DNA of 63,778 nucleotides, counting the filler, from Perkinsus chesapeaki ATCC PRA-425 (taxonomy: Eukaryota; Protista; Perkinsozoa): assembly GCA_013115145.1 (NCBI GenBank). It is 5 parts of 5 records of this genome, joined end to end, with 100 filler letters (N's around TTAATTAATTAA, not from the genome) between each part and the next. Parts side by side here need not be neighbours in the genome. Positions count along the whole stretch, not along the records: positions 16,717 to 47,984 come from JAAPAO010000422.1; 4 more parts are not named here. One strand, given 5' to 3'. Of the stretch, positions 1-63,778 are shown piece after piece (position 1 is the stretch's first letter; the number at the start of each line of letters is the position of its first letter). The translations under genes were made by a program, and so were the position numbers. The notes under the pieces are model-generated. The model was not told the origin of the DNA, searched no databases, and worked only from the letters and a program-made list of their open reading frames with translations.

Positions 1-29
1 TTAGTAAGGGAAGTGGGAAGAGAAGTACT

Positions 30-3000
30 GTGGTTGGAGCCCGGAACTCCGATTCTGAGATAGAATCCCTCCAGGTACCCAACGAAAAGATAGCCGACTT
101 GGTCAACGACGAATGGGGAAAACTACTGACCCTTTTCCTGGAACTGGTTCACAAGTACGAGAACATTAAGATCGAGTCCGGCAAACTTGAGTCTCGCTGG
201 AGAAGCATCAAGCAGAAGGAGGGCGAACCCCTGTGCGATTTCCTCGCTCGGGAACAAGACCTCTTTGACGTTCTCCAACGAGCCCTCGTCTTCCGAGGCC
301 GTCCAGAAGTCAGCGACCCTGATCGTGTCTGCCAATTGGTTGGATCTGTTCGCACTTCTCTGGAAAGGGCCCTCACGAAGAAGGTGGTCAAGGAAGGATG
401 GTCGGTTGAAGAGGATCTTCCGTACAAGAAGACTGTTGACCTGCTGCGCGAGCTTGAGGCCAAGGAGGATCGCTATCGAGATGTTCCCTGGAGACTATCA
501 TTAAACGGCGACCCCATTAACTACAAGGAAAAACTACCTCGTGAAACCTCATCCTCGACCACCTCAAGCCCATCATCGGCTCCTGAAACGAAAGGCAACG
601 GTGTGACATCATCTAGCCCAAACTCAGGATCCTCATCTACTAAAGGTCAGAAGCCGTCCCATGGTGGTAACAAGACCAACAACTCTACATCCAATTCGAG
701 GCAATGGTGCGACTTGCATAAATGGTGCAAACATAATACCACAGAGTGCCGTAATGTGAAGCCGGAGACGCCAGGCGAAAAATCGTCCAAATCACCGGCC
801 AATGTTCAGGTCAAGAAGGAATGCGACTCTTCGAGACATCAAGATGCCGACGACATAACGGCTACCTCAATTCCCGACGACAATGGCCAGCTATTCTGTC
901 CGGTTGCCAACATTGCTATAAGGCGACGCGGTAGCGAGAGAATTGCTGACAACTACGAGCCTACTACTATTGCTATCGACTCCTTCAGCAACAAGTCCCT
1001 AATATGCTCGTCGATGATCCACGAGTCATGGCTCGTGGAAAAACTCACCCAACCTATCAACCTTGGTGGCATCACTGGACACCAGATGTTATGCACTAGA
1101 ATGTGCCTAGTTCCCTGTCTGGCAGAAGGAAAGCACTTCAATTTTAAGTGCCACATTGTGGATCTGTCCAATCTTCCCTTCGAGTTCAGACTTATCATGG
1201 GAGCTCGCACCATGGCCTCCGTCAATGCCACTCTGGACTTCCCCAACATGAAGCTGATTTTAACTGGACTTGGTCTATCTTTCACTCTATCCTACTTGCA
1301 GAGACCCACACCGACGGACTGTCTGCCATCTGTATCGTGTACAACCACCTCGGAGCCGGAACTAGTCACACGAGATCATCTCTCCTCTGCTGAAGCCTTT
1401 GAGGAACGTCTCAGTGAGATGTCTGATGACGAGGTTCGCCTGTTCTTCAAGTCCCGATTGGCTGGTTGGTCACCTCCTAACCTCAGCTTCGACATCGACA
1501 CCAACATACCGGTTCAGCGACACAGAGCTTTCCACATACCTCCTGGTCTGCGCGGAGCGTTGGATGCCGAGTTGAAGAAAATGGTGGAACGAGGCGAAAT
1601 TAAACCAGTGGACTATGACCCCGAGGCATGGATCAGCAGCGGTTTCTGTAAAGAGAAGAGCAGTTCCAATGGCGAACTTCGAGTCCGAGTCCTTGTCAAT
1701 TTCGCTCCCCTAAATGAGCACATATCCATACCTTCTCATCTCAAGGATGGTGTGTCTACGATAGACGAGTTTCTATCAAGCTGTAGAGAATCCTATAACT
1801 ACTATTGGACGGCAGATATAGAAGGTGCTTTCCACACGGTCGAGGCCGACGAGTCCTGCATCAAGTATCTTCATGTCGCCTTCAATGGTCAGATCTACGC
1901 CTTCCTCAAGATGCCTCAGGGACTGGCCCTCAGTCCGTACATCTGGTGCTCTCATATCAAAGAGTGCTTTCATCGCCTTATGATGCATCACTGGAGAGCG
2001 TGGTTCGGAGTCTACGTTGATGACAACATCGGCGGCAGGAGGACCTTCGAGGAAGCACAACAGCGGTTGAGGATATTCAAACTGGCGTGCGAGGTGCTGG
2101 GGAAAACCCTGTCTCTCAAAGTCGATTCTTCGGTGAAGCAGTCGGTAACTATTTGCGGGATCACTTTCCTCCCTCAAAGTAGATGGCGTTTGTCGGACTT
2201 GAACATACAGAAGCTTCAAACCATCTTGTCTATCGAGCCAGCGACGCGCGAGTGGATGCGCAAGTTGATTGGCGTATTGTCCTACTCACGGTCCCTATTC
2301 AGCTTCGGCATCGACAAGTGCTCTGGTTTCGGTGAACAGATGGCCAAGCTTACTGAGTGCTTCAAAACGAGACCCTATCGCCTTACTGACGAGGCCAAGT
2401 CCGCCATAGAGTCCTTCAGACATCATTTCTCGATCTCGCCAAGAGTCGCCTTTGGCGTAGATGATCTAATTAGCAGTGCTCAGCCCGGATCCTCCAACTC
2501 CCGCCTCCTAGCAGTCACATTTGATGGAAGTGATACGGCTGTCGGTGGGGCCTTGTTTTTGGTGCGTCTGCGGTCTGCGGAGACTTTGACTATCCAAGAT
2601 CTACAGGATCCAGTGGCTTGTACCATGATTGACGCCTTCTCGGTTGTCCTGAACTCATCACAACGCCGATGGTTTACCTTTGAGATCGAGTCCTATGGTA
2701 TGTATACATGTCTGATCAGGTGGAGACGTTTGTTCGTCGCCGTCTGTAGGGACATTCCTGACCCGACCCTCCCAGCTCGGATAGTCATCTTCAGCGACTC
2801 TACCACGGCCTTGAAGCACTGGGACACTGCATCAATTCCCGACTGTCGAATCGGCTCCATCAAGGCCAAGCGATTCGCGGGATGGCAAGCTGAAGTCGCC
2901 GAGTACCAATACTTGCCCATTTTGTTCAAGTTCGCCAGTGGTACCACCAACATAGTAGCTGATGTCTTTTCAAGATATGAGACAGCCCCCCGAGCCAGTT

Positions 3001-3848
3001 CGTTAAGGACAAGACCAGCTGGGTTCAGAACATCATCTAACATGGAAGCATCTACCTTCCCTGGAAGCGGCCCTTCCGAACCAGATTTTGATATGGACCC
3101 GACGCTGATCGCCACGGACTATGGAACACCATCAATACCTTTGCTCGGACTACCACCGCCTGAGGAAGACCATCTCGGTGAGCGAAATGAAGATGATAGC
3201 GGCATATACTTCGACTTGAACATCAACAAAGAGGAGGCCGAAATACTGGCAGATGCCTATCGTCATGATTTAACTACCGAGTATCATGGAATTCCCGTGG
3301 CTTATGTATACCTATACCTCTTTAACGACCTTCCGACGGACATCAAACTACCCTCTATGACACTCAGCCGTCTCCGAGCATGGCGGGATACTCGCTTCAC
3401 TATCCGGCGATTACCTAATCCGGAGGGTTCCAACGGGGGGACACCTTTACTATATACTCCTTCACCTAATCGACGTTCGAACCCTGACCGGATTGTATGG
3501 GTGGTCGTATTACCAAATGGGGCTGAATGGCCAGTCAACAGCCCCGACCGTCTGGTTCTGGTCAACGCCTTCCACTTGAACACCATCTCTATCGAGGCCC
3601 GACAGCTGCTGCTAGCATGGACCCATGATTGCCAAGGACATTGTGGCGGAGGCGAATCGGCTCACCAACTATGGTTCGTAGCATGGTGGCCAGCTAGCTT
3701 ACAAGACCATATGGAATTTCGCAATTCCTGCCCATCATGTCTGCGACGCATTATTCAGTCCGGCATCAACAAGGCTGCTGCACTTGGCCCTGGAGAAATC
3801 GACCGTAGAAGACCTTCACCAAGTACTCGGCGGTATTGTCTCTTGTAG
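30..3848 (+). CDS. Gag-Pol polyprotein (gag, protease-like IDSFS, RT, RNase H, IN N-terminus); frame open upstream of the GTG, so 5'-partial
   Basis: 1272-aa ORF with the motifs above; last ~12 codons are out of frame relative to the integrase core. Confidence 0.85.
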   Translation: MVGARNSDSEIESLQVPNEKIADLVNDEWGKLLTLFLELVHKYENIKIESGKLESRWRSIKQKEGEPLCDFLAREQDLFDVLQRALVFRGRPEVSDPDRVCQLVGSVRTSLERALTKKVVKEGWSVEEDLPYKKTVDLLRELEAKEDRYRDVPWRLSLNGDPINYKEKLPRETSSSTTSSPSSAPETKGNGVTSSSPNSGSSSTKGQKPSHGGNKTNNSTSNSRQWCDLHKWCKHNTTECRNVKPETPGEKSSKSPANVQVKKECDSSRHQDADDITATSIPDDNGQLFCPVANIAIRRRGSERIADNYEPTTIAIDSFSNKSLICSSMIHESWLVEKLTQPINLGGITGHQMLCTRMCLVPCLAEGKHFNFKCHIVDLSNLPFEFRLIMGARTMASVNATLDFPNMKLILTGLGLSFTLSYLQRPTPTDCLPSVSCTTTSEPELVTRDHLSSAEAFEERLSEMSDDEVRLFFKSRLAGWSPPNLSFDIDTNIPVQRHRAFHIPPGLRGALDAELKKMVERGEIKPVDYDPEAWISSGFCKEKSSSNGELRVRVLVNFAPLNEHISIPSHLKDGVSTIDEFLSSCRESYNYYWTADIEGAFHTVEADESCIKYLHVAFNGQIYAFLKMPQGLALSPYIWCSHIKECFHRLMMHHWRAWFGVYVDDNIGGRRTFEEAQQRLRIFKLACEVLGKTLSLKVDSSVKQSVTICGITFLPQSRWRLSDLNIQKLQTILSIEPATREWMRKLIGVLSYSRSLFSFGIDKCSGFGEQMAKLTECFKTRPYRLTDEAKSAIESFRHHFSISPRVAFGVDDLISSAQPGSSNSRLLAVTFDGSDTAVGGALFLVRLRSAETLTIQDLQDPVACTMIDAFSVVLNSSQRRWFTFEIESYGMYTCLIRWRRLFVAVCRDIPDPTLPARIVIFSDSTTALKHWDTASIPDCRIGSIKAKRFAGWQAEVAEYQYLPILFKFASGTTNIVADVFSRYETAPRASSLRTRPAGFRTSSNMEASTFPGSGPSEPDFDMDPTLIATDYGTPSIPLLGLPPPEEDHLGERNEDDSGIYFDLNINKEEAEILADAYRHDLTTEYHGIPVAYVYLYLFNDLPTDIKLPSMTLSRLRAWRDTRFTIRRLPNPEGSNGGTPLLYTPSPNRRSNPDRIVWVVVLPNGAEWPVNSPDRLVLVNAFHLNTISIEARQLLLAWTHDCQGHCGGGESAHQLWFVAWWPASLQDHMEFRNSCPSCLRRIIQSGINKAAALGPGEIDRRRPSPSTRRYCLL

Positions 3849-5014
3849 ATATTGGAACGGGGGCTACCCAGTTCCATCTGGTAGAATCTAAGATCTCGGT
3901 GACTACAGCACGTCTGATTTTCTGTCGTTGGATCCCGACATATGGTCGACCTTTACATCTACATGCTGATGGAGGCTTCAACAGTCAGTGTTATCATGAA
4001 TTCGCCAAGCTCATTGGGTGTAGAGTAAAGATTTAGGCTAGCCGGAATCCTAATGGCAACTCCAAGGTTGAACGTCGTAACCATTTCTTGAGCGACGCCT
4101 TCTCCACCGAGCCCATCACTGATGACATCAGCCTTGAACTAGCAGTAGCTACGGCATGCATAAAGGCTAATCAGATCTCTCGTTCTGACGGTGAACACAC
4201 TGCCTTCGAAGTCTGTTTTGGTGCACCCCCTAACCTATTGGTGGAAGCTATTGGTGATTACTGCGACTCGGAGGGAAAATCTGTCTCAAAAGAAGACGAT
4301 GTTGACGACGAGTTCATCAACGCGATTCGCCGCAATGTCCGCGAAACTTTCGGCTCCGTACATGCTCATGCAGATGCTCGGTCCCATTACTCTCTCACTG
4401 GTAGAGTAGCGGATCAGCAACGTGGACGCGGCTTAGCCCAACTTTTTACTGCCGGCCAATTAGTACTGGTCAAGGGACGCGACTTGGAAGTTCCTTTATC
4501 TATTATGAAGATTTATTCTGATGACAATGGAGACGCTCGTGTGATTGTTCTTGAAGATGGATCCAGAGTTCCAGGCAAAGACTGTTTCCACCCTCCGGCG
4601 AAACGACATTACTTTTGTCGCGCTGGCGGAGCCACTCACCTCGAGCTGGAAATAGGTGACTTTGTCCTTTTCACCAAAGAGGAATCAGCTGGAGATGGAC
4701 ATGTTCAAGCAGAAGAAACTATCAACTACTTTGTGGGCAAGGTGATTGGTTTTTCTGACGACGATTTTGAGGACAAGGTCACTCTACATCATCATGGACA
4801 TGGAGGCCACAAGATTGTTCGTTTCCTTCCATTATGGTCTAAGGGCTCGACCATTACCCGCCGTGGTGAGGTTAAGCCTGGAGAGGAACCCCTGGTGGAC
4901 ATCATTCTCAAGAAGCAAGTTCTGTGCACGCTCCCTCTTTCCAATGGTTGTCTCAACAACGAGTGTCGAAGTCTGATGCGCTCTCTCGGAGTGGACTGGT
5001 TCAACGAGGCCTAG
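3812..5014 (+). pseudogene. Integrase core plus long C-terminal extension, disrupted by a frameshift/deletion near 3810 and an in-frame TAG at 4034-4036
   Basis: TFTKYSAVLSLVD...HADGG...KI*ASRNPNGNSKVERRN gives the second D and the E of DDE; first D appears lost; frame continues through ORF 4088-5014. Confidence 0.8.
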
Positions 5015-5296
5015 TTTCTGGAGAAGTGTGTTCTTTCCCTATTCTATACATATATCCTCGTCCATCACACAAGGATATACATGGGGGCTCTGTGGACAAG
5101 AACTCCCTTAGTGCAATTTGCAAGAAGAATATACTATCAACTGTGTAGTATCCTACGGCAGTTTCGATCGTTTCATCTATGAAACGATATCTGACTACTA
5201 TTGTGCATTTGATTATGCTGTCCAATCGATAAGTGATAGTAGCAGTTCGTGTCATTGCACCGATCAGGTTTACCGGTGTTTTGAATAATTCAACTC

Positions 5297-6351
5297 ATGT
5301 CTGATATAGTAAAGACCCCGGCTGGTGTTGCGCTCCCGAGTGCTACTTTGTCGAAAGCGTCAACACTTATCGTCGAATGGTGTCCTGCGATAGCTGCTTG
5401 GAGTGGTTCCACCAAGCAGCTTCCTGCTCAAATTATCGCCCTGGAGGTGCTCGCTGGCTTTGCGGCAGGTGTCGAGCCAGAAAGAGTCTACTGCTGGCAG
5501 CGCCACGTGCAGAATGCTACCAGTCCTGTATCTGATAAAGGGTAGTGGACTACGTCTTACTAATAACGTCGGGGAATGTTTTCAAATCGAACAGGCACTG
5601 GCGTCATTGGACAATGATCCCATATCAGAGCAGCAAGTCAGAGCTATATGGAAAGGTCTCGGTGAGCAGGAATGCTGCTTGGACTTCTTGGTGTTGATAC
5701 ACAGCCTTGCGAAACTGACTCACGACGGCCGCCCGATTTCATTTTTCGAGTTTGATGAGCTCTCTAGTGATGGAGCACCGACTATCCTAGGAACGCACGA
5801 CAGACAATATAGAGATTACCTTTGTGAGCTGATCGGTGTCTATGGTGAAGGATAACCTGCATGTTGATGAATTGTCCGACTTGCTGCTGAGGGAAGGTCG
5901 CCCTGGCCAACGTTTGGATGCTGAAAAGCGCACTAACGACTTTCTCTATTTACAAGGACAAAGGTTTGTTGGTAGAAGGTGGAGTGCTACTGATTTATGG
6001 GAGCTCATGCGAGATCCGTTGAAGCAGCTTGTCTCCGCTGGCCAATCGGCTAGTGGCCTGTTGCCACTGATTGATTCTCCTTTACCAGACGGCCACCCTG
6101 ATGTCGACTTAACTCGTAGGATTACCGACTTCCTACCCTCTGTCGTAATCGGCATAGCTGAAGCCAGTAACAGCATCGCAGAGCACCATATGCACTTCGA
6201 CCGCTTCGAGATGGTAGCGACTGGTGAAATGCAAGTAGCCCAGGTGATAGAGGAGGGTCAATCACCGGTGGTATATGCTCCGATCAACAACAGTGATGAT
6301 GATGCCCAGAACGTTCTTCTCCTCCTTTCTAGAGGATTCCGCACAAGCTAG
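5297..6351 (+). pseudogene. Unknown intronless ORF (about 350 aa) downstream of pol, broken by two +1 frameshifts
   Basis: Three overlapping ORFs in successive frames (5297-5545, 5403-5855, 5836-6351); 1055 nt minus 2 = 351 codons; the GT-AG intron tested at the first break does not restore the frame. Confidence 0.5.
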
Positions 6352-7089
6352 GCTAGTTGTTCATTTATATTCATATTTATAATATTAGATTCCTCTTTAT
6401 CTCTGAGTTTGGTTGATATCTATCTAATATCCACGACAATGATATCAACTGTAATCACTGTGGGGCGAAGGATGATAACACACATTTACTGCTCGCTCGC
6501 TAGCGACCGGATTGGTTACGTTTCCAGCATTCCTCTATAGACGAGAACGGAACTCTCGCGCAGATAACAATATGTCACATATTGTTATCTGCCCGATTAC
6601 ACATATTATGTGTGTGACACAAATTGTGCAGCGGTCGCAAATTACAGTGAGAAACTCTACTCCAGGCACTTGCGGAATGCAAGATGAGTGCATCAAATAG
6701 CTTCACTGAGACCATGTTGGGAATCCCACCTGGATGTGGCCGCGTGGCAAGACTGAATACTTCGTGTCTCAGAGATGAATCTTGTGTTGTCGCACCTTGC
6801 GAGCCGTTGTGTTTTGGAAGTTGTACACAGTCCCTCGGTTGCATTAGTGAATTCTTCTAGGAGGTGTAGGATCTCTTAACATCAGTTACATTCTTCTGGG
6901 TGAATCATACAGTGACAAAGCAGTATATAAATTAAACTCTCCCGACAGTTGCACTGTGCAACTTGCACATAGAATGGATAGTCTTAACTATTTTTTGACG
7001 TTGGACTATAAACTCTCACACACACCTACGGCGAGTGAACTCGCCTTGTGTCCAGTCTCAGATCGGCAATCTTCGGTAGAGCTTTCATA

Positions 7090-7207
7090 TCACTCGCCGA
7101 GTGACTCACTTGGAGACTCCAAAACTTGGAGTCCAAGTGGGAGTTATATTATACGAAAACCAATAAAGCTCTATTGGACTGTTCAATTTGCACCTTATAG
7201 GCTATAA
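7090..7207. repeat. Cluster of chained palindromes with single-base centres
   Basis: tcactcg-c-cgagtga (7090-7104), agtga-c-tcact, ttggag-a-ctccaa (7110-7122), acttgga-g-tccaagt (7124-7138), ttatag-g-ctataa (7195-7207). Confidence 0.85.
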
Positions 7208-8089
7208 AGGCACATAGTAGGTCATTTTACCTGACTTAGACCAAGTCACACAGTCACATACTCAGGATGTCAGTCACAATGACTCACATAGTCTCTGTGG
7301 AACTTTCTCTATGGATTTTCCCCGCCCTGGGCGGAGAAAATCCCCACTCTAAAACGCGCGGGGAACTAGGACAGTTTCCACTGTCATAGTAGGCTAACGA
7401 TATAGCATCTGACTCTACGGCAGGTATTACTGCTCTCCACTGTAGAGTATCTGAGGCAGATAATCTGACTCGTCTACAGACGAGGGAATGGAAGACGTTC
7501 TGCTCCTCTCGGCTGAGCGTGTAGCTCAATATCGATCAATCTACGCTCAAGCGCAATGTTTCTACATAGTCTGGCACAAGCCTATCTTGTCCTCCCTTAA
7601 CGGGACAGACTTTGTGTGACGACCGACGTGCTCTAGCCAACACCTTGAGAGTGTGCACAATATCCCTCGCGCTGTTTACACCACTCTACACTTGTTGTTA
7701 AGTGTGAGAAGTTACCTTCAAATATTCAGAATTAACAGATCAATATTAAAGTCTTGTTAAATGCATTCCTCAATCAAACTGTCACCATGCGTTCTCCTCA
7801 ACCCACTGCAACGCAAAACACCGTTTTCTGACCGACTATCACCGCAGCCGAGCGAGTAGCTCTGGCGAACAGTATGACAAGTAGACTCAAGGATGACACG
7901 ACAGTCGCAGCGTCGAGGCAACTGCACCCGCAACAGCTTAGGTTCGATCTCTGCAGAGAACCTATTTACTATTTATCATTCACAGAGCACGAACCGCTGC
8001 CGGAGCGGTAGAGGTAAAATGTGCCAAATGATGAGATAGATATAACGACACACGAATCGAATACTGTCAGAATTCCCCAGCTATTTGAA

Positions 8090-8470
8090 CCGGAGAAGAT
8101 TAAGCATGCGAAGCCTCACAAAGTTGCATTGCATGTGGGTGGGGATCGGCACCATATCTGAAGGAGTTTGGAGATTGAAGGGCAGATTGCTAGCTACCTC
8201 CGTGATTGGCGAAACAATCGCCGTCCATACTGGGGGACGAGCCTCTGGATCGAGCCCTACCTAAAATAAATCGCGGAAAAGTTAATAGTGATGAAAATAG
8301 TGATGCCAACGCAAATAGTGATGAGAATGCCTACTTTCGTCGAAGACAGTTGCCACAGTGGAGCTGGTTGATGACGACACACTTACACAAGAACTGGTGT
8401 CGTCTTGTGGAAGTTGGCTCTCTGAAAAAAAACATACTTTTCAACGGCGAACAGCAGTCTTACTGAAAGC
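8090..8470 (+). mobile_element. Possible decayed pogo/Tc5-type transposase DNA-binding region
   Basis: Broken translation LEIEGQIASYLRDWRNNRRP...LVSSCGSWLSEKKHTFQRRT resembles the CENP-B/Tc5 HTH pattern; stops and frameshifts. Confidence 0.3.
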
Positions 8471-9789
8471 CTTCGCGGACTTCTTTGTTACATCGGACTT
8501 CCAAGGGTCAGACATTTTACAGACGAAATATAGAAGGCTAAAGGGGTTTAATCTAAGCCTGGATTCAAAACGATACCGGGCGAATCCCAGAGCCGTTTTA
8601 ATAAAAAAAGTGCGCTGTTTTTGTGGACGTTTTTACGCGAGTTAAAACACTAAAGTGAAGACGGCGCATGATCGTTGTTAGAAATCAAATCCTATTTGAA
8701 TGGAGGCTGTGAAGGAGCTTATATCTCATTCGAGAATAGTAAGTTGGGTGCAACAGTGAACCAGAAACAGGATTTTCTTGCCAAAATTTCGGGAAAAAAT
8801 CTGTTGGTTTAAGTGTAAAGTAGAACTGAGTAGGACTTTTTATATAGAATAAATTCTTGCCCGCAACTTGTCTCTATTGAGTACTTTAGATATGCTTTAT
8901 AGAAAATCCTAACAAACTACCTTTATTAGCAATTACGGTATGACATTGCATGGGAATAGGCAATTCATTTTCAATCTGGGCCTTTTATAACTCGTGCTTA
9001 TAATTACACCTTCCCTCTTCCACATACCGACAAAACGAACACTTGGCAATTGCACTTATATTCAGCCTTCAAGATACTCTATATTCTTATAAAATATTCT
9101 ACTCGATCCTGACTGTTGCTGCTCATCACCGCTTAAGGAACCACACACGTCGAGTTCAGAGAGTTACAGCATCTGCTTCGGTTCACATTCCTTCACCATT
9201 CACGCTTTAATCAGTTACTTGTAAAGTTGTTCACAATTCAACCACAGCAACATCACCAAAGACGGCCAGGGGATGCTCTAATGGAGCTTTATCTTCGCCT
9301 AGATCCGCAGCTTACACTGGGGTTCTTAATGTACTATCACGGGAAATACGGTATAAATATTCTTGAGAATTTTGCTGCATTTTTTGCACGGTAGCGAATG
9401 GTTACCAACCATCGGTCAGAGAAATTGAATTTTACCTCTGAAATTCTTGGGCGTATATTGTGCGAAAAGCTAAGTAATGTCTGCGTGGGTGCTAGTTGGA
9501 GGTAATGAGACTTTTTATGCCACTAGAAGGCGCCAGAGGAGTAATAATGGAAATTCCGAGACGCGCACCTCAGCGATGTGCAAAAAAACTTAAATTTTAA
9601 ATGAAAAAAGTCCGAATATCTTACATAGGACTTCTTTGTTGTACTTTTTAACTTTTGCCTGATATCGCTTGCTCGGAAGAAGGTAAAATGGAATAGTTGG
9701 AGGAAAATATACATCACTCTTGAATCTTGATGGATATCAAAATATAAAGTAAAATGTTCTCCTCGTTATGTGCTAAAAAGTGAGATGAT

Positions 9790-9976
9790 GAATCGTCTAA
9801 AAGTACAATGCTCAGATAGGATCTCATCAGGGTTAAGTAGGTTCTCCATTTCAATGGTAATCCCAGCCACCGCCATCATCAGAAAATCACGAAATTAGTA
9901 TTCCCCAAACCTCAGGTACAACGTACTGCTCAGTTTCGTGTTCAACGGCGCGGCGTGCTTGGCAGCTTTAATATCG
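9790..9976 (-). mobile_element. Possible hAT transposase C-terminal (dimerization) remnant
   Basis: STLYLRFGEY*FRDFLMMAVAGITIEMENLLNPDEIL resembles the hAT C-terminus; weak. Confidence 0.25.
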
Positions 9977-9978
9977 TA

Positions 9979-10040
9979 AGTTAGAGGAAGTGTATGGCTT
10001 TGATGAGTTAGTTAGAGGAAGTGTATGGCTTTGATGAGTA
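9979..10040. repeat. 31-bp tandem duplication (2 copies)
   Basis: agttagaggaagtgtatggctttgatgagt(t/a) x2. Confidence 0.9.
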
Positions 10041-10727
10041 GTTGAGTCTTGGCTGGTTAGTTAGTGCTGAATATTACTAAGGCTATTGATGTATTAATAA
10101 ATAATAGAGATTATAATATTTGATAATATTATAATCTTATTACGAGTATTGATTATAGTATCTGTTGAATCAATGTGCAGCGCGAACCAAACCGTTTTAT
10201 GCAAATTTTTTTGGTACAACTTTCTTAATTACGACTTAGAAGTGGTATCGTAATAATTTCCTCAAGACTGTACCCCAAAATTTTGACAGCTCGAGTCTGA
10301 TTAAACGTAGCATTTTCGCCGTAATTGATTTTACCGTAGCTTTCTTTCGCCGGTCTGAGTCCGTTCGGCGACAACTGGGATACGCTGTCACGAGTAAATT
10401 GGTTAGTTCCGTAGATTTCTATATTACTTCATTTAGCTGCATTTATCTTCCTCTCAGACTTTTCAATCCAAGCTTGATAGGAATCGGTCGAGATGAGAAG
10501 TCTGTCTGCTCTCTGAGCTTTAATGTTTGGGTGGCAGTCTTTGCCATGTTGCAAATATCTCACGGTGAGTTTGATTTGGTTCGTGAATTTGTGCACCGTA
10601 AATGAATATGGTACTACTGCAGAATTAATACATAATAATAGATATAAGGCCTAGTGCAACGAGCGGCTCTGAATGAAACTGATCCTGCGAGGTCGGGGGG
10701 GGGGGACTTCTCGGTTCTGTGAACGTG

Positions 10728-12978
10728 CCAGGTTAGCTGGGCAGCCTCCAGGCATACTCCTATACTTGCTGGTCAAAGGAGGAGGGGGAGCGATACACTA
10801 TATAAAATAAATATTTATATGTAATTAATATATATAGTTATAAATATGATTATATAGTTAATAATAATAACTATGTAAAATATATTTTACACTATATAGT
10901 AATCTCCCTTAGATTTCCTCTCGGGACAGTTGTGACACAATCTGTGCATTAAATTCGAATGATCGTCGCTGTTGCTGCGGTGATTATGTATATTTTACAG
11001 GTACGTGCTTTAAAATCATATTAATATAAATCTTCGAATTCTATTATTAGTCGTATGCAAGGGCCAGTATCGCGGGTTCGATTCCCGGCAGGTCCATTTT
11101 TCAGTTCCTGGCCGCATAGCTTTATTCCGTTTGCTTCTCTCACTTAAAAAAGAAGCCAACGAGCTACCGCCTATCTTAAGGTGGCGACCGAGAGAGATAG
11201 CAATAGAAATGTTGGTTGAAAAGTAAGACACAAATCGATCAACTGGGCGAGCGCTTTTTGCACAGGTTTGGTCGGTTCACGGCAAGCCGGTTGTGTGTGA
11301 CGAGCATGAGGTTGACAATGCTTGGATACTTTTGGTAAATCGGGAAATTTCTGGAAAAGATTTTTTTCGGTGAAGGATTGAATCTTTTTTTATCTAGATA
11401 CATCGTAATTTGTTATTGATTTAGTTATGTCGTATTACTGTATTGAATAATCATACATGGATCATTGGTAGATTTGATAAATCTTATAATGCTTAATAGT
11501 TTTTAGATTTACACCACTCGAGTTTGTATTGGTATCATTTATATACCAGTTTGTTGTTGGTATATTTCAGGGTGTTCATTTACCTAGGATACAACTACTG
11601 CGAGCGATTTAGGACCCGATATACTCCCACCATTCGAAAGTTGGCGTTTTCTTCTATCAGAGCTTATCTCTGACAGTTTCGCTCGCGCACTACAGAAGAT
11701 TTGTTATCGAGCTTGGAATATACCTCTCTTCACTATCCTTTCGATAGCCTTCGCGGCTACCTGCGGCTACACTTACACGTTTTCTACACTTCGAAAGCGG
11801 AAGCCGGAGAATTTGTTATTTGTTACCGTAATTCTGGAAACGTTGATCAGTGATGGTTGCGAACTTGTTGAATTAACAATGTGGTTTTACATCGTTAAGA
11901 ATTATGCCAGTATTACTTGTATAATGGTGTTGATGATTTTTATTGGTAAGAAATAACCTAGGTACTGATTCTATTTATAATAATTGTATAATTTAGTAAT
12001 AATAATAAAGTTATAGAAAATACCCTAAAAGTGTTATAGATATGGAAACTACTGTACTGTCGCCCAGAAATTGCTCACAGGTACGTGCTCGGAGTGATAT
12101 ACGCCTTGGCTGGCGAGACATCTGGCGCGGAATGCAGTGGGACAAAGGAGTTTGTGTTTGCTCTGGTCATTCAAGCTGTTGTGAGAATGCTGGTTGTGGT
12201 CGGGTAAGTATGCCGATATGCACGCGTGCGCAATAGGGGACAGCGCACACAATCTGATTGAGAAGATTATGTCTACAATTGCAATTGCTCGTAAAATCGG
12301 ACTTGGCGTCTGGCGAAAAGCCAAAACACTTGAGACTCAATCACTTATTCAGATGACTAATTGGTGAATCTCTTGAATTGAGAGCATTTACCGATTCCGC
12401 AGTCTCGCAGAATGCAGATAAGGAATGTGTCAGACTGACACTGTCAGTTTGCCGGCAATGAATAATATTATTATTCTTCCTATTTCGGCAGATACTTTCG
12501 AATGGGCATGCCGAACCCAATCGCCTTGGACAGGAGAGCTGATAGGAGGTTTGCAGTGTGGAGGAGGCGAGCTATGTGAGATCCTGGCGTGTTGGAAAGT
12601 TTACAGTGTGATCGATTTTGATCGTTCAAAATGCAGAAACGTTATAATTTTATCAATTCTGTGACTAATAGCTCCAAGCTCCGAGGATGATACGTTGCAA
12701 GCACGAAAAAACGCAGTTTAATCGTAAAAGGCTGAAGTGATCGGAGCGAAAAAAGAAAATACCATACTGGGAGGGAGCGGAACTTTTAAGCGAATCAACA
12801 ACTGCTTAAGGATTACACTTTATTTTATAATCATTTAGTTCAAACTCCTATAGTATTCATCTATGTTATAACATATATTTTTTATAGTGCTGCATTTCTC
12901 CTTTGACCAGGCAGGTGAATGCCAGTATAGGAGTGTGGCTGCGGGCTGAGCTACCGTAAGGCGGCCCAGCTGGCCTGG
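10728..12978. repeat. Diverged inverted repeat pair (10728-10781 and 12898-12978) bracketing about 2.2 kb
   Basis: Three collinear blocks: ccaggttagctgggcagcct / ccaggccagctgggccgcct, actcctatact, and ctggtcaaaggag (exact), the second copy read as reverse complement. Confidence 0.6.
11072..11101 (+). pseudogene. tRNA 3'-half fragment (T-arm, acceptor strand, T5 tract), possibly tRNA-Ala-derived or a SINE head
   Basis: gcgggTTCGATTcccgg-caggtcc-a-ttttt; no complementary 5' acceptor strand or D-arm upstream. Confidence 0.35.
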
Positions 12979-13231
12979 TATATTCATGAATCTGATTATA
13001 TCGTATTAAATATACCGACACATATATCATTATATTCTATTATATTATTTATTATATTCTATTATATTATTTATTACATTATATTATATTGTTTATTATG
13101 TCCCATAATAAACAAATATTATTACCATTGGAAGTTTGTAATGCACTATATTATGAATTCGTAACTTAACAAATTTCTGATGAACTTATCTGAGGAAGTT
13201 CGGATACCCTTTCTCGTTTTTCAGCCTGCAA

Positions 13232-14307
13232 ATGCAGGAACTGCTGCACGAAAATGACGCAGATCGCGAAGGGAGTGAGGATTACCCGCAACCAACGCCT
13301 GGCGAAGTCTTGGCGAACTTGCCCGTGGGGGAGTATGATTCGTTGGAGAAGTACCAAGAAGAAGATGAGGAACACTCGTAGGTTGCTTGCGCAGTTTTCG
13401 AGTGCTCATCGAGACACTTGTATTGTCGGCTCCTGTGGACATCACACAGAATCCACTCACGCATTTATGATGTAACGCATTTATCGAATAAAATAATGTG
13501 CTGTGTAGTGGGACGCTAGGCTTAGATATGGGGACAGAAATACACAATGATTATCACTGTAACGCACCATTGATAGCATGGCGAAAGTATGCCTTCTTAT
13601 CAATTCAGAAACAATGGCAATAAGTATGATACAGTCGGTTGAAGTATAATTGATGTAAACGTCTTTCAAATACCAATCGAGTCGATCGACTGATAACGAC
13701 GCCAAATGGCTGTAGAAAAGGTGCACCCGAGTCGGGATGCAAGAAAAATGCTTGAGTTTGGAATCGCATTTATTTCTGAAACTTATTGTCCCAGAGTTTT
13801 CAGCCCTCACTGTGTTCAGAAAAAGTCAATATTTCCCGCTTTCCCGCTATCAGAATCGACCGCATTGTATTCGGATGACAAGACAATTATGTCTCACCGC
13901 CGGTTAGACATAATTGTGGAATGGAAAAATTGACATAAATGAAATATCTCCGGTGAGTCACCGGAGATGTATTTCATTTTGCTTCTACGTGAAATTTCAC
14001 GCCAAATTTCATGCATTTCAGAAATATATCAGAGAAGGAAATGCTCAGAAAATATTTTGGAAATGCTACTACTCGTGATCCCACCAAACGGCCGTGTTCT
14101 CAGATGCGCCGTATGCCTGGGGCAGTTCGAGAGCGCTGATACGTGCCGTTTGCTGCCATGCAAGCATATCTTTCACAGGGACTGTATCGACGGTAAAATT
14201 GAATGAAACGAATTCGTGGAAGTCTGGCTGTAGGTTGGCTGCGGCAGTCGACGAAGTGCCCACTTTGCACGCTGGACGTTCGAGAAGGGAAAGAGAAGAA
14301 CCAGTGA
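13232..14307 (+). CDS. RING-H2 E3 ubiquitin ligase (exons 13232-13377, 14104-14192, 14234-14307; may have upstream exons)
   Basis: Spliced translation [42 protein letters not shown]; phase-matched GT-AG introns. Confidence 0.85.
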
Positions 14308-14645
14308 ATGATAAATGGCCCTAAGGGCAGATGTTACGTACGCTTTTCGCCGAATGTTGAGGCAATAATTTCAATATGTTCAAGAATCGCTTGCAATTGA
14401 TACCGCATTTTAGCGGAAGAGTGATTGAGTTGTACTAGTGCTAATTAATAAATCCGATTTATCAAATCGGGAAGTGATCCTGTGCGACCAAAACCGTGAG
14501 GCACCTCGAAAACCCCGTCTGGTAGCCAGGGATACTTAGTCCTTCTGGCGCTGGGGCATCGGAAGGAAAATTTTGGAAGCAACACGGAAGCCTTCAGCCC
14601 GCTGCGGGCTGCCCGCATGGGCACCGAGGTGCTGCATCCTTAAAA

Positions 14646-14771
14646 ATGGCCTCACGCGAGGAAGTTGAGTGTTTTTACTGCGGAAAATGGGACCGCAAGG
14701 ATAACCTCACGAAGAACAGACATTTCGAGAAGCACCACCCGAAGAGCCCTATGGAGGGGCGGTGTCACTGA
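14646..14771 (+). mobile_element. Zinc-finger fragment resembling a hAT transposase N-terminus
   Basis: MASREEVECFYCGKWDRKDNLTKNRHFEKHHP (C2H2), then stop/frameshift; a retroelement remnant follows directly. Confidence 0.35.
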
Positions 14772-14988
14772 GTGACAGTCACTCCATGCATTTCTCCCAA
14801 AGAAACGCACCCGACAGGAGAGTGGTAACGAGCTTGAAGGTAAGAAATTCCGGACAGACTCACAAACCAATTTAACGCCTGAAGTACATTTACTTTACGA
14901 GATGGCATAGAACGCTACGCACGCTACGGGCCTGATATAAGATACATTGCTCATGACTTCTCAGTTGCTTCGGTAGAAGACAAATCGC

Positions 14989-16526
14989 TCAAAGACAGTG
15001 CACGCAATGCTGGTGCATCTCCAATGCATTTTCTTTCCAATAAGCTATTATCCTATTCATCGACAACCATAAGCCATACGGACTGTACATAGAGCCGAAT
15101 GGCATTCTCTCTGAGAGTCTCTCAAACTTGAAAGCTTTACCATTCATTATGGTTCCAGCATATTCTCGATCCCCACAAGCCAGAGAAACTTCTAGGACTG
15201 CGGATGATAGATCCAATAAAATATAATAATCACTACATCTGAAGTAGATAATATTGTAGTAAAGACTTAATCTTGTTCCTCTCTTCCCAGAAGACGTAGG
15301 CAGTAAGAAACAATTATCAGGTCTTGCATCTAGAACCAAGCGGAGTTTGGTAGACACAGAGACCATATCTCTTACTGGAAACATCGAAACGAAGCGTTTC
15401 GTCAGACACAATTTATGAGATCCTTCATCAAAGAGCTCGTTGTCATCTTTAATATAATAAGTCTTAGTCTCGTCCTAGAATTTCCTATTAGAATCTCCAA
15501 ACTTATCGTAGAATCTTGAAGTACTAGCCATCAACCTACTCGACAACGGTGAGAAAATAGTTTGAATGCGAGATAAATTGATATCATGTCTACGATCTTG
15601 TATATTAGATACTAAGTGATAATTGCTAATATAACCAGTCAACTTCTGTGCTCTACGGAAAACTCTATCACGGATCTCTTTTCCTTGAACCTGATTAGGA
15701 GAGCATACAAGTATTTGATATTGAAACCTAAGTAGCTCCAAGAGTTGCTTTGAGCTGCAGCCTGAAGTTCAGGCCCTGCACTATTTCTTCCTCACTTATC
15801 CCTGCAATAAACTCGTTGATCTTGTCGTAGTCCACCTCTTCAATTGAATCAAGCTCCCTTACCTCTTCCGGAGTTAAACTATTGTTCATATTTAAATTTA
15901 TATTGGGATTATTGACTAGATTTAAAGCATTACTCATCATTCTTCTTACTATTCTCCGTTTGCTAAGTTTTCTTAGGGTAAGCTTTCTCACTTAAGTCAT
16001 CATCGTCAAGTGATTGCTCGGCCAAGTTGATAGACTCGTCACAAAAATCCTCATATCTTGAAATAATAGCTCCATAATCACCAGAAGCCATTCTAATATC
16101 CATAAGACGCCGCCTCACTTGGGAGTAATCTGCCGATGATGAATATTCATCATACAAGACCCTCCACATCTCTTTAAGCAGCCCACTGAATGTCTGAGAA
16201 ATATGATAATGTTTCATATGCTTGTCCACAAGACGAGAAGGTTCACCATCGAGGCAGCGATAAACAAAGAAGTATTGCTCAGCAGCATTGGCAAACCGAT
16301 ACGACTGAGTAGTAGTAACCAACGAATAAAACTGACGGATACCACGAGGGTCAGTATCACCTAGGAATGGATCTATCTTCGGAAACAGATCGGACGACTT
16401 CCATGCCTTGGAAACCTTATCAGCATCCTTAATGTCAACGTTCTCATTAATCGCATACGGTATAGGGGCAGGAGGTGCAGCATTCTTTGCTGAAAACGGA
16501 GCAGACATAACCTTTTTGCGAGTCAA
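14989..16526 (-). mobile_element. Degenerate LTR-retrotransposon gag and partial RT, BEL/Pao-like
   Basis: Gag-like ORF 15963-16526 (YFFVYRCLDGEP); RT motifs STKLRLVLDAR, LLDLSSA, RMPFG; several stops and frameshifts; truncated before YxDD. Confidence 0.7.
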
Positions 16527-16616
16527 GCGAGGCGATGGAGGAGGTAACTAAGAGTGGTCCCCGACCACTAGTGTTGTTTCCAAAGAGACTGCGCATGGAG
16601 AGGTGTTGAGATTTGT

Positions 16617-16716
16617 NNNNNNNNNNNNNNNNNNNNNNNNNNNNNNNNNNNNNNNNNNNNTTAATTAATTAANNNNNNNNNNNNNNNNNNNNNNNNNNNN
16701 NNNNNNNNNNNNNNNN
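16617..16716. other. Artificial contig linker (Ns with TTAATTAATTAA six-frame stop)
   Basis: 100 bp, identical layout at four positions. Confidence 0.99.
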
Positions 16717-17198
16717 GAGCGTCACGGCGCTCCGTGTCGCGTGCAGCAGTCTCCTAGAGAACAACTAGCTTTCTCATCAAATCTCATCACACTCAGTGGC
16801 GTATCCTTGCGATTGAACTAGCAAGTTGGGTGCTACTCTCCACTTGCACTCCGGACACAGTTGACAACACCACACTCGAGTTGGATTGAGAGACGCGTAC
16901 ATAATGTACGGTACATTGAAGTTGGGTGATAATTCATACACTACAATGGCCGGAAGCATTGTCTACGATGGGAGTCTAGGACAAGTGAAGTACATAATGT
17001 ACTGTATATTGGCTGGCTGAGCGTGCACGCAGCAATCTGCGCCACGCTCACTACATCAAGATGACTGACTAAATGGCCGTCGATGACAAGATACGACGAC
17101 ACGGACTTCATATGAGTTAATGTGAGCGGAAACATCAACAAAGACCGTACTGGGTCGTGCGTTATCGTACCGTCGGCACGATAACATCATCATCTTGA

Positions 17199-17598
17199 CT
17201 AACAAGGACCCAAGCGGTAGTTTCCCAGGTCGGTGACGTAGATGGCATCATCCTTAAAGTGGAGGTGAACGAGTAAATGAGCGATTGGAGGAGCACCAAT
17301 CTTCTTTACAAGGCTCTTCAGCTTGTCTAGGGATTCCACAGTTATGTCTCCCGTAGAAGGCGTATATTTGTACTCAAAGCCGGTGTCACTGCCGCTCTTC
17401 GTCTCAGTGAGACGAAGCGGTGACACCGCTTTTAGATGTCCATGATGCCTGAATATCAAATGTTGAGGAAGAGCTTGTAGTAACTTTGAAAGTCCCATTG
17501 CCCAATCCAGTAACAGGTGATCCACAATAGCTTCCCGATGGACCATCTCCAGCAAGGGCGCCGCCCAGCACCACTAATAAGACGATAAATGTGCGCAT
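17199..17598 (-). pseudogene. Small secreted protein (P-x-G-x-Y-C family) with a frameshift at a hairpin near 17400-17430
   Basis: Signal peptide MRTFIVLLVVLGGALA, GPSGSYCG motif; C-terminal half (TKSGSDTGFEYKY...YRLGPC) lies in the next frame. Confidence 0.7.
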
Positions 17599-18918
17599 TG
17601 TTTCACTGTTCTCTAAACTGAAAACACACGCTGAACAATCCTTCTCGAAATTGAAGATGCCTTAGCTTTATCCGGTAAATGTCGTCTGTCCCGCTGTCAC
17701 CACGGTGCAGTTGGTGCTCATGTGTGATGGTCGCTTTGTCGTTAGGAGATTACTCACTCTTCCGCTGAAGTTATCAGTAGCTATGCATCTCCTGTATATG
17801 TGTGAGTCTATCTTGTTCGACCGCATGCGCCTATGAGGCTTGGCATTTCCGCGCGGCTGTAGACTCAAAAGTGTGGACGGTTGTGGGGGCGGCGGATTTC
17901 CCAAACGCGCGCGTGCAGCGATTTGGGAAGTAGATTCAGGAGGCTCCTCAATGAAAAGCATGGTCTCCATAATTTCAAACCTGGTAGAGGTGAACAGATC
18001 TGCACATGCTTAAAGATGCCCAGATCAAAGTTTGATCTGGACATCTTTCTGGACCTTTCACAATACATGCCGTGCACCATTAATAGCCTGATTCGCAGGA
18101 GGGTCCGAAAATGGCGACTCTTAGGTTGACGAATGAGGAATACCCGTATACTTCAAATTAACCCGTACACATTTACTCCGTTCACATCCTCACTTTCAAC
18201 CCGTACACCGTCATTTCGTATGCCTTTCTGATTTTCAAGGCAGGATGGCAGTCTCTGTTTATGCGACGACTTTCTCGGTCGCGAAGATTTTCGTTGAGTT
18301 CGGTCTTGGTGCTCTGAAGCTAGGTGCCACCTGTTTATTCTCCGCTATGTTATGCAACATCAACTTAAACTGTTCACCCCATAACGGACCCAGAATTTGG
18401 GATGTGGCTGCCAGCAGTCTTTGCTGCTGGCATGCTGAGGTTATGCCTCAGCTTGCCTTGCCTTGGTGATGCCTTGGCTTTCTGCTTACACAAAGTCTCT
18501 CATGCTTAGTACCTTACATTGTACGGCACAAAGCCTCTACGAAATATCTCAACCATATTTGTATGCCCAAACCGGAAACAGGTACCTCTACGAGGCCCCC
18601 ATAGAAATCTAAATGACCCGATGCTTCCGACCGAGCTTAATATTCACGCTCACCTCAGTCCGGGCTTCGATCAGTCAGAGTTAGCCATCTCCATCCACCG
18701 GCCAATTAACGCGTCTTCTACACGTTCAACTCCTTGGCAATGAATTCGCCACAATGTTCGCCGAATGTGGCATTCCCTTGCGTTGTTGTTCACTTTCAAC
18801 ACGATTCCCACATTAATGGACAGTAATATTTTATAAGGACGTTAGCTGCACTAACTACAGTGAGTAGAATAGGACAACAGTGGCGGAGTCGCAGGTTCGA
18901 TCCTCGGTGGCTCCATTA

Positions 18919-19140
18919 TTAATCAGTGTCCATAGTAACATCAGTAATGAGACTGCTCTTTCGTTGCCTCTTAGGACAGCCGGTTTCCGACATTCGTCGT
19001 CGTTTATGATCCTTCCGTGCCATCCAATCCGCCATTCGCCGTTTCTCTTCGTACTCCTCCCATCCCCGCTGCTCCGCATCTCGGAATGTATCCCTACCGA
19101 AGAGTATCGTGGGCACGGGCAGGTCACTCGCGGATGACAT
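18919..19140 (-). CDS. Hypothetical 73-aa protein
   Basis: ATG-initiated, charged and basic (KRRRMSETGCPKRQRK); no recognised domain. Confidence 0.3.
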   Translation of the reverse strand: MSSASDLPVPTILFGRDTFRDAEQRGWEEYEEKRRMADWMARKDHKRRRMSETGCPKRQRKSSLITDVTMDTD

Positions 19141-19280
19141 TAGAAAGATGAATTACTAAACTGCACAGCAGCAGCAGCTACATTACCCGACCAGAAACTC
19201 AAATCCCACGGCTCAGTGGAGACATAGAGAGCAGTGAAAATGTATAACTGTTACGAAAATAGTTTACACGAAATATACAC

Positions 19281-21372
19281 TCATTTCTCAGTACGTGCTC
19301 GCACCGGCCGACTCGACAACGGAGGGCTTAGAAAACGTATTTGCCCCAGTTCGTCATAATCGTCATCGTCATCATCGCCCAATGCCGACAGCGACCCTCG
19401 CCGAAGCGCCGGGGCTGCCGGCATTGTAACAATATTCGCGCTGGCAGTCCGGACTCGATTGGCGAGCCAAAGCTTGCGCGGAGTTATACAGTATTCAACA
19501 AAGTTGCGCATAATCAGAGCTAGCTTCGCGGGCTGCTCCTCCTCCACCTGAAAACGTGCACTAAGACGTTGATCAAAACTACACAGAATTTCGACCGTAG
19601 ATTCATCGCAGACAATAAGCTTTGCTATTACGTGAAGAGACCAGCATAAAAGCAATCGAACGTTGTGAAGTTTACAATTAAGGTAACCATTCGCTCAACC
19701 AAAGACTGCAGTCCCCCCTCACCGGGACCGCAAAAGCACGAAGTTTCCTCACTAGTTATTTGCCCACATACCTACATCGGTCGTCGTATCCAACACTTCC
19801 ATCCCTCACCACACCCCCGATTATTACCAGATGTCCGCACCTCGGCACCACTTCCCACCGCACATCGCAGCGTTTGGACAACAGATGGGTGAAGAACCTC
19901 TGATACTCCCTCTTCGGCACTACCTTATCATGATCACCAGTCAACAATAGTATAGGGCACGACGGCAAGTTCTGTGGTATCTTCCAGTGTACATTAGTAC
20001 GCTGCTTATTCATCTCAACTATCGCAGCATCCCAACCCTCCAACCTGGTAGGGGTGCGATAGTCCTCCTTCAACCACTCAGGTATCTTGTTGCTCCTGTA
20101 CCATGATTTCTTCATCATAAAGTCTGCCACCTCCGACCGGAGCATCGACAATGATAGAGCTCGACTGACGTTACTGGTGAGTATAGACCTTATCACCCCA
20201 GGAAGGCCCATTCCCGTTGTCACCGTCGGTGAAATCAGGACCACGCCGGTCACCGAACCCGTGTTCCGCGCAGCCGACTCCAAAGCCAGTAAAGCCCCGG
20301 CACCAACACCCACGAGGATCTGCGGCAAGCTGTCAGCGGTGTACCGCTGGAACAGCTCCACTGTCTCCCGGGCAAAGGCGACCGAGTACGGCGGCAAGAG
20401 CACAGGACGACCATCTGGGCCCATTATGTGGACTGCCGCCGCAGGATCTTTCGGTCTCTCTGTAAAGCCATGAGCAGGTCGATCGAAGCACGTGACGTTG
20501 GCATTGCATTCGTCTACCAGCAAAGGAACCGCTCGCTTCCAAGTGAAACAGCCACCACCGAATTGGTGTATTAGTAGAAGGTTGACAACAGGTGTAGTGG
20601 AGCGAGCTGTTTGGTAGTAACAAAGTATGCCACCAGCAGTGTCACGGTAAGGCCAGTCCATTTCGTTATAGTCCATACCGGTTGCAGTGCAAAGGTAGTG
20701 GGCATCTGGACCGTGGGCGAAGACACGGTGCGACGAGTCCGATACACCCGAAGACGCCTTGGAACCAACCTCTAGATCACCTTCGCTGTCACCACTGCTG
20801 AACAGGGATATTTCTTCAGGTCGATCAGGAGCAAGTAAAGGGGCCTCCAGGTCTGCATTGTTGGGTCTATGATGACGATGTCGATGTCGACGATGGGCGA
20901 AAGGGAACCGAGATGTCAGTCGGAAGTTGGCATTGAACCGCCATAGCTTTCTTTGCCTCACCCTGTCAGAGTGCTTCAGAAAGAAAACGCCTTCGAGCAC
21001 GCAAAGTACCACAATTGTGACGGTTTCGGCGGGCATCTTCTCGGAGGTCATATAGAGCCACAGTGAGTATATTATTGACCCAACAACGGTCGCCGATACC
21101 ACTATGTCAGGTACAAGAGAGGTTTTGCGACGGTATTGAAAGGCAATATTAATGAGAATAAAGCGACCAACGAACACACTTACGTATTCGTAGAGAGTCA
21201 CAGGATGATCACGGTACTTGTTCTCGAAGTCGCCGAGAGATGACAGACAGACAATCAAATCAAGCAAGGTAAGTATACGCGGAATCCGAGATTTAAGCAG
21301 GAAAAGCAAGCAGTTCACAGCAAACTTCAGGGCGAATAACCATTCCAACGCCTTAGATGAAGCCTCGGCCAT
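19281..21372 (-). CDS. Membrane-anchored alpha/beta-hydrolase-fold protein (exons 21372-19828 and 19547-19281; about 603 aa)
   Basis: N-terminal hydrophobic helices; LLIHQFGGG, CFDRPAHGFTERP, LLTGDHDKVVP, spliced CGHL/VEEEQPAKL. Confidence 0.85.
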
Positions 21373-21493
21373 TTTTACAGTATCATGGGCCGTATCCGAG
21401 GTTGATCCGGGGATTTCAAAAAAGCGCGCGCCATTGTGATCGATTATCTACCTTGGCGACCAATTTCTAAAGTACGTTGTTGCTTCTTCTTAT

Positions 21494-22984
21494 ATGACCG
21501 AGCCTGTAGTGAATCAAAGTGGATCCTCCACTGGCTCCGTCACCAGCCCCGAGGTGAATCCTCCAAACTGCGAAGGCGGAAAGTCGATATCGCTCACACT
21601 TACAGACGAGGACGATACCATCAGATTGGGGCAGCAAATCGCCAGTGTTTTGCGACCGGGATTGACGGTTCTGTTGAAGGGGAATCTCGGTGCTGGAAAG
21701 ACTTGTTTGGCTCGGGCATTGCTGCGGCATGTGATGCAAAAGGAGACATTAGAGGTGCCTAGTCCGAGCTATTTGATTAGCTTTACGTATGTTGTTGAAG
21801 ATGATAATGGACTTTTGACCAAAGGCTCGAAGGTAGTAGACGGGGAATGAGATAATGTAGAACTACTTATCAATAATTATATTATTGGTATGTGGGCTGA
21901 AGGATATGAGCCATATTAGCTAGTTGACAACTCCGTATTAATGTTGAAGATCCGTTCAAAAGTGTACCCAAATATGAGCTGCTCAGAAATATTCACCTTA
22001 TTTGCAATAATGAATTTACACCAATGCGATTGATTAGTGCGTCTATGGCTACTCTAAAAGTTTGCAACATACTTATTAAATTTTCCGACGAGTAGCGTGT
22101 GAAAAAATAACAGAGTGTCAAGGTGATATGGAAAGCTCTTTGAGTGCAATAGAAAGTTATGAAACCTCCGAGACACCTTGTTGAAGTGTTAAACAAAATT
22201 GCGCTGAGGTTACTTCACGTAGCAGTCTCGAGTCCGATGAACTATGGTGAAATAGTGGTAGACTTGGTCCAAGCGGCTCGGTGGTGACGTATCAAACTGA
22301 CCAAATGGTACATAAGCTAATAACCCGTCGGCCTTGAATCGATTCATTCAAAGAGCCATGCATTTCAGAAATATCCTGTGTTATCCGTCTCAGGTACACC
22401 ATCTCGATCCCTATAGACTTGCCTCTGGTAAAGTAGCTGCTCTATTCGACTTTGACACTGCCTTCAAGGAGGATGTTACTATTATAGAGTGGCCAGAACG
22501 ATTGGGTAGTGTGGGAGGGTGATGTCCTTCTTTGATAGAGACTGAATAAATTAATCAAAAGGTTGAGATATTAAAAGGATGCCGATTATGGATTAAAAGT
22601 ATAAATCGGGTGAAGTGGATACGATAAGGGAAGCGCTCACTAGCCTTATATTCAATATGAGCCTCCTTGAGTTTTTTCGCGGCATTTTTGTGCGAAAAAT
22701 GGACTTTCCGTACCCCAGGATCGAACCTGCGCCGATGTCTTCATTTAGGGTCCAACGTCATTCCGCCCAGCGATTCCTCCTTAACAGTCTACTTCAGCGG
22801 TGTTGGTCCACAGGCAGTGGGGCGGCATGTTACTCTGAGCTGTAGTGATGATGCCCACTACTGGTCGGCTGTACTGAAAGAATGGCCACCTAAGCTCCGA
22901 TTGGGGAAGCCACGGGAGAGCACTGATGGACTGGACCAGGAGGAGAAAGCGGGAAATACGGTATTAAGGGACAGGGGGGACTAG
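21494..22984 (+). CDS. tsaE: TsaE/YjeE t6A-biosynthesis P-loop ATPase module (exons 21494-21832, 22394-22505, 22749-22960 or -22984)
   Basis: Walker A GNLGAGKT, VPSPSY, VHHLDPYRL, IIEWPERLG and C-terminal GRHVTL; phase-matched GT-AG introns. Confidence 0.92.
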
Positions 22985-23377
22985 TGGAGATCTCGGGCGG
23001 CATTAGAGGCTCATTGTTATTAACTTCTTTCATTTCATTTTGCGGGCATAGGTGCGCTTGCTTGTATATAGCTTTATATATAAGCTTTGTGTTTGTGTGT
23101 AGTGAGATTGACACTTGTTTTATGTATAAAAAATGGAGATATTCGAAATAGCGTTTAGTGATATCTGAATACTAGAGGCCGCCGAAGCAATAAAGTAGAA
23201 TAATTCCTACTCTTTATTTCTCACTCGACATCAAGTGTTGTAGCTTGGAATTCGAAACATGAGTACTACTGAAGTCAGATTCGAAAACATGGCACTAAAT
23301 CGATCAACGGTTTAATACATATCTTTATGCTGGCGCTATCTAGCATTATTATTAATCACTCACCGCTCTGCGTTCAG

Positions 23378-24955
23378 ATTGAGGACCCGAAGTCAGGAGG
23401 GCAATTCCTTCCGCCACTGCCGAGCGATAAGTCTAAGTGGTTGGTGCTGGGAATAGAATCGTCGTGTGATGATACAGCAGCGGCAGTAGTTGATATTAAT
23501 GGCAATATTAAAGGGGAGGCTATAGCCAGTCAGGCAGGTTAGTATACGGTTTTAGCATGGGGAAGGGCGTGGGTTCGAATCCTGCACATATCATTTTAGA
23601 AATCCACAGCCAATACGGTGGTGTAGTCCCCAAGTTGGCACAGGAAGCCCATGCCTCTGCGATCGAAAAGACTGTCAAACTTGCTCTCTCTCGAGCTGAT
23701 ATCGACTTCAAAGATTTAACAGCAGTTGGCGTGACAGTCGGGCCTGGACTGGCATTGTGCTTGCAGGTAAGGTTACTTGGAGATTAGTCATCATGCGACT
23801 GGGTGATGAGCGATTCAACGTTGGGGGAGGTTCGTGAGTATCACAGCTGTTGGCTGTTTTGGTACAGACTTTCGACACTGTGCTCTACTTGGTAGCAACC
23901 GTAGGATCCTTCGGTGGCTAATACGCTCCCAATAGAGGAGAAGATTTTTTCAAATTCCCGAGTTCGGGTTTGCTCTAGGAGCATCAACTGGTGTGTGTAT
24001 TTAGGTTGGCGTTAAAAGTGCCATAGAGCTCACAGCCAAATACGACTTACCGTTGGTACGAACCCATCATATGGAATCTCATATGCTGGTCACAAGGAAG
24101 CCTGACCCGTCTGCCCCGACTGCTGCCTTACCGGCTCCTGAGTTCCCATTTGTCACACTGCTCGTATCTGGTGGCCACAACATGGCCGTGCTTACTAGGG
24201 GATTGGGGGACCATGTCATCTTGGGCTCGACTTTGGACGACTCTGTGGGAGAGTGCTTCGATAAGGTTGCTCGTCTGTTGGATATCAACGATGTTCCCGG
24301 AGGGCCGGTTTTGGAAAAAATGGCGAACGATGGGAATCCTAGAGCGTGCCTGAGGGAGCTGGCGAAGCCTCTGGCAAAGACACGGGACCCTGAATTGAAG
24401 AACGGTTGCGACTTTTCGTTCGCCGGGCTGAAGACTTCAATGAGACAGCTGATAGAGGGAGGGAAATACAGCAAAGCCGATATGGCGGCAACCTTTCAAA
24501 AGCGAGCTGTTGACCATCTGGTGGAGCGTGCGGGTCGGGCAATCGATTGGGCCCTTGACATCGAAACCGACATTAAGGACTTGGTTGTTGCTGGTGGAGT
24601 GGCGGCTAATAAGACGGTTCGATCGAGGATGCAGGAGCTTGCTAAGGAGAAAGGTCTTGTGTTGCATTGTCCCCCTACTCGGTTGTGTACGGATAATGGC
24701 ACGATGGTGGCCTGGAACGCTATAGAGCATCTTAAAAAGGGACTGTACGAGAGAGCACCATGTAGCGCTGAATCGGCTGATAAGTTCGTGGAGGTCCGAC
24801 CACGGTGGCCGCTGGGACCGAGGGATGCGCGATGCAAAGGACGAGATAACGCTGAGGGAGGGAGGAAGGCGAGGAAGAGACCGCAGCCGGAGGCACCGTC
24901 AGATGAGGATATTAGAGAGGCTAAACGTGTAGCTGCTGAAGTTAGGATATCCTAA
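23378..24955 (+). CDS. tsaD: TsaD/Qri7/OSGEPL1-type tRNA N6-threonylcarbamoyltransferase (exons 23378-23537, 23600-23766, 24005-24955)
   Basis: LGIESSCDDTAAAVV, YGGVVPKLAQEAH, GPGLALCLQVG, HHMESH, LLVSGGH, GECFDKVARLL, FSFAGLKT, VAGGVAAN, CTDNGTMVAW. Confidence 0.96.
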
Positions 24956-25148
24956 AGACTGTCAAGTTTCCATTTACGAATGATTGATTGGAGTTGTTGT
25001 TGTGTTGGAGTTGTGGGTGACGGTAGACTGGTAGTGGATGACGTGCCTGAGTGAATGGGACCATTGATTATTACACTAAATAGCACTTCTTACATTCGTG
25101 AATCAACTAATGTTTGGAGGTACCTCGATTGGTGGGGTAAATGCGATG

Positions 25149-25402
25149 AAGAGCTGCACTAATACGAGATGACAGTTTAGGCCAAGAGCTGCACTAATAC
25201 GAGATGACAGTTTAGGCCAAGAGCTGCACTAATACGAGATGACAATTTAGGCCAAGAGCTGCACTAATACGAGATGACAATTTAGGCCAAGAGCTGCACT
25301 AATACGAGATGACAGTTTAGGCCAAGAGCAGCACTAATACGAGATGACAGTTTAGGCCAAGAGCTGCACTAATACGAGATGACAATTTAGGCCAAGAGCT
25401 GC
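25149..25402. repeat. 35-bp minisatellite, 7 full copies plus a partial
   Basis: aagagctgcactaatacgagatgaca(g/a)tttaggcc at 25149, 25184 ... 25359; no spacers. Confidence 0.97.
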
Positions 25403-26197
25403 TCAATATCATCATTCCCACAGTGTCCCGGTCATGCTTTGTGCTGCTGCCCAACGTTAATGGATAACTTCATCGGTACTGACACGTGACGGTCTGTAAC
25501 ATCGCTGAGCAGGCCATGGGGACTAAGCTCTCCTGGAGGCCTACGGTGATCCCAGACGAATGTTGGGTTAGGCTGCACCACCGCTCTGCATGATGAAATA
25601 GCAGAATGATGGCCCGATGCTCTTATGGCTGAGTTGAGAATAGTATAAAGGTCTGATTAGATATAGTACACGTATCCAGAAATGGGGCCAGTGATTCTCT
25701 CAGCGATCAAAAAAGATCTTGTGATGATTTTTACTAATGATTTTACTGATCGTTTACTCTGATGGATTTTTCATTCTAATTGAGTATCGAATATCAATAT
25801 TAATACATTACGGCAGACAGTGCAGTATACTGTTAGTGCCTTGAATAAAATAAAACTGTATTGTTATACCTGTTGAGGAGCTACAGCGATATACTGTGAT
25901 AGTAGATCCTGTTCTAGGCTCCACATTTGGACTAGCCTTTGTGTGCTGCTGCTGCAGCTAGTGGAGGTGCTTCAATGCAGCATATTATTATGATAGTTCA
26001 ATTCCTTATTCGATGCAAGGTGACCATTCAACATGAGGATTATGAAGATATGCGAGAAATTAACTAAGCGCTATCTGTCGTATCTTTGTTTAGGACTCCA
26101 CTCCTTGGTAGCTTCATCACAGCTGCTTGTTGTCTCGACGTTCTCTAGGGACATGTTTTGTGTTCACTACTGTGTTCGAGCTCTTCTACTACATCTT

Positions 26198-26953
26198 GGC
26201 CCTGCTGCCCATTATTCCCCACAGTAGAAGGATAAGCCTGTACGGCTAAGTCGGGCCCTGCTGCCCTTTATTCCCCACAATAGAGGGATAAGCTTGTACG
26301 GCTAAGTCGGGCCATGCTGCCCTTTATTCCCCACAGTAGAGGGATAAGCTTGTACGGCTAAGTCGGGCCCTGCTGCCCTTTATTCCCCACAGTAGAGGGA
26401 TAAGCCTGTACGGCTAAGTCGGGCCATGCTGCCCTTTATTCCCCACAGTAGAGGGATAAGCCTGTACGGCTAATTCGGGCCATGCTGCCCTTTATTCCCC
26501 ACAGTAGAGGGGTAAGCCTGTACGGCTAAGTCGGGCCATGCTGCCCTTTATTCCCCACAGTAGAGGGATAAGCCTGTACGGCTAAGTNNNNNNNNNNNNN
26601 NNNNNNNNNNNNNNNNNNNNNNNNNNNNNNNNNNNNNNNNNNNNNNNNNNNNNNNNNNNNNNNNNNNNNNNNNNNNNNNNNNNNNTTTATTCCCCACAGT
26701 AGAGGGATAAGCCTGTACGGCTAAGNNNNNNNNNNNNNNNNNNNNNNNNNNNNNNNNNNNNNNNNNNNNNNNNNNNNNNNNNNNNNNNNNNNNNNNNNNN
26801 NNNNNNNNNNNNNNNNNNNNNNNAGTCGGGCCATGCTGCCCTTTATTCCCCACAGTAGGGGGATAAGCCTGTACGGCTAAGTCGGGCCATGCTGCCCTTT
26901 ATTCCCCACAGTAGGGGGATAAGCCTGTACGGCTAAGTCGGGCCATGCTGCCC
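26198..26953. repeat. 56-bp minisatellite with two internal N gaps (26588-26685, 26726-26823)
   Basis: acagtagagggataagcctgtacggctaagtcgggccatgctgccctttattcccc; period 56 (26221, 26277, 26333 ...). Confidence 0.97.
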
Positions 26954-27598
26954 CATGTGTCACCCTAGTGAGGGTTATGCCTATGATAGGCTATATAGTA
27001 TAGTTTGTTCCCTTGTATGACTTGCGTTAAGGTCATATTGGGCTGCTGAATGCCCACGGTGTCCCGTGGAGGGATAAGAAGCCTTAAAGGCTAGATAATC
27101 GATTAGCACGTCAGCAAGGTCAGGATGACCCAGCCACCGGGTGAGGTGGTGTTAATATGCCTAATGCATGTGTTGGCTATTCTGACATTCTTACTCCTCC
27201 AGTCGAGTACTTCTTACTCACTATACTATCAGAAGTGATTCCTATGTCGAATCGGTTCACTTGTCATTGTGTGTTCTACAATATTCTGTATGCTGTTTTC
27301 TGCCTTTTCGACCCTAACTATCCGTATCTCTATTTCTCCACTATAATTTATGTCTTGCTGTATTCCGTCCGTTATCGTTCTTACTGCCTTTTAACGTACA
27401 ATCCTTTCTCGTCTGTAATTCCTTATGTGGCATCCTATTCCTTATATTCTGTATCGTTGTTACCTCTCCCTTTATATACACAACTCACTCGGAAAATATC
27501 TCGTTTCAGCCGCCGCAATTGTTTTTTGTAGTCGTCCCAATTTTAAAGATATTTTCGAGGTCACTTTCGCGTCAGCAGTTGTTCTCCTAGTTAGTCTC

Positions 27599-30500
27599 AT
27601 GTCGGCCCATAACGAAAACGCTATGGACCTCAGTAACGTAAATGCAGCTTCACCGGCCACCACAGTGGCTGCCTCAGACGACCTAGGCGACAAGAACAAG
27701 TTGATCCAAGTTGACTTTGCGGGAACCGTTAAAAGATTCTCGTGAGGTCGATTCGCTGCCCTCCCCACACACTGTCCTCGCTTCAGGTTCAAGAACAGCA
27801 GAAGGCTTCTTAATCAGCTGAAGCACTCCTTTGGTGTCGAGAACGCCCGTTCGATTGAGCTGATCGAGAAATCTACCAGCGCAGTGGTCTCTCTAGGCGA
27901 CTTGGACGACCAGGGTGAATATGAGCTTAAGGTAGCCTCGCTGAAGAACATATTGTGCTCCTTGACGAAACATATCTGCCATTTTATTTTCATGCTTTCC
28001 ATCCCAGTGTTGGAATACATGCCGCTGAAAAATGTTGAGCAAATCTCCGAAAATTCCGCAGACGTTTTTCGCATCTGCCAGCATTGAGTGCATTTTCTCC
28101 GCTTAGTGTGGGCTGAGGCCGTCTGGTAGATATCCCAATACTGGGCGAATCTAAGTTGTGCGTTCCACTATATCAGGTCACCGGACACTCCCTTGGTTCC
28201 CTTGAAAGCTTCTCAACTCAATGCCCCGTGCATAGGCTGATAACCCTTCCGGAGATCTGCCGCTACGTTGTGGACACCCCTTACTTCCAGCGATTAAGGA
28301 ACGAGTCACAACTTGGTAAACCCCGCTGGATTGCTGTCCTCTTTTGCGTGCTCGATATCCTTCCTTTCAGGTGCGGCTGGTTATGTGTTTATGGGCGCCA
28401 CGCATACTAGATTTGAGCATTCTATTGGGGCTGCCTACCTAGCGTAAGATTCTTTAAAGGCGTTTCTGGAAAGATTCCTGCAATGTTGATAGAAGTCTGC
28501 TGTTAGGGAGCCTCCCTATAATATGCTACTAGCATATCATTGATCTATCGAGTGGAAGCCTAGGTCAATCGCATGACTTTTTTTCACTCCACGTTTGTAA
28601 AGGCTCCTGCATATTCGAAGCACAGCGGCTTGATATTTCAATATTTATCTAAACTAAGAAAAAGTTTTGAAATCTCTGTTCCCGCATGACTGGCTCTTTC
28701 GGTCCCTACTGTCTCGAATACTCAGAATCTTTCCTTGAAGCGCGCTTTTGGGAAAGTTGAGACATCTATAAATGTATCCAGCTGCGCCGGCCAAGTGTAT
28801 TCTACCAGTTGTAATCGTTCAGAGGCGGCTCCGTTAGTTCAAAGCCAATTCGTGGAAGTATCCATCGAAATGGCGCCTGAACTTCAAGTGTGCTGCTTTT
28901 GCAAAATTGTTATCGTTGCCCCAAGCCTACTGATTCCCCCTTAGGAAGAAGCTTGTCGACCAATTGAGCTCCAACCAACCAGAATATGGCATCACCGAAG
29001 AGGACAGGCTCTGTGTTATCATCGCTGGTCTGTGCCATGACCTCGGTCATGGCCCCTATTCCCACGTCTGGGATTCCCATGTGAGTTGCCGAGCCTCCGC
29101 GCCTGTCGGTGGTCGCTAGGTTTCTGTCAGGTCAATCCAGCCCTCGGAATTCATAAGGGACACGAAGTTATGAGCGTGAAAATGATGTGAGTTTTGTGGC
29201 GCGTGACATTTTCATGACGTCGATAAATTATTAGGGAAGACACTCGAGTTTGTCGACCTGATTGCGGACAGTATTGAAGCGTCTGTGTGAGCTCCTCAGC
29301 TTCCTAGAAAGATTGTCGCCGCCTCCGGCCGGGAGCTCTGAAAACCATGAGAAATCCCTTCTGAACCAATTTTACGGAAAACGAATGTCTCAAGTGTCTT
29401 TCCCTGCCAACATGACTTTGTATGGGTCAGCTATTCCGAGCTCGCAAATGAGCGATTATTTCTCGTTATCTTTCAGCGACATAGTCGTAGAGCACCTACT
29501 GAAGACAGCAGATTCACCGATGATAAATGCCATTTTCACAGAGGAAAACGTCAATTTTATTAAGGCATGCATCGAGGTAAGATTCTCCACATTTCCCAGC
29601 TTATACCCTCCACTTAGCCGCCTGCGCAACTCCATGACCCCGACTTCGGTGAAGATCGGCGAGCGGCAGTAAGCTCCAAAACAGCTCTATTCTCGACAGC
29701 CATTTCTGTCAGTTTTTTCGCTCTATCGGTCGACCTCCTTCGAAGTTCTTCCTACTTGAAGTGGTCGCTAATAAGAAGTGTGGCGTTGATGTCGACAAGC
29801 TCGACTATATTCTTCGGTGAGCGTCCCCGTCCACTTCCGTGTGGAGTTTTTAATTCAGAGATTGTCACTATACCGGCTACTCCTCAACAGTCGATACTTC
29901 GCGTCTCATCAGCACCGCTAGAGTGAGTACAGCCCCACACCAGGCCATGACCGATCTCCTTCTTGTCAGGTTATGCCCTGTGACAATGACGTGAATCGGA
30001 TATGTTGGCCTGCGAAGGCAGTTGGGAGCATCATCGATCTTTTCCAGCGTCGAGCGAGCCTCCATCATGACGTGTATGTTATCGCTTCGACTAACCACCG
30101 GCCTTCCTTGAGGTCTCAATTCTTCTTGTCGGAATACACTTTTCGATGCTCGAGGAAGAATCGGACTGAATTCCGTGAACTCCACGAAATTTCCCGCATG
30201 ATTTTTTTGACAAAGTACAATTTAATCTTTGCTCGACAAGATCTTCGCAGGTATCAACACCCCACGGTCATCGGCGTGGATTTGATCCTGCGAGACGTCT
30301 TTGTTAAAGCATCGCCCCATCTCGAAGTTCGATGTCAAGACGGCGAGTTCAGGTATCTGGGAGTATCTTGTAGAGTGTAATCTCTGTTTAGGTCCCTCAA
30401 GGAGGCAAGCGAAGATCCCGTCGCCTTCAGTCGTGTCACCAACTGGCTGGTACGTGTTAACCAAAGATGCTATTTACGTCGCACTGCTCCTTCGCACTGC

Positions 30501-31545
30501 TTTCAACTATTCTGGTCTTTTTCACGTTAAGTTTGTTAAGTCTAACTCTGTCTTTTTTAACAATCGTTGACTCTTATCTTTTCAATTTCCAGAAGCTGAC
30601 CCAGGAGGGAGCTTTGAGGCTTCCAACTCGGCCATAGTGATAGTTTCTACTTTTCCTCCTTCGACTGAAACGTACATAGTGTGTGCTTACTGAATACAGT
30701 TGTCGGGCATCTTGACTAATATTTTGGTGAATTCCCTTCCGTTTCGAGGGCGCGCTCCTTCGATTCCTTTTCGACGCGTTTTCTAACTCACTCATCGATC
30801 GTTCTCAAATTGCGTCTTCCTCAGCACCAATTTATACAGCATGGCCGCCATGTGAGACTCAATGTTGATTGGAACCACCCGGACATGGTCGAGGCAACAA
30901 GGCTTCTGGAGAATATAAGCAATAGGGAGTATAGACGATCACGCCGCTGCATTCATAAAATGCATTTTTAGACTCTTTAAAATAGCCGGTACCTTCACCG
31001 AGCGACATCCGGGCATACGCGATCTGACTAAGGCAGCCGAGGAGATAGCAGCGCTGACTGGAGGACAAGTGGGGCCTGATGAGGTGAGTATGACCGCGCG
31101 CCACAGAATTGAAGATTTTGGCAGATCGAGTGTCGGTCGAGGAAGATATCGTGGGGAATGAAGGATAAGAATCCGATGGAGAATATCAGATTTTATGCCG
31201 AGAAAGGCACGGCGATCACCGACTTTTATTTGAGGCCTCTTCAGGATCGATGAGGCTAAGTCGTACCGAGTTCCCCACTATGCTACCGAGATCCTTCGAG
31301 GACTCGGAGACGATAGTGTTTGTTAAGTCGCAAGATCAAAGCAAGCGAGAGGCCACTAAAGCCGCCCTCGATCTGTGGTTGTTGAAGCAGCAGGTGAGCT
31401 ACGATCTCCATTGTGAACATATCCTCGAAGTTAGGCGGATGCTGAGCGCCCCAGCGAGGCATCGCCGATGGAGGTTAATGGCGCGCCGCCCGATTCACAG
31501 TCAGCAGTTGCAAATAACCTTCCATCAAATCCTGCTCAGCTGTAA
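27599..31545 (+). CDS. SAMHD1: SAMHD1-like HD-domain dNTP triphosphohydrolase, multi-exon, with a non-SAM N-terminal domain
   Basis: Spliced motifs [77 protein letters not shown]; introns phase-matched where traced; 3' exons less certain. Confidence 0.9.
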
Positions 31546-32338
31546 GTCGATTAATGGTCGTTGAAAGTACCAGTTTTTGTGATCAGGAAACGTGTGTTTT
31601 CATTGATCACTCCAAACTGCGAGACCCCTGCAACCCCACCGCAAGAGAATCGTGCTAGAAGACTTCGACTGGACAATTAACGAGCTATGCGCGGTTGAGG
31701 CTTTCATTTAAATTCGAGTGTCACCAAGTACAGTGAATTTCTGCTTTATGCATTGGTGTGTTGTGTTGATTGTAACGAACGAGCAACCTGTTCACCGTCC
31801 GGCTGACTTGAAGAGTCCGGTCGTCTTCCCTAACTTGGGGACTCTAAGACTAGTGTAATATGTCACATTATTAAAAGTGCAGCCCTGCACTAACGGAGAA
31901 GCGCTCCTCATAACGAGATCATATCCATTCACTTTATATATCTCTGAATATACCTCGTCTACTACTGCAGTATAAATCAAACCCACATTCTGCTAGGACT
32001 TTCGAACAGTTCGGTTGTTGAAGTGTTGGTTAACCTATTGTTACCGTCGGTATCTATTATGCTTATTGGCACGCTACTGGCCAACTCGACAACAGGAAGG
32101 GTATTGAAGAGCTACATTTGTTATTCTTATTAAACCCACCAATGCATTAGATCTCCCACTGCGAGTGGTTGTCGTTTAACAAGCATCGGCTAGAACCCGA
32201 CAGCCATTACCTGAATCGGGTGGCCTGGCATCACAGACTGCACAGGTGTTCCGCGTCTAAAACTAAGATGGGACGCTTACAAAGCAAAAAGATCTTTACG
32301 ACTTCGAAAAAAAGGATACAGACTCCTCTGAACTTTTA

Positions 32339-33109
32339 TCATGGAGGGCACCGAATAGGGAGATTGTTGAACGCGTGAAGGACTGTAGGCCGGTCACTAC
32401 TGTGATGTGGCTGTACTTCCAAAACCGATGCATTCAATCGTCTAAAGGTGAAATGAAAAGAAGTATATGGTCCAGTAATGTTGACAGCTGAGCTGTTGAC
32501 ATCAAATGGTGCCCAGATTTGTAACCAATGCCAACATGGTGTAGTCTTCAATTCCATTGTGTTGATAAAACCACGAATAATCCACTGGTTGAAAGACATG
32601 CCAATTCCAATGCATATTTTATCACTACAATAGTATGGGTGAGGGTATAGTGGTGGAGGGCCTGCATCAGAAACAACCAACTGTTCGCTAAATCCGACAC
32701 CATCCTTCTTAGTGGGAGAGCTCTGGAGGCGGCAAGGCTCGTAGGATAGAATCACACCAGAAGAGGTAACTGCCGTAATTGAATCATTTCCAGGGTGATA
32801 CTGCATGGTGTAATCGAAGGTCAAATAGGGGAAAGTGTTGCTGTTGTTGAGTGAGGGAGCACATCTATTCCTTGATAAAATGATATAGCCATTCTCATCG
32901 ATATGATACGGTGAATAGTAGGTCATCTGTTCGACATTATTATTGATATAACCAGTCATGTAACGATTGGCGCCATCGGACGTGAAGAAGATCCTGCTCC
33001 GGAAGAGGTCATCCGCCGAACAATAATACCAATCCGGAGCATTGTCGTGAACAGCATCACTCATAACAGCTATCACCATTGTACCCACGAATGAAGTCAG
33101 AATTGACAT
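32339..33109 (-). CDS. Intronless secreted protein with two P...YC-initiated repeats
   Basis: Hydrophobic N-terminus MSILTSFVGTMVIAVMS; NAPDWYYCS and PPPLYPHPYYCS. Confidence 0.7.
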   Translation of the reverse strand: MSILTSFVGTMVIAVMSDAVHDNAPDWYYCSADDLFRSRIFFTSDGANRYMTGYINNNVEQMTYYSPYHIDENGYIILSRNRCAPSLNNSNTFPYLTFDYTMQYHPGNDSITAVTSSGVILSYEPCRLQSSPTKKDGVGFSEQLVVSDAGPPPLYPHPYYCSDKICIGIGMSFNQWIIRGFINTMELKTTPCWHWLQIWAPFDVNSSAVNITGPYTSFHFTFRRLNASVLEVQPHHSSDRPTVLHAFNNLPIRCPP

Positions 33110-33249
33110 TGTGAACCTGAAACGATCTGCTTTGCTACAAATAAAGCATATGCTTGAGTAACTCGAACACATAGAACTGTGAAAGTGACAAGTAAAATGA
33201 CGGTAACGGTTCTCAAGGACCCTGACTTTTATTATCGCTACTTATTGTA

Positions 33250-34002
33250 TTATCTCAAGAGATATTTACACTTCCTCCTCTCCTCTGGTGTGACAGCTCT
33301 CTTCAAGGTAAATGATTGGTCTGGCACACAGTCTGGCACCAGTTTAAGGGTCGAGTTGTCCACCCTCACCAAGGAGAAGGCGAATCGTCCAAAAGGTATC
33401 GGGAGAGGAACCCTTTTGTCGACTTCAGTGTAGCCCCCAATATAAGATAATTTTTCTCCTAGGTATAGCCTTGCTACTCCGTCATCTTCAATACTTAGTG
33501 TCACCAAGTCACTGCAGTAGAGGTCCAGAAATGGTGGTGGGTCGGACGAGCTCAGCCTCTTTGCCCAATAGTCTGGGCATAGTGTAGTCGAAAAGTGTGC
33601 CAGCATTTTCCCCTTCAAATCATAAAGTTCAATTGCATCTTCTTGTTTATTATATTTGAGGTTGTAGTCCTGGACTAGATACGGGAATGAAAGAGTATCA
33701 TTCAATTTAAAGGTCGGCGGCTCCCCTGTGATACGTAACCAACCGTCGCCCTCAACTTCATAGTGAGCATCCACGAGGGCATGTCCTTGACGTTCGAAGT
33801 TGTACACGTCAATGACCGAGATAAAGCAGTTTCCCGAGGTGCTTCCTCGGCGGTTTGGCTGGAAATTAATGGTGCTAGACGGGGAAGGTAGAATGGCATC
33901 CATACAGTAATCGCCGTTGGGAATCCTATCGTGCTGATTACTCTCAACTGGTATGGATGACCATATTTGTCTAACCCACAAGTAAAATATCATCTTGAAC
34001 AT
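33250..34002 (-). CDS. Intronless secreted protein, likely paralog of the neighbour
   Basis: MFKMIFYLWVRQIWS leader; IPNGDYC and PPPFLDLYCS; shared TxxFPYLxxDYxxxY segment. Confidence 0.7.
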   Translation of the reverse strand: MFKMIFYLWVRQIWSSIPVESNQHDRIPNGDYCMDAILPSPSSTINFQPNRRGSTSGNCFISVIDVYNFERQGHALVDAHYEVEGDGWLRITGEPPTFKLNDTLSFPYLVQDYNLKYNKQEDAIELYDLKGKMLAHFSTTLCPDYWAKRLSSSDPPPFLDLYCSDLVTLSIEDDGVARLYLGEKLSYIGGYTEVDKRVPLPIPFGRFAFSLVRVDNSTLKLVPDCVPDQSFTLKRAVTPEERRKCKYLLR

Positions 34003-35606
34003 AGTGAACTTCGTCAATTAGTAGAGTATACTATGAAAAGGGGCGTGCCCGGCTGTACTCGCTGCTATTGTACATGCGTGCAAGCCGTGGCGCACACGAA
34101 ACGGGACATTTACAATTAGGAGCCAGATGCCGCGACCTCTCTCGATGCTACTGGAGGATAAAGACAGGTTCTCAGGCTTTCGGAGGCCTGTAAAGGGAAC
34201 AAAACGATGGCATTGCAGTGTTCCTTGTAGCATGCGTCGGCTCCGTCATTCGTCGAGGCGCAAGTTTTGCGCCACCAGGCATTTCTCGTTTGTGTCACAA
34301 ACGCGGCTCACAGACTTTGTGAGCAGGTCATCAAAACAAAACAACTTTGCAGGATAGTGGACATCTCTACGGTATGTCGTAGGCTTGTGCTGCAGAAAGG
34401 GTATGGTACAAGGCTTGTACTACAAGCGTGTGTGGAACAGTTATTCCGTCGGTGATCTGGTAGGATTTCCCGATTCGGAATTTCTCGAGGCAATCGCTAC
34501 TCGGTTCCACGTCAGAGACGTCTGAGAATGGGAATCCAACCAGTCGCTGGCAGCGACTTGCTGCTGTTGGAGACAATGTGCCGATGAGACCAGGCTCGCA
34601 GTGAGACTTGAGGGACGACCAGTTCATTGAGGCCTTATTGTCAAACGCCGCCTACGCGGCGCACACTCCGAGGAGCTCGTAAGTCATTCAGGGGGCTCAG
34701 GCCCAGAGATCCATCCACCTTTCTGGGAGTCGACGCGAAAGATCTTCGTTTCCAGGAGGGCCTAGTGCAGAGCATGGAATCCGATAGACCCATCGCGAGA
34801 GAACGAACGTCAAATCATTCTCAGGAACATTTTCCGTGGCCTGCTCACAGCATTGAACGAGTTCTTCCTTCACGGAATAGTAACATTTAAAATCTAGTCA
34901 AGATTACACACTTTGCTGTCAGCCTCAGATCCGATCAGAACTTAGTAAAGTTTACATGGAGTTCAGCATCGCAATCTGCACGAGTATGAATAAGACTAAA
35001 TTATCATGTCCTCTACAAATATGGTGATTGGAATAGGTGAGACTCGACTCAATGTTTCCGAAAACCAGGCAGCATAACGAGCGAGGTAATTCCCAGACGA
35101 TAAGATATCTGTTTCGCCTCCCTTGTAGATCGCGACGGCTTACTCGCGGTGAGATGTTCCAGAAAGCTTGAAAGTTTCTTAGGTGGAAAACATGTATAAT
35201 GTTTCCCTTTTTGGGAGAGATGTTCGTTTGTATTCACATCATGATGATGATGCGATGGGTATGTCAACGCCTCTAAGCCGACGTAAAGGTCAACGCTTCA
35301 CGCAGCTTCCACTTGGTTCTCTTGTGAATATTCACACCCAAAGGTGGTCAACTTCTTGCTGGTTTGGGGGAACTAGATCAACGCGGTTCGAATGTTAATG
35401 AAACCAGAATGAAATGGAGGTTCAACTAAATGATTCTGGGATCATGATAATAATAGAAAATGTGGGACGAAAATAGTGATAACCGAAAAGGCACTCAGAT
35501 CGAAAAGCCTTGTACTACAAGCAATGAATGCTCGGTCATTATTCACGGCACATGCTCATAGCTGATGGCATCAACGTTTATCTCATGTGCCATTGTGTAC
35601 CACAGT

Positions 35607-36455
35607 CTAGGACTTGGTTGTATTGAAAGCGCATACTCCTGTGATGTCGGTTTCGATGCATAGAGCGCCTTCCTGGCAATCTGCATCCTGGAAAAACAGC
35701 ATGCTCCAAAGGGGTGTAGTAGCTCATACCTCATCACACAAGATTATGCACACAGGCGGGTCATCACATACTGGCTCGTTTGCAGCTAGGGCGGGTGGGC
35801 AGTTTCCGTCAATGCAATAGGGAGCACAGACGGATATCTTGGGATCCTGTCAAGCAGTCTTCTGCAGAAAGCCCATGCCCTCCCTTTGCGAACAGTCTCA
35901 CAGAAATGAATAGTTTCAAACTTCCGGATCGGAAGTGTAAATTCGATCATTACGCGAGCTAGCAAGTTCCCGCTAGGGCTTCAAGAAAAGCAGTCAAGGG
36001 GAATCGGCTGCGCGAAAAGGCTCGGCTTCATCGCCGATACCACGCTCCCAACATCACAATGCCGGAGGCAATATGCCTCCTGTAACACTCTAGGATGTTC
36101 ATGCGTGCGTGACCGCATTACACAGTCTGTAGAGTGAATATTCGCGGAAAGAACAACCAGAAGGTACTGTACGGTTACCTTATAATAGTGAATAGGGTAC
36201 TGGTCAACCCCTCCGATTGCTGGGCATCCGGCATCATCATCAATTCTCCCGTATACTGAAATAATAAAATGCGACGGTATGGGCACGACCATTCACCGGA
36301 GCTTTACAAGTAGTTTCATTGCCTTTACGCAGCTTCTTGCTTCCCACGTTAGTCTCTCTTGAATCCTTCTTGGAGAATACATAACCAGCGAGTCCGCTAA
36401 GAGGTATGATCACGAATGCAAGCTCAGCCGGGCAGCAGGTTGCTGCCAGCAACAT
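35607..36455 (-). CDS. Cys-rich secreted protein, multi-exon, copy 1
   Basis: Spliced YGRIDDDAGCPAIGGVDQYPIHYYK ... CAPYCIDGNCPPALAANEPVCDDPPVCIILCDE/DADCQEGALCIETDITGVCAFNTTKS*; one internal exon not resolved. Confidence 0.7.
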
Positions 36456-37039
36456 CTCGCGCTCCCTACATTATTATGTCCTCACGAGACGGAGTACCGC
36501 TCGTCGTGCAGGCGATACCGAGTAGGGTGAGAAGGAGGAGAGGAGACATAGTACAGAGTTGCACTGGGAACTATCCGACAGGGGATTGATCAAAAAATTA
36601 TGCTAATAATGTTTTAAAGAGATGGTCCTATGTTGCCGGCTCGACAATGTCGAGCTCATTACCAACGGGGGAGTGATGGAGCCCTCGCTCCATCGAGCGC
36701 CGTGACGTGAACCAGTATATGACTACTTCGAAATGAGGGATATTGAAAAATAAAGGCATCGTAGGTTCAGGGGCTGGGAGACTCGATAGTGGACATTTCA
36801 CCGACAATGCAATTGGAGAGTACACTTTACACGAGATTTGCATCTTGGAGACTGGAGACTTAAATGCGTTTCTCATGGAGACAATGTTTGTGAGGTCGCA
36901 CATGTTGACGTAGCAAATCGCGCAACTGCCGCCCCTGCCTGGGTGCATGTCATGCACTTCCTTTCGGGCGATGAGCCAATGACAGTTGATCCGCCGTCCT
37001 AACACGAGAGTCATCGCGGGTAACTTTGAGTTAGTCATT

Positions 37040-37127
37040 TCCCTCGCCTACACTGAACGGTGTAGAGTATTGCCGTAGGCTGTGCGCTGGTCCCTCGCCT
37101 ACACTGAACGGTGTAGAGTATTGCCGT
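37040..37127. repeat. 37-bp direct repeat x2 (period 51) with an internal ctacac/gtgtag hairpin
   Basis: tccctcgcctacactgaacggtgtagagtattgccgt at 37040 and 37091. Confidence 0.9.
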
Positions 37128-37654
37128 GGGCTGGGTGCGGTGGGCGTGCGGGGTCTGTTCGTGCAGCTGAAGCTTGGGCCGAGAGCACACCACCAGCGCA
37201 CAGCAACGGCTGGCGCGAGCTTGTTACGGACATGTGTTCAATTACGAACCTCATTAAGGCTTATTGCGTAGCACACCGTGTGCTGCACACCTCGAGATCC
37301 CTTACTTACTAAGTAATACTTAGCTATTCTCTACAATTATCAGTCGGAGACCACTTACTGGGAGGCTCTCACTAGCACCAATCAGCAATTAGCAGTTTTC
37401 TTAACCGGTCTACTCCATGAAAGGGAGACTGCGTGTTTCACACCCGCCTAGTGCAATAAGATATTACACTCGGCATTTGTTATTAATGATGACAAATAGT
37501 TACTATTTAATAGTATGATTTAAATGTATTAGAAAGATTTTGAAACGACCGAGGGCAGCTCCCGTCTCCAAAACAGCAATTAGCAGCACATTGTGAGTCA
37601 CAATTGTGACACAATTTGTGACACATTCCGTCAGCCAGAGTCTGACATGCCCAC

Positions 37655-39364
37655 CGGGCCCAACGTATGTCACTCTCGGGCCCAACGTATGTCATACCAA
37701 AAAAGGTGGTTTAGACGAAGAAGAACCGTTCTTCAAGAACGCAGGCCTTCGGCCTGCTATAGTATCCGTGTTGCCCTAGGATATTCTACAGGTCTGGCCG
37801 AGGCCGGCCGAGCTTTAGTTCGGTTTGCAGTCTGTGTAATTAAGCCTCCTGTTCCGAGTAGAACGTGAGCAGAAGTTTGGGCAGCTCTGTTAGTGGGAAA
37901 GCGGTAATTTACCAATTTTAAAAATTGGTTCACCGCAGTTAAGCAAGATGTTAGCGAGTCGTTGAGCGTGTGTGAGTGTAGTGAAGTGATCAATGTTGAA
38001 CGTTCTGCGCGCGATCATAGCCGGATCGATATCAGCTATGAGCACGCAGGCGCATATCGGGGGAGATCTCCCTCTTTAGCCGCCTTTATCGGAGCCGTCT
38101 TCTCTGATGGTGTCCATTGACGCACCCTAGTCTGTTGCGTTCATACGAAACACTTGCACAAGTCATGACATGGTGCCCAGACCCAGGAACGTGTGTTCCT
38201 CAGAAGCTTCAGCTTTTCCTTGTGCCCACGCGAGTGTTTCCCCGAGCTCCCCGGAGCTTGCGGAGCCCCCTCCTGATGGAAGCGAGGCCGAGGAGTATGT
38301 GCTTGGTCTTGGCGGTTGTGATCAAGATGAGGGCATGCGTCCTGACCCTGTCCAGTCATCCCAATCATCTGCTCCGGTAGGAGGACAACAGAGCGCTGTG
38401 GATGCACCCCTTGGAAGCCCTGCCGAACCCATTTTCTCGGGATCTGGCCTACCTCCCCCACAGGGCGGCCCGCCTTTTCCGGCGGCACCTCCACCTCCAG
38501 GTGACGACCAGGCCGATCATGCCCGCCGCTCGGTCAAGTCCGAGAAGCTCACTGGCATCGACAAGCAGGCCAACAGTCTTGAAGTCTACGAATTTATCTC
38601 CAGACTGGAGTCCAGAGTCAAAGCCCACTTGAAACTATTAAGTGTCCGCTCCTGTAATCATTATCAATATTTGCTCTTGAATACACGTCTAGCCGCCTAC
38701 AACGCCCTCACCAACAATGTCAGATTGCTCATCAACGACCCGCAGGCTTTTGAGAGAGGGGTATCTGTCTTGCAGGAACGCTTTGGCGTGGGTCGCCATG
38801 ACTTATGGGCTTTGGCCCGTACCCGTTCGTCTTAATCTTGGGCGAGACCACTCCTGACTCAATGGGTGATCTCCAAAAATACTTATAGTCTGCCGGAGGT
38901 TCTCCACATCTCGAGATCCTGTCTCGACTGGGTGGTCGTCATGTCTTTCTGGCATGCTCTACCGTCCTGAGGACGGCGTCCTCCTTCCCAGGTTTGGACA
39001 ACCTCCGCACTGCCTGGTTGACCCAGGTCCGTGAGGGAGCGCCTTACATTGAGACCGCCTTGAACCTTACCCGTTCTATTCGTGTTGAAGGCCATGAAGG
39101 CGTTGCTTTGGTTCAGAATCATTATTCTCGGGTGCTTTCTTCTGAGGGTAAGGGTAAGGGCATACCCACTGGTACTGGCAAGGGCAAAGGACAGCGTCGA
39201 GGAAAGGGTGGCTCTCCTGAGGGATAGGAGCGAACGAGCTGACTGTGTACGTGTTTCAAGCAATCGAGTTGAGTGTGAACGTGATTTATGGAGATTAAAC
39301 ATTAAGTGCACGTGTTTTATGTGTATCAATTGTTAACATCCCAAAGTGACATACGTTGGGCCCG
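37655..39364. mobile_element. 1.7-kb element bounded by a perfect 20-bp inverted repeat, carrying a gag-like ORF
   Basis: cgggcccaacgtatgtcact (37655-37674; 18-bp second copy 37677-37694) and its reverse complement agtgacatacgttgggcccg (39345-39364); no TSD found. Confidence 0.6.
38170..39227 (+). pseudogene. Gag-like protein (Pro-rich N-terminus, AFERGVSVLQERFG helix, GKGKG tail), frameshifted; no pol
   Basis: ORFs 38170-38835 and 38994-39227; pattern resembles the BEL/Pao gag DUF1759 region. Confidence 0.5.
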
Positions 39365-39930
39365 TACAGCGTCTGGCTTTCCTCCACACATTTGACACAA
39401 CTTGACTAAAGGCACCGCGTATTAAGTACGTTGTGTTTATCAAGTACGAACGATTCGTACCCTAGAATAGTAACGTTGGCAAGAATCTGGTTGGGGAACT
39501 TATTACTACACCCCATAGAACCGCTACGGCCCACGGATCGTTGGCAGTGGATCCCTGCATCATAATTTCCATCATTATTATATACAGTATTTGCCCTCAG
39601 CACTGCGGAGCCTGCAGCCAACTCTCTTTGTCGAACAATCAGGAGACGCTGCCTTCACAGCTTGTGTTTTGGTGAAATGTCGGACCCCCCAGGGGATGAG
39701 TTACGGACTGAGAACCGTTTCTTGAACTCAACGCGACTCGCAAGAAACGCGACTAAGAATGAATACTAGACTGTACTATTTGGAAAATCCGACTAACGAA
39801 GAAGTGGGACGAAAATTGGTTTTTACCATGAAACATCTGAATCGAAAATGCCAGGTGTTGCCCAAGATTGGAGGACAACAGCGTTTATCTCTCGTAATAC
39901 ACTTTACGTGCTAGCGATGTTTACCACAAC

Positions 39931-40490
39931 CTAGGACTCGGTTGTATTGAAAGCGCATACTCCTGCTTTGCCGGTGTTGATGCATATAGCGTCTTCCTGG
40001 CAATCTGCATCCTGAGGAAAATCACGCTCAAAAGGGTGTCTCATAAGATCTAGTGACTTATACCCCATCGCACAGGATTATGCAGACTCCGGGCGGATCA
40101 TCACATGTTGGCTTGTTCGCAGCTGGAGCGGGTGGGCAGCTCCCGTCAATGCAATAGGGTGCACAGAAGGACAGCTTAGGATCCTATCAACCATTCTACT
40201 ATATGAACCACGAAAGCGGACGAAGCGGCATGGTTGCCTTATAGTAGTGAGAAGGATACTGGCCGATCCCTCCAACTGTTGGGCATGTGTCATTAGGATC
40301 AATTCTTCCGTATACTAAAATGGCGAAATCTGCCAGTGAAGCCATCCGGTATCAATTGTTTACAGGTCACTTCCTGCTCGCCGTGGAGCTTCCCATTCTT
40401 CACAATGATCTTTGTTAGATCCCTTTGAGGGAACGAATGGCCAGCAAACTCACTGAAAATATGATAGTAAAAGAGTCGCCAGGATAACTA
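39931..40490 (-). CDS. Cys-rich secreted protein, copy 2 (first exon may be frameshifted)
   Basis: YGRIDPNDTCPTVGGIGQYPSHYYK ... CAPYCIDGSCPPAPAANKPTCDDPPGVCIILCDG/DADCQEDAICINTGKAGVCAFNTTES*; last intron at the same position as in copy 1. Confidence 0.65.
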
Positions 40491-41729
40491 CTGTAGATCA
40501 GTTCCTGTTCCTACGTTATTTCACTATCATGAGACCAAATGCTGCCCGTCATACTGACGATACTGAATACGGCGAAGAGGAGCATTGTGGATTTGTGCTG
40601 AGAACTAACCAACAAAGGATTGCTCAAAATGGCCAAGTTGAGGATTGAGAACTGAATTGATCCTGTTTTCACTGAGCCCTTACAGTGTTCGCGTTCGCGG
40701 AGTCGTGTGGAGCATTTTTCTCCATAAAACGCATGCCAAGAATCTAACAATGACGTATTTTGCAAAACGAGGGAATCGCGGCTCTTCATGATAGAGACAA
40801 CTCCCCATTATGTGACCGTTCGTAGTAATATATCACGAACTACAAACTGGAGGGACTGTCTTTGCTTATGGTCTGCATGGGAACCGATGCTCAGAGAAGG
40901 AGACAATCCCCAGAGTGTCGCACAAGACTTTCAGTGCACCGCACGACTTCGCACAATTCCAGCCATTTGTTAGAGCCCGAGCCTTTATGCCCGGTACACG
41001 CTAGTTTAACAGTGAACAGTTAACTGTGAAGTTTACCTCTCTCACTTCTACTCCAGGCTTAACAATTATCGTTAGAGTTGAGGATTCATACATGCTGCGT
41101 CTAGTTACGTAATAGTACATGCTGCCGACTCGACGTACTCGACGACTGTGCGTGTTCAGCACATCGTGCTATCGGCTTTCTCAGACAGTTGATTCGAGCC
41201 TAAGTAATACCTTGCCAACCCAACATCGGAAATACATGCTATACGAAACGCGCCATGGTTCTACAAAATGCTCCACTAGTAGTGGACCACTACTGTGAAT
41301 GCTGTGAGAATAACCTGCCGCATTTCCTACTGTCCCATGTTGAGCATATAGAGTTGATCAAGAGTCAGTGATTCACTCTGCTGTGCACCAGCCTCCAGTA
41401 AGGGCACCAATCTAGTTAAAATAATGGAAACAATAACATCAAGATAGTGGAGCTGCCTTTGAAGAGACAGCAAATTAGCGGAGTACTCCTAGTATATGAA
41501 TAATGATAGTACATACTATTTATAGCTCTTACTTATCCACCACAGCCCACCTGTAGATTTGTGTGATACTATCCGAGCCGCGACCCTCCTAGTATCCTAT
41601 TAGTCAAACTGATTTCGGTAGTGTTTTTATTGCTCCACCGCTATTGCGGCTAAGCGCCATCGGCGCCGTATTCATCACGTTAAATTGAGATTCTCGCCAT
41701 TATCTGGTAGTATTTGATATTTTATTAAC

Positions 41730-42576
41730 ATGCCTTCGTTATTAGACGACCAAAATGGTGTTGAGGTAATTGAGGGCATTTCTGCATGGTATTTGCCTAC
41801 CAATGATGGTACTTATAGTGCTTGTAGGACTTTTATTATTGTTATTAGATATTGTCAAGAATGATCCTGGTATGCCACATGAAACCAATAATAAAGTATC
41901 GCTTGAGTGCTTAAACAGTCTAGGGGTCATAATGAATACCAAGATATAATAATGATGTATATATTAGGTCTTATCAACTAATGTTAATAATCCAGCTGAA
42001 TGGCAGAATGATGAGAGACTAACCAAAATAAGAAATAAAAGAGGGTAGTTTCGTCGCTGGAATGATCAACATTGAGTATTATTATCAGATATCATTCGTT
42101 CGACGAAGTTGTTTTCGACGAGCCCCTCAAAGACGAACAAAAAGGAAGGTTCTTCAGCGAACATTTACACACTGATGAGGAGATTAGATTTCTCAGCCAT
42201 GGCATAGGGTAATTATATACTACAAACAATGCTCATGTTTGTTATATTCCAATTGTTAGGTATTTTGATATTCGTGACACCCATGACAAGTGGATTAGAG
42301 TCATGATAGGCCCAGGTGTACTTATTGTAATATCAAATATTAAGCATCACTGCTATTATAACTATTCAGATATTACCAGCTGGTATGTGGCACAGGTTCT
42401 ATACAAGTACCGAGAAGAACGAGACCACATACCCATGTATAGTGCATAGACTGTTCACAACGGAACCTCATTGGAGAGCATTTCATAGATTAAATACTGA
42501 TAACATGACTGAGAGTGATATTAAAGAAATGATGATGACTAATAACAAGTATATTCAATCACTATCATCTCAGTGA
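41730..42576 (+). CDS. ADI1: Acireductone dioxygenase (methionine salvage, cupin), 6 exons
   Basis: SAWY, FFSEHLHTDEEIRF, GYFDIRD, KWIRV, ILPAGMWHRF, RLFTTEPHW; five short GT-AG introns. Confidence 0.93.
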
Positions 42577-43486
42577 CGATACTGTTGTTCTGCTCCGAGT
42601 GATTTATTCCACCGTTACTTGTCAAAAGAGGATCTCTGTCTATCAGCCGCTATCCGTCATTTGGAAGGTTTGTTGCGCTCACTTTTGTTGACTGCTCGGC
42701 TGCTATCGAGTTCTATTCGTGCTTCTAATACTCATTGATAGTACTATTGTCATTATGCAGTATGAAAATCACACTGCGAATGATAATAAATAACGAAATG
42801 GACCATAGCCGCAGCAACAACACTCATAACAGCTGCGTTGTCATCATAAGCGGTTACGGTTTCATTGTCACTATTAGCTTTCTGTAGTCAATACCAATCA
42901 CCGTTGAAGTAAAAGGCTTTTTACTAAAAGCTAAGTGTGCGGCTAGTGTGCGGCGCTCTCCGACATAAGTGCGCCGCGCATTAATACTCTCACGGTGGGA
43001 GTCTCACCAGCACTTACTAATGAGGTACGTTACCTCAGGTACCTCGGTTCGTCCATTTCTCGTTTTGTACATGGTATATTTCATCCGTGAGTATTCCGTA
43101 CACTTCGGTGTTCGTACACCATTTTCTGTCCATGCTTGTTTCGAGCAAAATCGTTCCACACATGGCGTATCATGCAATTATGTTCTAACACTGCATGGTT
43201 TATTCATGATCATCATGGCATGATGAAACATACCATGTACGAAACGGAAAAGGGTAAACCTCACCCGCCATTCCATAAGCCAATAGATGAGTTCCTCTAA
43301 AATCGAAGCATGCTTATGAGTTCGAGTTGTATGCCGCCAGTGGCGATCCGCATGATCGATAGGTTTGGTACAATAGAGATGTACCCGTGATATGAAAGCC
43401 ACTAGTGAAAACCGTTTATCGGTTTTGACTCCACCGAAACCGCGAAAAAAATATATAAAGCTGTTCGGGCTTATTCTTAGGATCCA

Positions 43487-43628
43487 TGTTTAACACAACA
43501 GTTAGATATATAGTTATCCAATAACAGTAAATATAACACATAAATAACTGGACACTAAGCTAAGGGGACAGTCATTGTGTAGCTAAGTATTTATAAGTGT
43601 GCAAGTGTATGTCCGGGAAATGCTTACA
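43487..43628 (-). repeat. Putative short 3' LTR (about 142 bp, TGT...ACA) preceded by a polypurine tract
   Basis: Minus strand: AGGGGGGCG then TGTAAG...TTAAACA just after the pol stop; 5' LTR is beyond the contig end so the boundary cannot be confirmed. Confidence 0.5.
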
Positions 43629-43654
43629 CGCCCCCCTAGGACTTCACTTCACGC

Positions 43655-46600
43655 TTATACAACAGCGGAGAAACAGAAAACATCAGGGCAATGAAACACC
43701 TGTGGATTCACTGAATAGTCTAACTCACTCATGAAAGTATCTTCCCTGAAAGGAAGTAGTTGCTCAATTGATACATAATTTTGCTTCCCATAAAGCTTAT
43801 AAAGATATCTATTTACAGGATGGATAGCCTGTATAACAAATGGCCCTTGTATCACTCTCTTTTGATTGATTCGCCTGACAAGACGGACTTTATCTCCTAC
43901 ATGGAAAAGAAACCTAGGAGATCTAGACAGTATCTCTCGTATTTCAGCATTAGCAGCTCGTTCGTCTCTTTGTTGGCGATACTGGATATACCGGTCTTCA
44001 ATAGTTTTTGCCACTCCAGATGGCAAAATATCACCCTCTATGTCTAAACCCATTGTTAGAGCATGTGGGGAGTAGCCACTTCCAACTAAATTTGATTGGT
44101 TATGTATTAATCCACTTAGAAGACCAGATATATACCATGGGCTAGATACCGGTGTCGCTAGGTTCGCCGTAACAGTCTCTTTTACTGATCTTATTGCACC
44201 TTCAACCAACCCTTGGGTTTGTGGTCGTCTAGCAACGCCATATAGTAACTCGATGTTCCAATTTTTCGCAAAAATAGTCAATTCATCACTAACATGAGCA
44301 CCTGCTTGATCCAATTGAATGAAGCTCGGAATATTATACACCTGGAACCAGACAAGTAAACCCATTATCAGATCCAATGCTGAGGTACTATGTGTCGGTA
44401 GGACTAACATAGCCCGTGTGCCTTCATCTACCATTACCAGAAGATGATGAAGCTCACCAGGACAATGGACATCTGCTGGTTTATAATAAGCTTCCATTGA
44501 TCCAGTAAAGTCCACTTGGATAGTATTAAAACGACCCATCCCTCTTCTAAATACCAATGGTTGAGGATTGTAAGGTTCGTATGTTTTTCCCAACTGACAT
44601 TGTTGGCATCCTTTTATCCATTTAGTTAGATCTTTAACCATTGACGGCCACCAGAAACCATTTTTCTGAGTACTTTGGATGGTGCGAGGCGTCCCACGGT
44701 GCACACCAGTTTGCACATTTATATGGTACTTGTACAAGGCCCATGCTCTACTGCGCTTAGTTGGAAGGTAAGCTAACCATGGAGTCTTACGTTGTAAGTC
44801 TCTGTAAAATAGGAGGCCTTCTTCTAGTTTAAACCGATTGCCTGACTTTGCTCCACCAAAGCAAAGTCTCTGTATATCTTCTTCATACGGTTGACCACGA
44901 TGTAGAGCTTCTACTACCTTCTCTAAGCATATCCCATAGAGCTTGTGATTTTTAGTGAATACCGCATCACTGAGAGCTTTTCTGCAGTGCTCTAGTATAT
45001 CGTCAGTAGATACTTCTGAAACATTGGTAAGGGACTCGTACTCAATCTTTCTATCACCATTTTCCTCATTTTCAATAACCGACGTCGCAACCATAGATAT
45101 TCCATTATAGGATTCAATATTAATATCAGGCTGGTAGCGTCTGCTAGCTTGCGGGGCCGAAGTATATGTACAAATGAGAGAATCGGTAAACGCAATACAC
45201 GATAGCGCTTCCTTATTCTTCTTCGTAGGAGCCTTTCCCTTCATTAGCGAAGGAGTTTTCTGAAGGCCATCTAGTTTCGGGTATTGAGCACCCTTTCTAG
45301 ATAAGTTATCAGCAGCCGAGTTGAGTACACCAGGAAGATACTTAACACTGATATCAAGGTTATACTCTTTCTTAGAGTAAAACAGAAGCTCCTTCGCTTC
45401 ATCGTGCATTCTATGCACGGCTTGAATATCATACCTCCTGTTTAATGAACTCGTGCTCCACGAGGTAGCGGTAGTATTATCACAGAAAAGAGAAACACCT
45501 CTTAGTCTAGTACCAGATTTACCAAACTTCTGAAGCCATGACAATAAGAACCTAAGGGTTTTTAATAGCCACAGGAACTCTTTTCTGTTTACATGCCACT
45601 TTTCCTCTTTCTCGTTAAAGGTACTTGAATGTGCCTCTAATAAGACAGTATCAGGGTCACCAGGCCTCCCTGACTCGGAAGGCGATGAAATAATGCAACA
45701 GCCGCCTCCGACCTCACAGGCATCACAAAAACCTAGCAAATAATGATGATTCATTGGAATTGCAAGGTGACTACAACCAGAGAAATCTGCGACAGCATCG
45801 CTCACCATTTTCTGGACAGCTGACATAGTATCAGCTGATATATCATATTTCACGTCCCATCCACCCGTGGCTTTTCCTGACCACGCTCGCAGCAAATCCG
45901 CAACCAGTCGGGATGTTGCATGGCAATACAAAGGATCGTAAAATTGACCACAAACTGAAAAGATTAATCTCTTACAGACTTTCAGCGGCACAACTGTTTT
46001 TTCGCAATCAATAAGGGGACATTCCAAAGAAAGCTCATTCTCTAAGGACAATTTCCACCAAAGCCCTAAGTGGAAAGCTTTCGACCCTCTCGCAAGATGA
46101 GTCTTCTTCTTCTCGGGTATTTCTACCCCGAGAGAAGGCGCTATTCTACATAGAATATTCTCAAAAGTGTCTACGAGCTTCTTTGTGCCAATGACAAAGA
46201 AGTCGTCGTAGTAAGGGATTATCATTAATCCCGGCACTACGTCTATTAATCTAGACGTACAAGTAGCTTCAACTTCCCGGCCTAGCATTGCCGATAGCAC
46301 TGCATTACAGAGCACCAAAACTTGCGAAGCAAGACCACAAGGACCATATCTTACTCCAAAAATAACTCTGTCACATAAAAACTTCTTTCCAATAGATTTG
46401 ATAAGTACATGCTTCTTATGTGCTAAACGCACTTTATAAAAAGCACGTGATAGATCTAATACTGTCAACGTAGAGTTGTCACTATTCCATCCAGCCCTAG
46501 CAAACTTCACAATATCGTCAATAGCCCAGCCAGAGTAACTGGCTGTTTCCACACGGCCATTGAAGAGTCTGGCGTCACTGCAGGCTCTAATTTTCGTACT

Positions 46601-47983
46601 AGCCGACTTTTGGCATAATGGAAAAGTCACTATTTCTAGTGGGGACAGAACTCCTTGATCAGAGTTTAACTGCTTAGTAGACCACCACTGTTTAGTAGTA
46701 AACTCCTTTATAATCTTCTGGTACTCTGTCCTTGCTTCATCAGATAAGCTATTATATAAGCCAACGCTATAATCATATACGTTATTATTAGTCTCAGATA
46801 TACCATCTTTAATAGCAACATCTATCTCTACTACAAGTGATTGTTCAGGTGTATCTTTAACTTCTCCAGGTAGTAGTCTCCTTAATCTATACTTATAATC
46901 TTCCCCACCAGGGCACTTTTTCCATACACCAATCTGACTAGTAAGATACTCTTCCGCCGCCCTGACTTGATCATCCAGGCAAGCATCTAGGCCTCCTTTA
47001 TTTCCCTTTATTTGAGGAGGGAGGACTACACGGACACCTATGTCGTTAAGTTGGGAGAAACCTACTATAATGTCTGTCTGAGGGATTTCTCGGACAAGCA
47101 AGAAATTTAGAATCGGACAATAACCAGCATAGCTTAATCGCGCTTGTACAAACTCAGTTGTTTCTAGTACTTGCCCATTTGCCACTGTGATGTAAGCAGG
47201 TGCATCAAGTTGCTTTCGCTTCAAGTGTAACCTGTCACTAGCATCTACTTGCCTCATATTATGAGTGGAGTAGGTATCCAGACCCACTCTAAGTGGCAGG
47301 GATATTCCTGAATTATCTACAGGAGATACATTCGCAAGCACTATGAGCACCCTCTCATTTACTCCAACTGTGGACGCAAGACTTATTCCATAAACGGAAC
47401 TCTCACTATTATGCTCACTCGGCCCAACACGGGACTTATTGTCCGTCGGGCCTTTTTTACCACCTCCATTCTTGGGGCACTGAGCTATTCTATGAGATGT
47501 AGCACCACATTTAAGACATAAACCAGCTTGCCTTCTTTCTTGTAAGATATCGCTAGGAACACCTAGCTTTTGTGATAGAGTAGGCTCTTTAGAAGACTTA
47601 GAAGGCGGGGTTGTAGAATCAACATTAGGCTTAGTACTCCTACTTTGTGGTGATTGTGCTTGATCGTAGAAAGACTTCCCATACTTGAACGAACGATGAT
47701 GATGTCCAGTCTTCTGATACTTAGGACGTGGAATAACCGCATCTTTATCATCATCCTGTCTGTGAGTTTTTCCATTACTATTAGTAACAGGAGTCGATAC
47801 ATTTGATGATCTAGGCTTCTCTTTCTTCGTATAATCAAACCTTTCCAAACCAAAATACTCATCAATAGTACTTGTACCATTTGCAGATACAAATCTTTGT
47901 ACCAAGTCCATACAGGATGTATCAGAAGTTGCCTCCTTTTCAATTTTCATAGCCAACTCATTGACTCCTACATTTCCGGCCAC
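43655..47983 (-). mobile_element. LTR retrotransposon with uninterrupted Gag-Pol (at least 1442 aa, 5'-truncated by contig end), BEL/Pao-like pol
   Basis: CCHC knuckle CLKCGATSHRIAQC, PR LDTYS, RT LDLSRAF/RVIFG/YYDD, KRLIFSVCGQFYDPL...GGWD, RNase H GFCDA/HVNRKE/CDN/NSAADNLSR, IN HHCC plus VDFTG/LDQAG/VEGAIR, GDKV...GPF. Confidence 0.92.
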
Positions 47984-47984
47984 T

Positions 47985-48084
47985 NNNNNNNNNNNNNNNN
48001 NNNNNNNNNNNNNNNNNNNNNNNNNNNNTTAATTAATTAANNNNNNNNNNNNNNNNNNNNNNNNNNNNNNNNNNNNNNNNNNNN
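47985..48084. other. Artificial contig linker
   Basis: Ns with TTAATTAATTAA at 48029-48040. Confidence 0.99.
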
Positions 48085-48216
48085 ATGGTGGCGGAGGGGG
48101 GGCCGATTGGGGCAGCGATGGTGGCGGAGGGGGGACCGACTGGGGCAGCGATGGTGGCGGAGGGGGGGCCGATTGGGGCAGCGATGGTGGCGGAGGGGGG
48201 ACCGACTGGGGCAGCG
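48085..48216 (+). repeat. 33-bp coding tandem repeat x4 (DGGGGG[A/T]DWGS), truncated by contig start
   Basis: atggtggcggagggggg(g/a)ccga(t/c)tggggcagcg at 48085, 48118, 48151, 48184. Confidence 0.92.
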
Positions 48217-49590
48217 ATGGTGGGGCTGGCGGAGGCGGTGGTACCTGGGGAGATGATACTGGTGCCGGAAATGACTGGAGCGACAATAGTGGGAGTGTTC
48301 CGGCTGACAACGGCGGTGGGTTTGGTGATTCGGGTTTTGGCGCAGGGCCGAGTAGCGATACTGGAAGCGGTGGCTCTGACTGGGGTTCGAATTCCGGTTC
48401 GTTTGGTAATGAAGGCTCAGCGGCGGCAGGGTCGTTCGATAATTCTCCAGATGGCGGCTTCGGCAACGAGGCCAACTTTGACAATGAGGGTGGGAGTAGG
48501 GACCCGTTTGGCGGAGGCGGAGAGCCGGCGGATCCATTTGGGAGCGGCGAGGGTGCGTTCTCTGGGACGGACTCGGACGTATCGATCAACCCGGTCAGCA
48601 GTGGTGGTAGGGATATCCATACCAGATTGGCGGACACTAGTGGCGAGTCTAACAGTGATATCAACCCAATCGCCGGTAGAGCTCCGGGAGGGGGCGGCGG
48701 TGGCCGAGGGATGGACGAAGGAGGAGGAGGGCCAAGGGACATAAGAACGCCGCTGGCTGACGATTTCCACTTCACTGATGAAAGCCTGAACCCATCGTTC
48801 AGTGACGATATCGAATTTGCCGATCCTCTGGGCAGAAGTCTCGACCGCGATATCATGGCAGCGGCTCGACGTAATGGAGTGCCCTTCGGGTCCCATCCTC
48901 CTCACACTAGTAGGCTTGCCGATGCGATAGCTTCCCGTGTGAGCTCCTCAGGCGCTATGTACCCCTCCGCAGGGCATCACTATGATCAGCACCACCGTCA
49001 TCACGCGACCGGTTACCATGGAGGGAGCCACGGCCTTCTGGTGAGGCAGAGCTCGATTTGGGCCCTGGTGATATTGTTTCAGGGTCCGAACGAGGCTCTG
49101 GTCTCCTACAACAACCCAAGCTTCCCCAGCTCCGCCTACCTTAGTGTCTTCGACACGGCTAGGGCGCACGAGAGAGGAATCTTTAGAGTGAGTAGTGAAG
49201 GAGGGAAGATACGGTATCTTTGGTTGATAGGAAATCCGTCCGTGGCGCGGTCATCAGCATCCGGGAGCATCCCATGACATGCACTGTCGAACTACTCAGT
49301 CACCTCATACGGCTGGTTACACTGCGCCGTCAGGACTGCACTGCCGTGGGCCCGCGGGGCGGTGCTCGGTGGCACGTCTTGACTGTGGATATCTGGGAGG
49401 GAGCCGCTATGAGGCCAAGACCTATTTCATGTTCCAGACCAAGGCTGATAGAGATGCTTTCGTGGCCAGGTGGAGAAGGGGAGGCAGCGGAGGAGGGGGT
49501 GGGGGGATGCATCATCACTATGGGGGGATGCATCATTACTATGGGGGGATGGACAGCATGGTGGAACTCATACAGCTGTTTCCGCGGTAG
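48085..49590 (+). CDS. 5'-partial Gly/Asp/Ser-rich low-complexity protein with WG repeats; two predicted introns
   Basis: Open frame from the repeat into ORF 48627; in-phase GT-AG joins to NEALVSYNNPSF and to ORF 49279-49590. Confidence 0.55.
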
Positions 49591-50177
49591 TCGCCGTTGG
49601 TCAGATCCACGAAGGCCATCCGTTGGTCTCGTTTTCGTCTCGGTTTTCTGCGGCTAACCAAATGGTTGCCACCAAGATCGTCGGCCACAGCGGCTTCATT
49701 GATGTAGATCTCATGGCAGCTTCGCTCCGCTGCATTTTTCGAATGTCAGGTCTCCGACTCCACTACTGGCCGCCACGCTTATCAGCTTAAATGTTTAAGA
49801 CAAGTTCACGCAGTTAAGTACAAGCTGTTCCCTCCGAGGAGCATTCGCTGCAGCGGTGGAGGAGGGGACTGCAAGGGGCTCAGGCTGCGCTGTGCAAGGT
49901 AGTAGGGGGAGGGCGCGGTGTCTTCAGAGGGATCGGTAGGTGGTCCCATGGCTACCCGGCCAGCGCCTACAGCTACGTCTGGCTCATGTTCGGATCTGAG
50001 TGGGAGAGGAACCATATGGCGTCCTGGTGGGGATGAGAGTACACCGGCGGAGTTGCCATTTTTAAAAATGTTTTTAATGTTCATGATGTCCTTGTGATTT
50101 ATGGTAAAGGTGTTATGCGCAGTCGTGGAGTTGTGTTGGAAGTTCCCACAGTGGGCCTAGCGTCCTGTTTATTAACT

Positions 50178-52275
50178 ATGTCCCAGACGACGACGACAGC
50201 AGCAGCAGTGACGGAGGATCACAGGGCATCTGGTAAGGTGCCAACAGGAGGAGGAGGAGGGAATAGGCATCACCATAACCGAGTCTGGAGATGGTCGGGA
50301 CCGCCGACTTCGGCGGGGACTTTGCGGTGGGTGGTGAAGCCAAGTCGATCACGAGGCAAAGGCGGTGGAGGAGGAGGAGGGCACAGACGTTTTCATGGGC
50401 ATCCGAAAGGGGATGGGTGAGGGTTGTCGAGCTAGTAGCGTCTCAGCTGGCGGTGTCTTCAGGAAGGACAGTGGGCGAGTGGAGGCGGACAAGACATCCA
50501 CCGTTGCGGAGAGCCTTGAGGGCTTTGAAGAGGAAGAGCAACGGAAGGGATCTTCGGCCCAGTCAACAGCTTCGGGCTACTCGACACCTGTGTCGGAGGA
50601 CTTGGCCAGCAGTAGAACGGATGAGGTAGAGCGGCTTGGTAATGGTGGTGCCCAGCAGCGCTCTTGTGTCCAGTGTCCCCCATCGCACGCTTCGCCACCT
50701 TCGACGTGTTCGGGCGTTCGAGATGGCGCACAGCTGGAGACTTCTGCGGAGCTGTTGGATAATGAGTCTGCGGCGGGCGCCATTCCTCAGGAGATGGCCT
50801 TGTCGACGTCGTTGAGGATCGCCTGGGGAGCTATGACCTGTACGTGTCCAGAGTGCACGCAGAGGGTGGCGGACCAAGTCTTGAATGCCTACACCAGCGG
50901 GAGCATTCCCACCACGGATGAGGCGGTGCGCGTTGGTCACGAGGCTGTTTCAGAGGTAGGTGTCAGAGGGGGGAATGCGGCGGCATCCTCTGGTCATTTG
51001 AAGGCTTCGAGGGTCAGGTTGATGGAACGAACGTGTGAAGTAGGACTTTCTGCTGCCCCAGTCCCCTTACTGGACCCGGCAAAGGCACGACATGCTCCGC
51101 GTGATTTTCAGTGTCGAGATGATCCGATTCCAAGTGGCAATGAAGTCTCATCAGTTGGCATTTGTGGGAAATATCCTCCATTATAGAGCGCCGTGCATAG
51201 TGGTGGATTAATAGTTCCAGTTGAGCGTCGTCGCGTGTGGGATTTGGTATGAAGATTTAGGAAAACGGCACTTGAACTGATCAGTTGGTTATAGGGAATA
51301 TGGTACCGATTGTATTGTGCTGGCACTGCTAGGCGGACAGGCTTCGGCATGATCGAGCTGGGCTTCGTTGGGGGATGATACAGTGTTGTTGTGTTATTTG
51401 ATAGAGCGTCCTTCTCTCAGTCGGCACAGCACAGCCTTCATGGTTGTCCCTCGTTGAGTAATCGGCACCCATCCCCGGCCGACGCCGGCCTGACTAATTT
51501 TAACACCAAACACCCTTGCAGATTGAGGCTCTGTGGGAACATGTCTCGGGCTTGTCGAGAAGAGATTTTGTATGGTCGGTGCAAGAGAGGGAGCGCCTGT
51601 CAATTCAGCCACGACAGGTCATACTCTAAGGTAAGTAATGCGGTCAAGCTTTGAGATTTCTGGGTGGAAAGAGTTGATCAGATATTGATGGGATAGATAG
51701 TGCTGATGGTGTTGTTATTGTTATTTCAGGCTCTTTTGAAGATGCATAAGTCTAGTATGTGTCCCTGGGGCAGAGACTGCTATTTTGGCACCAATTGTCT
51801 TTATAGTCATACTCGAGCTGAGGTGGAGAAAGCACAGGAGTGGCTTATTGGAGGGCAGCTCGACGAGTAGGGAAGGAGGTGGTGGTGCTATGATGTGAAA
51901 TATGAGCAAATGGTGGCCTACAGCTGTTGGCGGGGGAAACTTGCTTGGATTTCGACATTCTCTCAAGTTGAATATTGAACTGTGGTTATACGCCATTACG
52001 ATGTGTTATTCAGGTATTGCCGAGAAGCCTATCTGGCACACCAATCCAGGATGACGACGGAGCTGTTTATCGAGTTGCAGAAAAAGCATCAATATCGCTA
52101 TCAAGACCCTTTTTACTCGGCGATGACTATGTTACCGAGCGGCGACGGGAGTCTGACGGCACCGATGGCCTCGCAGTTCGGCCCGCCACGCGCAGCCAGC
52201 TATAGTGGTGAGATGCTCTTGCTGTCCGGAAGTTGTAGTGTATGTTTTGTAGGCCTAGGAGGGAGCTACCAATGA
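50178..52275 (+). CDS. Tandem CCCH zinc-finger RNA-binding protein, multi-exon (structure approximate)
   Basis: ACREEILYGRCKRGSACQFSH (Cx8Cx5Cx3H) and HKSSMCPWGRDCYFGTNCLYSH on successive exons. Confidence 0.65.
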
Positions 52276-53024
52276 AGCTACGGGGACCGCCGTTGTTAAT
52301 GTTTTATCACATCTCTCATGGTGATCTTAAGGGGCACTATTAGGCGCGGGAGGTTTTCCCACACTAACAGATGCCACACAGTGTAACACAGCCTGGTGTC
52401 CCTGTCTCTGGCATTGACGTGCTCCTCAGATACCTGTGGGGTCTCCATCTATTCGTTTGTTGTGGCTGTCATCATCACTTGTCCTTCTTATGGTGTCAAA
52501 TGGTCTGGTGGGGGAGTATCCTGAGCAAATATACCATTGTTAATCAACTACACGCCTGCTGCCCCGGTCGCCTTCATCATCTCCCGAAAACTTACTTTTC
52601 TGTACCATTCTTGTATCATGACATGCACTGTGATGAAATGCACTTCTGCCTCGATGCCCAATGACCGGTATTTCGTGACATCGGTTGTATTATGTACTAT
52701 GTGGACACTCCGATGGTGACCCGATATTTTTGGTTGGTTATCTGGAATGTTCCTGTGCGCTGGAACTTCGAAGGTTTTATTAGGAGTCGCTCCCGTCGCC
52801 TGGTGCTCTGTCCCGATGACTACGCTGATTGGGATTGTTAATACTAATGACTCTATTCTTCGGTAGCTTAGCTTATACTACGTTCTTTGTGTGGTCTTTG
52901 GTCTCCTTAATCCACCGTTGCCACCGCGCCGCGTTGGCCACGATAGTCTGTTATCTACTTTCGCTTAACTCTCTTGCGTTTTTGGGCTCGAACTTGAAGT
53001 AGGTGTCCAGAGACGAGGCAGTAA

Positions 53025-55385
53025 ATGGCACCGTCTCCGAAGAAGAGAGCCGCACCGAAGGGGCTTATGGTGGCGGTTAACCAGAAAAAGAAGAAGGACG
53101 CCCCGCAGATTTCCCCAGAGGAAACTGTCATCATTCAGTTCGTCAGTGCCGACGGTATGTTAAGCCACTAGCGCGGGTGCCACAGCCTGCTGGCCTTAGG
53201 TTTGGGCACCGGCTCAGAGCTGAGCTTGCCGTTGAACACCGAGCGCGCAGAGCTGCAGGTGCTGTTGAAGGATCTGCTGTTGGCCGAAGTTGACCAGGTA
53301 GATTGTTGTGCTGTTTGCCGGAACTATTTCGTCTGTCAGAGTTCGAAAGGTGAAGACCTTCGTGATGAAATACAGGATACGGACTACTCGTTCCTATTAA
53401 ACGACAGTAAGTGGGTGGTGATGCATGTTGGTGAGCGTATGTGGGCAGGTACGCAGGAGGTTTCGACTACGCTCCATGCTGCATGGACCGCATTGGAAGC
53501 CCAACCCTCGGCAGAGCAGACCCTGAGGGTCCGGTGAGTATCGGTTTAGTACGGTCTGCGATGGAGGGCACTTGGAAACTCAATGGCATCGTTTGCAAGC
53601 ACCCTCCATTGTAGGACTGCTGGATTCAGTTCAGGCGGTGATTTTCGTTGTATGAGATATTGGTCTTCAGGTACCATCCTTTGGCCCGGTTCCGTGTGAG
53701 GCCGGTCACTCGGTGTACTTCATCTATGACGGGCCACACTGATTCAGTGCTTTGCGCTGCATTCAGTCCAGATAGTAGGCCTCTGCTTGAGCAGCTGCTT
53801 GTTGTGATTGTCCGCGTTTCAGGTTCTAGACTGGCGACTGGATCCGGCGATTGCACCGTACGGTTGTGGGACTTGTTCACCGAAACACCGCTTCACACGT
53901 GCAAGGTGGCTCTTTCACCTAGTCGCTGGGGATTCCCTTTTCTGATCAGGGTCACGCGTCTTGGGTGCTGCTGGTGGCCTGGTCTGGTGACGGCAAGAGA
54001 TTGTTGTCTGCTGGGATGGACAAGACGGCTATGGTCTGGGACGGAGCGAAGGGGCAGAAGCTGGGCACTTTGAAAGGTAAGCGGTAGAGCATGCGCATGC
54101 GTGGCAGTGTGATGGCTTAGGTCATACCGGCCCGATCACTTGCGGTACCTGGCAGCCATTTCACTTGCTCGCCGATGGGCAAATGCTACCCAACATCGCA
54201 ACTGGCTCCAAGGACATGAGCATCAGGGTTTGGGATGGTGAGAATTAACAGTCCTTCCTTTGAGCAGTTATTATCGGGAGCACTGCACGGTTGTTTTAGG
54301 TGCCAACTACAGTATATTGTACGTGCTCACCTCGCATACAGCGCCGGTCACTTGCCTAAGGTGGACAGGCGAGAACTACATCATCTCTGGAAGCCGTGAT
54401 CGCGTTCTGAAGGTGCGCTGCCGATATGTTGCCGGTCGTGTACGCCGCTCGTCTCAGGCGTGGTCACCGAAAGATGGCCGCATGCTCCGAGAGTTCAAGG
54501 GACATGCGCACTGGGTGAATACAGTATGCTGCAACACGGTAAGCCAGTGGGCTGAGCGGCAGTCTGTGGTGATGGATTTGAGTAGGACTATGTGACTCTC
54601 AAGACCGGCTGCTTCGGTGAGAAGGATCAGCCAGCGACGGCCGAGACTACAGTGGCAGAGTTGAAAGAGAGGGCATTACAGAGGTATTTTACAGCCGCCT
54701 TGGGCTTTGCTAGCCCGCCACTGCTAGGTACAATAAAATGATCAAGCAAACAGGTGGTGTAGGCGAGAGGATCTTATCCGGTAGCGACGACTTCACAATG
54801 TTTTTGTGGAGTATGGACAGTAAGTCAACTCGGCCTGATGTCGTAGCAGGTTCAAACTTGTCGTATCTCTCAGTATAAAATGGCATTGTTAACCGCCGAG
54901 CTTCTTTTTATTTTTGTCAGGCAAGAAGCCTCTGTGTCGGCTCACTGGGCATCAGAAGCTGGTTAATAATGTCCAGTTCAGCCCTGATGGTCGTATGATT
55001 GCCAGCGCTAGCTTCGACAAGTCTGTTAGGCTATGGGATGGTGTTACAGGAAAGTAACAACAACAGTTTCTCCCAGATTCCGTGCCATGATGGTTGCCAG
55101 GTTCATGTGTGCTCTTCGAGGGCATGTTGCTGACGTCTATATGGTGTCATGGTCCGCCGATAGCCGCATGCTCGTCTCTGGGTCGAAAGACTCTACGGTG
55201 AAGGTAATGCTCCTAAGCAATGAACGCATTACAATGTTAACCAGGTCTGGGATGCCAGCAAGCGGAAACTGAAGGAAGACCTGCCGGGCCACGCCGATGA
55301 GGTGTTCGCCGTCGATTGGAGCGGTGATGGTGCTCGAGTCGTAAGCGCCGGACGAGATAAAGTTGTTAAAATATGGAAGCACTGA
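53025..55385 (+). CDS. NLE1: Notchless/Rsa4 WD40 ribosome-assembly protein, multi-exon
   Basis: [92 protein letters not shown]. Confidence 0.95.
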
Positions 55386-55812
55386 TTCTCGCTTTACCAC
55401 TGTTTCTTGTATCTTACCACAACGTCATTACTAGTAGCTTCCTGAGTGTTTTTGGGTTTTCAATTCGAGTACTGGGTGACAAACCTTCGAAGTGCGACAT
55501 GAAACGGCTGGCACGCGTGCGTTAGGGATCTCGCCAATTTGCGCTGAGTTGGGTTCACTTTCGTTCCCCTTATTCTTATTATACCTTGTTAGAGGCGCTC
55601 TATTCTTGGAGGTCACCAGAGCAGATCGTTCGCTACTGTAGACGTCTCTCGTCCGCCACAACTACTTCGTTAACAAGAGGTTTAAGGCTTTTAGTTGGCG
55701 CTGTGAATCCGTTCGCGTAGAGAATATCCGTCAGTAGGGAAACGTCTACTTGTCCACCTGTCGTTCGGGAGTGATGCTATTCATTAGTATCTCAGTTGGT
55801 ATTAGTTACCAA

Positions 55813-56541
55813 ATGCTCGCCAGCCCATTTCGACAAGCCTTTCTCAGAATTGGCGGTTGCCCCAATATGGGCTTGGTACAGATGGTAAGCAACCCTCTAT
55901 CGGAGCCGCGCACACGCCTACCCCAGGCCCGCTTTAATGCTGCTGCCGCTGCTGCCTCAAGTCCAGTGGCGACTACTAGTGCCAGTGATGAAGCTAAGCC
56001 CAAGAGGACTAGGAGGAAGAAGCAACATCGTACGATGAAGGACGGTGCCCATAGTAAGCAGTGCTTACTGAGCACGATAGTCGAGCAAGGCTTGAAATAA
56101 CGTCATTGATGTCCTGCTGACAGATACCGGTCTCCATCAGCTCTGTTCACTCTCTCCCGAACTAAGCAATATAGTTGGTTCTCCGAAGGCCAGTCGAGTC
56201 GATGTAAACAAGAAAGTGTAAGAGCGTGAAGGCGATGTGTTTGACACAATCGATTATGAATAGGTGGGGCTACATCAATTCTCATAACCTGCAAGATGAA
56301 AATGACAAAAGAAATATCAAGCCCGATGCAGCTCTTGGTAAGATTTTCCTGAGAATCAATCTCTTTCTTCGACACTCCCTGAGCAGTTCTCGATAACACA
56401 GTCTCTACTTTCTTAGGGCGAGTGATTCCCGTTCCTGTGGTGAACATGTGTGCCATGCAGAAATACATACAGAAGCATGTGACGAATATTAATGCATCCT
56501 AAGCTGCAGCAAGGATACTGCGCAACGTCTCTACTACGTAG
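55813..56541 (+). CDS. Stand-alone SWIB/MDM2-domain protein with a presequence-like N-terminus, multi-exon
   Basis: Spliced GLHQLCSLSPELSNIVGSPKASRVDVNKKVWGYINSHNLQDENDKRNIKPDAAL; Arg-rich, acid-free start MLASPFRQAFLRIGG; last exon uncertain. Confidence 0.8.
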
Positions 56542-56743
56542 AATAGGCCTATAACTGCAGTGCTCTGCCATCATATAATGACTTTCATCATAATAACTTG
56601 CTTGTCGAGTTGTAAATCGCAGAGGAACTCTCAGATATGATACAAATTTTATCATGCAACGGATTCTTCATGATGTGAATCAGAGTCTGTGAGTCAGGGA
56701 CACCCCGCCCGGACCTCTGGACTCTGAGGCCTACTACAGTCGC

Positions 56744-59288
56744 TATAGTATAGTCACTATACTATAATGTGACCGTGGGCCACTGCTTCGAATTGGGCTG
56801 AATCCAGTCCAGATCGAATTCGTTTGTGGCTGCTGCATCGAGCCGTCACAATAGCAGTTTTGCCGCAAAAGTTTTGCGGCAAAACTGAGGCCTCAGCCTG
56901 AGACCCTGAGAATCCTGAGGGAATTCAACTTGTCTTGACTCGATACTCTTTATTGCGGAACCATCTTGATATGCATAGCAAATCTCTCCCGATACATTCC
57001 GCGACCATCAATACCGCTCTGTCCCGACTTGCCACCACTAGCTCCTACTAGCATTGCTCCTAGTCTCCTCTACCCGCAACCTAGTAACCGCTCTGTCCAC
57101 ATGAGTAGTCCAATACTTGATATCGTCCGTCGTCCGTAACTGCTGTGAATGCCTGTCCCTTTGTTCAGCCTTCCGCCGCAGGCAAACAACTCAGTAATGG
57201 CCTTAAGACGACTAAGTCACCGTACGGAGGCCTCCCATGTGAAGTTTCAAACTAAGTTTGGTCCCAAATTGGGACTCCAATCATTGGAGTCCAATGCACT
57301 AACTTGTATAGTAGGAAGCCCGGAGGGCTCTACAGCTCCGTAGACCATGGAGAACACAGTCTGTTACGCAGAAACAATCTGCATGACAGGCAGACAGGAG
57401 TACAGCGTACTCCGTCTCTGCCATAAGCTCAAACGAAGACTCATTTACGGGCTCGCAATATATCGATACCTCTGGGTCCCAGAGTCTGGGAGGCCTTAGG
57501 CCTAGGAAGGCTAAGAATCTTAGCCTAAGATGTCATAAATTTGAATTACAGTAATTTACAGTGTCTACGTAATGTTCTACGTTGTTTCCACTGGAGACAT
57601 TTTTAACATGTCTTAGTATGGGCCCCATACTATGAACCCCATAGTGCAACAGTGATGTAAGCTACATCATGGAACATCACAGCCTGAACTTGGAGTCGTA
57701 GTTTTGGAATGCTGCAATATGCCTATTCCTTCGATCTTTTCACCCCTGAAGATCCAAAGCCGATCATTCACCTTCACGGTCGCGTTTGGGTTATGCTAAG
57801 TACTCTGTTAGTAGAACTGCCTCTGGCGAATATGTATACTTCGTGGACATCTATCTCGTGAAAGAACTCCTCTGCCGCCTGGGCGATGATAGCCATGCAA
57901 TGAGTGGCATGTTAGTGGTCCGCATTTACAGTGTAAATTTTACAATGTGTAAATTACACAACTGTGTGATGGGAAAGTAGGGCCTCACGGTGAATTAGTC
58001 ACCCTTCTCAGCTCCATGCCGGTTCCAGAAAGCAGATGCGCAGCCAGTACTGACATTGGTCGCGAGTTTCCCCACTTCAGAATCTCAGGCTGGGTTACCG
58101 GCGGTACCGTACCGCCGGTATCATACCGCCGGTATGATACCGGGCATCAGATGCCCCGAGACTGTGTTGGCAACACAGTGTTGACCCTCTGTCTTCGATC
58201 ACCGCCGGTGATTCACCGGATGAAGACAGTGGCTGAACCGCTGGGAGCAGCTGGTGCGCTCTGCTTCTCAGCAGCAGGAGCATCCCGCCAGGAAGAGCAT
58301 CAACGGTTAATGATTAACCGGGGCAGCTGCGGATTTTCCCGAAATCATTTCGGGCATCAGGGGAAACAGAAACTACGGCCCGTAGTCTGTGCCACAGACT
58401 CTGTGGAGCAGAAATCCCGCTGCGGAATCGTTGGTTGTACCAGTGGTATCAGAATCTGATAATCAGATGTCTGCTTAGTATAAGTGTCCCCCCGTCGAGG
58501 TGGAGGCCGTTAGCTTTTCTTCGGGGGCCATGGAATTGAGCAAGGCATCAGCCGCTGAACCAGCTGCTGATGCGTTGATGATCAGCGCAGTCGTCACGAA
58601 TGGGTACAATTGAGTTTTCGTCGTCATTGTGCGGCATGGTATAGGCACTGTCTGCTCCTTCAAAAAGGAGACCTATCCTGGATAGGACCTGTACCAGGTC
58701 TTCCTTTTACATGTCAAGTTGACAGGAACAGGATCGACTATGCAGACTGATAAAAGTTTTATCATAAAACATCAGTGGTATTACCAGTTGTATCAGTTCG
58801 AGGCTCAAACTTCGAGATATGTTAATTGTACTATCATAGTACTACTATGCTCAACAGGATTAGTCATAATTTATAGCTCATAAAGGGAGATCAAGATAAA
58901 CAAAGATCCAGCGATCTGTTACTGTAACAGTAACTGTGTAACAGTGTTGCACAGTTACTGTCCATGCCGTATGGACATTGTGACAATGTCAATGACATTG
59001 TCACAATGTCCATGACATTATGTCATTGTCATCTTGGCAACGACTCGTTGCCAACGAGTGAAGAAAGAACCAGGCTTGGCTAGACTTCAGGCAGGACTCC
59101 TGGGGACTCAGATTAGCTTTCAATTCTGTCGTATTGTCAGGCAGTCGGGATTCCAGTAGTGACTAGTCTCGTTCAGGTCTGCCGCGTAACTTACGCGGCG
59201 TAAAAGAAGTGGTCATTGAGGCGTAACTTACGCCTCTAATTGGGGCCCTAAGACCTATGGCCTAAGTACGTCGGACGGACTCCGTCCG
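56744..59288. repeat. Non-coding field of perfect palindromes with single-base centres
   Basis: Arms of 11 (56744-56766), 16 (56855-56887), 10 (57272-57292), 9 (57508-57526), 9 (57614-57632), 12 (58096-58120), 21 (58971-59013), 10 (59034-59054), 9 (59181-59199), 9 (59218-59236) and 8 bp (59272-59288). Confidence 0.92.
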
Positions 59289-59476
59289 CTGCTGGCCGTA
59301 GCTTGAAGAGTACTTGCAATCTTTCGAGCCGCTCGAGTTTAACGTTATTAAGCGAGCAAGACAATGGATGCGCTCGACGGAGCGTAGTGAAGCCCCAGTG
59401 TCATGTTAACGAACTCGGGTAACTTCTAGATACTGGGTAGAACGCAAAGTACTTGTATAACTGCTGACGAGTGGTA

Positions 59477-59576
59477 NNNNNNNNNNNNNNNNNNNNNNNN
59501 NNNNNNNNNNNNNNNNNNNNTTAATTAATTAANNNNNNNNNNNNNNNNNNNNNNNNNNNNNNNNNNNNNNNNNNNN
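59477..59576. other. Artificial contig linker
   Basis: Ns with TTAATTAATTAA at 59521-59532. Confidence 0.99.
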
Positions 59577-62500
59577 CTCCAGTATCTGATTCTTCGTCCA
59601 ATGTGAACTCAAATTCGTCTCTTTGTGCTACAGCTGTTGATTCAGTTGCAACCAAGACAATTGGGGGACCGTGTGGCGCAAAGAATTTAGCTACTGAGAG
59701 CAAGAGCAATTTACCGTTCGTGGAACTACGCGTTCGTAGCGCGAAAATTCCCGCTTTACTAGATTCTGGTGCCTTTTGGAATTATGCTCCTTTATCGTTA
59801 TTGAAATCTTTGGGCTTCTCTGAAGCAGATTTCGAAAGTTGTGATGAATTGGTCACTTTAGCTAATGGTTCAAAAGGTCGTGTACTTGGTGTTATTGAGA
59901 TTGGAAGTTTGCCTTTTCGGGTATTGGACTCTGATTTGGAGTATTTTATCATCGGAGTTAAGTCTATGTATGAACTTGGTGTTAGTTTGTCCTTTGGTAA
60001 TGATACTTCGAAGAATTTCTTCGCAATAAGTATGGGACAGGCTCATGCGATTACCGCTCTGGCATCTACATATATTGGCAACAATAATGCTGTATGTACT
60101 ATTTGGTCTCCGAATCTTATGGAGAGCTCACTTACTGGGAAGAGTTGTGCGACTTGTGATTGGCAACCTGTAGTTGGTTCTGAAGGGTACCGTTGGCGAG
60201 CTAGGGAACTTACTGATGACGAGGACAAGGACACCCCCACTCAACAATTTACTATTGAAGTTGAGGTCCCTTATGATAAGGAGAAGATTGAGAGATACTC
60301 GGATGATTGAGAGATCGCACGGATTATGGTGAACAGATGGTTAAGAAGCTGGATGTTGTGGATCAGCAAAAGTTCAATGATGAGGTGGAGAAGTATGAAT
60401 CGAAGAAATGGTGGAAGAAAATTGGCCCTTTGAGCTCTAATCCCCCTTCTCCTGATACACTGGTGGTCTTCCCGATTAAAGCTAAGAAAGTTGGTTCATC
60501 GACTCCTGTCCGCCCTGTACTTGATGCAAGATTGAGGAATCTGCATAGTCCACCGGGTTCATATTGTGGACCTAGTATCAGTACTATATTGTTGGACCTT
60601 CGTTTGAGGTACAAAAGATGTTCCCGTGTGATGGTTCGTGATGCCTCGTCTGCATTTTATAGAGTCCGGTTGGAACCTGGATCGGTGGTGGAATTGGTTG
60701 CTAATGGTATTCTATATAGGAGTTTACGCCTATGTTTTGGCCTGCGTGCAGGCCCATGTTGTTTATGGACTGCCCTTATATTCGTTCTTGACCGTTCTCT
60801 GGCTGAGTTACCGGAAGAGGTACAAAAACACTTATGGAACTGTGCTATTTATTTATATTTGGATGATCTTACCTTGGTTATTGACGAAGGTGGAGATTCA
60901 TCCTATGTTATCAATGGTAAATCGGTTGGAGATATACTAATCGATAAGGTTACGGAAGTAGCCTCTCGCTATGGTTTTGACTTTCCTCAAGCTAAAGGGT
61001 TTGATAGTGGTACTCAGAAGTGCTTCAAACATCTAGGTATTAACTGGTTATTTGACAATTCTGGTCCGGGTACCTTCAGCTTTTCGTGCGTTAAGCACGA
61101 GATTGGTTCATTCCGTGATTCGAATGGCCTTTTGAAGAGTAAGTGGTCTAAGCGAGATATTTATTCAGTTTCGGCTACAGTAAGCAGTGGTTGCGATCCT
61201 CTACTTATACATGGTCGTGAGCGTTTGGCTGGTGATATTCTGAAAATTCTATGTGGAGTACAGGCTAAAGGCTATGGTTGGGATGATGAATTTGATATTC
61301 TACCTTCTACGCCTATACACACAACCCTTACTCGATGTTTTGAGGTAATTGAGCAATACCTCAAGCATGACTGTGTGCATATGGTTCACGAATTACAGCC
61401 ACAAGACGAGCTCCACATTTATGTGGATGCGAGTTCTGTTGCCTGGTCCTGGGTTATGTATGGTTTTAGTGTGAACGATGCGAACGAGTATGAACTTCAG
61501 TCAGCTGCTGGTATTTTTAAGGGTTCTCAGTATAACTACCACATTAACCGTAAAGAGTTAATTGCTCTGTCTAAAGCGGTTTTAGCTGTTCATGGAGCTT
61601 TATGTGGCCGACGTGAACATCCACTAGTCTCAAGAGTCATTTTTTATAGTGATTCTCAAACGGTATGTAGATGGACTAATAATAAGAGCTCGGTTAAGAG
61701 TGTGGAACGAGTGGTGGTAAGAAGACTTACCGAGGCTATCCGTGAGACGATTGATGATCTTAAATCGGTTGGTACCACTGTACTGGTCAAGAAAGTTGAC
61801 ACTAAGGAGAACAGAGCAGATGAGTTATCAAGACTGCCATTACTATGGGGTTATGACCAGCTAAACTTCGATTGTCCTGTTAAGCCTATTTTCCATGACT
61901 CTGTACATGCAGTACAGGGGGGTGATATTTCTTCACTCGTTAGTGATAGCTCTGATGAACTTGAGCCAGAACTACTTGTAGGTGTACTTGCTCGTGATTC
62001 GTTGAAACATCTCCAACGCCAGTCTCCGTTTTGGAAACCGGTTGTAGAGTTTGTTGAATCCGGGAGGAAGGGTCGCCCGCTAGCGTCTGTTCTCAAAGCC
62101 GCAGAACGTGTTCGCTTAACCTCCGATGGAGTGCTCATGGGTTTGCGATTCCCACATGGTTCGGAATTGCAAGATGCTAGAGAAGTTTATATAGTTCCTG
62201 GTGATACTGTTGAGGGGCGTAATCTCTCCTTCCGCATTTGTTTAAGTATTCATAATGGTAACCATTACAATCCTCGTTATCTTCGTTATGAAGTATCTCG
62301 CAAGTTTGGTATCAATGGATTATCAAAACTTTGCAGTATGGTCTATCGGCAGTGTCAACGTTGTCAAGATGCTTTGGTTACAAGATTTTATAGAGGTTCT
62401 ATGGGATATACCGATATTCCTACTTCATGTGTATGGGATAGTGTATGTTGTGATATTGCTGGACCATTCCCCAGAGATGTTGATACTAACTTCACGGCGG

Positions 62501-62588
62501 CACTGGTTTGTGTGGATATGTATTCGCACTATGCTATTATTATTGGTTTGCGTAACCAGAAAACTCAGACTATCTGCAGCGCGCTCTC
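59577..62588 (+). mobile_element. Internal pol fragment of a BEL/Pao-like LTR retrotransposon (whole contig), one frameshift near 60307
   Basis: PR ALLDSGAF, RT RPVLDAR/DASSAF/RLCFG/YLDD, SKRDIYS...DPL...GWD, RNase H YVDASS/HINRKEL/YSDS/ENRADELSR, IN HNGNH...CQRC, CCDIAGPF. Confidence 0.9.
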
Positions 62589-62688
62589 NNNNNNNNNNNN
62601 NNNNNNNNNNNNNNNNNNNNNNNNNNNNNNNNTTAATTAATTAANNNNNNNNNNNNNNNNNNNNNNNNNNNNNNNNNNNNNNNNNNNN
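62589..62688. other. Artificial contig linker
   Basis: Ns with TTAATTAATTAA at 62633-62644. Confidence 0.99.
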
Positions 62689-63193
62689 TTACGGGATGTT
62701 TGCTTGGCTTAGGAAATCATGCTTGGTTTAAGGAGAGTAGCTTGGATTTAGGTAATTTTCCCGTGTTGAGTATGTAGGTCAACTAACACGAAAGTAGCCC
62801 GAGACCATGACGATGGTTCGGGTGGAGATCTACCACCACAGTTACATATGTCGATGCGACACTGTTACGTGAAAGTCGGCCATACCACGCCGTTAGTTCT
62901 TTATCCTAACTGAAGCCGCCGATCCACCAGCGAAAATGAGCTGCGTGAGCACGCTGAACAGATTTTCTTTGGATAACGTTTATCCTGCTTGATGATCGTA
63001 CAGTAATAGAGTCAGAAGAGACGTGAAACGCCCCACAGAAAAGCAAGGCTTCCCCACATCGCAGCGCACAACGTGCTGCCGGTCGATGTCACGGTGACAG
63101 CTAGATTATTGAGCACCATTTGCCTGTTAATTCGGACCCTCGATACGAGAGACTCGGTACGAAGATACTGCAGAGGGAAGCATGCCTAGAACA

Positions 63194-63778
63194 ATGGGTT
63201 TTCTTTTCTCTTGCCTAAGGTAGAGACATCCATATGTCGTTATTGAGCAAGTATGGCATCTGTGGCATCCTTCTCGCTTTAAACATCAGCCTTCTCGGTT
63301 TCCTCAGTGGTGACATTGTAATACACTGCTTTCCTTCACTCTCTTAGAGTACAACACAGGTTCTAACAGATCTGAGTGGCCCAGTCCCGATGCTTGGCGA
63401 AGGCGGCTACGACATGCAAGAAGTGGTTGCTCCAACAGCTACCGGCACGAAGCTCCAGGTATTTGGCGCCCCTGACCAGCTGTCAAGCTGGATTTGAGCA
63501 GCCGAAATTCTTATCATTTTTAACGGGTAGATATTGCTGTTTTGTAAATTATTTGTACCAACAAACTTCGGGGTTCAACTTCTTCCATAGGTAATCGCAT
63601 GGATCATGGGCCAGTGGCGAGGTGGCCGAATTGCGAGACGGGCGGCGCTCAGCAGCAACAAGGTAAGAACTGTTCGCGTACCATCCTGTTGATTCTCTTA
63701 CTGCTCAGCCTGAATCCCTCCGGCAGCTGGCGCTGCAAGTCGATAAAAGGATACCATCATTAACCATGCCGATACAGA
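63194..63778 (+). CDS. 3'-partial multi-exon gene, N-terminus resembling fatty-acid amide hydrolase/amidase
   Basis: Spliced MGFLFSCLSLLGFLSDLSGPVPMLGEGGYDMQEVVAPTATGTKLQVIAWIMGQWRGG; catalytic amidase signature lies outside the window. Confidence 0.4.

What the first reader, a model, noticed from the sequence alone, without database searches (positions are those of the whole stretch)
21494..24955. Predicted TsaE-TsaD fusion: a single-chain t6A enzyme in a eukaryote
Seen: an intron-containing TsaE lies directly upstream of TsaD on the same strand and contig. A phase-0 donor (ACG/GTATTA, 22961) and a phase-0 acceptor (TTCAG/ATT, 23377) join them in frame through an acidic linker of about 40 aa, giving exons 21494-21832, 22394-22505, 22749-22960, 23378-23537, 23600-23766, 24005-24955 = 1941 nt, 646 aa. 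There is no Met between the acceptor and the conserved LGIESSCDD. Established: bacteria make t6A with TsaC plus separate TsaB, TsaD and TsaE, where TsaE ATPase resets TsaD for turnover; eukaryotic cytosol uses KEOPS; mitochondrial Qri7/OSGEPL1 works as a homodimer without TsaB or TsaE. The TsaD here has plant GCP1/Qri7-like motifs (GPGLxLCLxVG, HHMExH). Inference: a hybrid system in which a homodimeric TsaD carries its own resetting ATPase. Alternative: two adjacent genes (tsaE stop at 22984, tsaD ATG at 23327), which would still be an unusual pathway cluster in a eukaryote.
Basis: partly seen in the sequence, partly recalled or inferred. Interest (0 to 1): 0.85.

Follow-up and report, generated by a model that had tools for sequence, protein, structure and literature searches.

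The report
TsaE–TsaD fusion gene in Perkinsus
This oyster-parasite (Perkinsus) gene almost certainly encodes one protein that joins the bacterial-type helper ATPase TsaE to the tRNA-modifying enzyme TsaD; the same fusion is widespread in algae and their relatives and sits unremarked in databases, although reviews of this tRNA modification say eukaryotes have no TsaE.

Summary
Six GT..AG exons (21494-24955, +) give a 1941-nt, 646-aa frame. Exons 1-3 encode a complete TsaE and exons 4-6 a complete TsaD, joined by a linker of about 45 aa.

No RNA reads were available, so the 22960/23378 junction rests on comparative evidence:
- Single-ORF TsaE-TsaD proteins collinear with this model occur in dinoflagellate transcriptomes, Vitrella, Chromera, Amoebophrya, haptophytes, chlorophytes, Euglena longa and in P. 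olseni annotations.
- Three other Perkinsus genomic sequences (P. olseni twice, plus one unnamed lineage) keep the donor, the acceptor and phase 0. All three lack any in-frame ATG before exon 4.
- Synonymous sites between species are saturated, yet both domains and the stretch just after the acceptor are conserved.

In trees, the fused TsaD and fused TsaE domains each form one clade. The TsaD lies in the eukaryotic Qri7/GCP1 group, next to alphaproteobacteria among the bacteria sampled.

The gene is therefore a member of a common, database-visible fusion family. I found no paper describing that family, and Thiaville et al. state that TsaE has no eukaryotic homologue. "Single-chain t6A enzyme" overstates it, because TC-AMP synthesis still needs Sua5/YrdC. 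Localisation, TsaB dependence and the cis-reset mechanism are untested. Interest is moderate.

The parts
21494..21832 (+). Exon 1. Holds the start codon, an N-terminal extension of about 27 aa rich in S/T/P, and the N-terminal half of TsaE, including Walker A GNLGAGKT (21680-21703) and SPSY (21761-21772).
   Evidence: frame, donor AAG|gtagta. (PF02367, 53 bits). (motifs against E. coli TsaE). (block conserved with P. olseni).
21833..22393 (+). Intron 1, 561 nt. The equivalent intron in P. olseni is only about 42 nt.
22394..22505 (+). Exon 2. Middle of TsaE, with HHLDPYRL (22397-22420) and the start of EWPERLG.
   Evidence: PF02367, profile positions 69-104. (conserved block 22392-22509)..
22506..22748 (+). 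Intron 2, 243 nt.
22749..22960 (+). Exon 3. Encodes the C-terminal beta-hairpin and helix of TsaE (GVGPQAVGR, W..W, up to about 22885), then the first 25 aa of the linker. Ends at the phase-0 donor ACG|gtattaagg.
   Evidence: aligns to the C-terminus of E. coli TsaE. (collinear with fused homologues). (donor conserved as GTAYTRMGG in three other Perkinsus sequences).
22961..23377 (+). Intron 3, the junction intron, 417 nt. If it were retained, the frame would stop at 22984. It contains the non-conserved in-frame ATG at 23327.
   Evidence: no DNA similarity to P. olseni here. (introns of 548 and 486 nt in other Perkinsus, both with in-frame stops and no ATG upstream of exon 4).
23378..23537 (+). 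Exon 4. Holds the last 21 aa of the linker (IEDPKSGGQFLPPLPSDKSKW) and the N-terminus of TsaD (LGIESSCDD, 23447-23473).
   Evidence: (pN 0.18 against pS 0.99 in the linker part; pN 0.035 in the TsaD part).
23538..23599 (+). Intron 4, 62 nt, with a TCGAATC heptamer conserved in four Perkinsus sequences.
23600..23766 (+). Exon 5. TsaD segment including GPGLALCL.
   Evidence: PF00814, 60.5 bits..
23767..24004 (+). Intron 5, 238 nt.
24005..24955 (+). Exon 6. Holds the rest of TsaD (HHMESH 24065-24082, SGGH, GGVAAN, CTDNGT, RPRWPLG), a 45-aa charged C-terminal tail (RKARKRP, 24863-24883) and the TAA stop.
   Evidence: PF00814, 162.5 bits. (E. coli TsaD, 1.5e-45). (89% identity to P. olseni)..
21373..21493 (.). 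A 121-bp gap between the TsaE-TsaD start codon and the start of the divergent alpha/beta-hydrolase gene (19756-21372, minus strand). It leaves no room for an upstream coding exon.
   Evidence: The same neighbour and orientation occur in P. olseni.

Best explanation
Positions 21494-24955 (+) form one six-exon nuclear gene of a Perkinsus species. It encodes a 646-aa protein with four parts: a complete bacterial-type TsaE P-loop ATPase (about residues 37-196), a flexible linker of about 45 aa, a complete TsaD/Qri7-type threonylcarbamoyl transferase (about residues 243-601), and a 45-aa charged tail. It is the Perkinsus orthologue of a fusion family that arose once within the eukaryotic, alphaproteobacteria-related TsaD lineage. 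That family is now found in Myzozoa, haptophytes, some chlorophytes and Euglena. Shown here: the gene structure, the domain identities, conservation of the catalytic and nucleotide-binding motifs, purifying selection on both halves, and the single origin of the fusion. Inferred: the TsaD part transfers the threonylcarbamoyl group from TC-AMP, made by a separate Sua5/YrdC, to A37 of ANN-decoding tRNAs. Also inferred: the tethered TsaE binds ATP at the TsaE-TsaD interface and, by hydrolysis, releases and resets TsaD for further turnovers, as in bacterial TsaBDE, with the tether replacing diffusion-limited rebinding. A second TsaD protomer probably takes the place of TsaB, as in the Qri7 homodimer. 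Where in the cell it acts is open.
For: Gene model. Collinearity: the model aligns end to end with full-length single-ORF proteins from intron-free transcript assemblies (MMETSP 'type:complete' ORFs, Polykrikos, Euglena longa) and from genome annotations (Vitrella, Symbiodinium 'GCP1', Prymnesium, Amoebophrya, P. olseni P0184/P0278/P0277). Junction: donor and acceptor positions and phase 0 are conserved in P. olseni (two assemblies) and in a third Perkinsus lineage (L084). Intron lengths are 417, 548 and 486 nt. The introns are unalignable, and in the other lineages there is no in-frame ATG between the last stop and exon 4. The first Met after the junction is residue 353, inside HHMESH. Selection: pS is 0.75-0.99 (saturated). 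pN is 0.035-0.16 in the TsaE and TsaD exons and 0.18 in the 21 codons just after the acceptor. Motifs: Walker A, SPSY, HxDxYRL and EWPE in TsaE, and GIESSCDD, HHMExH, SGGH, GGVAAN and CTDNG in TsaD, all align with E. coli. Fold, tested on homologue P0183: pLDDT 85, TsaE 1-176, disordered 178-200, TsaD 205-590. TM-score 0.87-0.91 to E. coli/Salmonella TsaD and 0.76-0.79 to T. maritima TsaE, B. subtilis YdiB and HI0065. Phylogeny: fused TsaDs form one clade (98/97) inside a eukaryotic clade (100/100) that is sister to alphaproteobacteria (99/96). Fused TsaEs form one clade (SH-aLRT 96). The roles of TsaE and the mutual exclusivity of TsaE and tRNA binding come from PMC9654439.
Against: There is no transcript evidence for this species. 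Only two small RNA runs were listed, and nothing from them laid on the locus. The window does hold an in-frame ATG at 23327, and a stop eight codons into the intron, so two separate products are formally possible here. P. olseni gene models are inconsistent between assemblies: split, fused to the downstream gene, or with an exon skipped. They are therefore weak support on their own. TsaB, Sua5/YrdC and KEOPS genes could not be looked for in this genome. There is no recognisable N-terminal targeting peptide, so the 'mitochondrial' label that NCBI gives the P. olseni orthologues is unverified. As far as I know, myzozoan mitochondria encode no tRNAs, so the substrate is unclear. The structure was predicted for a homologue about 45-50% identical, not for this protein, and inter-domain docking could not be read from the output.
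Confidence: 0.85

Rival explanations
1. There are two adjacent, separately translated genes. TsaE would end at the stop at 22984, with no splicing at 22960. TsaD would start at the ATG at 23327.
For: Both signals exist in the window. One P. olseni assembly was annotated with the locus split into two models, although the split lies inside TsaD and not at this junction.
Against: The ATG at 23327 and the 17 codons after it have no counterpart in P. olseni or L084. In both of those, an in-frame stop precedes exon 4 with no ATG after it. DNA and protein conservation begins only at the acceptor. Homologues from at least five lineages are single ORFs in spliced transcripts. The fused TsaE and TsaD trees are congruent, each showing one clade.
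Confidence: 0.06
2. The fusion mRNA is the main product, but retention of intron 3 also yields a free TsaE of about 229 aa (stop at 22984). The cell would then have both tethered and free TsaE.
For: In all Perkinsus sequences examined, read-through of the donor meets a stop within 7-9 codons. That would give a tidy TsaE-only product. Standalone TsaE proteins exist in other eukaryotes.
Against: There are no RNA data either way. The short read-through peptides are only partly conserved (all begin VLR). An early stop in a retained intron is expected by chance and would usually trigger decay.
Confidence: 0.1
3. The protein is real and fused, but it is not a mitochondrial t6A enzyme. It would act in the cytosol or nucleus, or in the relic plastid, or it would have a moonlighting role such as organelle genome maintenance, as reported for Qri7/Kae1 homologues.
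For: Most complete fused ORFs start 31-46 aa before Walker A, against 34 in E. coli, so they have no room for a presequence. The extra 27 aa or so in Perkinsus are acidic and S/T/P-rich. A K/R-rich C-terminal tail is present. For Plasmodium, mitochondria are said to use imported, already modified cytosolic tRNAs (PMC4615747). Euglena longa has a long N-terminal extension with a hydrophobic stretch, which suggests a different targeting there.
Against: All catalytic motifs for threonylcarbamoyl transfer are intact. The TsaD is phylogenetically of the mitochondrial type. No localisation data or predictor were available.
Confidence: 0.3

Closest known systems
Bacterial TsaB-TsaD-TsaE (TsaBDE) threonylcarbamoyl-transfer complex (e.g. 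T. maritima 6N9A/6S84; E. coli TsaBD 4YDU)
   Same: Both catalytic components are present with their signature motifs and folds. The TsaE ATPase is expected to bind at the TsaD interface and reset it (PMC9654439).
   Different: Here TsaE and TsaD are one polypeptide, in the order TsaE then TsaD. The organism is a eukaryote. No TsaB was identified, though it was not searchable here. The TsaD belongs to the eukaryotic Qri7/GCP1 clade, not to a bacterial one.
Mitochondrial Qri7 / OSGEPL1 / plant GCP1
   Same: The TsaD half falls in the same eukaryotic clade, sister to alphaproteobacteria among the bacteria sampled. The fold matches Qri7, with TM-score 0.76-0.80.
   Different: Qri7 is described as working alone as a homodimer, whereas this protein carries a TsaE domain. 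The fused TsaDs are a separate subclade (98/97) from the unfused plant, chlorophyte, diatom and cryptophyte proteins. No N-terminal presequence is evident. By sequence the TsaD part is closer to E. coli TsaD (1.5e-45) than to yeast Qri7 (8e-26).
Archaeal Kae1-Bud32 fusion (M. jannaschii MJ1130, 2VWB/3EN9; H. volcanii HVO_1895)
   Same: It is a natural fusion of the catalytic Kae1/TsaD-family subunit with the ATPase that switches it. Bud32 is treated as the functional analogue of TsaE (PMC10275265; PMC9654439). It appears among the fold hits.
   Different: The ATPase is unrelated (an RIO-type kinase fold against a P-loop). The domain order is reversed (Kae1 first). It works within KEOPS, together with Pcc1 and Cgi121.
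Database orthologues: P. olseni KAF4667526.1 (P0278) and the fused model P0184 ('putative tRNA N6-adenosine threonylcarbamoyltransferase, mitochondrial'), Symbiodinium 'GCP1', the Vitrella brassicaformis UniProt entry, Prymnesium parvum AB1Y20_000482
   Same: They have the same TsaE-linker-TsaD architecture and are collinear with this model. The P. olseni proteins are about 77% identical overall and 87-89% identical in TsaD.
   Different: None has been studied, and their names ignore the TsaE half. The P. olseni models carry errors: a retained intron, a skipped segment, or read-through into the next gene. P. marinus ATCC 50983 has only fragments of 298 and 203 aa.
HIT-TsaE-TsaD triple fusions (Chromera velia Cvel_6572; Volvox, Gonium, Haematococcus and Astrephomene 'Glycoprotease 1')
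   Same: They share the TsaE-TsaD core and fall in the same clade in both trees.
   Different: They carry an extra N-terminal histidine-triad nucleotide hydrolase domain and are 930-1080 aa long. That domain is absent from the Perkinsus gene.

Membership tests
TsaE (YjeE, Pfam PF02367, COG0802) | A profile match above the curated threshold. | tested here: met
   Exon 1 scores 53 bits and exon 2 scores 27.4 bits, against a cut-off of 26.6. A profile of the fused TsaE parts hits T. maritima, B. subtilis and H. influenzae TsaE in the PDB at 1e-13 to 7e-12.
TsaE (YjeE, Pfam PF02367, COG0802) | Walker A GxxGxGKT, together with the family motifs SPT(F/Y), HxDxYRL and EW. | tested here: met
   GNLGAGKT, SPSY, HHLDPYRL and EWPERLG align column for column with E. 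coli TsaE. They are invariant across 15 fused homologues.
TsaE (YjeE, Pfam PF02367, COG0802) | A complete P-loop fold, including the C-terminal hairpin. | tested here: met
   Exon 3 aligns to the C-terminus of E. coli TsaE. The AF2 model of homologue P0183 has TsaE at residues 1-176 with TM-score 0.76-0.79 to solved TsaE structures. This was tested on a homologue, not on this protein itself.
TsaE (YjeE, Pfam PF02367, COG0802) | ATPase activity that is stimulated by TsaD (and TsaB). | not testable with these tools
   This needs biochemistry.
TsaD/Kae1/Qri7 (Pfam PF00814, COG0533) | A profile match, together with the metal-binding HHxxxH and the downstream Asp (CTDNG). | tested here: met
   PF00814 scores 60.5 and 162.5 bits. 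HHMESH and CTDNGT align with E. coli H111/H115/D300 (residue numbers from memory; the alignment is). The PDB match to E. coli TsaD is 1.5e-45.
Eukaryotic organellar TsaD (Qri7/OSGEPL1/GCP1 clade) | Phylogenetic placement with eukaryotic Qri7/GCP1-type proteins. | tested here: met
   The eukaryotic clade has 100/100 support and is sister to alphaproteobacteria at 99/96. Caveats: no cyanobacteria and no opisthokont Qri7 were in the tree. The bacterial sample was biased by the search patterns.
Eukaryotic organellar TsaD (Qri7/OSGEPL1/GCP1 clade) | An N-terminal mitochondrial presequence, or demonstrated mitochondrial location. | tested here: inconclusive
   The first 36 residues have 1 K/R and 3 D/E and are rich in S/T/P. 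Most fused homologues have no extension at all. No predictor or localisation data were available.
Eukaryotic organellar TsaD (Qri7/OSGEPL1/GCP1 clade) | Works alone as a homodimer, without accessory subunits. | tested here: not met
   The protein carries a conserved and selectively maintained TsaE domain. That argues against a stand-alone mode. Dimerisation itself was not testable.
Bacterial-type TsaBDE system | Presence of a TsaB (YeaZ) partner. | not tested
   Only this window of the genome is available. No TsaB-like ORF was seen among the larger ORFs of 16717-47984.
Eukaryotic TsaE-TsaD fusion family (database-level, unnamed) | A single ORF with TsaE N-terminal to TsaD, and orthology of both halves. 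| tested here: met
   The model is collinear with the homologues. In one search, 75 of 90 hits carry both Pfam domains. The fused TsaD forms a clade at 98/97 and the fused TsaE a clade at 96.
Eukaryotic TsaE-TsaD fusion family (database-level, unnamed) | A mature mRNA in this organism that joins exon 3 to exon 4. | tested here: inconclusive
   No listed RNA run holds the locus, and no reads or contigs laid on it. The support is comparative only.

The most novel reading that the evidence does not exclude
Eukaryotes have a third, so far undescribed t6A transferase module besides KEOPS and stand-alone Qri7. It is a TsaD of alphaproteobacterial descent that kept its TsaE ATPase. The TsaE is free in many algae, and fused in cis in Myzozoa, haptophytes, some green algae and euglenids. 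The module would work without TsaB. Because most fused forms lack a presequence, and because myzozoan mitochondria have no tRNA genes, it may act on imported or cytosolic tRNAs or have a non-canonical role.
Probability: 0.35. Interest if true: 0.7.

Novelty: new variant of a known kind. Interest (0 to 1): 0.5.

Why it matters
The accepted picture has three systems: bacterial TsaBDE, archaeal and eukaryotic KEOPS, and a minimal mitochondrial Qri7. It is accompanied by the explicit statement that TsaE and TsaB have no homologues in Eukarya (PMC4615747).

A conserved and selectively maintained TsaE, fused to a mitochondrial-type TsaD in many protist and algal lineages, shows that statement is incomplete. 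So does the apparently free TsaE found in other algae. Together they suggest the ancestral organellar system was not minimal.

The fusion is also a natural single-chain construct for studying the TsaE reset cycle. It parallels the archaeal Kae1-Bud32 fusion.

In Perkinsus and other Myzozoa, which as far as I know have no organellar tRNA genes in the mitochondrion, it raises a testable question about which tRNAs are the substrate.

For this particular window the value is modest. It supplies a clean gene model for a locus that is fragmentary or mis-modelled in the published Perkinsus annotations.

Tried and rejected
- **This genome's own annotated protein.** None appeared in any search. The nearest are P. 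olseni and P. marinus at 77-89% identity.
- **Literature.** Six searches and four papers gave no description of a eukaryotic TsaE or of a TsaE-TsaD fusion. One further call failed on syntax. The 2026 P. marinus mitochondrial complexome paper does not mention TsaD, t6A or tRNA in its text.
- **tRNA-like element in intron 4.** I suspected one because of the GGGTTCGAATCCTGC 15-mer. ARAGORN and Rfam found nothing, and the 15-mer occurs only once. Only a 7-mer is conserved.
- **Origin of the TsaD.** The one genome-contig scan used the patterns GIESSCDD and HHME[AG]H. That biases it towards alphaproteobacteria, Bacteroidales and Acinetobacter and excludes cyanobacteria. A plastid origin is therefore not formally excluded.
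- **Naming the standalone TsaE clusters.** This yielded almost no organism labels. Their eukaryotic nature rests on Atlas taxon tags and on one MMETSP member.
- **Structure.** The window's spliced protein has no reference form, so the homologue P0183 was folded instead. Inter-domain docking cannot be judged from the returned data.
- **Pseudogene reading.** Rejected, because pN is far below pS.
Full report
**What is in the sequence.** Every intron is GT..AG.
- Pfam places TsaE (PF02367) on exons 1 and 2 and TsaD (PF00814) on exons 5 and 6.
- Exon 3 has no Pfam hit. In an alignment with E. coli TsaE it supplies the last beta-hairpin and C-terminal helix (window GVGPQAVGR...W..W against E. coli QAQGREARV...). 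TsaE is therefore complete only if exons 1-3 are spliced as proposed.
- E. coli TsaD begins MRVLGIETSCDE, and the window's TsaD domain begins at KWLVLGIESSCDD in exon 4. What lies between residues 197 and 242 is a linker with no counterpart in bacteria. Its charge is about neutral (7 K/R, 8 D/E), not acidic.
- The window comes from a Perkinsus species. Its TsaD part is 87-89% identical to both the P. olseni and the P. marinus proteins.

**Is the junction real?** No direct transcript evidence could be obtained. Two small runs with the species label were listed, neither held the locus, and nothing laid on it. The case is comparative, and I consider it strong for four reasons.
1. Full-length proteins with TsaE, linker and TsaD in one ORF, collinear with this model, come from spliced transcript assemblies: MMETSP dinoflagellates marked 'type:complete', Polykrikos and Euglena longa. 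They also come from genome annotations of Symbiodinium ('GCP1'), Vitrella, Chromera, Amoebophrya, Prymnesium, Chrysochromulina, Volvox, Gonium, Haematococcus and Tetradesmus. P. olseni itself has annotated models that cross the same junction (P0184, P0278, P0277).
2. Against the P. olseni genomic locus L001, DNA similarity exists only in five blocks whose edges match the proposed exons: 21307-21836, 22392-22509, 22747-22914, 23396-23771 and 24003-24971.
3. The junction intron is 417 nt here, 548 nt in P. olseni and 486 nt in a third Perkinsus lineage, the Logan contig L084. In all of them the donor reads GTAYTRMGG after a phase-0 codon and the acceptor is a phase-0 YAG. Read-through hits a stop within 7-9 codons. 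In the three other sequences (P. olseni twice, and L084) the in-frame stretch upstream of exon 4 holds no ATG. The ATG at 23327 is peculiar to this window. The first Met downstream of the junction is residue 353, inside the metal-binding HHMESH, so a separately translated TsaD is not viable.
4. Synonymous sites between the window and P. olseni are saturated (pS 0.75-0.99). Yet pN is only 0.035-0.16 in the TsaE and TsaD exons and 0.18 in the 21 linker codons just after the acceptor. That stretch is therefore translated in this frame, although it has no start codon of its own.

**What family it belongs to.**
- In the search with the TsaE-plus-linker part of a dinoflagellate homologue, 75 of 90 hits carry both Pfam domains.
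- A profile of the fused TsaE part, run against 1.84 billion representatives, gave 61 clusters at E<=1e-30. At least 15 of the best 150 are 450-1006 aa long, which means fusions.
- A careful ML tree of TsaD domains puts all eukaryotic sequences in one clade (100/100), sister to the sampled alphaproteobacteria (99/96). Within it, all fused TsaDs form one clade (98/97), apart from the unfused plant, green-algal, diatom and cryptophyte proteins. The window groups with three environmental fused proteins (98/94).
- A quick tree of TsaE domains likewise gives one fused clade (SH-aLRT 96). It is nested among many 180-340-aa standalone TsaE proteins with N-terminal extensions. The ESM Atlas tags such clusters as Eukaryota, with Chlorophyta and Bacillariophyta commonest, and one cluster has an MMETSP member.
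- The two halves therefore share one history: a single fusion event, possibly spread further among algae.
- Caveats: the bacterial sample was chosen by motif patterns and holds no cyanobacteria, and the TsaE tree is short (158 columns) and was built quickly.

**How it probably works.** Both halves keep their functional motifs.
- TsaE has Walker A GNLGAGKT, SPSY, HHLDPYRL and EWPERLG.
- TsaD has GIESSCDD, HHMESH, SGGH, GGVAAN and CTDNGT.
- An AlphaFold model of the closest clean full-length homologue, P0183, has mean pLDDT 85 and pTM 0.74. It shows a folded TsaE (1-176), a disordered linker (178-200) and a folded TsaD (205-590).
- Foldseek matches the TsaD part to E. coli and Salmonella TsaD (TM-score 0.87-0.91). 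It matches the TsaE part to T. maritima TsaE, B. subtilis YdiB and H. influenzae HI0065 (0.74-0.79).

In bacteria, TsaE binds at the TsaD-TsaB interface with ATP between TsaE and TsaD. It competes with tRNA for that site, and its ATP hydrolysis resets TsaD for the next turnover (PMC9654439). My inference is that the fused protein does the same with a tethered TsaE, and that a second TsaD protomer takes the place of TsaB, as in the Qri7 homodimer. This is inferred, not shown. TC-AMP must still come from a separate Sua5/YrdC, so the protein is not a complete single-chain t6A enzyme.

**Where it acts is open.** NCBI calls the P. olseni orthologues 'mitochondrial' by homology. However, most complete fused ORFs begin 31-46 residues before Walker A, against 34 in E. 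coli, which leaves no room for a presequence. The Perkinsus N-terminus has about 27 extra residues that are S/T/P-rich and net acidic. Euglena longa has a long extension with a hydrophobic stretch. A K/R-rich C-terminal tail is common to the family. Thiaville et al. note that Plasmodium mitochondria use imported, already modified tRNAs. As far as I know the same holds for other Myzozoa, so the substrate is a real question.

**Comparison with what is known.** The closest systems are bacterial TsaBDE (same parts, but separate chains plus TsaB), mitochondrial Qri7/OSGEPL1/GCP1 (same TsaD lineage, but no TsaE), and the archaeal Kae1-Bud32 fusion (same logic of catalytic subunit fused to its ATPase switch, but an unrelated ATPase and the reverse order).

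In the literature I could search, nothing describes a eukaryotic TsaE or a TsaE-TsaD fusion. Thiaville et al. 2014 state that TsaE and TsaB have no homologues in Eukarya or Archaea. The proteins are nevertheless in NCBI, UniProt and EukProt with both domains detectable. The architecture is therefore known at database level and unknown at paper level.

**Verdict.**
- The fusion interpretation is well supported, at about 0.85-0.9, short of RNA proof.
- The claim of rarity is not supported.
- The mechanistic 'hybrid' idea is reasonable but untested.
- I rate it a new variant of a known kind, of moderate interest. It is more interesting as a family-wide observation about eukaryotic t6A machinery than as a feature of this window.

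Noticed in passing
window 25149-25402; 26198-26587; 26824-26953: Tandem repeats lie just downstream of the gene's stop codon. One has a 35-nt unit in 7.3 copies (97% matches). Another has a 56-nt unit in 7 copies, with a further 2.3 copies about 240 nt beyond it. Their function is unknown, and P. olseni was not checked for them.
   Followed up: no
window 43655-47983 (-): A 1442-aa ORF runs into the edge of the piece and carries an integrase H2C2 zinc-binding domain (PF17921, 1.2e-10). It is probably the pol of an LTR (Ty3/gypsy-like) retroelement.
   Followed up: partly
window 19756-21372 (-): An intronless 538-aa alpha/beta-hydrolase gene is transcribed divergently, with its start only 121 bp from the TsaE-TsaD start codon. 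The same neighbour and orientation occur in both P. olseni assemblies, with an aldose epimerase gene beyond it. This suggests a shared bidirectional promoter.
   Followed up: partly
window 23538-23599 (intron 4); L001, L085, L084 equivalents: The 62-nt intron 4 holds the tRNA T-arm-like 15-mer GGGTTCGAATCCTGC. Its core TCGAATC is invariant in four Perkinsus sequences, although synonymous sites are saturated. ARAGORN and Rfam find no RNA gene. It may be a branch-site region or a small intronic element.
   Followed up: partly
P0282 (Chromera velia), P0219/P0223/P0222/P0220 (Volvox, Gonium, Haematococcus, Astrephomene): These are triple fusions, HIT-TsaE-TsaD, of 930-1080 aa. A histidine-triad nucleotide hydrolase joined to a pathway that runs through an acyl-adenylate (TC-AMP) hints at proofreading or AMP-derivative hydrolysis. 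I found no description of this.
   Followed up: partly
P0300-P0420 (representative search): There is a large set of 180-340-aa standalone TsaE proteins with N-terminal extensions. It is sister to the fused TsaE clade, and the ESM Atlas tags such clusters as eukaryotic (Chlorophyta, Bacillariophyta). This suggests that free organellar TsaE is widespread in algae, contrary to the review literature.
   Followed up: partly
L001 about 8360-8460; P0184, P0275, P0278, P0005: The P. olseni gene models for this locus are inconsistent. In L001, exon 6 matches only as pieces in different frames. Across the models there is a retained intron 5, a skipped part of exon 3, and read-through into the downstream gene. 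P. marinus ATCC 50983 has only fragments on contigs of about 1.2 kb.
   Followed up: partly
P0011 (UniProt K1P1Q4, Magallana gigas): The oyster 'TsaD' of 490 aa nests inside the haptophyte part of the fused clade, next to an environmental fused protein (100/99). It starts just before GIESSCDD. It is probably an algal contaminant or a truncated model rather than the oyster's own OSGEPL1.
   Followed up: partly
window 21833-22393 and 22506-22748, against L001 and L084: Intron sizes differ greatly between Perkinsus lineages at conserved positions. Intron 1 is 561 nt here against about 42 nt in P. olseni. Intron 2 is 243 nt here against about 40 nt in L084.
   Followed up: no
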